DNA of 64,000 nucleotides from an uncultured candidate division Zixibacteria bacterium (GTDB lineage Bacteria; Zixibacteria; MSB-5A5; UBA10806). Numbering within the stretch: the stretch's first letter is position 1; every line of letters begins with the position of its first letter. The translations under genes and the position numbers were made by a program. Of the stretch, positions 1 through 64,000 are shown one piece after another. The notes below the pieces were generated by a model. That model was not told the DNA's origin, did no database searches, and worked only from the letters and a program-made list of their open reading frames with translations. The stretch covers positions 256,001 to 320,000 of the forward strand of contig CAWFQL010000017.1 in the NCBI GenBank assembly GCA_963817915.1, read 5' to 3'.

Positions 1-449
1 CTCTTTACGCAAATACCAGATAGTCGCCATGTTATTATAAGAGCGGGGATAAAGAAAATCGACCTGGGTGGCGCGGTCGTAATAGCTAAGGGCGTTATCG
101 TAATCGCGCTGCAGATAGTATATATTGGCGATCGATTGATAGGCATCGACATCGCGGGGGTTAAATACGATGGCGGCCTCGTAATTGGCGATAGCCGCGG
201 AATCGTTATTGATCTGCTGGTAGCAGACCGCCAATTCATGATATGCGGGAGCAAATTTCTGGTTATTCTTGATCGCCTTTTCATAGAGAGGTATCGCCTT
301 GCCGGGTTGATTTTGAACCATGAAATCATGAGCCTTGGTATAATAATCCAAATATTCTGTTTTCGCCGCAGGCTTGGGGCCGCACGATATAGATAAGCAT
401 GATTAATGCTGATATAATTGCTAGTCGCAGCCATATTGATATTTTTCAT
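1..449 (-). CDS. TPR-repeat (lipo)protein, runs off window start; 5' end broken by two apparent indels
   Basis: Minus frame reads SCGPKPAAKTEYLDYYTKAHDF...KAIPLYEKAIKNNQKFAPAYHELAVCY...AIVFNPRDVDAYQSIANIYY (TPR helices). GAGG SD and ATG at 449. The hydrophobic signal WLRLAIISALIML lies in another frame, implying shifts near 445 and 390. Confidence 0.7.
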   Translation of the reverse strand, partial: MKNINMAATSNYISINHAYLYRAAPSLRRKQNIWIIIPRLMISWFKINPARRYLSMKRRSRITRNLLPHIMNWRSATSRSITIPRLSPITRPPSYLTPAMSMPINRSPIYTICSAITITPLAITTAPPRSIFFIPALIITWRLSGICVK

Positions 450-475
450 CTTCACCTCGAAAAATGGTCTAATAT

Positions 476-790
476 TTAGTGACGTCCAAATATATGATTT
501 AGCCTGTTAATAATCAAATTAAATTTGCCTTTAATACCAAGGCGGGAAAGCTTGCGGTGGATTTTGTCCGCGTCAGTGAGAGAGGGATTATATATTATTT
601 CAGCCCGATCGATTTCTATTTTCGCTGATATAACACCTGCCAGCCCCTCCAGGGCGGCTCGAGAGATATTCGCTCATATAAAGCAGGGGAGCCCGGTAAT
701 CGTGAAGATGGCAGTATTGCGGCCATCAGGGGAGTCGTTCACAGATACCAACATGACCTCGTATCGCTCAAAGACGCGTCTAAACATCAT
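476..790 (-). CDS. HMA (heavy-metal-associated) domain protein with CxxU motif, putative selenoprotein (in-frame TGA at 674-676)
   Basis: Own translation: MMFRRVFERYEVMLVSVNDSPDGRNTAIFTITGLPCFI(TGA)ANISRAALEGLAGVISAKIEIDRAEIIYNPSLTDADKIHRKLSRLGIKG..., ending at TAA 476-478. The HMA fold pattern continues past the TGA, which sits at the second Cys of GxxCxxC. Absent from the ORF track. Confidence 0.7.
639..658 (-). promoter_or_regulatory. Candidate bacterial SECIS hairpin
   Basis: Minus strand GCC-GCCC-UGGAG-GGGC-U-GGC. The stem starts 15 nt and the G-containing loop about 22 nt after the UGA; bulged U on the 3' side. Confidence 0.55.
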
Positions 791-814
791 ATTCTATTAA
801 ACTTCCAAAACGGA

Positions 815-1498
815 TCAATGCTTTCTGGCGATAATCTGGGCAAGCCCGTGCTGGTGGAATGCAGTCTGAGTACCGTGAGGCTTATCCCAGATCAAACCTT
901 CATGATAATAGATAATTTCCCAATCCCTGAAATGTCCCGCCAAATACCCTTTATCAAGGAATGTGACCGAATAGCCGCGCTGATTGTGTTCGAGAGTCCG
1001 AGCAGATTCAGGCAGTCCCAATGATTTAAGATTTTTTGCGAATGATGGGTCTTCGATTGTAAACGCCTCTGCAGAAAAAATGCCTTCCGGCTCTACCAAC
1101 GATTTAAAATATTCGATGCGCTCGCCAATTGTATCTGGCGGAAGGAATTGAAGAATATTCATAAGAAGCACAAGATCAAATTTTCCCAGGTGGTTATGGG
1201 AATCGACAGCGTCAAGTTCAAACGTGCCAATATTCAGGTTAGTATCTTTTATAGTGTCTCTGATTTTCGTTAGCCCTGCTGCGGCGATTTCCGTGGCTAC
1301 TACGTCAAAGCCATGCCTGGCGAGAAAGAGGGCATCGCGGCCTTCGCCACATCCGATATCCAGCACGCGGATGCCCGGCGGCATCAAACTGCTAATAAGC
1401 GGTATTAACAGATTCGGTTGATCGCCCCAGTACGAAGCTGGCTGTGAATACTGATTATCGAAATAATCTCTGCTGGATTTGCTGTAGTTATTGTCCAT
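815..1498 (-). CDS. Class I SAM-dependent methyltransferase, TehB-like
   Basis: VLDIGCGEGRDALFLARHGFDVVATE motif I and YFRDWEIIYYHE-type C-terminus. ATG at 1498 preceded by AAGGA. Confidence 0.8.
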   Translation of the reverse strand: MDNNYSKSSRDYFDNQYSQPASYWGDQPNLLIPLISSLMPPGIRVLDIGCGEGRDALFLARHGFDVVATEIAAAGLTKIRDTIKDTNLNIGTFELDAVDSHNHLGKFDLVLLMNILQFLPPDTIGERIEYFKSLVEPEGIFSAEAFTIEDPSFAKNLKSLGLPESARTLEHNQRGYSVTFLDKGYLAGHFRDWEIIYYHEGLIWDKPHGTQTAFHQHGLAQIIARKH

Positions 1499-1687
1499 TG
1501 ATTTGTCCTTCGCATAGTAATTACGCAAGAACTGCCTAACAGGCGATAATGATAGAATGGATAAAGTGAAAAAGGAAGATATTTCGGATTTCGATTTAGA
1601 GGCTTGGGCGTTATTTTAGCAATACCATTTTTCTGGTTTCCGATTTATCGCCTGCAGTTAAGCGGTAGAAATAAATGCCGGATGCTT

Positions 1688-3183
1688 CTATTTCATAAGG
1701 AGCATACGCTTAGTTGCCGAACCATATTCTGTTTTCAATTGATAATAATAAGCGAGGCGACATTTTGTCCAGAGCAATTTTTGCCATTCCAGGTAATACT
1801 ATGGATACCCGAATCGCGATAATCGTTATAAAAAGCCGTTACTTTTGTTCCCGTAATATCATAAATGTTCAGTTCAACCGCAGATGGCTTCGATAATGAG
1901 AATTCGATGTTGGTTTCAGCATTGAAAGGATTTGGATAGTTCTGACTAAGTTCGAAAGCAGCCGGAATCGGCGATTCCGGGATACCATTCTGATCGAATA
2001 TTACCGAATCCCGAGGAGTTTCAATAGTCGCGAGGCCATCAGAGAAACGGAAGTAATAATAATGAATGCCCGGGCTGGGCCAGGGGAGCGCTGTCCTAAA
2101 TTCCGATGAATCATTGTAGGTATGATCGGGAGAACCCATTCGAAACATGCCTCTATCGAACATGATATATGAAGTAACCGGCAAATTATTGTCAGCGTCA
2201 TTGTAGAGGCAGTAAGGGGTTATAGCCACATTCGGGATAACATCAAATCCGTAATTTGATAATGTCGGAGCTGTATTTGATCCTGTATTCAGGAATCCTG
2301 TCTGAGGTATAAAAGCAGAGGGATATATATAGTCATTGAGAGCGGGAGTTTGCGATGAGATTGTCAGAGTCAAACCCGATGTTAAGATATATCCGGCATG
2401 CGGAGGCCAGATGGGAAATTCAGGCTGGGATACAAGATCACTTATATTGCATGCCATGTAGAGATTATTGCCGGAAGTCTGATACTGGATATCGCCTATT
2501 CGGCTGAATGAAGTATCGGCCAAATTAATTCGAAAAAGGCCCGGCTGTATAAGAAATGGTACGGAGGCGTAAACAAGCGCAATCGTGGACAATTGTAGCG
2601 TATCGGGATTGATCAATGGGAAAACATAGGCATACATAGTCGTAAAGCCTTCGCTAGTCGGCCAGCCGCCGCCGACATTATTTAGCCGGACGAAAATCTT
2701 AGTATCTGAATAAGTAATTGCTGACCCGATTAGATCAAGAAATGGACCGGCTGAGCCGGGAGTCGTATCGCCGACCGCATCGGTCGCCAATGGCGCATAT
2801 AATACAGGAGCAGGCGGGAATTGGTTGGCGCGGTTAAAATATGATTGAGTCAGAACCAATGTATCACTCTCGACCCGGCCGTAAAACTGAATTTCCCCCG
2901 ATGGGTTAGGAAACCAGATTGTCCGCTCATAAGTATTTAAATAATTTGGGTCATCTACAAAATGCATCATAGTTACAGAGGTATCGGAATTGGCATTCCC
3001 AACTCTAGCATGAAGCTTTACATCAAATATTGGCAAGCCGAAGGGATCGATGAAGTCAAAATTGAATTTCGCAGAATCGTTAGTAGCCAGCGCGGATGAG
3101 CATATGTTATCGATTGGGGCGGATACGGCCGAAATCGACATGGCCGCCATCAATATTAAAATAAGTCCTATAGCATTTTTCAT
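1688..3183 (-). CDS. Secreted protein with T9SS type A / FlgD-Ig C-terminal domain; apparent frameshift near 1752
   Basis: Signal peptide and FELSQNYPNPFNAETNIEF...IYDITG...WNGKN. The CTD end AYYYQLKTEYGSATKRMLLMK* is in a shifted frame ending at TAG 1688-1690. Confidence 0.8.
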
Positions 3184-3204
3184 CTTCACACCTCTTTATT
3201 AGAA

Positions 3205-3612
3205 TTACTTTTTTTGCTGTTTTAATTCGATCAGAATCCCTCCTGCGGATTCGGGATGAATAAAGGCGATCATCGATCCGCCCGCGCCTTTGCGAGGTTT
3301 CTGGTCGATCATCTTCACGCCTTTGGCTATCAATTCATTGACAGCCTTATTTATATCATCAACTGCCAGACAGAAATGATGGATGCCTGGCCCGCGTTTG
3401 TCAAGAAATTTCGATATTGCGGAATCGCTATCTGACGACTTGATAAATTCAACTTCGGAATTGTCCAGGTCGACCATCGAAAGGCTGACCTTGCTTTCAG
3501 GATTATGTTCGATTTTACCGGATTTCAAGCCGAATAATGTGTTAAATATTTTGGAATATTTTTCGATATCATCGACCGCTATTGCAACGTGATGTAATCC
3601 CAATATTCTCAT
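3205..3612 (-). CDS. mce: Methylmalonyl-CoA epimerase
   Basis: [32 protein letters not shown]; overlaps the mutase stop codon. Confidence 0.92.
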
Positions 3613-5186
3613 AAAGTAATATTCTCCTTATATTCCCCCCATATGGCCCTGAGGGTATCACATATCTCGCCGATAGTGGCATACGATTCAACGCATTCAA
3701 TAACACTCGGCATAATATTGCGGCCATTGGCGGCCGCGTCCTTCAATTTGCCCAGATACTTTTTAACATCTCCGGAATTTCTTTTTGATCTGATAGTATT
3801 CACAAATGCAGCCTGTCTGGTTTCGAGTTCGGGGTCGACTTTCAAGACATTGACAGATTCTGCGCTTTCATTATTGAATTGATTTACACCGACAACAATT
3901 CTTTTTTTCGCTTGTATATCTTTCTGATATTCATAAGCGGTGTTTTGTATTTCCTTCTGGAAATACCCGGCTTCTATTGCCTTCAAGGCTCCGCCAAGTT
4001 TATCGATTTCATCTATATATTTTTGCGCCCGCGTAATTATATCCGATGTCAGCGATTCCACATAATATGAACCGCCCAGAGGGTCAACTGTTTCGGCTAC
4101 CCCGGATTCATTGGCAATTATCTGCTGGGTTCTAAGGGCGATAAGGGCGCTTTTTTCGGTCGGCAGCGCCAGCGCTTCATCCATGGAATTCGTATGCAGC
4201 GATTGAGTGCCGCCTAATATTGCTGCCAGTGCCTGAATTGTCACACGGGCAATATTGTTTTCGGGTTGTTGCGCTGTTAAAGTAGAACCGGCGGTCTGAG
4301 TGTGAAAGCGAAGCATGCAGGAACGGTTATCCTTTGCATTGAATCGTTCCTTGATAATCTTCGCCCAGAGAAAACGAGCCGCCCTGAATTTGGCCACTTC
4401 TTCGAATAGATCATTGTGGGCATTGAAGAAGAATGATAACCGCGGGGCAAATTCATCGATATCGAGCCCGGCCTTGAGCGCATGCTCAACATAGCAAATG
4501 CCATCGGCCAGAGTAAACGCTATCTCTTGTGCCGCTGTCGAGCCGGCCTCGCGAATATGATAGCCCGAAATCGAAATTGTATTCCAATTGGGGATATTAT
4601 CTTTACAGAATGTAAAAATATCGGTAATCAGCCTCATTGAAGGCTGCGGTGGGAAAATATATGTGCCGCGAGCGATATATTCTTTCAATATATCATTCTG
4701 AATTGTCCCGCGAAGCTTATTGATGGGGACATTCTGTTTTTTTGCTACCGCGATATATAATGCCAGCAGAATAAACGCCGTGGCGTTGATAGTCATCGAT
4801 GTCGAAACCTGATCGAGCGGAATTTTATCGAATAGTAATTCCATATCGGCCAGGGAATCTATCGCGACACCGGTTCGTCCGACCTCGCCTTTAGCCATCG
4901 GGTGATCGGAATCATAGCCGATTTGCGTAGGTAGATCGAAAGCCACAGAAAGCCCGGTCTGCCCCTGCGATAGTAGGTAGCGGTAACGTTTATTCGATTC
5001 AATGGCTGTGCCGTATCCGGCGTATTGACGCATTGTCCAGGGCCGTTCACGATACATCTCAGAATAAATGCCTCGGGTGAATGGAAATTGGCCGGAGTCG
5101 GGAAGCTCGTGAGATAATTTCGCTATATCAGATTTATCGTAAATTCTATTAATCTGTATTCCAGATGATGTTTTCTTTGCTTTCAT
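3609..5186 (-). CDS. Methylmalonyl-CoA mutase, substrate-binding (large) subunit without B12-binding domain
   Basis: [14 protein letters not shown] (Tyr specificity residue), [37 protein letters not shown]; no DxHxxG domain. Confidence 0.93.
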
Positions 5187-5312
5187 ATTAAACCGCCGTT
5201 CTTAATAGCAAATATAGCATATTTCCTTGATTTTAAAACAGGAAAGTTTAACTAAACGGGCACGACTGTAAGTGTTGATTGCCAAATGAATTAGGAGCTG
5301 TCAAAAATAATG

Positions 5313-5341
5313 TTGACATGGTAACTCCAAATAAATATATG
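5313..5341 (+). promoter_or_regulatory. Putative sigma70 promoter for gdh
   Basis: TTGACA-17 nt-TATATG in the divergent intergenic region. Confidence 0.5.
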
Positions 5342-5428
5342 CCTTCATCTCCAGACCGGTATATTGATATCGGCGGGCTGAAGTGAAAATAAGCTAAAGA
5401 TTGAAAAACAACCAATAAAGAGGGAAGT

Positions 5429-6760
5429 ATGAGCGCAGAAAAAAACAAAGGTCAATCTGGAGCAGGATCAGGGCAGAATCCTGAAAGAATCACGGAAGGG
5501 CTTGAAAAAGCATCGGCATTCGATAATGCTATGCAGCAATTCGATCGCGCCGCGGGAATATTAAAATTATCCGCCAATCAAATAGCGGTGATTAAACAGC
5601 CACGCAAAATCGTAGAGGCTATTTTGCCGGTGCGGATGGACAACGGGTCAATTGAATTATTCAAATCCTACAGGGTTCAGCACAGTATCGCGCGCGGCCC
5701 GGCCAAGGGCGGTGTCAGGTTTCATCCCGATGTCAATATAGATGAAGTCAAGGCGCTGGCGTTCTGGATGACATACAAGTGCGCTGTAGTCGGAATCCCT
5801 ATGGGCGGCGGCAAGGGCGGCATCGTTGTCGATCCCAGAAAACTGAGCATAGGCGAACTGGAGCGGCTCTCGCGACGTTACTTCGCGGAATTGATTGATA
5901 TCTTCGGTCCCGACAGAGATATCCCGGCCCCCGATGTTAACACTAATCCGCAGATCATGGCCTGGTTCATGGATACTTATTCGATGCATCATGGCGATTA
6001 TATTCCCGCGGTTGTCACCGGCAAACCGATGGAATTGGGAGGGTCGGCTGGACGAAATACTGCTACGGCACAGGGGATGGTTTATTGTGTCGCACAGGCG
6101 GTCAAGCATTTTGGCCTGGAACTTTCCGAATTGACAGTCGCTATTCAGGGATTCGGCAATGCCGGATCATTCGCCGCTAAGCTCCTGCATGATCATGGCT
6201 GTACCATAAAGGGGATTTCCGATGTCGACGGCGCGTTTTTCAATGACAAAGGAATCGATCCCAATATCGCTATCGAATGGGTGAAGAAGAATAAATCATT
6301 AAAGGGATTCGAATCCTCCGGCCTGGCGGAGAAGATCGATGACGCTATGGCTTTGCTTGAATTGAAAGTCGATCTTCTTATACCTGCCGCGTTGGAAAAT
6401 CAAATTACCAAGAAGAACGCCGCCAAGATTAAGGCCAAGATGATTGCCGAATGCGCTAACGGCCCCTGCACTCCCGAAGCCGATGAAATTCTGGATGATA
6501 AAAATATCTTCATTATACCGGATATCCTTTGTAACGCCGGCGGCGTGACTGTATCATATCTGGAATGGGTGCAGAATCGCATGGGATACTACTGGAAAGA
6601 GGAACATATCCAACGCGACCTGCAGGAAATAATGGAAAGATCATTTCTCAATATTTTGGAGACATCCAAGAAATATAAAGTCTCCATGAGGACTGCGGCA
6701 TTTATCGATGGTATCAGCAAAGTCGCCAGGGCCGCCGAGCTCAGAGGACTCTACGCATAG
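5429..6760 (+). CDS. gdhA: Glu/Leu/Phe/Val dehydrogenase (glutamate dehydrogenase)
   Basis: GPAKGGVRFHP, GGGKGG, PAPDVNT, VVTGKP, IQGFGNAG, NAGGVTVSYLEW. Confidence 0.92.
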   Translation: MSAEKNKGQSGAGSGQNPERITEGLEKASAFDNAMQQFDRAAGILKLSANQIAVIKQPRKIVEAILPVRMDNGSIELFKSYRVQHSIARGPAKGGVRFHPDVNIDEVKALAFWMTYKCAVVGIPMGGGKGGIVVDPRKLSIGELERLSRRYFAELIDIFGPDRDIPAPDVNTNPQIMAWFMDTYSMHHGDYIPAVVTGKPMELGGSAGRNTATAQGMVYCVAQAVKHFGLELSELTVAIQGFGNAGSFAAKLLHDHGCTIKGISDVDGAFFNDKGIDPNIAIEWVKKNKSLKGFESSGLAEKIDDAMALLELKVDLLIPAALENQITKKNAAKIKAKMIAECANGPCTPEADEILDDKNIFIIPDILCNAGGVTVSYLEWVQNRMGYYWKEEHIQRDLQEIMERSFLNILETSKKYKVSMRTAAFIDGISKVARAAELRGLYA

Positions 6761-6783
6761 CTGAAACAAATTACAAAAATAAT

Positions 6784-6811
6784 AGCGGCGGTCAGATGAT
6801 CGCCGCTTTTT
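6784..6811. terminator. Intrinsic terminator between convergent genes
   Basis: AGCGGCGGTC-AGAT-GATCGCCGCT followed by a T-run; A-rich on the other side. Confidence 0.8.
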
Positions 6812-6854
6812 CTTCTGCTAGAGCGGATGAGCCAACAATGCGAAAACTTCATCA

Positions 6855-8339
6855 TCAGTCCAAATCATTGGAGCACCAGCCCGGAATGGGCGGCGGCCCC
6901 AGACCTTTATAGTAGTTTACCATGTAGGCTATATCCAATAGATTCACCAAGCAGTCCCCATTAGCGTCTGCTCTCAAGCGTGGCTCAGGAATTGGCTCTG
7001 GATGATATTTTAAGTAGTTTACCAAAAAGATTATATCCAATCCGTTAGTTATGCCATCTGCGTTAACATCGCCCGGAAAATAACTTGAAGCTACTCTGAA
7101 GACATCGGTCAGCACTTGCGTAGATGTCTTGGGATTCAGGATAATATCGCGACTCCCTGGAATTTTGAATTTTCTAATATATGAATAATCGTTGGAAGCC
7201 CTGAATCTCAATATTTCATCCCAGGTATTATTGGCCGATGATCTTAATATTATTATATTGGAACCTGTGCACAATGCTATCTCGGATTCGCTTTCTCCTG
7301 TGAAATTACCAACTAATATATCCCCGGAAGAATACCAATTACCGCTAATAGCTTGCCTATAGACTAATTCAAATTGATTATCTCCAGAGGATTCAAATAT
7401 AGAAAATATATCTTGCCCGATAGATAAATTCTTTGCGGATACCATAAATTCATTCAGGCCATCATGATCAGTATCTCCAATGAATTCCGTCGAATAAGCG
7501 TTAGGGCCTCCGGCATTACCCAGCCAGACAAATTCAAATGAATCATCAGCTGCATTTTCAAACATGATTATTTCGCCGTGAATCCCTCCCGCGAATATCT
7601 CATTTTTGCCATCGCTATCGATATCTCCCCAGCTCGGCTCGCCTTCGTAATCATGCACATAATCGTCGAACCTGATTGCGGTCTTATATTCATAATCATG
7701 TTGGTCATTAATTCCGTAAATATAATATCCCAGCCAAACTCGACCGTTGGGATAAAACATTATTTCGTCTAATCCATCATTATCAACGTCGCCTAGTTTT
7801 TCGTTCAAGATGCAATCGCAATTTTGTCCTAATGACCATATCATGGTGTCCGGATAACCGTAGTAGCTGTGACTTTCATAAAGGGATAGCTGGTGATGAT
7901 TATATGTCAGAAACTCCATTAGACTATCTCCATCCGTTTCACCGTAAGTCGTCACCCCACCAATTTGACCCATGCTAAGAATATCGAAATTCCATGGCGA
8001 AGTTAGCGTGTCCATATACAAATATTCATGGTACCAGCCATAAATTTCATCGGTTCCTGAATGATTTAGATCCGCAGCTTCAAGTGCCGCATACCACGGA
8101 AGGGTTGTTAATCTTTCGAAATAGTACCATGGCCTTATTGAGTCTTCAGTAGTAATTTCCGGCGGAATTGGTTCTTCGTTTTTATGGCTGGCGGGTTCAA
8201 TTAAGTATGGCCTGCTGAAACCAGTTTGGGGGTCTCTAATCTCTATCCTATTGCTATCCTGGCTGACAATCTCATATCCCGGCGGGATATCAATCGCCAT
8301 CGCCATGACAGGAATCAGCCATATTAAAAGAGCTTTCAA
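6855..8339 (-). CDS. Secreted FG-GAP-like repeat protein with C-terminal dockerin type I domain (paralog A)
   Basis: GGAGG SD then TTG start (MKALLIWLIPVMAMA signal). Repeated GDxDxDG motifs. C-terminal GDVNADGITNGLDIIFLVNYL...ADANGDCLVNLLDIAYMVNYY. Confidence 0.8.
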   Translation of the reverse strand: MKALLIWLIPVMAMAIDIPPGYEIVSQDSNRIEIRDPQTGFSRPYLIEPASHKNEEPIPPEITTEDSIRPWYYFERLTTLPWYAALEAADLNHSGTDEIYGWYHEYLYMDTLTSPWNFDILSMGQIGGVTTYGETDGDSLMEFLTYNHHQLSLYESHSYYGYPDTMIWSLGQNCDCILNEKLGDVDNDGLDEIMFYPNGRVWLGYYIYGINDQHDYEYKTAIRFDDYVHDYEGEPSWGDIDSDGKNEIFAGGIHGEIIMFENAADDSFEFVWLGNAGGPNAYSTEFIGDTDHDGLNEFMVSAKNLSIGQDIFSIFESSGDNQFELVYRQAISGNWYSSGDILVGNFTGESESEIALCTGSNIIILRSSANNTWDEILRFRASNDYSYIRKFKIPGSRDIILNPKTSTQVLTDVFRVASSYFPGDVNADGITNGLDIIFLVNYLKYHPEPIPEPRLRADANGDCLVNLLDIAYMVNYYKGLGPPPIPGWCSNDLD

Positions 8340-9864
8340 AAAGCCTCCAGATGTAACGTAAGTGGTCTTATCCATCCAAATCATTGGAGCACCAGCCCGG
8401 AATGGGCGGCGGCCCCAGACCTTTATAGTAATTTATCATGTAGGTTATATCCATTAGATTTACCAGACAGTCCCCGTTGGAATCTGCTCTCAAGCGTGGC
8501 TCAGGAATTGGCTCAGCATGATATTTTATATAGTTTATCAAAAAGACAATGTCTAAACCGTTGGTTACGCCATCTGCGTTAACATCGCCCGGAAAATAAC
8601 TTGAAGCTACTCTGAAGACATCGGTCAGCACTTGCGTAGATGTCTTGGGATTCAGGATAATATCGCGACTCCCGGGCATTTTGAATTTTCTAATATATGA
8701 ATAATCGTTGGAAGCTCTGAATCTTAATATTTCATCCCAGGTATTATTGGCCGAAGATCTCAATATTGTAATATAAGACCCGGTGCACAACGCTATCTCG
8801 GATTCACTTTCTCCAGTGAAATTACCAACCAAGATATCACCGTCAGAATACCAATAACCCCTAAATCCTTGTCTATAAACTAATTCAAAATCATTATCAC
8901 CAACGGCTTCAAAAATAGAATAGGTTTGGCCGCTCAAAAAATTTTGAGCGACCATGAACTCATTATTGCCATCATGATCGGTATCTCCAATAAATTCGGA
9001 TGAATAGGCGTTAGGGCCTCCGGCGTTACCTTGCCATACGAATTCAAATGAATCATCAACCACATTTTCAAACATGATAATTTCTCCATGAATCCCGCCG
9101 GCAAATATCTCAATCCTGCCGTCTCCATCAATATCCCCCCAACTTGGTTCGCCTTCGTAATCATGCACGTAATCATCGAACCTTATTGCGGTTTTATATT
9201 CATATTCATGCTGGCTATTTATGCCATATACTTGATATCCAAGCCAAACTCTTCCATTAGGATAGAATAGAATTTCGTCCAGTCCATTATTGTCGACATC
9301 CCCTAACTTGGCGTCTAAAATGCAGTCGCAATTCTGCCCTATTGACCATATTATTGTGTCCGGATAGCTGTAATAATTGCGACTTTCATACAGGCCTAAT
9401 TGGAGGTGATTATACGTCAAAATCTCCATAAGACTGTCTCCATCAGTGTCGCCATAGGACATGACGGCTCCTATTTGGCCCCGATTAAGTATATCAAAAT
9501 TCCAAGGCGCAATCAATGTATCCAGATATAGAAATTCGCGGTACCAACCATATATCTCATCGGTACCTGAATGATTTAGGTCCGCTCGCTTCAAGTGCCG
9601 CATACCATGGAAGGTTGTCAATCTTTCGAAATAGTACCAGGGTTTGATAGCGTCATCAGTGGCTATTTCGGGCGGTAAAGGCTGACCATTATCCTGGCCG
9701 GATGGGCCTATCCAGTATGGCCTGATAAAACCGGTCTGCGGGTCTTTGATTTCTATTCTATTGCTATCCTGGCTGACAATCTCATATCCCGGCGGGATAT
9801 CAATCGCCATTGCCATGACAGGAATCAGCCATATTAAAAAAGCTTTCAGAAAGCCTCCAGATGT
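6860..9864. repeat. Tandem gene duplication, unit about 1.5 kb
   Basis: Near-identical 5' ends including the SD, and near-identical 3' ends. An identical block of about 105 bp at 7053-7157 and 8569-8673 (offset 1516). Confidence 0.9.
8368..9849 (-). CDS. Secreted FG-GAP-like repeat protein with C-terminal dockerin type I domain (paralog B), probable CTG start
   Basis: Same architecture as paralog A. GGAGG SD then CTG AAA GCT TTT TTA ATA TGG at the position homologous to A's TTG start. Confidence 0.8.
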   Translation of the reverse strand: MKAFLIWLIPVMAMAIDIPPGYEIVSQDSNRIEIKDPQTGFIRPYWIGPSGQDNGQPLPPEIATDDAIKPWYYFERLTTFHGMRHLKRADLNHSGTDEIYGWYREFLYLDTLIAPWNFDILNRGQIGAVMSYGDTDGDSLMEILTYNHLQLGLYESRNYYSYPDTIIWSIGQNCDCILDAKLGDVDNNGLDEILFYPNGRVWLGYQVYGINSQHEYEYKTAIRFDDYVHDYEGEPSWGDIDGDGRIEIFAGGIHGEIIMFENVVDDSFEFVWQGNAGGPNAYSSEFIGDTDHDGNNEFMVAQNFLSGQTYSIFEAVGDNDFELVYRQGFRGYWYSDGDILVGNFTGESESEIALCTGSYITILRSSANNTWDEILRFRASNDYSYIRKFKMPGSRDIILNPKTSTQVLTDVFRVASSYFPGDVNADGVTNGLDIVFLINYIKYHAEPIPEPRLRADSNGDCLVNLMDITYMINYYKGLGPPPIPGWCSNDLDG

Positions 9865-9871
9865 TTGTATA

Positions 9872-9900
9872 AATTTATTATCGGATCAAAGGCTTGTCAA
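9872..9900 (-). promoter_or_regulatory. Putative sigma70 promoter for the dockerin gene pair
   Basis: Minus strand TTGACA-17 nt-TAAATT. Confidence 0.55.
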
Positions 9901-9968
9901 GTGAAAAAGGAGGTAAAAATCCTTAATATGTATTGATTGAGTCATTTCTCCTAATGCTATTGAAGTTT

Positions 9969-11258
9969 TTAGCTATGATTTTGGCCTGTTATCAGGCGCG
10001 CGCCGCGCTTGCGTGTGATGTAATTCCAGGCCCATTGAAATAAGACAAGCATTTTGTTATCAAATTCAATCAAATAACCAATATGCACGAATACCCAGAT
10101 CACCCATGCAAGGAATCCGCTGAATTTTAATAATCCGAAATCCGCTACGGCCGCGTTTCGGCCTATGACAGCGAGATTACCCTTATTGAAATAATGAAAC
10201 GGCTCAGACGATTTCCCTTTGATCCGATTTAATATAAGATTCGCGGCGTATCGTCCTTCCTGCATAGCGACCGGGGCGGTGCCAGGTAACAAATTGCCTT
10301 TTTTGTCTTTAAGAACTGCAAGATCGCCGATAACGATAATTTCAGGATGTTTAGGCAATGATAAATCAGGTGATACGAATAGCCTTCCCGCCCTATCGAC
10401 CGTTGCTCCGGTCTGTGCCGCGATAATTTGTCCCAACGATGAAGCCTTAATCCCGGCTGCCCATAAAATGCATTTTGAATTGATGATTTCCTCTTTGTCA
10501 CCAGACTTAATCATCACACTGTCTGAACGAACATCGATCACCATTGTATTGGTCTTCACCGACACTCCAAGGCGATTTAATGATTTCTCTGCCTTGAAAG
10601 AAAGCGATTCAGGATATGACGGCAGTATTCGGGACGCGCCTTCTATGAGATAGATTTTTGTATCCGCGGGATTTATATTTCGAAAATCATCTTTCAAAGT
10701 CTTAAATGCCAATTCGCCAAGCGCCCCTGCCAATTCGACACCGGTCGGGCCCCCGCCAATCACTATAAATGTCATCCATGCGGCTCTCATGGATGAATCT
10801 TTTTCTTTCTCGGCATTTTCATACATCTGGAAAATATGGCTTCTGATATTGATGGCGTCCTCGATTGTCTTAAGGCCGGGAGCGATTTTAGACCATTGAT
10901 CGTTGCCGAAGTAATGATGAGATGAGCCTGCCGATACGATCAACGAATCGTATGGATATTTATCATCGTCAACCAGCACATATTTTGCAGCAGTATCGAT
11001 AAATTTGGCTTCTCCCTGAATTACTCTGATATTCTTATAACGGTTGAGCACGGCGCGAAGAGGAGAGGCGATATCACCGGGTGATAATCCACCGGTTGCC
11101 ACCTGATATAGAAGCGGCTGAAATAAATGGAAATTTCGCTTATCGATAATTGTCACTTCGACTGGTTTGTCACCCAAAGTCTTGGCGGCATACAAACCGC
11201 CGAATCCTCCGCCGATAATAACCACTCGATGCCAGCTTTTATTTTCCTTAATATCCAT
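9969..11258 (-). CDS. ndh: Type II NADH:quinone oxidoreductase
   Basis: VVIIGGGFGG, FQPLLYQVATG, VIGGGPTGVELAG, WAAG, IGD. Confidence 0.9.
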   Translation of the reverse strand: MDIKENKSWHRVVIIGGGFGGLYAAKTLGDKPVEVTIIDKRNFHLFQPLLYQVATGGLSPGDIASPLRAVLNRYKNIRVIQGEAKFIDTAAKYVLVDDDKYPYDSLIVSAGSSHHYFGNDQWSKIAPGLKTIEDAINIRSHIFQMYENAEKEKDSSMRAAWMTFIVIGGGPTGVELAGALGELAFKTLKDDFRNINPADTKIYLIEGASRILPSYPESLSFKAEKSLNRLGVSVKTNTMVIDVRSDSVMIKSGDKEEIINSKCILWAAGIKASSLGQIIAAQTGATVDRAGRLFVSPDLSLPKHPEIIVIGDLAVLKDKKGNLLPGTAPVAMQEGRYAANLILNRIKGKSSEPFHYFNKGNLAVIGRNAAVADFGLLKFSGFLAWVIWVFVHIGYLIEFDNKMLVLFQWAWNYITRKRGARLITGQNHS

Positions 11259-11309
11259 AAACTATGACTTGAACCAAATGCTATGAAGTGCTGTTCCCTG
11301 ATGAAGAAA

Positions 11310-12584
11310 TCAGATTTTGTTACTTATCATCTTAGCGCCGGAAATTCCCGCGAGGTAGCCGCTCGAGAATGCCCATTGCAGATTGAAGCCGCCCGTAGGC
11401 CCGTCGATATCGATTGTCTCACCCGCGAAGAATAACCCGTTAACAATTTTGCTTTCAAGCGTATTAGGGTTGATCTCTCTGATGTCGATGCCGCCACGGG
11501 TTGCCATAGCGTGCTGGAATCCCTCGCTTTTCGCGATATGCAATCGATGAGCCATGATCGATGATATCAATGACTGCATTTGCGGTTTTGTGAGATCGGC
11601 TACACGCTTGTCGGCAAGATTGCCTGCCTGATTACAGAGTATTTCGGCCAATGATGACGGTAGATATTGATCTATGATGTTTTTTGCCAATTTCTTTGGG
11701 GAATCCAATCTCGCCTGATTTATTTTGTTTTGCCATTGTTCCGCGGAAATATCCGGCGCGAAATCTATCCGAATCGGAACAGGATTTTTCTGGAGAAGTA
11801 ATTCCGCGACATCGCCTGAAATATCATGAACAACAGGCCCGGATAATCCTCGGTGAGTAAATACAAGATCGCCTGTAACTCCCGTCTTGTTTTGTTTAGG
11901 CAAATCGATCCAGATTCGAGCGGGCGAAATCGAAACTCCGGCGCATCTGCCCGGCCAATTTTCTCTCGCAATCAGAGGGACAAGGGCAGGCGTAGGGCTG
12001 ACAATTCTATGCCCGGAATCGGCGGCCATTTGATACCCATCGCCGGTCGCGCCTAAATGAGGATATCCTTTTCCGCCCGACGCAATTACAACAAATTTCG
12101 ATTTAATATCTCCATTCGACGAAATCACGCCGACGATTTTGCTGTTGGATATTTTTAATTTTTCGATACGCGTATTGTAGAAGATGCTAATACTTAAAGC
12201 CAGACATCGATTTTCTAAAGCATCCCGAACAGTTTTCGCCGAATCGGTCACCGGAAAGACATGATAGCCATCTTCAGCGATTGTCCTGACATTAATATTT
12301 GCTAAATATTTGATCAACGCTTTCGAATCGAATGACGAAATAGCGGGACGCATAAATTTGCCATGTTTTCCAAAGCGATTTAGAAACTCATAGTTTTGCA
12401 AGGTGTTGGTGATATTGCATCTGCCCCCGCCGGTTGCCAGAAGCTTAGTGCCTGACTGCTTGAGATATTCACAGATGATTACTCTGGCGCCATTTTCGGC
12501 GGCTGCGATTGCTGCCATTAATCCAGCGGGCCCCGCACCAATGACTACTACATCAGTCGATTCAATTTTGCTTTTCCTAATCAC
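11310..12584 (-). CDS. HI0933/YhiN (BaiN) family flavoprotein
   Basis: IGAGPAGL, KLLATGGGRCNITN, FTHRGLSGP, GGFNLQWAFSSG. Confidence 0.9.
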   Translation of the reverse strand: MIRKSKIESTDVVVIGAGPAGLMAAIAAAENGARVIICEYLKQSGTKLLATGGGRCNITNTLQNYEFLNRFGKHGKFMRPAISSFDSKALIKYLANINVRTIAEDGYHVFPVTDSAKTVRDALENRCLALSISIFYNTRIEKLKISNSKIVGVISSNGDIKSKFVVIASGGKGYPHLGATGDGYQMAADSGHRIVSPTPALVPLIARENWPGRCAGVSISPARIWIDLPKQNKTGVTGDLVFTHRGLSGPVVHDISGDVAELLLQKNPVPIRIDFAPDISAEQWQNKINQARLDSPKKLAKNIIDQYLPSSLAEILCNQAGNLADKRVADLTKPQMQSLISSIMAHRLHIAKSEGFQHAMATRGGIDIREINPNTLESKIVNGLFFAGETIDIDGPTGGFNLQWAFSSGYLAGISGAKMISNKI

Positions 12585-12622
12585 GAACAGATTATGACTA
12601 AATCCTGCAATGAGAGCAATAT

Positions 12623-12647
12623 AAAAAGAGGCCTCGAACGGCCTCTT
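12623..12647 (-). terminator. Intrinsic terminator after malic enzyme
   Basis: Minus strand AAGAGGCC-GTTCGA-GGCCTCTT-TTT. Confidence 0.7.
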
Positions 12648-12684
12648 GGAAATTTAGCATTCAAAGTCAGGGGCAGGTGTGATT

Positions 12685-14406
12685 CTAAATTCGTGCCCTT
12701 CTATACGGATAGTAATGGGGAATCCACATAGCTTTTCTAATCAATTCAGCCAGCCGTTCATCGGATACGATCATTCCAAGCCCCTCATCGCGGGCCTGCT
12801 TGGCCACTGCCATAGCGACATTAAAGGAAACTTCGCGAATATTATCGAGCGATGGCAATAGCTGACCTTCAGCTTTTTGCTGCGATGTAACCATTTCTGA
12901 TACCGCCTTGCTGGCGGCAGAAAACATGCTATTGGTGATCTTAGACGCCTGGCAGACAAGCGCTCCCAAGCCCATTCCGGGAAAGATGTACAGATTATTA
13001 CATTGAGAGCAAAATACCTTCTTGCCGTCCGGCCCCACAAATGGCTCAAACGGGCTTCCTGTCGCGATAAGCGCCTTTCCCTTGGTGGCTTTATAGATTG
13101 TTTCCGGCGACGCTTCGCATCTGGCCGTGGGATTGGAAAGCGCGAATACAATGGGACGTTCAGTATGCGACGATAATTCCTGCAATAAGGCATTATCGAA
13201 CGCTCCGGGTTGCGCCGATAGCCCGATCAGAATTGTCGCCCTGGAATATTTAATAACTTCCGCGAGATTCGGCGCGCGATCTTTGGGTATTGACCAATTT
13301 GCTATCGTCTCTTTAGGTTGTAGGAAATATTTTTGATAAGGATCGTCGGTGGAGCCTTCGATTAAAAGGCCGTTTTTATCGACCGCGAAAATTTGCCTCT
13401 TCCCCTGGCTCAACGGTGTGCCGTCTTCGCTTTGCATCAGATTAATAATGGCATTGGCGACTCCGCTCCCCGCCTGGCCAAATCCATAAATCACGATTCG
13501 TTCATTGGAAAGCGGGCAGCCCTTGATTTTGACAGCTGTTCTGAGTGCGGTCGCGGCGATAGCCCCGGTACCCTGGATATCATCATTGAAGCTCAATATT
13601 CTCTCCGAGTAGCGATTGAGAATTGTCATGGCATGGTCCTTGCCGAAATCCTCCCATTGGATCAAAGCTTTTGGGAAAACTCGCTGGACACCCTGAATCA
13701 TCCGCTCGATAACATCGAAGTAAGCTTCGCCGCTCAATCGTTTTTTGCGCACTCCGATATAAAGCGGATCATTCAACAGCTTCTCATTATTGGTGCCGAC
13801 ATCCACGCAGATTGGCAAAGTCGATGCCGGATGAATTCCTGCCGCGGCTATATATAAAGCTATTTTGCCAATTGGAATTCCCATGCCATCCGCTCCCAAA
13901 TCGCCGTAGCCAAGAATCCGTTCCCCGTCGGTCGCGACTATCAGGGAGATATTGGGCAATCCAATATTTTGGAGAATCTGCTCGATAGAATTTACATTCT
14001 TGGGTGTGACATAGATGCCCCGGAAGTGGCGAATAATATGGGACAACTCCAAGCATGCCAGGCCGACTGTGGGCGTATAGACAATTGGCAGCATTTCCTC
14101 GATATGACGGCTCAATAACGCGAAATATACTGTCTCATTACGATCGCGCAGGGCCATTAAATTGACATATTTCTCGAGATCGGTAGCTTTGGATTTATAA
14201 ATACCATAATTTCTATCGATCTGTTCTTCAAGTGTGCCAATCGTGTCCGGCATCAATCCGACCAAATCCAGCTCGACTCTTTCAGCCAGCGGAAATGAAT
14301 GTCCTTTGTTTAGCAAGGGATCCTGCAAGAGCGGCCGACCGGACAAAAACACATTGTAATATATTTCGTGGGTCAGGGGATCCACGCGCATTTCAAATCG
14401 TTTCAT
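12685..14406 (-). CDS. maeA: NAD-dependent malic enzyme (MaeA type)
   Basis: PIVYTPTVG, VATDGERILG, QWEDF, FNDDIQGTG, FALSNPT, ATGSPF. Confidence 0.9.
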   Translation of the reverse strand: MKRFEMRVDPLTHEIYYNVFLSGRPLLQDPLLNKGHSFPLAERVELDLVGLMPDTIGTLEEQIDRNYGIYKSKATDLEKYVNLMALRDRNETVYFALLSRHIEEMLPIVYTPTVGLACLELSHIIRHFRGIYVTPKNVNSIEQILQNIGLPNISLIVATDGERILGYGDLGADGMGIPIGKIALYIAAAGIHPASTLPICVDVGTNNEKLLNDPLYIGVRKKRLSGEAYFDVIERMIQGVQRVFPKALIQWEDFGKDHAMTILNRYSERILSFNDDIQGTGAIAATALRTAVKIKGCPLSNERIVIYGFGQAGSGVANAIINLMQSEDGTPLSQGKRQIFAVDKNGLLIEGSTDDPYQKYFLQPKETIANWSIPKDRAPNLAEVIKYSRATILIGLSAQPGAFDNALLQELSSHTERPIVFALSNPTARCEASPETIYKATKGKALIATGSPFEPFVGPDGKKVFCSQCNNLYIFPGMGLGALVCQASKITNSMFSAASKAVSEMVTSQQKAEGQLLPSLDNIREVSFNVAMAVAKQARDEGLGMIVSDERLAELIRKAMWIPHYYPYRRARI

Positions 14407-14444
14407 TAATAGAGCTCCTTAAATTGAAAAAATCACTTATTGTG

Positions 14445-14474
14445 AAAAATAATGCTGATTATTACTCAGCATTA
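14445..14474 (-). terminator. Terminator-like hairpin within the maeA 5' leader
   Basis: Minus strand TAATGCTGA-GTAATAA-TCAGCATTA-TTTTT, about 40 nt upstream of the start codon. Confidence 0.45.
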
Positions 14475-14565
14475 ATTGTCAGAAATGCTGCCAATGGGGT
14501 ATATCATCTAAAATATCTTTGCAAAAGGCTCGCATTTCTCCAACCCATCATCTACCCATTATTGC

Positions 14566-14593
14566 ATATTATCTTTTTTAATTTCAATGTCAA
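14566..14593 (-). promoter_or_regulatory. Putative sigma70 promoter for maeA
   Basis: Minus strand TTGACA-16 nt-TAATAT. Confidence 0.5.
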
Positions 14594-14787
14594 TTTTAAA
14601 CTTATTTTATTGTTTCGGCGTTATCGCTAATTGGCACTGATTTAATATCTGGAAAAAGCATTGTGTATATCGTACAACTATTCTTGAGAAAGGTTGAAGT
14701 ATGCGCACCCAAACGCCGATTACCATAACAGCTTGCAATAATCGCGGGTAAATTGAAAATAGCCATTTAATAATAAAGGATGGGAAA

Positions 14788-15711
14788 ATGCCATTAGTGC
14801 CACTGAATGAAATATACTCGGATGCCAACAAGAAATTTTATGCGATTGGCCAATTTAATGTCAATGATCTGGAGTTCGTGCAGGCGGCATTAGAGGCGGC
14901 CGAAGAGCTGAAATCGCCCGCGATATTGGCGGCTTCCACAAGCGCGCAGAAATTCGCGGGGCTCGATTATCTTTCCGCCATTGTGAAGACGGGTGCGAAA
15001 AAGGTCTCTGTTCCGATTGCGCTGCATCTCGATCACGGGGCGACTTTCGATGACGCCGAAAAGTGTATCGAGGCCGGATTCACATCGGTGATGATCGATG
15101 GGTCCCATCTATCATTGGATGAGAATATCAAACTGACTCGCCAGGTAGTCGAGCTTGCCCACAAGCATAATGTCACGGTCGAGGCCGAGCTCGGCAGACT
15201 TGGCGGAATAGAAGATGAAATCAAGGTCGATGCCCACGAGGCCAATCTGACCGATCCCGATGACGCGGAACGTTTCATCAAAGAAACAGGTTGTGATTCT
15301 TTGGCTATAGCCGTGGGTACAAGCCATGGCGCCTATAAATTCAAGGGAGAAGCGAAACTTGATTTTAATCGCATCGAGATAATCAAAAAACGTCTGGGGA
15401 TACCCCTGGTACTTCATGGAGCCAGCGGAGTGCCGGAAGAACTGATAAATAAACTCACTAAATACGGCGGCAAGGTCCCCGGCGCGAAAGGCGTGCCGGA
15501 TGATGCCTATCGTGAGGCCATCAAACGAGGGATTAATAAAATAAATATCGATACCGATTTGAGACTGGCATTTACGGCCTCGATCAGGGAGACATTTGCC
15601 ACTAAGCCGGAAGAATTCGATCCCAGGAAAATACTCGGTCCGGCCCGGCAGGCTGTTAAAGATATTATTAAACAAAAGATTCAATTATTCGGGAGCGCAG
15701 GAAGGGCATAA
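14788..15711 (+). CDS. fba: Class II fructose-1,6-bisphosphate aldolase
   Basis: ALHLDHG, SVMIDGS, VEAELG, GTSHGAYK, LVLHGAS, KINIDTD. Confidence 0.93.
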   Translation: MPLVPLNEIYSDANKKFYAIGQFNVNDLEFVQAALEAAEELKSPAILAASTSAQKFAGLDYLSAIVKTGAKKVSVPIALHLDHGATFDDAEKCIEAGFTSVMIDGSHLSLDENIKLTRQVVELAHKHNVTVEAELGRLGGIEDEIKVDAHEANLTDPDDAERFIKETGCDSLAIAVGTSHGAYKFKGEAKLDFNRIEIIKKRLGIPLVLHGASGVPEELINKLTKYGGKVPGAKGVPDDAYREAIKRGINKINIDTDLRLAFTASIRETFATKPEEFDPRKILGPARQAVKDIIKQKIQLFGSAGRA

Positions 15712-15722
15712 TTGGGGGCAAA

Positions 15723-17240
15723 ATGAACAAAGGTTTAAATATCGCATCCTACGGTGAGAATGTGACAATCTCAAAACAAAAGAAGGCGTCAGGTAAAAGC
15801 GGGGAATTTAATTACAACGAGAGTTTTGTCAAAGACAACACGATAAAGCTCGACATCACCTATATTTTGAATTCGCCGGAGAAATATCCATTTATATCGA
15901 AAGATGATTTTGACCGGATCGCCCCCGAAGTAATAAAAAACCATATTCTCCTTTCCGAGGGAAAAGGCGATTGTATGGATGGCAATATCTCGATGCTTGG
16001 CTGGCAAAGCTTTCCCGATGAAATCGCCAATAGCCATCTCGATGATATTACCAATACCGCGAGGACGCTTTCAAATAAAATCGACGCCTTTGTATCATTG
16101 GGCATCGGCGGCTCATATCTCGGAATCGAAGCGACATTCAAAGCCTTGACTCATAATTATTACAATCAGCTTTCCCGCGAAGATCGCGGGGGATTGCCGG
16201 AATTCTACTTCCTGGGCCAGAATATGGACCCCGACTATTTCAGAGATACGCTCGATATGCTCAAAGGCAAAAGAGTAGCAATCAATGTTATATCCAAATC
16301 TGGTACTACTACCGAAACTGCAATCGCATTTAGAATAATGCGTGACTTGATAGAAAAATGGGCTGGCGATAAATCATCGGAATATATTTTTGCCACTACC
16401 GATAAGGCGAGGGGAGCGTTGAAAAAGCTCGCAGATGAAAAACGGTATAAGACTTATGTCGTGCCCGATGATATCGGCGGAAGATTTTCGGTTTTGACCG
16501 ATGTTGGCCTTTTCAGCCTGGCAGTTGGCGGCATCGATATTTATGAATTTGTCGCCGGATTTCGGCATATGAAAAAGATCGTATCCACTGATAATTTCAT
16601 GACAAATCCCTCGATGGTTCATGCCGCTATCAGGCATCTGGCCTTCACAAAAGGCAAGAAAATCGATGTTGTCGCTGCCAACTCAGCTTCAATCTATCAA
16701 CTGACCAGATGGATGGAGCAACTATTCCCTGAAAGTGAAGGGCATGAGGGGCATGGCATGTGGGTATCGCCGACGATGTATTCCGAGAAGCTCCATGCCA
16801 ATGGCCAGATGGTGCAGGATGGCGAAAGAGATATTCTCGAAACATTCATCAGGCTTCTGAATCATGACAACTCCATTTCAATTCCGTCGGATCAATCGAA
16901 TCTCGATGGGCTGAATTATCTTTCTGATGGTGGCAAAAATATGAATTTCGTCAATAATATCGTAGTCGATGCTCCAGCCTATGCGCATTTTCAGGGCGGA
17001 GTCCCGAACATGATCATCGATTTTCCCAGACGAAACGCCTTCAATATCGGCCAATTGTACTATATGATGGAAAAATCGGTGGCTCTCTCGGGATATTTGA
17101 TGGGTCATAATCCATTTACCCAGCCCGGAGTCGAGGCTTACAAAAAGGCAATGTTTGCTATGGCAGGGAAGCCCGGAAGCGAAAAAGACAAATCTACGCT
17201 TGATGCCTCAATAAAAAGGCTAAAACGCATCATAATCTGA
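15723..17240 (+). CDS. pgi: Glucose-6-phosphate isomerase
   Basis: GIGGSYLG, VISKSGTTTE, DIGGRFSV, NPFTQPGVEAYKK. Confidence 0.9.
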   Translation: MNKGLNIASYGENVTISKQKKASGKSGEFNYNESFVKDNTIKLDITYILNSPEKYPFISKDDFDRIAPEVIKNHILLSEGKGDCMDGNISMLGWQSFPDEIANSHLDDITNTARTLSNKIDAFVSLGIGGSYLGIEATFKALTHNYYNQLSREDRGGLPEFYFLGQNMDPDYFRDTLDMLKGKRVAINVISKSGTTTETAIAFRIMRDLIEKWAGDKSSEYIFATTDKARGALKKLADEKRYKTYVVPDDIGGRFSVLTDVGLFSLAVGGIDIYEFVAGFRHMKKIVSTDNFMTNPSMVHAAIRHLAFTKGKKIDVVAANSASIYQLTRWMEQLFPESEGHEGHGMWVSPTMYSEKLHANGQMVQDGERDILETFIRLLNHDNSISIPSDQSNLDGLNYLSDGGKNMNFVNNIVVDAPAYAHFQGGVPNMIIDFPRRNAFNIGQLYYMMEKSVALSGYLMGHNPFTQPGVEAYKKAMFAMAGKPGSEKDKSTLDASIKRLKRIII

Positions 17241-17301
17241 AAAATCTTCCGATAATACAATTGAAGATTGAATATATGATGTTTATTTAATATTGGGGGA
17301 T

Positions 17302-19911
17302 ATGATGCCTAAGGCGTTTGAGTCATTTCAAGTGAAGGCAACATTGCCAGGCAAGTTGTGGGTTCTAAAAGAATTAGCTTATAATCTATACTGGACCTGG
17401 GATTTTGAAACAATCGAGCTATTCCGACGATTGGATCGCGATCTCTGGGATGCAACGGGTCATAATCCAATCAAAATGCTTGGCAAAATTAAGCAGGACA
17501 AGCTCAGCCAGGCCGCCAATGACGAAGGATTCATGGCTCAACTGGAGCGCCTCTATTGGAGCCTGCAGGATTATCTAAATGGCTCGACTTGGTTTGAAAG
17601 CAACTTCGGAAGATTCGAATCTCCCAAGATAGCTTATTTTTCCATGGAATTTGGGCTTACTGAAAGCCTTCCGATCTATTCCGGCGGATTAGGAATATTG
17701 GCGGGAGACCATCTCAAATCGGCCAGCGATTTGGGACTGCCCTTGGTAGGTGTCGGACTTCTCTATCAGCAAGGATATTTCCAGCAGTATCTCAATGGCG
17801 ACGGTTGGCAACAGGAGACTTATCCTGACAATGATTTCTTCAGCCTTCCGGTCCAGCTCGAATGTGATGAAAATGGTCAACCGCTCAAGGTTGCAGTGCA
17901 ATTTCCCGGACGCCCGGTGATATGCCAGATTTGGCGGGCTCAAGTCGGCAGAATTCCGCTTTACCTTTTGGACACAAATACAACTGAAAATCAGGAACGC
18001 GATAGAAAAATTACATATCAGCTTTACGGCGGCGATAGCGAGACTCGTATTCAACAAGAATTAATTCTTGGGGTAGGCGGCATGCTGGCATTGAGATTGC
18101 TCGATATTCATGTTCGAGTTTGCCATATGAATGAGGGCCACGCTGGGTTCATGGCATTTGAAAGAATAAGACACAGAAAAGTAACCAATAATCTCAGCAC
18201 CGATGAGGCTATCCAAATCGCCAGAGGTGGTACGATATTTACGACCCACACTCCAGTCCCGGCCGGGATCGACGAATTCCCGCCATGGATGATAGAAAAA
18301 TATCTGGGTCATTATCTCAACGCCGCGGGCATCGAGCAAGAAAAAGTCTTGAAATTGGGCAAATATAACGGCCATGATATCAAAGAACCGTTCAATATGG
18401 CGCTAATGGCATTACGAACGACTGCGTATGCCAATGGAGTCAGCAAGCTTCACGGCGAAGTATCCAGGAAAATGTGGAAATCGATTTGGCCCAATGTTCC
18501 AGAGCCAGAAATACCGATTGATCATGTCACCAACGGCATCCACACTCGCAGTTGGATTTCGCATGAGATGTCGGAGCTTTTCTCCAGATACCTGGGACCT
18601 GATTGGATCAGAAAGCCCGCGGACCAAACAGTTTGGCAGAGGATCGAACGAATTCCTGATGTGGAATTATGGCGTACCCATGAAAGACGGCGCGAACGTT
18701 TGGTGGCATTCACAAGAAAACGTCTTGCTGAGCAGTTAAAGCGCCGCGGCGGGAATACTCGTGAAATCAATTCGGCCGGCGAAACCCTGAATCCGGAAGC
18801 GTTGACTATCGGATTTGCGCGACGATTTGCTACCTACAAGCGTGCCTCGTTGCTTTTCAAAGATATGCAAAGGCTAAAAAGGCTTCTAACCGATCGCGAA
18901 CGACCAATTCAATTCATATTCGCGGGCAAAGCTCATCCACATGATAACGGTGGAAAAGACTTGATTAAGCAGATAATTCATTTCGCCCGCCACGATGATG
19001 TTCGGCGAAGCGTTGTATTTTTGGAAAATTACGATATCAATGTCGCCAGGTATTTGGTACAGGGAGTCGATATCTGGCTGAATAATCCGCGAAGACCATT
19101 AGAAGCCAGCGGCACGAGTGGAATGAAAATTTTGCCGAATGGCGGGCTGAATCTAAGCGTTCTCGATGGATGGTGGTGCGAAGGGTATCAGACAGATACG
19201 GGCTGGGCAATCGGCGCGGGCGAAGAATACGATGATCCTGAATTGCAGGACGAAGTCGAGAGCAAGGCTTTATATGATGTATTGGAAAATGACGTCATTC
19301 CCATATTTTACGATAGGGGAAAAGATGATCTGCCGCGGCATTGGATTTCAAAAATGAAATCATCGATGATAAAACTCTGCCCGATGTTCAATACAAACCG
19401 AATGGTCCGCGAGTACACTGAAAAATTCTACATGAAAGCTCATGCCTCGTGGAAAAATCTTTCTGCCAATGATTTTGCCAAAACACGAGAACTGGAACAA
19501 TGGCGAACCTATGTAGAGCAAAATTGGGGGAAGGTCCATATTTTAGATTCCAGCTCGGAGAAAAAGGATATCGAGGTCGGCTATGCATTAAAGATTACCT
19601 GTGAAATTGCGCTTGGGGCTTTAAAGCCGGAGGATGTTATTGTACAGATATATAGCGGGCCTCTTGATTCCGATCAGAATATAATTCACGATACCACTGA
19701 AACAATGAATTGCGTATCTTCAACGGATCATTCTCATCTTTACGAGGGATTCTTGCCCTGTGATGAAAGCGGCCGCTTTGGATATTCAGTCAGGATAATG
19801 CCAAATAATCCCGATATGCCGGATCATTTTAATCTGGACCTGTTGCGCTGGATCGGCGAATATTCACCCGAAAAGGCATCCAGGAAAATCGAGAGCGCAA
19901 CGTTAGTATAG
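17302..19911 (+). CDS. glgP: Alpha-glucan (glycogen) phosphorylase
   Basis: YSGGLGILAGDHLK, HMNEGH, FARRFATYKR, EASGTSGMK. Confidence 0.93.
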   Translation: MMPKAFESFQVKATLPGKLWVLKELAYNLYWTWDFETIELFRRLDRDLWDATGHNPIKMLGKIKQDKLSQAANDEGFMAQLERLYWSLQDYLNGSTWFESNFGRFESPKIAYFSMEFGLTESLPIYSGGLGILAGDHLKSASDLGLPLVGVGLLYQQGYFQQYLNGDGWQQETYPDNDFFSLPVQLECDENGQPLKVAVQFPGRPVICQIWRAQVGRIPLYLLDTNTTENQERDRKITYQLYGGDSETRIQQELILGVGGMLALRLLDIHVRVCHMNEGHAGFMAFERIRHRKVTNNLSTDEAIQIARGGTIFTTHTPVPAGIDEFPPWMIEKYLGHYLNAAGIEQEKVLKLGKYNGHDIKEPFNMALMALRTTAYANGVSKLHGEVSRKMWKSIWPNVPEPEIPIDHVTNGIHTRSWISHEMSELFSRYLGPDWIRKPADQTVWQRIERIPDVELWRTHERRRERLVAFTRKRLAEQLKRRGGNTREINSAGETLNPEALTIGFARRFATYKRASLLFKDMQRLKRLLTDRERPIQFIFAGKAHPHDNGGKDLIKQIIHFARHDDVRRSVVFLENYDINVARYLVQGVDIWLNNPRRPLEASGTSGMKILPNGGLNLSVLDGWWCEGYQTDTGWAIGAGEEYDDPELQDEVESKALYDVLENDVIPIFYDRGKDDLPRHWISKMKSSMIKLCPMFNTNRMVREYTEKFYMKAHASWKNLSANDFAKTRELEQWRTYVEQNWGKVHILDSSSEKKDIEVGYALKITCEIALGALKPEDVIVQIYSGPLDSDQNIIHDTTETMNCVSSTDHSHLYEGFLPCDESGRFGYSVRIMPNNPDMPDHFNLDLLRWIGEYSPEKASRKIESATLV

Positions 19912-19957
19912 CATGAATATTATTTCCTGATTCATTCGGGATATTGAATTAACCAAT

Positions 19958-19993
19958 AAAAAGTGCGATGATTAATTTCATTGCACTTTTTTT
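19958..19993 (+). terminator. Intrinsic terminator after glgP
   Basis: AAAAAGTGCGATGA-TTAATT-TCATTGCACTTTTTTT. Confidence 0.75.
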
Positions 19994-20025
19994 GGCATCA
20001 GAGACGATGATTGTTACAACTTATA

Positions 20026-20053
20026 TTGACAATCAGGACAAATATACTATAAT
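20026..20053 (+). promoter_or_regulatory. Consensus sigma70 promoter
   Basis: Exact TTGACA-16 nt-TATAAT. Confidence 0.75.
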
Positions 20054-20094
20054 TAAAGGAGAACTGGGCTGTGAGAGCTCTATTAGGAGGATTA

Positions 20095-22233
20095 ATGAGA
20101 AAATTCGTATTGTTTTTGGCCCTGACCTTCTTTTCGGCGGTGTCCGTAGAGTTATTATATGCCGAAGATTCTCAAGAAGTTAAGGATATTCAGAAGATGA
20201 TTGAGGAAAATGGTCTCCATTGGACTGCTCGCCAGACCTCGATGATGGATATACCGCTCGAAGAAAGACGTCAGCGCCTTGGGATTAAAATACCTGATGA
20301 TGTCAAACAACGATTCGCCCACCTGGACAGTCTTCCTCCGCCAACTCTACTTAATACCCAAGCCATATTTGATTGGAGATTGCTCAATGGCGTAACTCCG
20401 GTCAAGGATCAAGGTCAATGCGGGTCATGCTGGGATTTCGCGGGTACAGGCGCATTTGAAGCGGCTTATCTTCTTGCCGAAGGTGTAGTAGCGGATTTTT
20501 CGGAGCAGCAGGTTTTATCCTGCAATGGTGGTGGATCCAGCTGCAGCGGCGGATGGATGCAAGACGCATATCTGGTTTATATGAACTATGGTGCCATAGA
20601 CGAAACCAACATGCCATATCAGGGATCGGACGATGTTCCCTGTCTTCAATATCAATATGACCCTATTGCGACTCTTGAAGGATTTGAAGATATACCAAAT
20701 AATGTTAATTCGATCAAGAATGCGCTGTTGAGCGGACCGCTTTCCACAACTTACACCGTGTATGATGATTTCTATGGCTATAGTGAAGGATGCTATGATC
20801 ATTCAAGCGGCGATAATATTAATCACGCAGTCGTCATTGTCGGTTGGGACGATAATATGTGCGATGGCGAGGGTGCCTGGATTGTAAAAAATAGCTGGGG
20901 CCCGGCCTGGGGATTAGACGGATATTTTTATATAAAATATGGAGCGGCGCGTATTGGAAGCTATACCCAGCGTCCTATTTATGGCGTTCAGGGTGTGCCT
21001 GTCATGGCGGTATCGGTTGATACGCTTGCGGATGGTTCATACGTTCCGATTGAAGAATTTTTGCCACAAAATAATTCAAGCATCAGAACCGTCCAATTAT
21101 CCAATATTGGGGACGGCAATCTATTCTATCGTACTACTGCGATGCCTCCGCCCGATCAGGATGAATTTGGATATTACTGGCGCGATTCCAATATGTCGGA
21201 TGGTCCGACATTTAATTGGATCGATATCACTAGCATCGGCCAGCCAATTAGCTTCCCATATGACCAGGATAATGGTAATTCCGGGACAAAGTATCTGGGA
21301 TTCAGTTTTAATTATTATGGTAGGTCTGTGAATCGTCTGAGATTCTGCGTAAACGGCTGGGCAACATTCATGAACGCGATTTTCTATAATTGGGAAAATA
21401 TGCCGATTCCCGATCAATCGTACCCCAACGATCTTATGGCGCCCTGGTGGGATGATTTGACATTGGAATACGGCGGCCAGATCTTTTATTACACCAATAA
21501 CGCCGATACCGCGATAATATCATGGAATGGTATTTCAGATACCCGTAGAGCAGGAACCTATACATTCCAGATTATTTTGGTAGCGCCGTCGACAATCAAA
21601 TTCCAATATCTCAATATGGGCCCTGGTCGTCTCAATGAGGCTACTGTGGGTATCGAGAACCGCGAGGGTACTACCGGTCTGCAAATGGCTTACAATTCCA
21701 GCTATATGCATGATTCACTGGCCACGCAATTCTATCTTGGAGCTCATGTAATTTCCGAATGGCTTTCTATTAGCCCTGCCTCTGGGAATATTTTCGGAGG
21801 AACCTCCGCGCCGATAAATATCAATTTTGCATCGGGCGATCTTCCCTCCGGGGCTTATCAGGCATCCTTGAAAATTCTAACCAATGACCAGGATAATATT
21901 ACGACTATAATTCCCATAACTTTGCATGTCGGGTTAGTTGGAATAGATGAAAAGTCAATCGAAATGCCGGCAAAATTTGGGCTAAGATCAGTTTATCCCA
22001 ATCCATTTAATCCTTCCACCAACATAAGTTATAGCCTTTCGGCCGCTGGTCGTGTGCGATTGGACATATATAACCTCTTGGGACAAAACGTAGCCAATTT
22101 ATTCGATGATTACCAGCAGGCTGGCGAGCATGTTATAACTTGGAATGCAGAACGATATGGATCGGGTGTATATTTCGTTAAATTATCCGATGGTCAAAAA
22201 ACATCAACTTCAAGACTGCTATTCCTGAAATAG
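20095..22233 (+). CDS. Secreted papain-family (C1A) cysteine protease with T9SS-type CTD
   Basis: AGGAGG SD; signal peptide; VKDQGQCGSCW, NHAVVIVGW, WIVKNSWG; C-terminal YPNPFNPST...SGVYFVKL. Confidence 0.9.
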   Translation: MRKFVLFLALTFFSAVSVELLYAEDSQEVKDIQKMIEENGLHWTARQTSMMDIPLEERRQRLGIKIPDDVKQRFAHLDSLPPPTLLNTQAIFDWRLLNGVTPVKDQGQCGSCWDFAGTGAFEAAYLLAEGVVADFSEQQVLSCNGGGSSCSGGWMQDAYLVYMNYGAIDETNMPYQGSDDVPCLQYQYDPIATLEGFEDIPNNVNSIKNALLSGPLSTTYTVYDDFYGYSEGCYDHSSGDNINHAVVIVGWDDNMCDGEGAWIVKNSWGPAWGLDGYFYIKYGAARIGSYTQRPIYGVQGVPVMAVSVDTLADGSYVPIEEFLPQNNSSIRTVQLSNIGDGNLFYRTTAMPPPDQDEFGYYWRDSNMSDGPTFNWIDITSIGQPISFPYDQDNGNSGTKYLGFSFNYYGRSVNRLRFCVNGWATFMNAIFYNWENMPIPDQSYPNDLMAPWWDDLTLEYGGQIFYYTNNADTAIISWNGISDTRRAGTYTFQIILVAPSTIKFQYLNMGPGRLNEATVGIENREGTTGLQMAYNSSYMHDSLATQFYLGAHVISEWLSISPASGNIFGGTSAPININFASGDLPSGAYQASLKILTNDQDNITTIIPITLHVGLVGIDEKSIEMPAKFGLRSVYPNPFNPSTNISYSLSAAGRVRLDIYNLLGQNVANLFDDYQQAGEHVITWNAERYGSGVYFVKLSDGQKTSTSRLLFLK

Positions 22234-22259
22234 CCTGACTATACATTTTCGAAATTTGC

Positions 22260-22285
22260 AGGGCGTTCACAAGGACGCCCTTTTT
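22260..22285 (+). terminator. Intrinsic terminator
   Basis: AGGGCGTTC-ACAA-GGACGCCCT-TTTT. Confidence 0.8.
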
Positions 22286-22504
22286 CGTTTTTATGAATTA
22301 AATTACCTGTTAAATATAATTTGGAAAAATTGCATATTTAATTATATTGATTTCGCATGAGTTAATTGGAGATGCCGACAGGTACTGCCTGTTTAGGGCA
22401 GGATTACGAACAAAGGCAGAAATATGCCTGTTATTGAATCGCACATAATATCATATTTAAAGTACAAATTCTATCTGATTTGAATAATTAAATTGGAGGA
22501 TAAA

Positions 22505-25264
22505 ATGAGAAAAATGCTAATGATTTTTTCCGCAATCGCGCTGTTTTATGGCGGAATAGCTTTCGGGTCGGACGGCAAGCAGTCAATGGAATTTTCCAAT
22601 TCCAATGGATTGAAGTCTGTCAGGATAGTTACACCCAACGAAGGGTACAGCCAGACGGCATTTGATCGTCAATTGCCGATTCGAAATCCCCATATACTGT
22701 CACAGGTTGTTTGGGTTGATCGCAATCATGAAAACGCGATAGCTAACGACGTCGCTGTCAGCCCCGATGGCGCGAGCATATTTGCGGGGTGGTGGCTGAA
22801 TAATATGCGTTTTGCGTCCTATGTTTCAGCTGGTTTGGATGCGCCGCTCTGGCGTTATAATGTAACCACTCAATGGCAAATGCCGGTCAGCGCCAGGGCA
22901 AATAAATATGCAGGCACGGGATCGAGTTTGCCTGCATTGGCCTGGGGGAACGATTCACCACTGTATCAAAATTCATTTAATTATGATGCTGGCTATATAG
23001 GAGCAAGCGTATCTCTTTCAGGGAATGGAGAGCTATTGGCAGCGGCATCTTGGATTAGCGCGGATGACGCCATTCTCACGGTATACGATCTGGGTTCCAG
23101 TGACACTATATTTGTGCGCCATTTCGTGCCGACTCAAGGGCTTCAGGGAGTCGATTTTTCGCGTGATGGATCGAGAGTATTGGTCACGAACTACGGCGGG
23201 CTGTTGGTTTACAGTGTCCCTAATGGCGACCTGCTTGGCCAGCTTCCGAATTATTCCCAGACAATCGCGAAAATTTCGGGCGATGGAAATCATGTCGTAA
23301 GCGGATCATTTACAGGAGCCGTGGAATATTATAATTGGGATGGCTCTTCCTATGTAAGAAGATGGATAAGAGCTACCGGTCATGATTGGGTGACTGCAGT
23401 AGCTATATCGGCTGACGGATCTACATTCGCCTGTGGAACATTGGATTTCGTAAATGGTCAAATCGCTGGCGGAAAATTCGAAATGTGGGATGCGTCGAAT
23501 GGGAATACCCTTATCGATTATCGGGATTACGGCGACGAGGTCGGATCGGTGGCGCTCTCAGCCGATGGCCGTTATGCGATTGCTGGCTGCTGGGGTGCTT
23601 ATGCCAGAACTTATGGCGATGTCGTTACAGTATTTATACGTGATACCGATGTCCCGATATTTCAATTGCTTGATGATATAGACGAACCCGGTTCGATTTT
23701 TGGAGTAGCTATCTCCGATTCAGGCAACTACGCGGCCGCCGGTGGAAAAGCAGTTCATGCCAGAGATTGGGGCAATGGCGGCATGCTTTATTCTATAAAA
23801 ATCAATGATCCGGTTCAGCATGATGTTGCAGTATCATCAATCGATGCTCCCGGAGAATTAGTAAATCCCGGCGATACTTTTTCACCAACTGCCACATTCA
23901 TTAATGTGGGATTGGAAACGGAGAGCTTCACCGCGAACTGCAAAATCACCGATATGGGACTCGATACGATAATTTATGAATCGTCATATAATATCAACAG
24001 CCTGATGTCATTCGGAACAAGTCAGGTTTATTTCGAGCCGCCATTCACTCTTCAAAGAAGTGGAAGATACAGGATTGATTTTTCCGCGCTTCTTCCGACA
24101 GATATGGACACTGCCAATAATACACTGTCGCTGACATTTAGAAGCTGGCACGATATAAAGGCCATTTCAGTAACCAATCCTTTCAATGAAGCCACTGTCA
24201 ATTGGTCAGGAATACCCTCCGCGATTTTCAAGAATTTCGGTTCTTATGATGAATCAGTCGACGTCACTCTCTCGATATTTGACTCGACCGGAATCGAAGT
24301 GTATACGTCGATAGCTAATATTTTTGGCCTGAGTCCTTACGCGTCGGAAGAGGTTCACTTTGATCCTTGGATTCCCGATCTAATTGGTACTTTTAGAGCG
24401 GTTTTTAACGCTGAAGTGCCCGATGACGCGTCTCCAGAAGATAATACGATAACCAAATACATCTCCGCTGTTCAGGAGATGATGTATGACGATGGCCAAT
24501 TTGACGCGACATACTGGGTGGGGTCGTATCCTGACGCCGACAATCGCAAGTTTCTCCAGGTTTTTGATCCGAATGTTTCGGCTCCGTTCACAATTGAGAA
24601 TGTCAGATTTTACCAGCCGCCTACCGCCTACGACGGCTATCTCGATTACCTGGCCATAGCTCTTGATGTAAACGATTTACCGGATACATTGGATTATCTT
24701 GCGAAGATACCTTTTCCGGAGCTCGCAGGACCGGGACAATGGTCAGGCACTGATCTGAATGTTCATGTTCAGGAGTCGACACCCTTATGGGTAATTTTAC
24801 ATTGGCCGGATGAACCACTGAATGGGCCGTTTATAGGTGCCGATGCTACCGGATTGATAAATTGTAAATCATGGTGGTTTTCGAACACCGGCGGTTACAA
24901 TAGCTGGCCATTTAATGATTGGATGATTCGCATGACCCTGCAAAGCGCAACCGGAGTGGAATCCGATTATCTCAGCGGCCTGCCGAATAAGATATCTCTA
25001 ATGCAAAATTACCCCAATCCATTCAATCCAACCACTACTATCAAATTTGCTATGCCGGTCCCCGGAAATGCCAGGATCGAGATCTTTAATTCTCTGGGCC
25101 AGAGAGTAAAATTACTCGCCGATTCTCATTTTGACACAGGATATCATTCTATTGTCTGGGATGGTAAAAACGACGTGGGAATCAGTGTTTCGTCCGGTAT
25201 GTATTATTATCGCCTGACTGCTGGCGACGCGAATATTTCCAGAAAAATGCTGATGCTAAAATAA
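22505..25264 (+). CDS. Secreted beta-propeller (WD40-like) plus Ig/CARDB-like protein with FlgD-Ig/T9SS CTD
   Basis: GGAGG SD; repeated VAISxDG motifs; DVAVSSIDAP...NNT Ig-like repeats; QNYPNPFNP...WDGKN...SGMYYYRL. Confidence 0.8.
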   Translation: MRKMLMIFSAIALFYGGIAFGSDGKQSMEFSNSNGLKSVRIVTPNEGYSQTAFDRQLPIRNPHILSQVVWVDRNHENAIANDVAVSPDGASIFAGWWLNNMRFASYVSAGLDAPLWRYNVTTQWQMPVSARANKYAGTGSSLPALAWGNDSPLYQNSFNYDAGYIGASVSLSGNGELLAAASWISADDAILTVYDLGSSDTIFVRHFVPTQGLQGVDFSRDGSRVLVTNYGGLLVYSVPNGDLLGQLPNYSQTIAKISGDGNHVVSGSFTGAVEYYNWDGSSYVRRWIRATGHDWVTAVAISADGSTFACGTLDFVNGQIAGGKFEMWDASNGNTLIDYRDYGDEVGSVALSADGRYAIAGCWGAYARTYGDVVTVFIRDTDVPIFQLLDDIDEPGSIFGVAISDSGNYAAAGGKAVHARDWGNGGMLYSIKINDPVQHDVAVSSIDAPGELVNPGDTFSPTATFINVGLETESFTANCKITDMGLDTIIYESSYNINSLMSFGTSQVYFEPPFTLQRSGRYRIDFSALLPTDMDTANNTLSLTFRSWHDIKAISVTNPFNEATVNWSGIPSAIFKNFGSYDESVDVTLSIFDSTGIEVYTSIANIFGLSPYASEEVHFDPWIPDLIGTFRAVFNAEVPDDASPEDNTITKYISAVQEMMYDDGQFDATYWVGSYPDADNRKFLQVFDPNVSAPFTIENVRFYQPPTAYDGYLDYLAIALDVNDLPDTLDYLAKIPFPELAGPGQWSGTDLNVHVQESTPLWVILHWPDEPLNGPFIGADATGLINCKSWWFSNTGGYNSWPFNDWMIRMTLQSATGVESDYLSGLPNKISLMQNYPNPFNPTTTIKFAMPVPGNARIEIFNSLGQRVKLLADSHFDTGYHSIVWDGKNDVGISVSSGMYYYRLTAGDANISRKMLMLK

Positions 25265-25305
25265 GATCAAACACTGATTTTCGATTAATTGGAGCAATTG
25301 AAATT

Positions 25306-25338
25306 GAAAAGGCGACATTAAGCGATGTCGCCTTTTTC
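25306..25338 (+). terminator. Intrinsic terminator
   Basis: GAAAAGGCGACAT-TAAGCG-ATGTCGCCTTTTTC. Confidence 0.8.
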
Positions 25339-25405
25339 ATTGAAATTACTCGTTTGAAAGCTTTTTGATTGCATATATTTCCGCTATAACTTATAAGTAA
25401 TTCCG

Positions 25406-28400
25406 ATGAAAATTAGCCCGATACACGTATCATCAAATATGAGGTGGTTGCTTAGAGGGGTTCTGTGGGTATTATTTTGCCTGCCATTTTCGGCGAATGC
25501 TCAGGATAAGACTGGTCCGTTAGTTCTCGAGCACGCTGATCGCTTGCTTTCCAGCGGCACAAATGGTGACATAGTTAATCTAATCGGCAACGTTCATCTT
25601 TCGCATGAGGGAGTTGATCTATACAGCAGCAGGGCAACCTGGTACAGGCTTGCCGGGCTCGTGCAATTTATCGATTCGGTAAAAGTAATAGACGAAAATC
25701 GCGTAATCACCGCGCATTCCATGACCTACTATCGACGTGATAGAAGAGTGACGGCCATGGGCGATGTCAAAATCGATGATTCCAAACAAAAAGTTCAGCT
25801 TTGGGGCGATAAAGTCGATTATTATAGACTTTCCAAGCAGATGGAAGCCACCGGTCATCCTCATTTGATCATAAATCCGGAAGACGATTCCGCCAGAATG
25901 GATATCAAAAGCCTGAGAATGCAATATTTCGATCAGGACAGTAAAGGGATCGCCTATGATTCGGTAGTCATTACCCGCCGGGATATCGTAGCCAGGGCAG
26001 GGCAGGCTATTTTTTACAGAGAACCGGAAGGAGCGGTTTTATACAAGGACCCATCCTTGACGCAAAGTGAAAACAAACTTACCGGCGATACAATTTCTAT
26101 TTATACGAAGGATAAAAAAATCGACAGGCTCCTGGTGATTGGAAATGCCAAAGCAGTCTATAAGACTCAGCCTGATACTCTGGTCGAGGCCTATACCACC
26201 GCGGAATTGACGGGCAAAGAACTTGAAGCTTTTTTCTTCAATGAGAAAATCGATAAGGTAGTTACCAGAAAGAACGCGATCAGTGTCTATACGCCGGCTA
26301 TCACGGATACGCTAACGACCGGCACCAATACGGCTTCGGGGGATTCGATTACATTATATTTCGTGAAAAGCTCGATCAAACGAGTATTTATTTCTGGCGG
26401 GGCAGAGGGTCAGTATGCTGAGACCAAAGCAGATTCTCTTGGTAAAGCGCATGTCGATACTACCTATTATTCAGGCAATACAATCGATTATGACATGGAT
26501 AAGTCCGAAATAAATCTTCTCGGCAGCGGGTCACTTAAATATCAGGAAATGGCGCTGACCGCGGGAGATATTCGATATAAAACAGATACGAAAATACTGA
26601 CTGCCAAAGGTATTGAAAGCGATACCGGAAAAGCGAAGGAGCCTCCCATATTGAAGCAAGGGAGCGAGCAGCTCGATGGCCAGCGAATGACTTATAACTT
26701 GAATACAAGAAAAGGTCAGGTCAGGATGGCTCGCACCAAATACGACAGCGGATTTTACACGGGTGCCACTATCAGAGAAGTCACGAACAAAGAATTATTA
26801 GTGTCTTCCGGTACCTATACTTCATGCGATTTGGAGGAGGGGCCTCATTATCATTTCTATAGCACCAAGATGAAGATGATAAATAAGAATAAGGTCGTGG
26901 CAAGACCTGTCGTAATGTTTATCGGGCAACTGCCGGTATTCGCGATTCCATATTATGTTTTTCCAGTTAAAAAGGGACGGCATTCGGGTTTCACTTCATT
27001 CGAATTCGGTGATTTACGAAATAAACAACGGTATATAAGAAATGTCGGCTATTATTGGGCGGCGTCGCAGTACTGGGACACGCAAGCTCAAATAGATTAC
27101 TACGAAAATGTGAGGACAATTTTCAGGTATGATATCGCGTTTGTCCTGCGTGACAAGATAAATAGTCACATCAACGCCGAATATGATCACGAAGCCAACT
27201 GGCAAAATTATAGCCAGAGGATAAGAAAACGATGGAAGATCGACTATTTTCATTCTCAGAAAATCAATAAATCATTAAGTCTCTCGGGTTCGGGCAGTTT
27301 CGTTTCGGACAAAAACTATATTGCTGATAATATCCTTGATCCTTCGCAAAGACTCGAAAGGACTATCCGTTCCACTGGAAGCCTTTTTAAACGTTGGGAC
27401 TCTGCAGCACTAAATATAGGTTTCAATAACACTTGGAATCTTGATACTGGCGTCAAGGTGGCAGTGCTGCCTTCATTTAGCTTTTCGAAAAACCAATTTC
27501 AAATTTTCCCTGAAAAAGGCAAAACAACTAAAAAGAAAAGAGTCAGGCCAGGAGAAGAAACTGAAGAAGCTATCGTAAGATTTTACAATAAAACAATGCT
27601 GCAATTCACAATCGATGGACAGAATCTACGGCAGACACTTCGGACAATTGGCATTTCAGATACGACATATTACCATAAAAATTATCAGTACATCAATACC
27701 GGTGCGTTGATTAACAGCCCGCAAAACATATCAAAGTATTTGACAGTCACGCCGGGTATTACTCTTGGCCAAACTTTATATAGGTTGGAACCCAATACCA
27801 AAGTCGATAGTCTCGGCTTGAAAGCAAAATATATCGCAACTCGGGAAACTTATAGCCTCACACTTGATAGCAGAACTACGATGTATGGCACTGTAAATCC
27901 TAATATTTTCGGACTTATCGGACTTCGCCATGTAATGAGCCCATCAATAGGATATCGTTTTACTCCTGAGACAAAGAAGAATCAAGGATATTACTCGTAT
28001 ACTGGAGTCGGCGTAGCATCTGGCCGTTCCAAATCGCTAACATATTTGCTGGGCAATCAATTTCAGGCTAAATACAAATCAGGAGAAACAGAAAAGAAAA
28101 TTGATTTGTTCAGGCTCACATTTAGTACCGGATATTCTTTTACTGCTTTGACCCGCAGAATTGCGCCGCTCTCTACGTCTCTTGAGTCTAATTCTATTCC
28201 TAAACTTAATGTCTCATTTCGTTCTACACATGACTTTTACAATGAAGATGACAGCCGCAGATCATTATTACGTCCTCGCCTTGACAAGTATGTCAATCAC
28301 AACCGGCACCGAATTCAAGTACCACCCGGGGACAAAATCGGAGAATGAAGGCGCCGCACCCGAGAAAGAATCGCCAAATATAACGGCATTTCCTTCCAAA

Positions 28401-28751
28401 AAGCAGGGCGAAGATATGTCGAATATCGGTCTTGATGTTAAATTAACCCATTATTATTCTTGGAATAGAGTTGGGAAAAATATAAGCAAGATACAATGGA
28501 TCGGAGTGGGCATTTCGCTTCAGCCAACTACCCGCTGGAAGGTCAGCTATAATTTCCAGTATGATATTCAAAATAAAATAATGACATCGGGAACAGTGAA
28601 TGTCACGCGAGACATGCATTGCTGGCAGGGAATGCTGGTCTGGGTCCCGTCGGGTGTAACTGCCGGTTATTATGTGCGAATTTATATAAAAGCAATACCT
28701 GATATCAAAGTAGAATCTACGCAGGGCGGCCTCAGGGGCCAATATTATTAG
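25406..28751 (+). CDS. lptD: LPS assembly protein LptD-like with extended OstA beta-jellyroll; apparent frameshift near 28280
   Basis: OstA-like N-terminus, YTSCD...PHYHF, GRHSG. The barrel C-terminus (RDMHCWQG...YYVRIYIKAIPDIK) is in the next frame (ORF 28161-28751). Confidence 0.8.
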
Positions 28752-28830
28752 TCGTTTCCTCGTAGATTATATTGACATTATGATTCTTATGGCATAAAAA
28801 TCCAATATAGTATTGGGATTGGAGCGAAAT

Positions 28831-29103
28831 ATGACCAAGAGTCAATTAATCGATTTGATCGCGAAGGATGCCGGGATTTCGAAGGCGCAATCCAGCAAAG
28901 CATTGAATTCCATGCTTGCGAATGTGACCAGGAGCCTTCGAAAAGGCAGCAGTGTTTCATTCATCGGTTTCGGATCATTTGATGTCAAGCGACGGAAGGC
29001 ATTCATCGGGCGAAATCCGCGAACCGGCGAAGCGATAAATATCCCGGCAACGAAATCTCCGAGATTCCGGCCCGGCAAAAATCTGCGCGACGCGATCAGA
29101 TGA
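28831..29103 (+). CDS. hup: DNA-binding protein HU
   Basis: MTKSQLID, GFGSF, GRNPRTGE, PRFRPGK. TTGACA promoter-like element at about 28772. Confidence 0.92.
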   Translation: MTKSQLIDLIAKDAGISKAQSSKALNSMLANVTRSLRKGSSVSFIGFGSFDVKRRKAFIGRNPRTGEAINIPATKSPRFRPGKNLRDAIR

Positions 29104-29233
29104 ATCTACAATCGAATTCTTCCTATAATATCAGATGCTCTTTAGTGATTTTATCATAAAAACTCTTGCATAAATTTCAATATTGACCGATATAATAGTT
29201 GCAGAGCATTTTTGGGGAATTAGATTGTTTAAG

Positions 29234-31531
29234 ATGAAGCTTTTAAAGGAATTAGAGAAAGACACCAGGGACAAGATATTGGGGCTGCTCTTTGTGGCTC
29301 TTGCCCTTCTCCTTTTCATCAGCCTGCTCACCTACGATTTTACTGAAGATCACGTTAATCTACAGGCGGCCCTCAATGGCGGTTCGCTTACCGATGTCAT
29401 GGGGACATTGCATAATAGCGGAGGCCTGGTTGGAGCTCTTATAGCCTATTTTCTATTTTCTATCTTCGGATTTTGTGCCATAGCTGTTCCGATATCGCTG
29501 TCTGCATGGGGTGTAAATCGCTTTTTCGCGAAACCATCAACCGCGCAAGTGCGAAAATGGACGTTAATAATCGGCGGATTTATGCTGGCATTGATGACGC
29601 TCATTTCGCTTCCTCATGGCCAGGATTCGCTTGCCGGGCTTGGGGTAACATTTGGAGGAATTATAGGCCACGCCATCGCGTCTTTGCTCCTGACAATGTT
29701 CGGCGCGGTGTTCTCGTATACGCTGGTAATCTCGTCAATTATAACCGGATTAATGTTGGTTATTCCTTCGGCAATGAGCAAATGGAGCAACAAAGCGGCA
29801 ATAGTCGCTCGGACTATTTATTCCAAAATTGCCATTGCGATAAAGTCCCAAAAGAAGATCAAGACAACAGTAATGACTGAGAAGGCGGTATCGGTTGACA
29901 GTTCTTCCCATGAGAAGAAAGGTTTATTGAGAAAGCTCATCTTCATCAAGAAGAAAACGCCTGCCGTTGAAAACATCGCGGCCGATGCAGCGCAGCCGAC
30001 TATTCAGGAAGAAGAGGCCTCTTCTAATACTACAGATGATATCTCTCAAATGATCAAGGACAAGAAGGTGGTCAACCGTATCAAGCCGAAAATAACCCAA
30101 CAGGCGATCGGTTTGTATCATCTTCCAACCGTAGATCTTTTGGATGATCCCCCCGATGGCGGACCTGCAATCGATGAATCGTATTATCGAAAAACTGCGG
30201 AAGCGTTGAGACATACATTGCTGACATTCGGGGTCGAGATAGAGGGGGGAGAAGTAAATATATTCCCCGGCCCGATTATCACTCGATTTGAATTCAAGCC
30301 CGCCAGCGGTATTAAGGTTGCCCAAATCGTGAATCTTGCCGATGATCTGGCGCTATCGATGCAGGCGGAACGTATTAGAATTGTCGCGCCGATTCCGGGA
30401 AAACCGGCGGTTGGCGTGGAAATTCCCAATAAAGTTAAACGCGGAATTTTCGTTAAGGAAATTCTATCATCGAAGGCATTTAAGGAATCCGATTCCAAGC
30501 TGTTGATAGCGTTAGGGAAGACTATTTCCGGCGAATCGTACTGCGCCGATCTGGCAAAAATGCCTCACCTGCTTATCGCCGGTTCGACCGGCTCAGGAAA
30601 ATCGGTCTGCCTTAATTGTATTATCACGAGCCTGATCTTCAGGCTTCATCCGGATGAAATCAGATTTATATTGATCGATCCCAAGCGACTTGAGCTTTCA
30701 ATTTATGACGGCCTGCCCCATCTGGAAAAGCCGGTTGTTACCGAAATGAAAGATGCCGAAAAGCTCTTAACTGATGCGGTACTTGAAATGGAGAATCGTT
30801 ATAGAAAATTGGCGCGGGCTGGAGTGCGCAATATCACCGAATACAATCATAAAGAAAAAGAGGTTCTGCCGTATCTTGTGATTATAGTCGACGAGTTGGC
30901 GGATTTAATGATGACAGGCTCTAACCGGGTCGAATCATTGATCACTCGATTAGCGCAAATGGCGCGCGCGGTGGGAATTCATCTGATACTTGCCACTCAG
31001 AGGCCATCGGTCGATGTCATCACCGGATTGATTAAGGCCAATTTCTCTTCCCGAATAGCATTTCAGACAGCCTCGAAGGTCGATTCCAGAACAATTCTTG
31101 ACGCAAACGGTGCAGAAAAGCTTTTGGGCCGCGGCGATATGCTCTTCTCAAGCCCGGGTTTCCCGGAAGCCATGAGGATACATGGTGCATATATATCCGG
31201 CGGGGAAACAGAACGATTAGTCGATTATATCAGCCAGCAGGAATATCGAACCCGGCCAATTGAGACATTCGAAAAAAGCCTTTCCGATACGATTCCAGGA
31301 TTCGATCCGGCATCCGATCCGCTATTCAATGAAGCAATCGAATTGGTTATCCGACACAAGCAAGGTTCGGTTTCACTGTTGCAGAGACGATTGGGTGTTG
31401 GATACCAACGAGCGGCACGGCTGATAGATCAACTCGAACAGGCGGGGGTCGTTGGGCCCTATGACGGCAGCAAAGCACGCGAAGTGCTGGTCGATGAAAC
31501 CTATCTCAGTTCAAGAGAGAAGCGAAGTTGA
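29234..31531 (+). CDS. ftsK: DNA translocase FtsK
   Basis: N-terminal TM segments, PHLLIAGSTGSGKS, IVDELADLM, LATQRPS, gamma domain SLLQRRLGVGYQRAAR. Confidence 0.95.
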   Translation: MKLLKELEKDTRDKILGLLFVALALLLFISLLTYDFTEDHVNLQAALNGGSLTDVMGTLHNSGGLVGALIAYFLFSIFGFCAIAVPISLSAWGVNRFFAKPSTAQVRKWTLIIGGFMLALMTLISLPHGQDSLAGLGVTFGGIIGHAIASLLLTMFGAVFSYTLVISSIITGLMLVIPSAMSKWSNKAAIVARTIYSKIAIAIKSQKKIKTTVMTEKAVSVDSSSHEKKGLLRKLIFIKKKTPAVENIAADAAQPTIQEEEASSNTTDDISQMIKDKKVVNRIKPKITQQAIGLYHLPTVDLLDDPPDGGPAIDESYYRKTAEALRHTLLTFGVEIEGGEVNIFPGPIITRFEFKPASGIKVAQIVNLADDLALSMQAERIRIVAPIPGKPAVGVEIPNKVKRGIFVKEILSSKAFKESDSKLLIALGKTISGESYCADLAKMPHLLIAGSTGSGKSVCLNCIITSLIFRLHPDEIRFILIDPKRLELSIYDGLPHLEKPVVTEMKDAEKLLTDAVLEMENRYRKLARAGVRNITEYNHKEKEVLPYLVIIVDELADLMMTGSNRVESLITRLAQMARAVGIHLILATQRPSVDVITGLIKANFSSRIAFQTASKVDSRTILDANGAEKLLGRGDMLFSSPGFPEAMRIHGAYISGGETERLVDYISQQEYRTRPIETFEKSLSDTIPGFDPASDPLFNEAIELVIRHKQGSVSLLQRRLGVGYQRAARLIDQLEQAGVVGPYDGSKAREVLVDETYLSSREKRS

Positions 31532-32112
31532 GTTTTTTTCTAGCCCTAATAGTTTTTATAAATTCTCCCGATTCCACAGCTTTTGATAAAATTGCGCGTC
31601 TGTATTCATCCGCTTCGGGAATTTCCTGGACAATTCAATCGATTACGAATTCAACTGTTTTTGAAGAATCGGATACATCCGAAGTCATTTTCAAATTTAA
31701 CCCGCCTGATACCATATATATGAAAAGCGAAGTCGAGGAAATAATCGGTATCGGCGACACTCTCTGGACGATGTCGAAAAAAAATAAGCAGATCCAGAAA
31801 AAACTGATGGGCGATTTCGTGATGCCGTCGGATTTGATAATCGGTTGGGATAGACAGTATGAATTGGCAAAAGTTACCGCAAACGACGGCACTCGTGAAT
31901 TTCAGCTAATGGGGAAAAAGGGAGTATTCCCGTCGGAGGTTCGTATAGTCGCGAATCCGGAAAATAAAATAGTAAAAATATTGTACAAGAATTCAGCAGG
32001 CGACGATGTCACTTTAACCGTAAAAAAAGAAAAACTCAAGCATTCCAATGATATTAGTTATTTTTATAAAAATATTCCACCTGGATATAAATTCTTAGAC
32101 ATTATCGAATAA
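31528..32112 (+). CDS. LolA-like outer-membrane lipoprotein carrier
   Basis: Directly after ftsK; beta-rich; GDTLWTM...KQI and F..IPPG tail typical of the LolA fold. Confidence 0.6.
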   Translation: MSFFLALIVFINSPDSTAFDKIARLYSSASGISWTIQSITNSTVFEESDTSEVIFKFNPPDTIYMKSEVEEIIGIGDTLWTMSKKNKQIQKKLMGDFVMPSDLIIGWDRQYELAKVTANDGTREFQLMGKKGVFPSEVRIVANPENKIVKILYKNSAGDDVTLTVKKEKLKHSNDISYFYKNIPPGYKFLDIIE

Positions 32113-32223
32113 GCAAAAAAATAAATCCATATTTTCTTATCTATTGGCGCTTTAAATGCGTATATTGTTGTATATGTCCGGCCGCTGATTAATTATAGGC
32201 CTCGAATTTATTGGAAGGATATT

Positions 32224-33522
32224 TTGAAAAAGACTTATTACCTGGCAACATTGGGATGCCCCAAAAATGACGTCGATTCTGAAGGCTTGGGGGCTGATCT
32301 TATTTCGGCCGGGATGAGCAGTGTCGATGACCCCGAGCAGGCCGACCTGCTTTTGGTCAATAGCTGCGCTTTTATTGAAGATGCCAAGATAGAGACTCTC
32401 GATACGGTTTTTGGCCTCCATAAGATCAGGAAAAAAGGTTCGACCCTTGTCCTATGCGGCTGTCTGCCGGCAAGATATAATCTCGACAGCGAATTAAAGG
32501 AAGTCGATCTGTTTCTGAGTTCAAAAGAGCATTCGGAGCTTATAGAACGTCTCAATAGATTAGGCTGGAAGCTCGAAAACCACAAAGCAAAGCCGCCTCG
32601 ATTGGCGCCAATATTGCCATTTAGCTATTTGAAGATTTCAGAAGGATGTGATAATCGTTGCAGCTATTGCGCTATTCCGGATATCAAAGGGCCATTCACG
32701 AGCAGGCCGAAATCGGAAATACTCAATGAAGCCGAATTTCTCAATTCAAAAAATGTCAAGGAATTGACATTGATCGGACAGGACACCACTCTTTATGGCA
32801 AGGACTTCAACGATGGCTATTCATTGTCCCATTTGTTAAAGGATCTGACGCAATTCGATTCAATCAGATGGATTCGATTAATTTACGCTCACCCGGCGCA
32901 TCTCGATAACGAGACTATCGCAGTTATCAGCCAAAGTGAAAGAATAGTAAAATATATTGATTTACCGTTGCAGCATGTCAATGATCGGATTCTAAGATTA
33001 ATGAATCGCAGAACCGATAAGAATAGTATTGAATCCTTAATCCGAAAACTTAGGGCGAAAATGCCGGAAATTGTGCTAAGATCGACATTCATTGTGGGAT
33101 TCCCCGGCGAAACCGAAAAGGAATTTGGAGAGCTTTTGGATTTTATTGAGGAATTTGAATTGGATAATGTTGGTGTTTTTAAATATTCGCCTGAGGAAGG
33201 CACACCAGCATTCAGGCTTTCCGACCGAATCGATTCATCGGTTATCGATGAAAGATACTTGACTCTTTTGGACCTTCAAAATAATATCTCTGCGGCGAAG
33301 CTTGCCGGACGAGTCGGCCGGACAGAGACGGTGCTCCTGCATGAGATCGATAGTGAAGGAACCGGCATAGCCAGAGGATGGTTTCAAGCGCCTGAAGTAG
33401 ACGGGAATGTTTTTGTAGAAAATTGTACAGAGGAACCGGGGAATTTCATTGATGTCGAAATTAAAAAGGCGGATGCCTATGACCTTTACGCGGTTCAAGT
33501 TCGATCAAAGGATAACAATTGA
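32224..33522 (+). CDS. rimO: Ribosomal protein S12 methylthiotransferase
   Basis: LGCPKN, NSCAFI, YLKISEGCDNRCSYCAIP, APEVDG; TRAM domain. Confidence 0.9.
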   Translation: MKKTYYLATLGCPKNDVDSEGLGADLISAGMSSVDDPEQADLLLVNSCAFIEDAKIETLDTVFGLHKIRKKGSTLVLCGCLPARYNLDSELKEVDLFLSSKEHSELIERLNRLGWKLENHKAKPPRLAPILPFSYLKISEGCDNRCSYCAIPDIKGPFTSRPKSEILNEAEFLNSKNVKELTLIGQDTTLYGKDFNDGYSLSHLLKDLTQFDSIRWIRLIYAHPAHLDNETIAVISQSERIVKYIDLPLQHVNDRILRLMNRRTDKNSIESLIRKLRAKMPEIVLRSTFIVGFPGETEKEFGELLDFIEEFELDNVGVFKYSPEEGTPAFRLSDRIDSSVIDERYLTLLDLQNNISAAKLAGRVGRTETVLLHEIDSEGTGIARGWFQAPEVDGNVFVENCTEEPGNFIDVEIKKADAYDLYAVQVRSKDNN

Positions 33523-34181
33523 CTATCCTGACAAAGAATAAATACAAAAGCACGGGGCTTTTTATCTCGAGGCCTGTCGGGGTTGTGTTTTTTGTGATTT
33601 ATATCATTCAAGCGGCCATTATTGTCTGGTTGGTTCTGGCTTTTATGAAAAATAATAAGACAATAATGGAGCAAAAGCAAAAAATCGAAGAGCTCGAGCA
33701 AAAAGTCAAAATACTTGATATCATTGAAGAATATCAAATCGGATTTAATGACAATGAAGTTGGGCAGTTGACTAATGTTATTTATGATGAGAGCAAGAAA
33801 TTCAGCATAGACCCTTTGCTTATTTTGGCAGTAATAATCGCCGAGAGTTCATTTAAAAGACATCAGGAATCGAGCATGGGAGCCGAAGGATTGATGCAGG
33901 TTATGCCATCGGTAGGTAAGGATGTGGCAGAAAAATGGCGAATAGAATGGCCGCAGAAACTCGACCTTAATAACCCGGGACTCAATATAAAAGTTGGGAC
34001 TGCCTATCTCTTTCAGATGATTCTAAAATTCAAGGATATTAAAAAGGCGTTAATCGCATATAATATGGGCGAGGGCGTGACCGATGAGTACATCCAGTTC
34101 AACGCCGCCCTTCCGCTGCAATACTATAAGAAAGTTGTAAAAATTTACAAAACCCTCCGGAGCCGTTTTGAGACCAAATAA
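33519..34181 (+). CDS. Membrane-anchored lytic transglycosylase (SLT domain)
   Basis: TM helix plus coiled coil; VIIAESSF, GAEGLMQVMP, ALIAYNMG. Confidence 0.88.
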   Translation: MTILTKNKYKSTGLFISRPVGVVFFVIYIIQAAIIVWLVLAFMKNNKTIMEQKQKIEELEQKVKILDIIEEYQIGFNDNEVGQLTNVIYDESKKFSIDPLLILAVIIAESSFKRHQESSMGAEGLMQVMPSVGKDVAEKWRIEWPQKLDLNNPGLNIKVGTAYLFQMILKFKDIKKALIAYNMGEGVTDEYIQFNAALPLQYYKKVVKIYKTLRSRFETK

Positions 34182-34779
34182 GGTAATCCCCGTATTTACA
34201 GCAATATTAATATCATCGTTGGCAGGAACCTCGGCTTACTGCCAGCCCCAAAGCAACGAACAGTTCGTGATGGAATCTGTATCGAAAGCTGTCAATGATA
34301 ATGTTGAATTATCCGGAATAAGCAGGATTTTATTGTCCGATGATAGCACCGGGATAAATCGTCCTATCTTATTCGGAATTGTTCAGGCGCTCAGCGGCAA
34401 AGGAATTTTATCCGTATTCGGTCCAACGTCAGATACTACTGATGCCGAGTTAAGTTTTAAAATATCCGGATTGGATTTTCATTACGCTAAAGGTTCCTCG
34501 ATGGGTTTTTTGAAAAAACATAGAATCAAACGGGAACTGCAGGGCCAGATCATGATTACAATAAAAAGAAGCGCTGACAATGCGGCTCTGGTAATGAAGT
34601 CAGTTGAATTTTCTAATAATGATGATATTGAACCGGAAGCTTTGAATTTTGTTAAAAGCCGCGATATTGTGGAATTGGCGCCGCAAGCGCCATCATCTCG
34701 ATGGTCTAAATTTCTTGAACCTGCACTTGTGACAATTTCAGTTGGCGCATTGGTTTATCTTTTCTTTGCCAATAGATGA
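34168..34779 (+). CDS. Hypothetical protein with signal peptide and C-terminal TM helix
   Basis: 203-aa ORF overlapping both neighbours in an operon. Confidence 0.65.
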   Translation: MRPNKVIPVFTAILISSLAGTSAYCQPQSNEQFVMESVSKAVNDNVELSGISRILLSDDSTGINRPILFGIVQALSGKGILSVFGPTSDTTDAELSFKISGLDFHYAKGSSMGFLKKHRIKRELQGQIMITIKRSADNAALVMKSVEFSNNDDIEPEALNFVKSRDIVELAPQAPSSRWSKFLEPALVTISVGALVYLFFANR

Positions 34780-34786
34780 GGAGATT

Positions 34787-35554
34787 ATGAAAGTTTTAAT
34801 TGCTGTTCTTATTTCAGTTACGAGTATATCAACAATCATTATCGGATGCTCACGATCCGCTATGCGGGATCAGGCTACGCCTCACGGGCAATTTGATAAT
34901 GCAATGGATCTTTATAATCGTAAAAAATATTTCAAAGCCCAGGTGGAATTTCAGAGGATAATTTATAGTTTCCCCGGCCAGTCATTCAGCGATACGGCCC
35001 TATATTATCTCGGAATGTCTTTATACGGCATGAAGAGCTATTCCGAGGCGACCTCGGAATTTGAGAAAATGCTCAATGCCTATTCGTCATCGCCATTGGC
35101 GGATAAGGCCCAATATCAACTCGCTATGTGTCACTACAATGACTCTCCCGGGTACGCGCTGGACCAGGCGGAAACATTCGAAGCGATAGATCAATTCAGT
35201 ACGCTTTTGAGTAAATATCCTATGAGCCCATTGGTTCCGGACGCTAGAGATAAATTAGATAAATTAAATGACAAATTAGCCAAGAAGCTCTATAAGGCTG
35301 GAGAGATTTATCTGAAATTGGACGATTACAATCCGGCTTTGCTTTATTTTTATAATGTCCGGGATAATTATCCCAATACTGAATGGGCGCAATATTCGTT
35401 CTTTTACTCAGGCGTTGCGCAGATGAAACTAGGCAAAAACACAGAAGCGCTAGAAACATTCCAGAATTTTATTACGGCATTTCCCAACAATAAGCTTGTC
35501 TCAAAAGCTCATAAATATATTGCCCGAATAAAACCCCAAGAAGCCGGAGGCTGA
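34787..35554 (+). CDS. bamD: Outer membrane protein assembly factor BamD
   Basis: GAGGAG SD; lipobox IIIGC; TPRs; SPGYALDQAET...YPMSPLVPDA; LAKKLY. Confidence 0.85.
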   Translation: MKVLIAVLISVTSISTIIIGCSRSAMRDQATPHGQFDNAMDLYNRKKYFKAQVEFQRIIYSFPGQSFSDTALYYLGMSLYGMKSYSEATSEFEKMLNAYSSSPLADKAQYQLAMCHYNDSPGYALDQAETFEAIDQFSTLLSKYPMSPLVPDARDKLDKLNDKLAKKLYKAGEIYLKLDDYNPALLYFYNVRDNYPNTEWAQYSFFYSGVAQMKLGKNTEALETFQNFITAFPNNKLVSKAHKYIARIKPQEAGG

Positions 35555-35557
35555 ACT

Positions 35558-36140
35558 TTGGCTCGGATCGGTATACTCGGGGGTACTTTCGATCCGCCGC
35601 ATAACGGCCATATTGCATTAGCGTTCGCGGCTCTGGCTCAGCTACAACTGGATAGGATAATTTTTATTCCGGCCAATAAGCCTCCACATAAGCCGGAAAC
35701 TGTAATTTCATCCGCAAATGACAGACTCAATATGCTGCGGCTGGCCATAGATTCGATAAAGGATTTTGACCTTTCCGAAATAGAATTACATCGGCCGGGG
35801 AATTCTTATACGATTGAAACATTATCGGAGCTTAAAGCAGTTTATCCTGACGATGAGTTTTATTTTATAATAGGAGCTGATAATGTTGCCGAAATGGAAG
35901 GATGGCATAAGCCCGAAGAGATTTTCAAATTGGCTACAATAGCGGCGGCCAACAGACCGGGCTATATGACCCAAAGGCAGGTTTGCCGATAAAGTCAAAT
36001 ACTTTGAGATGCCTTTAAAAGATATATCATCGACTGCGATTAGAGCGTTGGTAAGTGCCGGTAAATCGATACACGAACTTGTGCCGGACGCAGTAGAGAA
36101 ATATATTTATAAGCATCACCTTTATGGAGCCAATGGATAG
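35558..36140 (+). CDS. nadD: Nicotinate-nucleotide adenylyltransferase; apparent frameshift near 35969
   Basis: [24 protein letters not shown]. The C-terminal DISSTAIR...[15 protein letters not shown] is in the shifted frame. Confidence 0.88.
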
Positions 36141-38821
36141 ACTGATATTAATCGACGGTTCCGCCGTCGCCTACCGCAGCTATTTCGCATTTATACGGAA
36201 TCCTTTGATCAATTCACGCGGTGAAAATACCGGGGCGATATTTGGCTTTGTCAATTCCATTACAAAGATTATCAATGATTTCAAGCCTCAATATTTCGGT
36301 GTTGTCTTTGATACTCCTGTACCGACATTCCGACATGAATATTATCCCGAATATAAATCGACCCGCGCGAAAACGCCTTTCGAATTAATAGAACAGTTTC
36401 CGTGGATCGATCAGGCGATTCTCGGATTCAATATTCCGGTTATCAAGATGGACGGCTACGAAGCTGATGACGTAATCGGAACTTTGGCCCAGCAAGCGGC
36501 GGGTCAGGGGTTAGAAGTGTTGATGTTTACAGGAGATAAGGATTATTATCAGCTTGTAAACGATAAAATCAAGATACTCCATCCCAAGGATTTTTCGATT
36601 ATAGATTCGGCCGGTGTTAAGGAAAAATTCGGCGTCCCGCCTGAGAAAGTCATAGATACGTTGGCCTTGATGGGTGATACTGCTGATAATATTCCGGGTG
36701 TTGCCGGGGTCGGGCCGAAAACCGCTATTTCGCTGATTGAGGAGTTCGGCGACCTCGACAATGTTCTCGAAAAGGGGCCCACAGAGAAAAAAGGCAAACT
36801 GGCTGAATCTTTATCCAAATACAAAGACCAGGCGATTTTATCTAGACGATTAGCCACCATAAAACTTGATTGCCCGATTCAACTCGAATTGGATAAATTG
36901 ATAATCGAGGAGCCGGACTATAAAACGTTGGCCGAGCTTTTCCGCCGACTGGAATTCAAGAATCTTGCCGATAAATACGCGTCGACCAAAGCCGAAAGTC
37001 TTTTCCAGAACGAAACCAAATCCGCCGCTTCTGATTATCGAACAATAGACAAAATAGAAGAACTGGATTCGGTCTTAGATAGAGATTGCAGAAAAAGAGG
37101 AATTCGCATTAGATACTGAAACCACTTCGATCTCGGCCTTAGACGCGAAATTGGTCGGAATATCTTTATCTTTCGAGGCGAAGACAGGATTCTATATTCC
37201 ACTGGGTCACAATGGCTACCATAACTTACCGTTGGAAGATGTCTTGAATCGATTCAGTAAGCTTTTTCAAACGGATATAAAAGTTATCGGCCAAAATATA
37301 AAATATGATCGTCAGGTGCTCAAGAATCACGGTCTCCATCTGGATAAACCGTCATTCGATACAATGATAGCGGCATATCTTGTCGATCCCGGCAAGCGAA
37401 TCTACAATCTCGATTCAATGGCGCTCGAGCATTTTAATTATAAAATGATGCCGATCACTGATTTAATCGGGACGGGCAAGAAGCAATTGAATTTTTCCAT
37501 GGTGAATGTCGAAAAGGCCACATTTTATTCCAGCGAGGATGCTGACTATACCTTAAGGCTGAAAAATATATTCGCGCCGAAGTTGATAGAATTAAAATTA
37601 GATTCGCTTTTTGATAATATAGAGATGCCGCTTCTACCGGTTCTCGGAGATATGGAAGAAGTTGGAGTCAGGATCGATTCCGAATTTCTGGGTCAGCTCT
37701 CACACGAATACGGCAAGAAAATGAAGAATGTCGAAAAAGAAATATTCGATGAAGTGGGCGAAGAATTCAATCTTAATTCGCCTCAGCAATTGGCCAAGAT
37801 ACTTTTCGAAAAACTGAAACTTACGTCGTCGCGACGCACCGCCAAGGGCGGCGCGCTGGCCACATCGGTGGATATTCTTGAAAAACTCGCGGAGACCCAT
37901 CCGGTTCCCCGATTGGTTCTCGAGTACCGGCAATTGACGAAATTAAAATCGACCTATATCGACGCGCTTCCGGCGATTGTAAATAAAAGAACGGGAAGAG
38001 TGCATACGAGCTTTAATCAAACCATAGCTGCCACCGGCAGGCTTTCATCGACTGATCCAAATCTCCAGAATATCCCAGTTCGCACCGATGAGGGCAGGGA
38101 GATTAGACGCGCGTTTATACCCAAAGATGATAATTTCAAGATTATGTCAGCAGATTATTCTCAAATCGAATTAAGAATAATGGCACATTTCGCCAATGAT
38201 GAAACGATGATCAAATCGTTTGAGCTTGGCGAGGATATTCATCGCAGGACAGCCGCCGAAGTATATGGAGTGGATATTCGCGATGTCACCGATGAACAAA
38301 GGCGTTCGGCGAAAACCGCTAATTTCGCCATAATCTACGGAGTCTCGGCGTACGGGCTATCTCAACAATCTGAATTGACTCTGAATGAATCGAAGGATTT
38401 CATAGATATCTATTTTGAACGATACCCCGGAATAAAAAAATACATGGAGGACATCAAGAATTTCGCCCGCGAGCATGGGTATGTATCCACGCTGTTTGAT
38501 CGGCGGCGCTATCTACCGGATATCCTCGCCAAGTCAGCGCAGGCACGCCAATTTGCGGAAAGAACAGCGATCAATACTCCGATTCAGGGAACTGCCGCCG
38601 ATATGATTAAAATCGCTATGATCAAAATCGCGGACTTAATCGGAAATTTCAAATCCAAAATGATATTGCAGGTACATGACGAGCTGGTTTTCGACGCTCA
38701 CAAAGATGAAGTGGATTCTCTGCGAAATATAGTAAAGCAGGAAATGGAGAATGCTGTTAAACTAAAGGCGCCGATCAGGGTAGATATCACAGTCGGAGAT
38801 AATTGGCTTGAGGCCAAATAA
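36133..38821 (+). CDS. polA: DNA polymerase I; apparent frameshift near 37081
   Basis: 5'-3' exonuclease ([23 protein letters not shown]). The shifted frame gives FALDTETT (3'-5' exo I) and continues into [21 protein letters not shown]. Confidence 0.93.
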
Positions 38822-38861
38822 TATTTGCAGAATTTTAATTCTCATCATATGAAGCTTTAGC

Positions 38862-39467
38862 ATGATTGTAATTGGATTAACAGGAGGACCCGGTACCGGC
38901 AAGACATTGGCGTCCGGATTTCTTAAGGAGAAAGGCGCGATTATTCTTTCGGGCGATGATGCTGGAAGGAAGGCTGTAGAAAAAAACCCAAAAATTCTTA
39001 AACGGCTGATTCGAGTCTTTAGCATGACGATCCTAACGCCCAATAGCCATTTAAACCGCCGGAAATTGGGAACATTAGTATTTTCCAATGTTGAAGCCCG
39101 TCAGAAATTAAACGAGATAGTTCATCCTGAACTCCTGAAACTTCTAAAAGCAGATCTGCTTAAATATAAGAAAAATAAAAGAATCCAATTAATAGTCATA
39201 GACGCCGCGCTGATCTTCGAATGGGGAATCGCGGACTGGTGCGATTATATTGTGGTTGTCACTGCCAAAAGAGATGTTCGTATTAAACGGATGATGCTCA
39301 ATGGGCTTTCCCGCGCCGATGCGATTAATAGAATAGCATCTCAAATTCCTCAAAAGGAAAAAGAGGCCCTGGCGGATTATGTAATAGTCAACAACGGAAC
39401 CAAAGCTGAACTAAAAAGAAAAATATCCAAGTTTTTGATAGAATTAAAAAAGGCTAAAAATCGATAG
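38862..39467 (+). CDS. coaE: Dephospho-CoA kinase
   Basis: IGLTGGPGTGKT, LNEIVHP, DAALIFE, ADYVIVNNG; follows polA. Confidence 0.9.
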   Translation: MIVIGLTGGPGTGKTLASGFLKEKGAIILSGDDAGRKAVEKNPKILKRLIRVFSMTILTPNSHLNRRKLGTLVFSNVEARQKLNEIVHPELLKLLKADLLKYKKNKRIQLIVIDAALIFEWGIADWCDYIVVVTAKRDVRIKRMMLNGLSRADAINRIASQIPQKEKEALADYVIVNNGTKAELKRKISKFLIELKKAKNR

Positions 39468-39623
39468 CCTGGCTGGCCCGTATATCTAAATTTACAATCA
39501 TTCGATAAAATCCTATAAATTATTTTCAAAACGATTTAAAAATCCAATTACTTGTCTGATATCTGTTATTTTTAGAATCGATTTTCTCTTGATAATATTA
39601 ATATTAATCTATTAAATAGATTT

Positions 39624-40307
39624 ATGCATATCTGGGGTTTTTTAGTCAATAGTTTAACGGTTATAGCCGGCTCGATTTTAGGTCGTCTGCTTAGTTCGAG
39701 AATGCCTGAATCGTTGAAAAAAATAATCCTTTCCGCTTTGGGACTGTCTACCATATTGATTGGAGCGCAGATGGCCTTAGGCACGGAAAAGATGATAACC
39801 GTCATAGGTTCATTGATTGCAGGCGGTATCATAGGACAATTGATAGGCATCGAAGAATGGCTCGAAAGAATCGGCGAAATTCTGCAAAAAAGAGTGAAGA
39901 CTACTTCAAGTACATTCGTGCCTGGGTTTGTCACCGCATCACTATTATTCTGCACCGGGCCCATGACGATTGTCGGATCGCTTCAGGATGGTTTCGCTCG
40001 AATTGGAAATTTAGTTTATATAAAATCGATAATGGATGGTGTCGCTGCGATAGCATTGGCCGCGAGCCTCGGCATAGGCGTGCTATTTTCAACATTAACA
40101 GTCTTTGTTATTCAGGGCGCTTTGACATTGGTGGGTGTATTGGTTGGCGGATCATTGGATAAGATGATTTTGAATGAAATAAGCGCCACTGGCGGCATAT
40201 TGATCCTTGGACTCGGATTCAATATTTTAGGGATTGCTAAAATAAAGGTCGGCAATCTTCTCCCGGCATTATTCATTGTAGGGCCTTTGGTCTGGTATTT
40301 CGCATAA
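39624..40307 (+). CDS. DUF554 family membrane protein
   Basis: GFVTASLLFCTGPMTIVGSLQDG, KSIMDG, IKVGNLLPAL. Confidence 0.85.
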   Translation: MHIWGFLVNSLTVIAGSILGRLLSSRMPESLKKIILSALGLSTILIGAQMALGTEKMITVIGSLIAGGIIGQLIGIEEWLERIGEILQKRVKTTSSTFVPGFVTASLLFCTGPMTIVGSLQDGFARIGNLVYIKSIMDGVAAIALAASLGIGVLFSTLTVFVIQGALTLVGVLVGGSLDKMILNEISATGGILILGLGFNILGIAKIKVGNLLPALFIVGPLVWYFA

Positions 40308-40349
40308 ATTGGAACTGTCAAATAAAGTAGTTTTGTTAAAGGAGGTAGA

Positions 40350-41429
40350 ATGAGTTTCGATAAATTGCTCGATAGGCGTCCGGAATTTATAAAAAAGAAG
40401 CTTGGCTCAAAGTCTAAAGTTTGTTTGCTCAATGGTCATGACATCTTCAAGCATATTCGCGAAGACAAAATCATTGTAATGGCCTGCAACACTCGAATCA
40501 AACACGTGATTCCAGGAATTATGAAGGCTGCCATGGAAACCGATTCGTTGGTGGCGTTCGAATTGGCCAAATCAGAATCTGATCTTAAAGGCGGCTATGT
40601 CAATATGACGCCCAAAGATTATTTCGAAACAATTATCGCTTATGCCGAGCAAATCGGATATACGCATCCATTTATTATTCATGCCGATCACTTGACTGTT
40701 AAAACCAATAAAGAGGAAGAGATAGCTGAAACTGAAAAGTTAATGGCGGCCCAACTTGCGGCTGGCTATACATCATATGCTATCGACGCGTCATTTAACC
40801 CTGAAGACGAAAATATTAAAATCACTATCAGGCTTGCAAAACCTGTTGTCGAACAAGGCCTTGGATTGGAAACAGAAGTCGGCGAAATAAAATCGGTCGG
40901 TTCCACGGGCGAAATTACGACAGTCGATGAAGCTCGCATCTTTATTGATGGTCTTCATGACGCCAAAATAACCCCTGATCTACTTGGAATCAACAACGGC
41001 TCCAAGCACGGAAATTATCTTGAAGGCGAGGAAATCCATATTGATCTTAAGAGGACAGGGGATTGCTACAACGTGATAAAAGGTTATGGTGTTTGCATTG
41101 CCCAGCACGGAATAACGGGAACGCCCCTACACTTGGTGGGCAAATTTGCCGATTATGGTATTAGGAAGGGCAATGTTGGGACGGAATGGCAAAATATAGC
41201 TCATCGCAATATGCCGCAAGACCTTATGCAGGCCATGAAGGATTGGGCTAAGGGAGTTAATAAAGATATTAAATTCACTACCAAGCAATTTTTCAAGGAA
41301 ATCGATCAAATTCCCGAAAGTAATATGAAATCGATGGAAGAAGACGCCCGTAAAACTGCAATCGAATATTTCAAGGCATTTCGAGCAGTCGGTTCTGCAT
41401 CATTATTCAGCAGAAAGTCGATTGGTTGA
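40350..41429 (+). CDS. Second, divergent class II aldolase (FBP/TBP aldolase family)
   Basis: IIHADH, AIDAS, LETEVGEI, GSKHG, AQHGITG, KGNVGT. Confidence 0.8.
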   Translation: MSFDKLLDRRPEFIKKKLGSKSKVCLLNGHDIFKHIREDKIIVMACNTRIKHVIPGIMKAAMETDSLVAFELAKSESDLKGGYVNMTPKDYFETIIAYAEQIGYTHPFIIHADHLTVKTNKEEEIAETEKLMAAQLAAGYTSYAIDASFNPEDENIKITIRLAKPVVEQGLGLETEVGEIKSVGSTGEITTVDEARIFIDGLHDAKITPDLLGINNGSKHGNYLEGEEIHIDLKRTGDCYNVIKGYGVCIAQHGITGTPLHLVGKFADYGIRKGNVGTEWQNIAHRNMPQDLMQAMKDWAKGVNKDIKFTTKQFFKEIDQIPESNMKSMEEDARKTAIEYFKAFRAVGSASLFSRKSIG

Positions 41430-41438
41430 AAATTATAC

Positions 41439-41466
41439 TTGACAATTTTGGTATGAACAATATCTT
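41439..41466 (+). promoter_or_regulatory. Putative sigma70 promoter for the porU cluster
   Basis: TTGACA-16 nt-TATCTT. Confidence 0.55.
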
Positions 41467-41626
41467 AGACGTAATTTGAATTGACGAAAGGAAACGCTTA
41501 TCGTAATTGGCTAAAGGGTAGTTGTAGAAAAGCGAAGAGATTGTAAAAAGGCTTTACCTACATGCCCAGTGGCTAATTTTTTGTCTTTGGCCGAATGGCC
41601 GAAGATGAAATGTATTCATCGGAGGA

Positions 41627-44600
41627 TTGATGCTCTGCCGAAAAAAACTGATTTTGTTAGGACAGGCATTTTTTTCGATTAGTATCTTAATAAGCATATC
41701 TTCAGCTTCGACCATTTTTGACGGCGATGTAGAAATTTTAAAATCCGATAATTCAGGCGTAACCCTGAAATATAAAGTTCCTTCGAGTTCGTTTACGCCG
41801 TTTGAACAGGGCAATAACAAATATCATTCTCTTAATATTGAGCGAACGGCTCAAAATCGCGTTGAAGGACAATCAATAATTCCTATAAAGATTGTGCCGT
41901 TGGCCTTGCCTCCCGGCGCCACTGCCAAAATCCAGGTGATCGACGCAAATTATAAGGATGCGGAATTTAAAAAATTGCCGCCATTTTTTGCTCGTTCTTC
42001 AAAGGAAGAATACGACAAGGCATACGAAGATGCCTCATTAAAGAGCACCGTGACGCATAGCGATCCATATATAGTATCATTCGATAATTTGAGGGGATTA
42101 AAAATTGCCAGAATTGGCATCCCTGCGATTAGGTACTCTGAAAACCCGCCAAGTTTATCGATGCTCCAGACCATCACGCTTAGAGTGGATTTTGTGGGCG
42201 GACAGTCAAATTTGCCGGTGTCATTCCAGCATCCTGGAAATGCGTTTAATAAGATTTTTTCCAAGGTGGTCGCCAACTATGATGTCGGGGCCAATTGGGT
42301 CGCCAAAGAACAGAAAATTGCTCTTGGAGCGTCAGCGACTTCAAGCGTATTCGATTCAGCATCCACATGGTTCAGAATGGAGCTTACAACAGAGGGGATT
42401 TATTCTATCGGCTGGAATCAATTTCGATCATTAGGGATAGCTAATCCAGATGTGGATATTGATCCTTCGCGCGTGCGTGTCTTCTATGGAGGCGGCAGGG
42501 AACTACCTCCCAATAATAGTACGCCCCGTCCGGAATTTAGGGAAATCCCAATACAGTTTATCGATGCAAATGGCAATGGTGTATTCGATGGTTTGGATTT
42601 ATTTGTATTTTACGCCGACGGAGTCGATAGTTGGGAATATGATTCGACCTTGAATAATTTTATTCGGTATAAAAATCATTATACCAGCAAGAATGTATTT
42701 TGGCTCACAATCGACGGGAATTTTTCCGGACCTGCCAAACGATATCCAAGCTGGGATGGAAATCCCAATGGGGCATATGATGTCTCTACTGATTCATACA
42801 CTGCAATGTTTAATAAAGAAGAAGATATTCTATTCTGGAAATATTCACCAATCCAACAGGATTATAATGATTATTTTGAATGGTATTGGGCTTCGGGAAA
42901 ATCATTTTCAACCAGCGCGCAGTTGTATGATGTTGTTTCTGGCGGAACGGCGGAAATAATAGTCAGGCATAGGGCAGGTAATCTTTCGCTGACGGTAAAC
43001 AGCTCAAGTGCAACCCCGATGCGCCAATTACCTCCTTTTTCGATATTTTCGGCATCGAATCTTAGGGACGGACTCAATAGTATCACATTACAGTCAGTTA
43101 CCAATTTCTATACTGATTATATAAATATTCTTTATCCCAGATGGCTGAGGACAATTGACGGCAATTTGCGATTCTCGCAACCGGATACTTTTGGGGTTGT
43201 CCGTTATAATCTTACCAATGTAGATTCGGATTATTTGCTTCTGGATATATCCGACAAGATGAATCCCGTTAAAATAGCAGGCGGGTCATGGAGTGGGCAG
43301 AATCTATCATTTCTTGATACTGTATCAGCGCAATCGCATAAACAGTATTATATTTCAAACAAGAATCGATTCAAGACTCCCAGTTCGATAACGACCTATC
43401 AAATTGATAATTTGAAAGATGTGAATTCATCAAACAACCGCGCTGATGAGATTATATTGACTTACGATGGATTCTATGATCAGGCAGTGCGCTTGGCCCA
43501 GCATCGTCAGAACGTATATGGTCTGGCCACAAGAATAGTCAAAATATCAGATGTCTATAATCAATTTTCTTACGGCCTTTTGGATGCCATTGCCATAAGG
43601 GATTTTCTGAAATATGCTTATGAAAATTGGCAATCGCCAGCGCCATCCTACGTGGTTTTGCTGGGAGATGGCAATTATGATTATAGAAATTACATGGGTT
43701 CAAGTTCTCATATTTATATACCGCCATATGAATATCTGCCTCTATTCGGCAGCGACCTCGGAATGTCGGACGAGCTTTTTGTCTATTTTGGGAGTTACGG
43801 TAATCTCGATTCGGATTCAAATTCAATTCCCGACATGATGATTGGAAGAATTTCTGCCCGATCGGTACAAGATGCTTCCGAGATGATTGATAAGATAATC
43901 GATTACGACAGCAATCCGGATCTTGGCCCCTGGAGAAACAGGGTAGTCGTTGCTGCAGATGATAATCTTCACCCTCCGCATGATAACGATTGGAATCATA
44001 CCGCGCAAGCCGAGGATCTGGCTAATCACCATGTGCCCAATAGCTTTGAAACCGGTAAGATTTATTTGATTGAATATCCAATGGGGGCAGGCGGCGAAAA
44101 ACCGCAGGCAAGAGAAGCCCTTATGAGCGCATATAATCAGGGCTCATTGATCATCGATTGGATTGGACACGGGAGCGCCGGTCTTTGGGCTGACGAGCAC
44201 ATTTTCCGGAGAATCGAAGATATTCCACGTTTGCATAACGGCAAAAGACTTTCTCTGGTATTCACCGCCTCATGCTCGATTGGCGCATTTGATTTTCCGG
44301 CATTTGAAAGCATGGCGGAGGAATTGGCTCGCACTTATGGACGCGGGGCAATTGCGGTAATCTCGGCAACAAGAGGAGTATATGCCACATCCAATGGCCA
44401 ATTCAATAATGCAGTATTCGATCAGTTATTGAATTCAGATTCAGTTGGAATAGGCGCCGCGATGTATATAGCGAAATTTTTGAGGCAATCAGGCGATAGC
44501 GGAACTAATACAAATGACAGAGTATATGTGCTTTTTGGAGACCCGGCGCAGCTTTTGCAATTTCCCAAGTATAAGGTGAGATTCAATTCTGTCCCGGATT

Positions 44601-45658
44601 CATTGGCCGCGCTTACCGAGAACGAGGTTTCAGGTGAAATTACCGATGTTGCCGGCAATATTATGAGCGATTTTAACGGCACTGTTTGGGTTTCCGTTAA
44701 AGATGGAGCGACCTTAAGATCTGTGGCCCTGCTCGATCGATATAATAATCCGATATCTCCACCCCAATTCATAAGCTTTATTAAATCCGGCGCCACCATT
44801 TTTCATGGCCCTACGGATGTCGTCAATGGTCATTTTACTGGCCGATTTTTTACTCCGAAAGATATTTCTTATGGCAGCGCTGATGCCAGGATATATGCTT
44901 ATGGTGAAAATGGGGTTTACGATGCCGTCGGAGTAGCAGATTCCCTTAGAATTTCTGGTTCAATGCCGACCGATCAAGATTCGACCGGCCCTGTTATACA
45001 TCTATTTGTTGACGGGAGGCCGTTCAGACAAGAAATAACACAGGTTCCATCGGCTTTTGTACTTACAGCGGATATTACCGATGATCACGGGGTCAATATT
45101 ACCGGTCAGTTGGGTCATGGAATAGTTTTAAGTATCGACGATGGCAGAGTATTAGAAATGGATATCACCGGCAACTTTAGTTACGGTAGAGGAAATTATC
45201 AGGGCGGTGTTTTGACATTCCAAACGCCCGAACTGCCGCTTGGACAGCATACTTTGTCTTTGAAGGCCTGGGATAATTTCAATAATTCCACGCTGACTAA
45301 TTCAAATATTGAAGTGGTTTCAACTCAAAATCTTGCTATCTCCAATGTTATGAATTATCCGAATCCTGTGAAGGGAATCGGAGTGAATACATCATTCCAA
45401 TACTGCCTGAATGAAAATGTAGATAAAATTATAATCAAAATATTCACTGAAGCGGGGAGAAAGATAAAGACGTTGGAATTTACAAGTCCGGATTATACGC
45501 AGATGGATTGTCATCAGGTTGATTGGAATCTTAGAGATGGCGATGGCGATCCTATTGCCGATGGAATTTATTTATATAAAGTTATAGCGGAAAAGCAGGA
45601 TGGGAACGGTTCCCATTCGGAAGCTGACGATACCAGAAAATTAGTAATACTGAGGTAA
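41627..45658 (+). CDS. porU: Type IX secretion sortase PorU (C25 peptidase)
   Basis: C25 propeptide-like N-terminus; AIRDFLKYAY, LLGDGNYD, WIGHG (His), FTASC (Cys), LFGDPA, GQLGHGI, KAWDNFNN; CTD with NYPNP. Confidence 0.88.
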   Translation: MMLCRKKLILLGQAFFSISILISISSASTIFDGDVEILKSDNSGVTLKYKVPSSSFTPFEQGNNKYHSLNIERTAQNRVEGQSIIPIKIVPLALPPGATAKIQVIDANYKDAEFKKLPPFFARSSKEEYDKAYEDASLKSTVTHSDPYIVSFDNLRGLKIARIGIPAIRYSENPPSLSMLQTITLRVDFVGGQSNLPVSFQHPGNAFNKIFSKVVANYDVGANWVAKEQKIALGASATSSVFDSASTWFRMELTTEGIYSIGWNQFRSLGIANPDVDIDPSRVRVFYGGGRELPPNNSTPRPEFREIPIQFIDANGNGVFDGLDLFVFYADGVDSWEYDSTLNNFIRYKNHYTSKNVFWLTIDGNFSGPAKRYPSWDGNPNGAYDVSTDSYTAMFNKEEDILFWKYSPIQQDYNDYFEWYWASGKSFSTSAQLYDVVSGGTAEIIVRHRAGNLSLTVNSSSATPMRQLPPFSIFSASNLRDGLNSITLQSVTNFYTDYINILYPRWLRTIDGNLRFSQPDTFGVVRYNLTNVDSDYLLLDISDKMNPVKIAGGSWSGQNLSFLDTVSAQSHKQYYISNKNRFKTPSSITTYQIDNLKDVNSSNNRADEIILTYDGFYDQAVRLAQHRQNVYGLATRIVKISDVYNQFSYGLLDAIAIRDFLKYAYENWQSPAPSYVVLLGDGNYDYRNYMGSSSHIYIPPYEYLPLFGSDLGMSDELFVYFGSYGNLDSDSNSIPDMMIGRISARSVQDASEMIDKIIDYDSNPDLGPWRNRVVVAADDNLHPPHDNDWNHTAQAEDLANHHVPNSFETGKIYLIEYPMGAGGEKPQAREALMSAYNQGSLIIDWIGHGSAGLWADEHIFRRIEDIPRLHNGKRLSLVFTASCSIGAFDFPAFESMAEELARTYGRGAIAVISATRGVYATSNGQFNNAVFDQLLNSDSVGIGAAMYIAKFLRQSGDSGTNTNDRVYVLFGDPAQLLQFPKYKVRFNSVPDSLAALTENEVSGEITDVAGNIMSDFNGTVWVSVKDGATLRSVALLDRYNNPISPPQFISFIKSGATIFHGPTDVVNGHFTGRFFTPKDISYGSADARIYAYGENGVYDAVGVADSLRISGSMPTDQDSTGPVIHLFVDGRPFRQEITQVPSAFVLTADITDDHGVNITGQLGHGIVLSIDDGRVLEMDITGNFSYGRGNYQGGVLTFQTPELPLGQHTLSLKAWDNFNNSTLTNSNIEVVSTQNLAISNVMNYPNPVKGIGVNTSFQYCLNENVDKIIIKIFTEAGRKIKTLEFTSPDYTQMDCHQVDWNLRDGDGDPIADGIYLYKVIAEKQDGNGSHSEADDTRKLVILR

Positions 45659-45716
45659 GAAACTGTATGAATTTGACCGACAATAATATAGATCATCATT
45701 GTAATCGGAGGATGGA

Positions 45717-48293
45717 ATGAGGCAGTATAAATTAGTAATATTACTTTTATTGGCGATGTCAGCATTAGCCGCGGCCCAGGTTTCGCAAACTGCGGTCCAG
45801 TTCTTGTTGATAGCACCGGGGGCCAGGGCCGGAGGCATGGGAGAGACATTTATTGCGATTTCGGATGATGCCACGGCCGTACATTGGAATCCAGCGGGTC
45901 TTGGACGGTATCCGCTCACTGCTTCGTGGCTCGATTTTAACTCCGCTCCCGGCGATACAATTCAATCATTATCAATGGTTAAAAATAATTTGCCCGAAAA
46001 TAATTATCGTCAATATGATCTTTGGAGCATTATTAACGGTCACCTTACCAAATGGGACGGCGCTCACTGGGTTGCGGGCACGTTACAGCCATTGAGAGCT
46101 GGAGCTTCACTGGAATCAGTGATAATGCGCTATACCGGCTTGGGCGAAAACGAAGCGGCGCCATATATTGATAAATTGGCCAGAGCCAATAATACTATCA
46201 TGCCTGAAACAATGGATTCATTGAAAACAGAAATAATGGCGGCTCTTCCTCAGGATTATTTATATAAAGAAGATCTCCAATATGGCTTTGAAAAACTCCA
46301 TAAGGCATGGCTTCAGCTTCGAATAAATGTCAAAGGATTTTCCGCAATTCGGAATGATATAAACAATGTCCTGGCTGATTCAATAGCCACCACCGATGAA
46401 ATGGATAAAGTGACATTCGGTTTTGATAGAGGAATCGAAGCCAAGGGCGACAGAGAAGTCTGGCTGCCGTACGACTTGACTCTTCCGGATAAGATTAATT
46501 GCCTCAATTCCGATGAAGAAATTCTTTATCTCGGAACCAATAATGGCTTATACAGATTCGATCCTCAAAAGAGCATCTGGTCATTTTTTACGGTCGCCAA
46601 AGATTCGCTGCCATCGGATAATATCACGGCGATTGAAAAAGGCTCCAAGAAAATGATGTATATAGGCACGTCAAATGGGCTGGTGAAATTCACCGGCAGG
46701 AATATTACCAAATTCCCGCCCAATTCCGATGTGCCTACAGGTCAGATTGACGCTATTGCCGCGTCAAGCGATCGTGATGCCTGGCTGGCATCGGATGGCA
46801 TCCTTTATCACTATGACGGCGCCAAATGGAGCCAATTCAAGGAAAAAGAATTATCGATCGGGGAGAGCATTCCCAAAGTTGTCGAGAAATTTTATGGTGA
46901 AATAGGCACTGTCATGTATGATACAGTTATGAGCATGGTAACTGCCTACAATTCAACAAAGGGAGATACAACTCAAACCGGGAAGCCGATAAAATTGCCG
47001 TATAATCTCGGATACAGAGGAAAGATAACAGCTCTCGGTGTCGATGAAAGATACCGTCTCTGGATCGGTACTACTTACGGAGTAAGTCTTTTCACCGGCG
47101 ATGATTTCAAGCTATTTGGATACAAGATATATCAGGCGCCGGAGTCCACTTCAGTGCAGTCAGTTGCCGCTCAATATATAACCGATCGTGATCCTCAAAA
47201 GATCGAGCTGCTTTCATCGAAGATAAGGCAGTTTAACGGGCTTGAGTCCGATCAGATCAATTCCGGCAAAAAGCTTTTGGTTTATTCCAATTCACTGGGA
47301 TCGGAAATAAAAGCTATCAGACCAATTACCGGAAAAAAAGTTGCGGTCGCTACATCGTACGGCGCGGTCGAATATGATAATGGCAAATGGAGTCGAATTC
47401 AGAATCTGGATATTGCCAGGTCTAATGTCTCCAATATATATGCCAAGTCTGGCGATATGTGGTTTGCATCTCCTAAAAAAGTCTCGGTCTATGCCGCAGC
47501 CAAAAAACAGGTGACATTCATGCATTCCAATTATCTGGTGCAGCTTGCCAGCGATCTTTATTACGATTTCTTTTCGATCGTATATCCAACAGCCGATTGG
47601 GGGACATTTGGTTTCGGAGTTCATTTCATTTCATATGGAGAGCAACTGCGCACAAATGAAAACAATTTGCCCGAAGGCTCGTTTACTTCTTATGATATAG
47701 CGTTTACAGTATCATACGGCACGAATCTAATGAACAACCTCTATGGAGGACTTTCAGTTCGCTATATAAATTCGCATCTTTCAGTGGTAGGCGCCGGTGC
47801 TGAAAGAGGTAAAGGTGTAGGGTATTCGCTGGCAGTTGATGCCGGCGTGATCTATGATATGACCCGCCGACTCACTCTGGCCGCGACCGTAACCAACCTC
47901 GGCCCCGATATAGCCTATATCGATGCTGATCAGGCGGACCCGTTACCAAGAAAATTGGCGCTCGGTTTTGCCTATAAACTTATCGATTCGCCATTTAATA
48001 AATTGACAGTTTTGGGCGAAGCCACAAAACTATTGGTTGATTTGAATCACAGTGTCAAGACGGAGATTGAAGAGATTATTCCGCATATCGGAATCGAGTA
48101 CTGGTATTCGAATTATGTGGCTTTAAGAGCGGGATATGTCTACGACAAAATCGGCGTGCAAAAATACTTTACTTTGGGCACGTCGCTGCAATACAGCAGT
48201 TATCGATTTGATTTCTCTTATATTCCAGCGTCGAGCGAGGAGACTAATAGGTTGGCCAATACTATGCGTTTTTCCATGAATGTGGGGTTCTAA
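45717..48293 (+). CDS. porV: PorV family outer membrane protein with an internal insertion of about 530 aa
   Basis: FLLIAPGARAGGMGE...DDATAVHWNPAGL N-terminus. The barrel resumes at QVTFMHSNYLVQLASDLYY, with NLGPDIAY...DPLP, GIEYWY, LRAGY. Adjacent to porU. Confidence 0.82.
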   Translation: MRQYKLVILLLLAMSALAAAQVSQTAVQFLLIAPGARAGGMGETFIAISDDATAVHWNPAGLGRYPLTASWLDFNSAPGDTIQSLSMVKNNLPENNYRQYDLWSIINGHLTKWDGAHWVAGTLQPLRAGASLESVIMRYTGLGENEAAPYIDKLARANNTIMPETMDSLKTEIMAALPQDYLYKEDLQYGFEKLHKAWLQLRINVKGFSAIRNDINNVLADSIATTDEMDKVTFGFDRGIEAKGDREVWLPYDLTLPDKINCLNSDEEILYLGTNNGLYRFDPQKSIWSFFTVAKDSLPSDNITAIEKGSKKMMYIGTSNGLVKFTGRNITKFPPNSDVPTGQIDAIAASSDRDAWLASDGILYHYDGAKWSQFKEKELSIGESIPKVVEKFYGEIGTVMYDTVMSMVTAYNSTKGDTTQTGKPIKLPYNLGYRGKITALGVDERYRLWIGTTYGVSLFTGDDFKLFGYKIYQAPESTSVQSVAAQYITDRDPQKIELLSSKIRQFNGLESDQINSGKKLLVYSNSLGSEIKAIRPITGKKVAVATSYGAVEYDNGKWSRIQNLDIARSNVSNIYAKSGDMWFASPKKVSVYAAAKKQVTFMHSNYLVQLASDLYYDFFSIVYPTADWGTFGFGVHFISYGEQLRTNENNLPEGSFTSYDIAFTVSYGTNLMNNLYGGLSVRYINSHLSVVGAGAERGKGVGYSLAVDAGVIYDMTRRLTLAATVTNLGPDIAYIDADQADPLPRKLALGFAYKLIDSPFNKLTVLGEATKLLVDLNHSVKTEIEEIIPHIGIEYWYSNYVALRAGYVYDKIGVQKYFTLGTSLQYSSYRFDFSYIPASSEETNRLANTMRFSMNVGF

Positions 48294-51200
48294 GATAGTG
48301 AATTTATCGAAACGCACTTTAATAATTGCTATTGGCATACTATTTTTGGTCTCGGCCCACTTTTCATTTGCCCAAAAGATTCTCAAGCCGCTTTCATTGA
48401 GATCAATTCCCAGAGAAAGTACGGTTAAGAGTGACGAATTCCGATCCGGCGTATCCGAAAAGAATTTGCTGGGATTGGAGCGGCCGTCGCTTTATGCATT
48501 GCCGACTGCGAAACACGGTATGCCATTAACTGCCGCGAGCATTATGTCTGATTCGATCAGGGTATTGGTTTTGAAGGTTGAATTTCAGAAAGAAATACCG
48601 GATGATCCATACACGACCGGCGATGGCACATTCGATCTTAGAACATATGATCAATTTGTAGCCGCGGAAGGACATTATATCGATCCCGCGCCTCATAATA
48701 CATCATATTTCAATGCTCACATGCAAGCTTTGCACAATTATTGGTATTATGTTTCCGAAAAGCAGCTGCAGATTCAATGGGATGTATATCCTCAACCAGA
48801 AAGCGTTTCGATTCAATTGCCGGTGCCAATGGCCTATTACGGATCGAATATGAATTGGGAAAGTATCGGCGACAGACTCGGTAATTTTCTGATCCGCGCA
48901 ATTACACTTGCCGATTCATTATATCCTGAGATCGATTTCGGCCGTTACCAGGCGGTCATTGTTTTCCATGCTGGTTCGGATCAACAAAATAATCTTTCCT
49001 ATTTCCCTCAATTCGATACGCCATACGATTTCTATACAGGGTTCCTAAAGCTCAGCAAGCCAGTTATGGTGGATGATAGCACAGTTGCTATTCAGGAGGG
49101 GACGATACTCCCGGAATTTGCAAGTCAGGATAACCGTATTACCGCCCTAAATGGTGTAGTAGCCCATGAATTTGGACATCAATTAGGACTCGTAGACCTA
49201 TACAAAACCGACAATTTCTTTACGCAGGTTGGCGATTTTTCGCTGATGGACAACAATGGAATGTCGGTCGGTGTCCAATTCCCTGATATAGGGCCGACAG
49301 TCGGCGGTACGATGCCTGTTTACCCCGATGCCTGGTCGAGGGCTTATCTTGGATTCGATATACCTCGTGAAATTACCGATGGGAATAATGTGCCAATTTC
49401 AGCGGCCGCTCAAAATCATGGAAGTACAGAGATAATCAAAGTGCCAATTACCGAATACGAATATTTCCTGATTGAAAATAGACAGCAGGACGCCGACACA
49501 TTGGATCCATCCAACCCATTTGCTGATATTTTAGTTGGCGATCCGGCTACAGGAGTGATTTTAGGCCCGGGGTTTGCATATTTTCAGGGAAACGATACAA
49601 TTTTGGTTTCCGATGGCGAATACGATCGGATTACTCCCGGCAATGGTGCCGTAATATGGCACGTCGATGAAGCAGTCGCTTATCAGGATACTCTCCACAA
49701 TGGCGATAATAACTTTTTTAATAATACACTGCAATGGGACCCCGCCAGGAGATTTCTGTCATTGGTAGAAGCTGATGGCGTAATCGATTTCGGAGGGTAT
49801 TACTACCGGGGTTATGGCGATGATAATGATTATTTTAAGGGACCGAATAGGGTATCATTTACGCCCAGCACTAATCCATCATCGAATTCCATTCTGGGAT
49901 GCGATTCTCATATTTCTGTTACGGATATTTCCAATTCGGATACTTTGATGTATGTTGATATAAATATCGATTGGCTGATGGCCGGATGGCCCCAAATGGG
50001 ATTGCCCAATCAAATGTCCGATCCGATAATAGCCGATCTTCTGTCGAATGATACTTCGGAAGTTTTGATTACGGCGTCCAATAGATTGCTTATCTGGAAG
50101 CCAAATGGACAAAAATTTATTTCCAATGGCGATTCCGTAGGAATCTTGAGATACGATAGCAGTATCGCAATCTATCCCTGGGCTATTGCCGCCGAATGCG
50201 ATAGTACGATTTCGACCAGGCCCGTGATTTTCGATTATAATGGCGACGGCGAAAATGATATCGCGTTGACTTCGAATTCGGGACGATTGTACGCGTTTAA
50301 TCCTCGTGATAACAACTCCGATGGCCGACTCGATCCGATTGTCGGTTTCCCTCTGGATCTGCATTTAAATACGCGGTTGGCTCCGATAACAGTGAATTTC
50401 CTACCAGGCGCTGAGAACGAGCTCATCGCATTCGATGATTCCGGCAAGGTGCATATGGTTTATAATGTCCTGGAAGACAGTGTCGTGTACAATTTTAACG
50501 GGATAGTAATTTCTGCCGCCGCGTATCAGGTTGCCGGGAAAAACGTAATCGACGCTTTGGTCAGTCAGCCAGGCGGAACGAGCCTGAATCGAATCGCGGC
50601 CGATTCCGGGACTGCGGTTTTCGCGCAGGAATTTTCGCCGGTAGCATTTCCATTTTATCATTATGTTCCCTCTATACCGGTTTCTATAATTGCAGTCGAT
50701 ATAGACAGGGATGGAAATTTGCCCGAAATCCTGATTACATTTTCCTACAAAATAGAGCTTATAAAAAATGACGGTTCAGTCGCGTGGTCTATCGATACTG
50801 ATCGTGAGCTTTATCATACCGCAATTGGCGATATTAATTCCGATGGTTATCCTGAAATCGTGATAGGCGCCGAATCGGCAATATACGCATTTAATTATAC
50901 AGGCTCTTTAATGCAGAATTTCCCCATCGATATGAACAAGTATAAACTCGGTGGAGCGATAATATCGTCGCCGATATTGGGGGATATTGATAACAATGCA
51001 GCACCGGAAATTATAGTCGGTTTGCCGGGCGGCGGCATTTACGCATTTGATCAATACTCTGACCGTGTCGCAGGATTCCCATTGCCGAGTTCATTTGGAG
51101 TCAGTAACTCGGCGGCGTTAGGCGATTTAAATAATGATGGGGAAATTGACCTGGTCACGGAGGAAAATTCGGGATTTGTCAAGGCCTGGAATTTATCAGC

Positions 51201-51585
51201 GCCATACGAATTCGCGAATGTTCCCTGGGGCATGGCAGGCGGCAATATCTTCAATAATTCTTATCTTTCGACAGTCTATCAAAAAAATATTGCGGCGACC
51301 GATCAGCAGTTGCCGGTGAATTCCGTATTCAATTATCCCAATCCCGCGACCAACAGTACAACCATCCGTTTTTACCTGAACAGCAATTCGAATGTGAAGA
51401 TAGAGATGTTTGATTTGATGGGCGACAGGATTCACGACGCAACCATTGCCGGGCAGGCGCACGCGGATAACGAGTATGTTTGGAATTGCCAAAATGTAGC
51501 TTCAGGAGTATACTATTGTCGTGTTGAAGCCGCGAATAATACGGGAAAAACATCGAGAATGATTAAAATTGCCATCGCCAAGTAG
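48280..51585 (+). CDS. M6 (immune inhibitor A-like) metalloprotease with FG-GAP repeats and T9SS-type CTD
   Basis: VFHAG, HEFGHQLGLVDLY, FSLMD, EYFLIENR, IWHVDE; GDINxDG repeats; NYPNP...SGVYYCRV. The start may be GTG 48298. Confidence 0.85.
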   Translation: MWGSKIVNLSKRTLIIAIGILFLVSAHFSFAQKILKPLSLRSIPRESTVKSDEFRSGVSEKNLLGLERPSLYALPTAKHGMPLTAASIMSDSIRVLVLKVEFQKEIPDDPYTTGDGTFDLRTYDQFVAAEGHYIDPAPHNTSYFNAHMQALHNYWYYVSEKQLQIQWDVYPQPESVSIQLPVPMAYYGSNMNWESIGDRLGNFLIRAITLADSLYPEIDFGRYQAVIVFHAGSDQQNNLSYFPQFDTPYDFYTGFLKLSKPVMVDDSTVAIQEGTILPEFASQDNRITALNGVVAHEFGHQLGLVDLYKTDNFFTQVGDFSLMDNNGMSVGVQFPDIGPTVGGTMPVYPDAWSRAYLGFDIPREITDGNNVPISAAAQNHGSTEIIKVPITEYEYFLIENRQQDADTLDPSNPFADILVGDPATGVILGPGFAYFQGNDTILVSDGEYDRITPGNGAVIWHVDEAVAYQDTLHNGDNNFFNNTLQWDPARRFLSLVEADGVIDFGGYYYRGYGDDNDYFKGPNRVSFTPSTNPSSNSILGCDSHISVTDISNSDTLMYVDINIDWLMAGWPQMGLPNQMSDPIIADLLSNDTSEVLITASNRLLIWKPNGQKFISNGDSVGILRYDSSIAIYPWAIAAECDSTISTRPVIFDYNGDGENDIALTSNSGRLYAFNPRDNNSDGRLDPIVGFPLDLHLNTRLAPITVNFLPGAENELIAFDDSGKVHMVYNVLEDSVVYNFNGIVISAAAYQVAGKNVIDALVSQPGGTSLNRIAADSGTAVFAQEFSPVAFPFYHYVPSIPVSIIAVDIDRDGNLPEILITFSYKIELIKNDGSVAWSIDTDRELYHTAIGDINSDGYPEIVIGAESAIYAFNYTGSLMQNFPIDMNKYKLGGAIISSPILGDIDNNAAPEIIVGLPGGGIYAFDQYSDRVAGFPLPSSFGVSNSAALGDLNNDGEIDLVTEENSGFVKAWNLSAPYEFANVPWGMAGGNIFNNSYLSTVYQKNIAATDQQLPVNSVFNYPNPATNSTTIRFYLNSNSNVKIEMFDLMGDRIHDATIAGQAHADNEYVWNCQNVASGVYYCRVEAANNTGKTSRMIKIAIAK

Positions 51586-51614
51586 ATGTTATATTTAAAA
51601 TATCGGAGGATTAA

Positions 51615-52451
51615 ATGAAGAAAAGCATTCCAATTATAATTATGATAGGTGTCATATTGTGTCTTGCGGCTGAATCCTTTGCGGGTGGAATAACTAAAAC
51701 TACATCTGCTAAAGAACTATTTTTGCAGAATGGATTAACATTGGAAAAGTATTTCAGCCGAAAATTATATTTAGCCAAAAAAGATGATTTAACAAATACT
51801 GATGTTTACGAGTATGGTACCAAATCGCCTATGAAGGCCTTCGGCCTATCGTTGTTGGTGCCGGGTGCTGGTCAATATTATGTGGAGGCATCGAGGATAA
51901 AAACCGGCGTATTTTTGGGCGCCGATATTCTTCTATGGTCCGGATATCTCGTTTATCATCATAAAGGCGCCAACGGGGAAAAGGATTATCGGAGTTTCGC
52001 TGACCAGCATTATCTCTGGCAGACCTATGATCAATGGTGGTGGTCGCTGCCAGAGCCTACAAGAAACCACTATTCCCATTCTTTGCCGTGGGATCAAACT
52101 TTGAATCAGCCGATTAGAAATCGAGAGTATTATGAAAATATCGGGAAGTATGATCAGTTCCAGGTCGGCTGGGATGATGTTGGATTAAACAATCCTCCCG
52201 ATTCGACAAATAGCGTTACTTATGGCAATAGATTGCTTTATCTTAATATGCGCAAGAAGGCCAACGATTATTTTTCAAATGCCACGACCATGGCCATGAT
52301 TTCTATTGCCAACCATATTATCTCGGCATTTGATGCCGCAATTGGCGCCAAGAAATTCAACAGAGGCGGCAAGCAATATTCAATGGCTCTAAAAGCCAAG
52401 AGATATAACGGCAAAACAATACCATATCTTTCATTGGCGATGAAGTTTTAG
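51615..52451 (+). CDS. Hypothetical membrane/secreted protein (DUF5683-like SxLxPGxGQxY motif), paralog 1
   Basis: Signal peptide; KSPMKAFGLSLLVPGAGQYY; ANHIISAFDA; C-terminal Phe. Confidence 0.65.
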   Translation: MKKSIPIIIMIGVILCLAAESFAGGITKTTSAKELFLQNGLTLEKYFSRKLYLAKKDDLTNTDVYEYGTKSPMKAFGLSLLVPGAGQYYVEASRIKTGVFLGADILLWSGYLVYHHKGANGEKDYRSFADQHYLWQTYDQWWWSLPEPTRNHYSHSLPWDQTLNQPIRNREYYENIGKYDQFQVGWDDVGLNNPPDSTNSVTYGNRLLYLNMRKKANDYFSNATTMAMISIANHIISAFDAAIGAKKFNRGGKQYSMALKAKRYNGKTIPYLSLAMKF

Positions 52452-53207
52452 GTGGGAGAAATGGCCAGGATAGTATCAATCATTCTCATATTGACGATAT
52501 CGCTATCAGGCAGCGGTTTCGCTCAGACTATTTCTCAGAAGGTAATGTCATCGATACAAAAGCCGAACGACGATGATGGTCTTAATGAGCCAACTTACGC
52601 CCCTGATAAAGCAAATGCCGATAAGTCTAAATATAAGGCGTTGGGCCTTTCGATTTTATTACCAGGCGCGGGACAATATTATGTTGGCAGCAAAAAGAAG
52701 ATGGTGATATTTGCCTCGGCGGAAGCCCTGATATGGTCCGGTTTTTTTGGATTCAGGATGTACGGATCATGGAAAAAGGAAGACTACAAAGCCTGGGCTG
52801 CATTTCACGCTGGCGCCGATATTAACGGCAAATCTGATCGTTTCTTCGAAAAAATGACATACTATGATAATGTTAATGAATTTAATCAGCTTGAGCTTCT
52901 TTACGAAGGTACCAACGCCCAGCCATTTCCATCCAATTCATCATATTACTGGAATTGGGATTTCAAATCTTCGAAAGATCATTATCGAAACCTGCGGAAT
53001 CTCAGCAAGACGGCATATCGTCGATCGCTATTATTTATAGGGGCGGCAATTGCCAATAGAATTCTTTCCGGAATCGATGCTTATAGAGCGGCGAATGCCT
53101 ATAATAGCGGCAAAGAATTCAGTGAAAAAGGGTGGCAGATATACAGCTCATCCGATAGCCCATTGGGGGCTGGTGGATTTGAAATTGGTCTTGCCCTCAA
53201 GTTTTAA
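52452..53207 (+). CDS. Hypothetical membrane/secreted protein (DUF5683-like), paralog 2
   Basis: KALGLSILLPGAGQYY; ANRILSGIDA; ends in LALKF like paralog 1 (LAMKF). Confidence 0.65.
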   Translation: MGEMARIVSIILILTISLSGSGFAQTISQKVMSSIQKPNDDDGLNEPTYAPDKANADKSKYKALGLSILLPGAGQYYVGSKKKMVIFASAEALIWSGFFGFRMYGSWKKEDYKAWAAFHAGADINGKSDRFFEKMTYYDNVNEFNQLELLYEGTNAQPFPSNSSYYWNWDFKSSKDHYRNLRNLSKTAYRRSLLFIGAAIANRILSGIDAYRAANAYNSGKEFSEKGWQIYSSSDSPLGAGGFEIGLALKF

Positions 53208-54153
53208 ATTGACTGCGGCTTTTTTCTGCCTTTTATGGCTGAATTGCGCGTCGACCAGCAAAGCGCCTGCGCAATTAGAAAATACAATCTCAGGCCCTAT
53301 AATAAATCTCCGCCTCGCAAATTCCATAGGCCCCTTTATCGATGAAAATAACTCATTTACTGAGCCCGCGGGAATAACATTCAACGCTTTAGGCGAAATT
53401 TATGTCTCAGACAGGCTGAGCAATTCGATATATAAATTCTCACCTGAACTAAGGCTGTTGGCTCGGGAGGGCGGTGTTGGAATGTCTTCCGGCGGTTTCA
53501 ATAAACCATTGGGGATCGCCTGCGATGCGGCACTAAATCTCTATGTCGCCGATAATGGCAATCGGCAAATTCAGATTCTCGACCGCGATCTTCATTTTGT
53601 TAATACTATAAGTTCTTACTATAATGACAAAGGCGAGTCTATCAATTTCGATTTACCATCGGATATTTCAATAGACAGGGAAGGCAATCTCTGGATCGCC
53701 GACAACGACAAGATATTAGAAATAAACCCATTCTATAATTTGACGCTCGAAATATCAAATAGAGTGCCCGGTGGAGTATTTATTGGAAAGTCATCATCGG
53801 CTGAAGTATCCTCTCAAAATATGGTTGCTGTAGGCGACCCGGATAACGGCGATGTTCTGTTGTTATCAATATACGGCAATCTCACGAAGAGGATTGCAGC
53901 CGGTAATGCTTATGCGGTTGCCTGGGACAATTATGGAGAAATTTGGGTAGCTGACCCTGAATCCAATCGAATCTCGGCTTATGATAAAAATGGAAGGGTC
54001 TTATTTATTTTTTCTGATACTGAGCGAGGATCCAGTCCGGCTTGGATTGCATTTGATTCTAACGGCAGATTGGGGGTAGCTGATAAGGGGCTTCGCAAAA
54101 TACGTATTTACGATATTATCCGCGGTACAAAGCAGCCTGACCTCCCCAAATAG
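53179..54153 (+). CDS. NHL-repeat beta-propeller lipoprotein
   Basis: Likely TTG start with LLWLNC lipobox; FTEPAGI, FNKPLGIA...LYVADNGNRQIQ, PSDISID repeats. Confidence 0.75.
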   Translation: MKLVLPSSFKLTAAFFCLLWLNCASTSKAPAQLENTISGPIINLRLANSIGPFIDENNSFTEPAGITFNALGEIYVSDRLSNSIYKFSPELRLLAREGGVGMSSGGFNKPLGIACDAALNLYVADNGNRQIQILDRDLHFVNTISSYYNDKGESINFDLPSDISIDREGNLWIADNDKILEINPFYNLTLEISNRVPGGVFIGKSSSAEVSSQNMVAVGDPDNGDVLLLSIYGNLTKRIAAGNAYAVAWDNYGEIWVADPESNRISAYDKNGRVLFIFSDTERGSSPAWIAFDSNGRLGVADKGLRKIRIYDIIRGTKQPDLPK

Positions 54154-54159
54154 CTTTTA

Positions 54160-57100
54160 ATGAATAAATGGCCAGTCATATTATTTTCAATTCTACTTTC
54201 ATCTAACATCTTCGCCCAAATTCCGGATACAAGCGTCATAATCCATGGCAAGGGTTCACGAGGCCCATATCAGATCGGTTTCAAGAACCTTATAAGTGGC
54301 TCCTCGAAGATAATAAGGGATAATATCGAGCTCTCTCCCGATAGCTTTTCAGTTATATATGAGGATGGCCTGATAAATCTTTCCAGACCATTAAATATCG
54401 AAGATTCTATAATCGTATTTTTCAAATATTTGCCTCTTAATCTTGAATCGACCTACTATCTCCATCGCCCCGTCGAAGCAGGTGAAGCTCCCTCAGAAAA
54501 TTATCAATCCGAAGTTAAAACCAGCGCGAGTGCAGGTAATGATCTCTCAATCGTGGGAAGCAAAGGTTTTTCGATTGAAACCGGCGGAGGAAACGGGCTT
54601 TCACAATCGTTGAATTTGACAATCAAAGGAAATCTACTGCCGGGCTTAAAGACGTCGGCGCACATATCTGATAAATCTCAAGGCAATTCTTCCGTCACTC
54701 GAAAATTAAATGAATTGGATAGAATTTATATCGAAGCAGAGTCGGATCACTTTAAGGGAATATTCGGCGATTTTGATTATATCCATTCCGGTTCCAATTT
54801 CATGAATTTCCAACGAAAATTATCCGGGTTGAATATGAAATATTCCAAAGCGAATACCAATCTCGGCGCGGCCGCCGCATTTTTCCCTGGAGACTATTCT
54901 TCAATCGCAATCAATGGTCGCGATGGCCGTCTCGGCCCATACTATCTAACCGATATTGGAGGGCGTCAGGGGGCGCAGGTCTTGCCTGGCTCGGAACGAG
55001 TATATCTTGATGGCGTTCTTCAAAAGCGAGGTAATGAAAACGACTATGAGATTGATTATGAGGCCGGCAGCATTCAATTTGCGCCTTCAAAGGTGCTGCG
55101 GAATGAGAGCCGGATTGTCGTAGATTATGAAATTGCCCGCGAAGAATATAATCGTTCATTCTACACAATCTCCGGCGGATCGTCGCCTATCGGAAGCTTA
55201 AAAATCACTGCAGATCTGGTTCAGGAGGGTGATAATAAAAATTCGCCAAAGAGCTTTGAGATGACGTCTGATAATCTTCAGATTTTGCAAGATGCCGGGG
55301 CAGAAAGGCTGAATGCCGCAAGAAGCGGTGTGCAATTTGTAGGGACGGGATTAGGAAATTACACTCTTGCCACCGATACCCTGGGCAATCCTTTTTACAT
55401 TTATGCCGGCCCTAATCGAGGCGATTATAATGTCAGTTTTTCGTTTATAAGTACGAATGGAGGTTCATATAAATTTCTCGGCACCGGTATTTATCAATAT
55501 GGTGGCAAACTTGCGGGCGACTACGAGCCGATTATTCTTATTCCTCTTCCACAAACAAAGCGGTATGCCTCGGTTGGTTCGTCATGGTCATCGGCCGACA
55601 GCAATTTAACAATCGAAGCCGAACTTGCGGGCTCAATGTTCGATAGAAACAGCTTGTCGGATAAGGATGCCTTGAATAAGGGTGTTTCGTCATTCGTAGC
55701 GGCGAATTATCGGAAAAAGCTTTACTCCGATGATGGTTCGCTTATGGTAAACGCCAAGGCAAGAAATATTGGCGGAAGTTCGATTTTCCCCGGGAGAATA
55801 GACGATGTCGAGCGATATCGAATTTATGATATCGATCCAAATTCATCCGCGAATGGCGAGAAAGTTCAGGAAATTGGAATCGTAAATTCATTTAATCGCA
55901 CAAACAAAATCCAATATCTTATAGGTCATTTAAGCCGCCCATTGATCAGCGACAGGGTTCATCATTTGGGAGAGGCAAATTGGAATCTGTTCGATATGCT
56001 CGATCTTTATGGGCGAATAGAAAAAACTTCAGGCAGCAGGGATTGGTGGAAGCGTGGTGGCGCAATGACAGCCAACTTCGCCCGCCTTCAGCCTTCATTT
56101 CGAATAGATTATGAAAGACAAAATGGAGCCGGCGGTTTTAAATTCAATGAATTGACAGGGATAATTCCGGCCACGTATCTGCAATCAGTAACGGGCAGCA
56201 CTGAAATCGTTTACAGAATAGAGCAAGCATTAGATAATCAAATCAATATCTGGAAGCCGAAATTCAAGTCGGGCTCATTCAGCCAGCAGATAAGTTTTTT
56301 GCCGGGGAAGGCGGGATTTTCAGGCGACTTATCCGGAGTATATTACAAAAAACACTATTCCGATTTTTCCGGGAGTAATGTCGAACAAAAAACAGGCTGG
56401 GGCAGGCTATCATTCAGCGACCCTCAAAGCAGGGGGAGTTTCAGCGTCAATGAACGATTGAGCTCATCCAACGAACGACTGCAAGCGCAAAACTATATCT
56501 TATGTGGGACAGGGCAAAGGGGAATATCGCTTTGAAGACGGTGAATATATTAAGGATCAGCAAGGAGACTATGTTCTCATTATAGAAGAATTAGGCGAAG
56601 GCTCGAAAATCAGCGATATTTCTACCGAGCTTAACGCGTCGATCGCGCCATTTTTGCTGGCGGGAGCTGGACAATCCTCCCGGAGCTCGATAGGAAAATT
56701 AAATATAGAAACCGATCTTTCTTACAGGCAGAAAAAATCATCCGATATCCTTGAGTGGCGCGATTTCTATCCATGGAGAACAACCACTCTCCAAAATATT
56801 GTCTATCGAAATGGTCAGCTGAATTTTAGAATATATTATTACCCGCCTTTTGAAAGACAACGATTCAAATACTCCGGTTCAAGATCATTTGAGGCCGGAA
56901 GTCCTTTTGCCAATGAAACTACAAACGGCAATTCTCGATCGGACGAAATTTCATGGGCATTTCCGGCGAGCGCGAAGATCGATATTATTGTCAATGGATC
57001 ATTGTCATCAAGACAAAATTCTACGAATCTTTCCGTCTATTCCATTGATAGCCGGCTGGTTTCCATGTCTGCTGATTATCGTTTCGCAGATGGCTGGACT

Positions 57101-57442
57101 GTAAATTTAAAACCTTCATACGAAACGGCCAAGCAAAAGACTACCTCCGTTAAGTCGCAAATACCATCGATGGGATTGGGATTGGTTTGGAATCTAAAGA
57201 ATCGGGGACAGGTATCCACGGTCCTCGAATATTCCCAAATTACTTCATCTCCCAAGGGCTCATATATCCCATTTCAACTGGCTCAGGGCAAAAACGAAGG
57301 TAATAATTATCTGGCAACCGTCTCGGCCAGAATGGAAATCACCAAAAACGGGCGACTTGATTTCAGCTACAGATACGAGAATTTTCCCAAAAGGCCGCTT
57401 CGCCAAATTATGCGGCTGGAGTTTACGGCGTTATTCAGATGA
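54160..57442 (+). CDS. Large outer-membrane beta-barrel protein (about 1090 aa); apparent frameshift near 56500
   Basis: Signal peptide; GPYYL...VLPGSERVYLDG...DYEIDYEAGSIQF; alternating beta pattern. YVGQGKGEY continues in ORF 56504-57442, ending LEFTALFR. Confidence 0.7.
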
Positions 57443-59104
57443 AAAGATCTTCTCACAATTATTTCGGCTATCTATTTTCTAACGTCTATTAGTATGGCCA
57501 AATCGGGATTTGAGATTGCGGGCAATAAGCTATATTCGAAAACCGAACTTGCCAGACTGTTAAATTACTCCGTGGGGAACGATTCGATTTTAGCTCAATT
57601 AAGATCGCTTTATGGTCAAGCAGGATATTTCTCGGCTGATTTTAGGTGGCAGAGCGAAAACAATGGAATCAAAACCCTGCATTTTTCCGAAGGAAGCCCG
57701 ACATTGATCGGGAATTTGGATGTGCGATTAATACCAGAGAACAGCGAAATCAATTTTGAGGATATAATCAGGCAAGTGACTGGTGAAATTGCCTCGAAGA
57801 ACTTCTTGAATTCCTTTTCCGCGGAATGCATCTCCCGCCTCGCTGATATCGGGATGCCATTTGCTCAAGGCACCTGGAGAGATTTTTCATTCGATGAATC
57901 CGGGCGACTTTCGGCTGTATTTGAAATACTGCCCGGGCCGGTGATTTTTATATCGGGCTTCGAGTTTGATGGTATTTCGAGAACTCGCCATCCGACCTTG
58001 GAAAGAGCTGCTGATATTAAAATAGGACAGCGATATTCCGAATCTATTGTGGTTCGATCGCAGGATGAATTGGATAAAATGCCGTTTATTGAAATTTCGT
58101 CACCGTTTATTCTGCAGCAGTCATCTGCCGGTGATTCTTGTAAGATCATATATCATCTGAAAGAACTCCCATCGACGAAATTTGACTTTTCATTGGGATT
58201 TCTAAATCAAGATAGAAAGGCGCAGGTGGCTGGCAGATTATTGCTCGATTTCGGCGATATTATGGGGTCGGGCAAAAGCGCGGGGCTTTTCTGGGAGAAA
58301 AAGGATAAATTTTCGAGCCAATTAAGAATCAGATATCATGACCCATTTGTATTGGGCACCAGATTCGGCTTAAGCCTCGAAGCATTTCAAAATGATCATG
58401 ATAGCCTTTTTCTTGAAACAGGTGGATCTGCAGGTATTGGCCATAATTTCTCAGGCGGGCTCTACGCCGAGGCTCAATTAACAGTTCAAAGGACAGAACC
58501 CGAACCAGGGAGCATAGTTTCGTCGTCAAGCAGTAATAAAATAACGGCCGTATTTGGATATTCGAATTTGGATTTTAAGGATAATCCATCGGCGGGGTAT
58601 GAAGCATTGACATCACTGAGCAATAAATACCGATCGAATGGCAGGGTAGTTTTAGGCAATCCGGCTACCCATTTAACTTCGGTCGAACTTAAGGGAAACT
58701 ATTACTTGAGAATTATTGGTCGACTGGTACTCGAGTTGGGGCTAAACGGCTGGGGAATCGTGAATAATGACGGTGATATTTCAGCGGATGAGCTTCGTTA
58801 TATAGGCGGCTCCGATGATTTACGAGGATATTCATTCCAACGTTTTCCCGCGTACCGATATTTTATTACCACATTCGAATCCAGATTATTATCGGGTCGT
58901 GCCGGAAGAGCCTATATCTTTATGGATATTGCCACCATAAAATCCTCGCCGAATTCTGGCTCGAGATATAAAATATATCCCGGATATGGAATAGGAATCG
59001 CGGCCCCAACCACATTGGGACAGGTCAAGGTGGAAGTAGGTTGGGGGAAAAGCGGATTCCCGAAAGAGGCGATAGTGAATTTCGGATTGGCCGGAGGATT
59101 TTGA
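57439..59104 (+). CDS. BamA/TamA (Omp85) family protein; signal peptide split by an apparent indel near 57445
   Basis: POTRA-like IAGNK and FDGISRT; YIGGSDDLRGY; GYGIG; C-terminal GF. The ATG overlaps the upstream stop. Confidence 0.8.
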
Positions 59105-59946
59105 TGAATCGAATCTGGGGAGCTATTCTGATTTCCCGTCCGCTAAATTGCCTGATTACATTTCCTGGCAGTATGGTCGGGAGCGATAATAGCAAATAAT
59201 ATTTATTTTTCATGGAAGATTGTCTTTGCCGCAATTTCGGCATCATTGATAGCCGCGTTCGGGAATATCATTAATGATATTTGGGATATTGCTGTTGATA
59301 AGATAAATAAACCCTATAGACCATTGGTTAAGGGTTCACTGAGTGTTAGGATTGCCAAAATTCTTGCTATCATATTTGCGCTTTTGGGAGTAATACTGTC
59401 GTTAAAAATTAGCGTGACAGCGACAATTCTTGCTTCCGCCGTGACAGTATCACTCCTCGTGTACACACCAATTTTCAAGAGGATTCCATTTTTGGGCAAT
59501 ATATTGATAGCATTCATCTCGTCATTGGCGTTTGTATATGGCGGAATAGCTGTGGGCAAGCCCTTCGGTGCAATTATTATTGCAACTTTCTCATTTCTAC
59601 ATCATTTTGGACGCGAAATCGTAAAGGATATTCAAGATAGGGCGGCCGATGATGCAGTAGGTATTAGAACCGGGGCAACCGGATCTAATATCGTAATTGC
59701 CAGAAGCTGGCGCAGATCGTTTTCGCGGTTTTAATTATCGCTACATTTATACCTTATGCCACGAGTATCTATAATTTTGGATATCTGATTTTAGTGCTTA
59801 TAGGTGTAGATTCAATTTTGGTATTTGCTATTTATATTATTTCCTCGACTGCCGATGAAGTTGCTATGCGAAATTTATCCGGATGGCTCAAGGCGGCCAT
59901 GCCTTTCGGGATATTGGCTGTGTATATCGGCAGCCGCGGATATTAA
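59104..59946 (+). CDS. UbiA-family prenyltransferase, DGGGP synthase-like; apparent frameshifts near 59161 and 59705
   Basis: SRPLNCL, GNIINDIWDIAVDKINKPYRPLVKG, REIVKDIQD..AD; TM segments continue across three frames to TAA 59944-59946. Confidence 0.8.
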
Positions 59947-60006
59947 AAATACCGGATTTGTTCGGCATTTCCGTCACGAATGATATTTCGATAATACCAC
60001 GAGCCC

Positions 60007-60035
60007 TTGACATACAGTTTCGATCGATATATTTT
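60007..60035 (+). promoter_or_regulatory. Putative sigma70 promoter for the moxR-bat operon
   Basis: TTGACA-17 nt-TATTTT. Confidence 0.5.
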
Positions 60036-60133
60036 GTAAAATTCGCCAAATTTGTGTTCGATTGAAGGCGGAGTTGGGGGGAACAAAGGTTGTCTTTTGA
60101 GTGTATAATCGACCTGAAATAGGAGGCTTAATA

Positions 60134-61120
60134 ATGGATCAACAGATTACCGAAATTCAGGAATTTATCAAGCAAAAATCATTATTTATTAACCGTCTGA
60201 CTACAGAAATATCCCAGGTCATTGTAGGTCAAAAATACTTAATCGATAGGTTAATAATTGGCCTTTTAGCAGACGGTCATATCTTGATCGAGGGCGTGCC
60301 CGGGCTGGCAAAAACATTATCAGTCAAGACCCTGTCCGATGCCATCCAAACCGGATTTCAGAGGATTCAATTTACACCTGACCTGCTCCCCGGCGATCTT
60401 GTAGGTACGCTCATATATTCCGCCAAAGATGGGAAGTTTTCGGTGCGCAAAGGACCGATATTCTCAAATTTAATATTGGCTGATGAAATCAACCGGGCAC
60501 CCGCAAAAGTGCAATCGGCGTTGCTCGAATCGATGCAAGAACGTCAGGTGACAATCGGCGACGAGACATTCAAACTACCCGAACTCTTTTTGGTGTTGGC
60601 GACTCAAAACCCGATAGAGCAGGAAGGTACTTATCCGCTTCCGGAAGCCCAGGTCGACCGGTTTATGCTAAAACTGAAAGTGACCTACCCGACTCCGGAC
60701 GAGGAGTTTTTGATTCAGGAAAGAATGACATCCGGCAGCAAATTTACCGTGAATAAAATAACTTCGCCGGGCGAAATTCTCGAGGCACGCAAGGCCATGC
60801 TGCAGATATATATCGACGACAAGGTCAAAAAATATATAGTCGATATTGTATGCGCAAGCCGCGAACCCAAAAAGTACGGGCTCGATTTCGAGGATTTAAT
60901 CAGCTACGGCGCATCGCCGCGAGCGACGATATATCTGAATTTGGCCGCCAAAGCTCACGCATTTATGCGAGGCCGCGCTTATGTTACTCCGGACGATGTT
61001 AAGATTATAGGCCATGATGTGCTCCGTCATCGAATAATTCTATCCTACGAGGCCGAAGCTGAGGAACTAACCTCGGATGACATTATCACTAAGATTTTCA
61101 ATGGGGTAGAGGTACCGTAG
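60134..61120 (+). CDS. moxR: MoxR family AAA+ ATPase
   Basis: AGGAGG SD; EGVPGLAKT, RIQFTPDLLP, LADEINRAPAKVQSALLE, ATQNPIEQEGTYPLPEAQ. Confidence 0.93.
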   Translation: MDQQITEIQEFIKQKSLFINRLTTEISQVIVGQKYLIDRLIIGLLADGHILIEGVPGLAKTLSVKTLSDAIQTGFQRIQFTPDLLPGDLVGTLIYSAKDGKFSVRKGPIFSNLILADEINRAPAKVQSALLESMQERQVTIGDETFKLPELFLVLATQNPIEQEGTYPLPEAQVDRFMLKLKVTYPTPDEEFLIQERMTSGSKFTVNKITSPGEILEARKAMLQIYIDDKVKKYIVDIVCASREPKKYGLDFEDLISYGASPRATIYLNLAAKAHAFMRGRAYVTPDDVKIIGHDVLRHRIILSYEAEAEELTSDDIITKIFNGVEVP

Positions 61121-61121
61121 A

Positions 61122-62003
61122 ATGCTCCCGCGGGAGATCCTTAAAAAAGTAAAAAAGATTGAGATTAGAACTTCGAGAATGGTCAACGAAGTATTCTCCG
61201 GGGAATATCATTCCATTTTCAAGGGTATCGGAATGGAATTTTCCGAGGTCCGCGAATACCAGCCGGGCGATGACATCCGTAATATCGATTGGAACGTTAC
61301 CGCTCGTTACGGGCATCCATACTTGAAAATATACCGCGAAGAGCGCGAGCTTACAGTCATGTTGGTTGTCGATCTTTCCGCGTCGCAGCGATTCGGCACC
61401 GGCGAGAGATTTAAAACAGAAGCCGCGGCCGAAATTACGGCCGTACTTTCGCTAGCCGCAATCAAGAATAATGATAAGGTAGGCCTTTTGGCATTTACCG
61501 ATCAGATTGAAATCTATATTCCTCCCAAAAAAGGCAAGAACCACGTCCTCCGGCTAATCCGTGAAATTCTCTATTTTAAGCCAAAGGGGAGGGGCACGAA
61601 TACCGCCGCCGCGCTGGAATACCTTCTTGGAGTCGCGAAGAAAAAAAGCGTTATCTTTTTGATTTCAGATTTTCTCGATACCAAATTTGAAAAGCCGCTG
61701 GGAATTATCGCCAAAAAACATGATTTGATCGCTTTGAAGATAAATGATCGTTTGGAGATGTCGTTCCCTAAAGCCGGACTTGTCAGGTTTTATGATCTTG
61801 AAAGTGGCGCGGAGGAATTGATTGATACATCAAGCAAAGGCTTTAAAGAGCAGTTTACTGCCAGGGTACTGGCACGAAACCAGCAATTTGAACGAATGAT
61901 GCTAAAAATGGGAATTGATAGAATTCACATTCCGGCAGGCGGTGATTATTCCAAACCATTGATTAGATTTTTTGAAATGAGAGCTAAAAGGATCAGACAT
62001 TAA
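61122..62003 (+). CDS. DUF58 domain protein
   Basis: GMEFSEVREYQPGDDIRNIDWNVTAR, VDLSAS, ISDF. Confidence 0.9.
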   Translation: MLPREILKKVKKIEIRTSRMVNEVFSGEYHSIFKGIGMEFSEVREYQPGDDIRNIDWNVTARYGHPYLKIYREERELTVMLVVDLSASQRFGTGERFKTEAAAEITAVLSLAAIKNNDKVGLLAFTDQIEIYIPPKKGKNHVLRLIREILYFKPKGRGTNTAAALEYLLGVAKKKSVIFLISDFLDTKFEKPLGIIAKKHDLIALKINDRLEMSFPKAGLVRFYDLESGAEELIDTSSKGFKEQFTARVLARNQQFERMMLKMGIDRIHIPAGGDYSKPLIRFFEMRAKRIRH

Positions 62004-62007
62004 TATC

Positions 62008-63024
62008 ATGATTAAATTGCATCTCAGATGGCTTATTATAAATCCGTTAAAAATATTCTTTAGAATATTCGAGATAAGCTTATTGACATTAGCACTGGTC
62101 ATTGGAATGTATCTGATGGCTCAGACGCAGGATGTCAGTATTAAGGCTTCGATCAAACCGGATAGCCTAACTGTCGGAGACAGGTTTTTGTATGTTAATA
62201 GAATCAGCAATATCGGGTCGAAATCGATAGTTCCAACGACTACAGGCGAGAGCCTTGGCGATGTGACCATTTTATCGAAAATATTTACACTCGATAAGCA
62301 GCCTGCAGGCACAATCGCTTATGCCTGCACCGCGGCGGTCTATAAACCCGGCCAAATTAATATACCGTCATTCAGTTTTGCTGTATCCGATTCTTCTGGA
62401 AAAATTCAGCAGATTCAAGGTGACTCACTCGCAGTTATGATACACAGTATCCTGCCCGCGGATACCGCAGGACTTGATATAGCCGATATCAGGGGGCCGA
62501 GAAAAATTCCAGGGCCGATATGGCCGTATATACTGGCGGTCGCGATTATTGCGCTCGGAATATTCGCCTATATCAAATTGAGAAAGTATTTTACGCGCAA
62601 AATTTCGACTCCGATAATCCCGGGGCGCCCGGCCTGGGATATCGCAATAGAGAAGTTGGATGAATTAAAAAAAGCTCGTCATCGGGATTTTGGGCGTTTC
62701 AAGGAATTTTATTTTGAATTAACCATGATATTGCGCGGTTATATAGAAGGCCGTTATGGAATCCAGGCTGTTGAAAGCACAACATATGAATTAGAAAATG
62801 ATGCCAAATTGGCCGCGATAGAAAATGAGCTTTATAAACGGCTATTTGAGCTTTTCTATCACGCCGATCCTGTTAAATTCGCCAAATCGGTGCCAACTTC
62901 CGAGGAGGCACTTGCAGATATTGAATTCGCTTATGAATTTATATCTAAAACCAAACCAATTGTAGCGACTCAATCGATACAGCCGGAAGATCAGAAAGTG
63001 AATAAGATAGATGTTCAGGTTTAA
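62008..63024 (+). CDS. Bat-operon membrane protein (BatD-like Ig domain plus TM)
   Basis: Ig-like N-terminus, DIADIRGP, TM helix, LRGYIEGRY...ESTTYE, ADPVKFAK; sits between DUF58 and VWA genes. Confidence 0.7.
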   Translation: MIKLHLRWLIINPLKIFFRIFEISLLTLALVIGMYLMAQTQDVSIKASIKPDSLTVGDRFLYVNRISNIGSKSIVPTTTGESLGDVTILSKIFTLDKQPAGTIAYACTAAVYKPGQINIPSFSFAVSDSSGKIQQIQGDSLAVMIHSILPADTAGLDIADIRGPRKIPGPIWPYILAVAIIALGIFAYIKLRKYFTRKISTPIIPGRPAWDIAIEKLDELKKARHRDFGRFKEFYFELTMILRGYIEGRYGIQAVESTTYELENDAKLAAIENELYKRLFELFYHADPVKFAKSVPTSEEALADIEFAYEFISKTKPIVATQSIQPEDQKVNKIDVQV

Positions 63025-64000
63025 AGATCCATTGTGGCTGCTGCTTTTAGTGATACCAGCGGCATATATCTACCTGCGGTATTTCACTAGATATCTGCGC
63101 GCGCCCTCGATGCCCTATCCTGATTTGAATATATTCGAGAAAATCGGCAAATCCTGGCGCACAAGGCTCGTATCGGTTCTTCCCATAATCAAGGCTGCGG
63201 GGCTTTCTATTTTGATAGTAGCCATGGCAAGACCTCAATCCGGTTATGGACAAAATAAGCAGTCGGTCGAAGGAGTCGATATCATGCTGGCGCTGGATAT
63301 CTCCGGGAGTATGCGATCAGAGGATTTCAAGCCTAAGAATCGACTTTATGTATCCAAAGAAGTAATCAGAAAATTCATCGAAGGAAGAGAAACTGACCGG
63401 CTCGGACTGGTGGTTTTCGCGCGAAGGAGCTTTACCCAGTGTCCATTGACAACGGACTATGAACTTCTCAAGAGCCTGCTTGACCGCGTCGATTTTGGGA
63501 TGGTTGAAGATAAAACGGCAATCGGTCTGGCGATAGCCAATGCCGCCAATCGTTTGAAAGATTCACAGGCGAAATCGAAAATTATAATTCTGCTAACTGA
63601 CGGTGTTAATAATGTCGACGATCTCAGTCCGATAGACGCCGCCAAGGCCGCCGCGGCATTGGGTATCAAAATATATGCAGTGGGCGCAGGTCGGCCCGGC
63701 CTGGTTGATATTCCAATCGATAACGGCTTCGGGGGATTTCGCTATGTTCAGATGCAGTCCGAAATCGACGAAGAGACCTTAAATGAAATCGCGGATATCA
63801 CTGGCGGGAAATTCTACCGTGCAAAAGACGAGACCGCACTGCAAAATATCTACGATGAAATATCGAAGCTTGAAAAAACGAAAATAGAAGTGCACAGATA
63901 TTATCGCTATGATGAATTGTTCGGGCAATTCCTGATAGCGGGACTGTCATTATTGATGATAGAGTTTCTGCTATCAAAAACAATCCTCGGAGGTTTGCCG
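63011..64000 (+). CDS. batA: BatA-like VWA domain protein (stop lies beyond the window)
   Basis: MFRFKDPLWLLLL, AMARPQ, DIMLALDISGSM (MIDAS), FTQCPLTTD, TAIGLA, LLTDGVNN; 330 codons open to the end. Confidence 0.88.
   Translation, partial: MFRFKDPLWLLLLVIPAAYIYLRYFTRYLRAPSMPYPDLNIFEKIGKSWRTRLVSVLPIIKAAGLSILIVAMARPQSGYGQNKQSVEGVDIMLALDISGSMRSEDFKPKNRLYVSKEVIRKFIEGRETDRLGLVVFARRSFTQCPLTTDYELLKSLLDRVDFGMVEDKTAIGLAIANAANRLKDSQAKSKIIILLTDGVNNVDDLSPIDAAKAAAALGIKIYAVGAGRPGLVDIPIDNGFGGFRYVQMQSEIDEETLNEIADITGGKFYRAKDETALQNIYDEISKLEKTKIEVHRYYRYDELFGQFLIAGLSLLMIEFLLSKTILGGLP

Follow-up and report, generated by a model that had tools for sequence, protein, structure and literature searches.

Gene 790..476, on the minus strand of the window (the whole stretch of DNA that was analysed, 64,000 nucleotides), almost certainly encodes a selenoprotein, a small protein of predicted HMA fold in which an in-frame TGA takes the place of the second cysteine of the metal-binding loop. 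As its main job we propose soft-metal binding by the Cys36/Sec39 pair, a reading to which we give a probability of roughly 0.55. The reading frame, the conservation of the UGA, selection, the hairpin behind the codon, the host machinery and the fold were computed, and we infer insertion of Sec, metal binding, location and partner.

Gene structure and the in-frame TGA

The start of the gene aligns with an ATG or TTG at the same position in 14 relatives. Residue 39 is specified by the TGA at 676-674, after which the frame continues for 65 further codons before it closes with TAA. The following features are referred to throughout.

476..790, minus strand: Sec39 coding sequence, 104 aa; ATG 790-788, TAA 478-476, with the TGA read as U
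725..790, minus strand: family-specific N-terminal extension, made up of a short amphipathic stretch of basic character and an additional predicted strand (residues 11-19)
530..724, minus strand: HMA (ferredoxin-like) core, residues ~23-87, from the model and the family profile
674..694, minus strand: metal-loop motif G33-L-P35-C36-F-I-U39 (GLPCFIU), with the family form G[LI]PC[FG][IF]U
674..676, minus strand: in-frame TGA, predicted Sec39, in place of the second Cys in the HMA CxxC loop
639..658, minus strand: bacterial SECIS candidate, an 8-bp stem with one bulge, GGA loop at 650..648, -13 kcal/mol
479..529, minus strand: family-specific C-terminal tail, a basic amphipathic helix after the invariant G85-x-K87-G88
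815..1528, minus strand: class I SAM methyltransferase, distantly TehB-like, 24 nt upstream of the gene start

A sequence-only reading of this DNA had pointed to a frame with an internal TGA that was missing from the track of open reading frames. The gene is indeed absent from the table 11 list of start-codon ORFs of at least 40 aa, and the peptide quoted in that reading is exact. The TGA also falls precisely where it was said to, and aligns with the second Cys of CopA/ATP7 domains. The statement that HMA-like sequence continues for about 65 codons past the TGA holds for the number of codons but not for their character, as the resemblance to HMA stops near residue 87, some 48 codons beyond the TGA, and the remaining 17 residues of the 104-aa protein form the family-specific tail. 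The sequence-only reading had further proposed to look for homologues, for coding selection beyond the TGA and for selA, selB, selC and selD in the genome: relatives keep both the TGA and the hairpin, purifying selection is seen past the TGA, and all four genes are present in the host.

Distribution of the family

Searches that read through stops recovered the family in 6 of 285 genomes of the phylum, spread over three genera and two families and with one TGA each. A DNA pattern for metagenomes returned 36 matches; it allowed TGA, TGC or TGT, but not TGG, at both Cys positions, and at +1, +8, +9 and +13 it prescribed the amino acid while leaving the codon free. Thirteen of these are members (129-173 bits to the family profile, next best 27), all of them with TGC or TGT followed by TGA; the other 23 were dropped, 22 of them having arisen by chance (at most 21 bits) and the last being a MerA-like Cys protein (27 bits). 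The family thereby comprises 19 loci and 15 distinct sequences, 31-41% identical to the 104-aa protein, and the TGA is present in 19/19. While the Cys36 codon is divided between TGC and TGT (12 and 3), the codon of residue 39 is TGA in all 15.

Among 1,212 candidates from protein databases, five relatives were found, namely three fragments that start after the TGA and two full-length forms with W39. A third W39 form falls into one cluster with one of the fragments and has an identical C-terminal sequence, which points to a single gene translated with two different codes; the three database W39 proteins are probably table-4 gene calls. Relatives thus stand in the databases truncated or with W at the Sec site, which supports the earlier claim of a Sec-containing HMA protein overlooked by gene callers.

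A Cys orthologue of the family was not found by the profile search, the metagenome pattern, the protein databases or the 285 genomes. In the profile search, which covered 1.84 billion representatives, the best 150 of 2,645 matches are all at least 140 aa long with two or more matched stretches, and the family motif occurs in none of these 150; single-domain Cys relatives below 62 bits would fall outside that list. A protein search with the single sequence gave three candidates, none significant. We also rejected the one match of a scan of genome contigs restricted to Cys codons (to which TGA forms are invisible) and a single viral pattern match, both due to chance, as well as four plasmid matches, which are ordinary ATPase domains.

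In a tree with 60 Cys-HMA domains, the 15 members lie on one side of a branch supported at 99/96; built from 70 columns with the motif included, and carrying a long-branch warning, it lends weak support to a single family. The carrier relatives also encode several ordinary Cys-HMA proteins. SelA is present in 259 of the 285 genomes, so that co-occurrence of the family with the Sec machinery is necessary but not discriminating. Only 6 genomes have the gene though 259 have selA, and in the host family it is missing from 10 of 13 further genomes; the gene is therefore dispensable. In genome G009, selA (C102) and the methyltransferase (L145/L146, C118) are each in two pieces, probably through assembly indel errors.

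Selection and the antisense frame

All 15 distinct frames start 38 codons before the TGA and run 65-83 codons beyond it. By Nei-Gojobori counts summed over pairs, in which kin are not independent, dN/dS in the five-member clade closest to the window gene is 0.21 ahead of the TGA and 0.27 beyond it, and in a more distant nine-member clade 0.18 and 0.10, respectively. Synonymous change is about threefold lower over the hairpin codons: pS over codons +4..+13 is 0.136 in the five-member and 0.158 in the nine-member clade, compared to flanking values before and after of 0.449/0.513 and 0.458/0.637. Leu+8 is encoded by CTG in 15/15 members, with CTG making up 19% of Leu codons in the host.

An antisense ORF at 525..800 shares third codon positions with the gene and, in the host, is open across almost all of it, as would be expected were this frame the real gene. 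However, 14 of the 15 members carry internal stops in it, and the antisense ORF is therefore a shadow. Moreover, the T of the TGA is a free wobble base in that frame, yet it never varies.

Hairpin behind the UGA

The sequence-only reading had placed a hairpin with a G-containing loop at 639-658; this hairpin is present, begins 16 nt after the TGA, has 5 contiguous and 3 further pairs, and holds its GGA loop about 23-24 nt from the UGA. The legend of Fig. 2 in PMC13188914 gives a bSECIS model with a loop of 3-9 nt, an upper stem of 4-16 bp, a G in the first two loop positions, a distance of 16-37 nt from the UGA and an MFE of at most -7.5 kcal/mol. Compared directly with the figures in that legend, hairpin 658..639 agrees with them.

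Stability alone is within chance, with shuffle z-scores of -0.44 to -1.24 in two shorter segments, 0.12 and -1.00 in longer ones and -1.47 in a segment of 26 nt. An equally stable G-loop hairpin also follows about 5% of 12,808 in-frame TGAs, those of the host genome that pass a simple filter. Support for the hairpin comes from its conservation across the family, not from stability by itself. A G-loop hairpin of -6.2 kcal/mol or lower is found in 15/15 members, with the loop 18-27 nt from the UGA, while only 4 of 62 Cys-HMA controls reach -6 kcal/mol, with loops at 13 or 32-33 nt and none within 18-27. Of 1000 synonymous resamples, 55 are as good as the native hairpin for gene 790..476 (0-144 across the family), an advantage per sequence that is only modest. 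Covariation is thin: two of eight pairs are changed on both sides, no more than in shuffles.

The position of the hairpin differs between lineages. The GGA-loop form is the best fold in gene 790..476 and in 8 of 9 members of the nine-member clade, despite a protein identity of about 33%. In the closer five-member clade (L022, L023, L024, L065 and L075), a GUC-loop hairpin lies about 4 nt nearer the UGA and overlaps the GGA-loop hairpin. No one consensus hairpin accommodates all members, with 76.7% and 50% of cells paired in the two registers. Loops containing GUC also occur in the host selD, SelW-type and one Omp28-like gene. The SelD SECIS of the nine-member clade was not recovered with the pattern used, and Rfam gave no match in 1..3500.

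Selenocysteine machinery of the host

The host genome (G000, 93.9% complete) encodes tRNA-Sec (selC), selD, selA and selB next to one another on contig C6, each scoring over its curated cut-off, and selD carries an in-frame TGA of its own. TGA terminates 415 of 1,432 stop-free stretches of at least 300 codons and is therefore not a Trp codon in this organism. SelA was found in 5/5 of the other carrier genomes and tRNA-Sec in 4/5, the genome with no tRNA-Sec match being 89% complete.

A crude scan of the host genome for a Cys-flanked TGA with a hairpin returned 96 candidates, mostly noise but with SelD among them; five were followed up. Read-through candidates are listed at five host loci (C12:570353, minus strand; C12:166787, plus; C17:553848, plus; C5:29966, plus; C6:121118, minus), two Omp28-like frames (UxxC) among them. 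The other three are a SelW/Rdx frame with CxxU that scores over its cut-off, an OS_HP2/DUF1573-like frame with a UGC motif, and a thioredoxin-fold frame with WUxxC and a helical C-terminal part. With SelD, SelW-type, Omp28-like and other read-through frames, the host would therefore use Sec in several proteins.

Fold and family features

The read-through protein scores 17.3 bits against PF00403 (gathering cut-off 24.8), and among four relatives three give no match and one, from the nine-member clade, 36.7 bits. With the Pfam match this weak, the fold assignment is drawn from the family profile and the model. The 22 distinct PDB sequences found with the profile are all annotated as ATPases for copper, zinc or other heavy metals, as copper chaperones or as mercuric reductase, and C36 and U39 fall on the two metal cysteines. 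The AlphaFold model, with U represented as C, has a mean pLDDT of 74.6 (73.4, and thus no better, with a deeper alignment) and resembles an ATP7B domain with a Z of 10.5 and an rmsd of 1.7 over 65 residues, followed by CopA, CsoZ and CopZ at Z 8.8-9.7. All top ten structural matches are HMA domains (Z 8.6-10.5). Foldseek gave no match at E <= 0.001, with HMA domains holding the first three ranks. Profile and model together point to an HMA ferredoxin-like fold with a CxxC-type loop at the start of helix 1.

G33, P35, C36, U39 and A40 are invariant in 15/15 members. The 62 Cys-HMA controls have G[MLI]xCxxC at this place, and a Pro precedes the first Cys in only one of them. Members carry a net charge of +4 to +10, and the C-terminal tail has a hydrophobic moment of 0.44-0.83 across all 15; model confidence is low at both ends, in residues 1-10 and the C-terminal tail. 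No hydrophobic N-terminal stretch is present (mean hydrophobicity of the first 10 residues -0.33 to 0.17 in the 15 members), and the protein is therefore predicted to reside in the cytoplasm.

Comparison with known families

The closest catalogued relative is NF041115 (UxxU_metal_bind, 'metal-binding (seleno)protein'), which corresponds to the putative mercuric reductase with UxxU in Table 1 of PMC13188914. Like the present family it is a small HMA-type selenoprotein, and it is the best NCBIfam match of 5/5 members scanned, over model positions 3-71 of 74. However, the five members reach only 24.7-50.8 bits (41.7 for the 104-aa protein) against a cut-off of 95. Unlike NF041115, with its two Sec in UxxU, the family has one Sec in CxxU, the first position being TGC or TGT in 15/15, and its proteins are 104-122 aa long with terminal extensions. 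On the same model, as many as 79.6 bits are reached by ordinary Cys-HMA domains from this phylum, and the match consequently reflects fold kinship only; none of the 285 genomes passes its cut-off.

With CopZ/Atx1/CsoZ and the P1B ATPase domains (PF00403; PDB 1cpz, 6ff1, 2rml and 6a71) the family shares the fold, with Z 8.8-10.5 and rmsd 1.3-2.2 over 62-67 residues. It differs from them in having Sec for the second Cys and G[LI]PC for GM[TSHD]C, in an extra strand and two basic amphipathic ends, and in its net charge; CopZ-type NCBIfam models give at most 39.1 bits against cut-offs of 85-112. CopZ/Atx1 genes typically lie beside a Cu(I) ATPase or a copper regulator, whereas the family gene was not seen next to either, as judged by eye at 16 loci.

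CxxU or UxxC motifs also occur in selenoproteins of heavy-metal transport, namely the MerT/CopZ fusion NF045683 and two entries of Table 1 of PMC13188914, the putative mercuric transport protein (C/SxxU) and the Sec-containing P1B ATPase (UxxC). Unlike these membrane transporters or fusions, the family protein stands alone; when 7,999 candidates were scored for longer forms, a single ordinary ATPase turned up, which is weak evidence in this direction. Scores are far below the cut-offs for MerP TIGR02052 (at most 24.3 of 92.55 bits), NF033556 (at most 31.6 of 180 bits) and NF045683 (19.8 of 375 bits, in one of five members).

The family is thus placed with the HMA fold and among the selenoproteins, would work like an HMA metal-binding protein, and is a member of none of the families tested. 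A stand-alone CxxU HMA protein was not recognised among the 119 entries of Table 1 of PMC13188914, and a description of the family was not found in the literature searched, mostly open-access papers. HMA-type selenoproteins are already catalogued; what is new is a stand-alone CxxU family that is basic, has no evident signal peptide and for which no Cys orthologue was found.

Genomic neighbourhood

The SAM methyltransferase and a TPR gene flank gene 790..476, and all three are on the minus strand. Inspected by eye, the ORFs at 16 loci, several of which are on short contigs, include nothing recognisable as a metal transporter, mer gene or metal regulator. The host's single Cu-type P1B ATPase, which we take to be Cu(I)-type from its CPC, YN and MxxSS motifs, is on another contig (C12:150272-152950, plus strand); by eye, it has a YHS-like start, a degenerate-looking HMA domain without cysteines and then one intact HMA domain. 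The host has no further stand-alone HMA protein that passes the Pfam cut-off; this and the Cu(I)-type ATPase were counted in favour of metal binding.

The TPR gene (1..455, minus strand) seems to be spread over three frames, one with the start, one with a hydrophobic signal-like stretch and one with a lipobox-like SISC, which suggests small indel errors in the assembly. On the other side, 1735..3189 (minus strand) encodes a secreted protein with a FlgD/T9SS-like tail that ends early at TGA 1737-1735. The usual end of such a tail, YYYQ...KRMLLMK, continues in another frame near 1757, and a frameshift, natural or an assembly error, therefore lies about 20 codons from the end. To the left of the window, on host contig C17 (L134:2555-7498), a multiheme-cytochrome-like protein, a Tat-like Fe-S protein, an NrfD-like membrane protein and another heme-motif protein form a cluster about 3 kb downstream of gene 790..476 on the opposite strand, as assigned by eye. 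A promoter and terminator scan gave 6 and 3 sites, compared to 3.7 and 1.2 expected, and was given no weight.

Proposed function and alternatives

We propose that SelB, carrying Sec-tRNA, binds the hairpin that follows the UGA, and that Sec is inserted at position 39, which would yield a soluble 104-aa HMA-fold protein with Cys36 and Sec39 in an exposed loop. The thiolate/selenolate pair would bind a soft metal, in the first place Cu(I), with Hg(II), Ag(I) and Cd(II) as possible ligands. As a matter of general chemistry, a selenolate is a stronger ligand than a thiolate for both Cu(I) and Hg(II). On the cytoplasmic side, the protein may buffer the metal with high affinity or hand it over, and its basic amphipathic ends would dock it to a membrane or a partner. 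Counting against metal binding, the loop departs from the chaperone consensus, with Pro before the first Cys, Leu/Ile for Met and an aliphatic residue after G85. The term metal chaperone, used in the sequence-only reading, is suggested by the HMA fold; neither a partner ATPase nor a mer gene was recognised beside the gene.

Less probable, though to be taken seriously, is a redox selenoprotein in which Cys36 and Sec39 form a selenenyl-sulfide on an HMA scaffold and are reduced by a thioredoxin-like partner, with metal binding being secondary. This would be congruent with the nine-member clade, where a ResA/TlpA-like CxxC redoxin lies directly downstream on the same strand in 7 of 9 distinct members (of the remaining two, one contig ends at the gene and one has no redoxin), and with the CGFU/CFIU loops, which with their fixed Pro differ from metal chaperones. 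A passage of PMC13188914 describes CxxU as mostly a redox motif, which we counted in the same direction. However, no redoxin was found downstream in the six members of the window gene's own clade, its homologues in the host genome are weak (best E 3e-6), and the modelled fold is that of metal-binding domains rather than of thioredoxin.

A bolder and somewhat more doubtful picture combines several of these elements. Here, a Sec-only HMA family without a Cys form would use its Pro-Cys-x-x-Sec loop and two basic amphipathic arms as a selenol redox switch or metal sensor at the membrane surface, the partner being thioredoxin-like in one lineage and a methyltransferase in the second. The SECIS register would have moved, one genus swapping the GGA-loop for the overlapping GUC-loop hairpin 4 nt closer to the UGA.

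That the selenoprotein instead passes a metalloid or metal (selenium, tellurium, arsenic or mercury) to the adjacent SAM methyltransferase for methylation seems distinctly unlikely. The methyltransferase is upstream on the same strand in 6/6 distinct members of the window gene's clade, at a distance of 24 nt in the host, and its best family matches are TehB models. These matches are nevertheless far below the TehB cut-offs (67 of 303 and 57 of 218 bits), and the arrangement is seen in 0/9 of the nine-member clade, in whose genomes the methyltransferase was not found with that of the host as query. Furthermore, it is present in 10 of 13 other genomes of the host family, in 7 of which the selenoprotein was not found, and in 4 of these 7 it is directly followed by the convergent biotin-carrier gene. 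The methyltransferase is thus a neighbour, not an obligate partner.

Finally, it is very improbable that the TGA is an ordinary stop (in a pseudogene or split gene, or through assembly error) or encodes another residue, or that the antisense ORF is the real gene: although both neighbouring genes have apparent frameshifts in the assembly, the hairpin is not significant by itself and the single contig from the one DNA run (0.10 of words shared) spans 1391-1541 only, outside the codon, the same TGA recurs at 18 further loci (14 distinct sequences, with identities as low as about 31%), the codons beyond it are still under purifying selection, and TGA is a normal stop in the host genome.

Significance

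The broad impact of this selenoprotein family is moderate, because the host range is narrow and HMA-type selenoproteins are known. The family was not found in the 119-entry prokaryotic catalogue in Table 1 of PMC13188914 and scores below every NCBIfam cut-off. It shows how such genes get lost, with database relatives cut at the UGA or read with Trp, and, as no Cys orthologue was found, it would escape searches that rely on Cys/Sec pairs. The shift of the SECIS register, if true, would be a natural test of what SelB recognises. Moreover, a single domain of 104 aa whose textbook metal site pairs one Cys with one Sec is a simple system in which to ask what selenium contributes to a Cu(I)/Hg(II) site, be it affinity, selectivity or resistance to oxidation.
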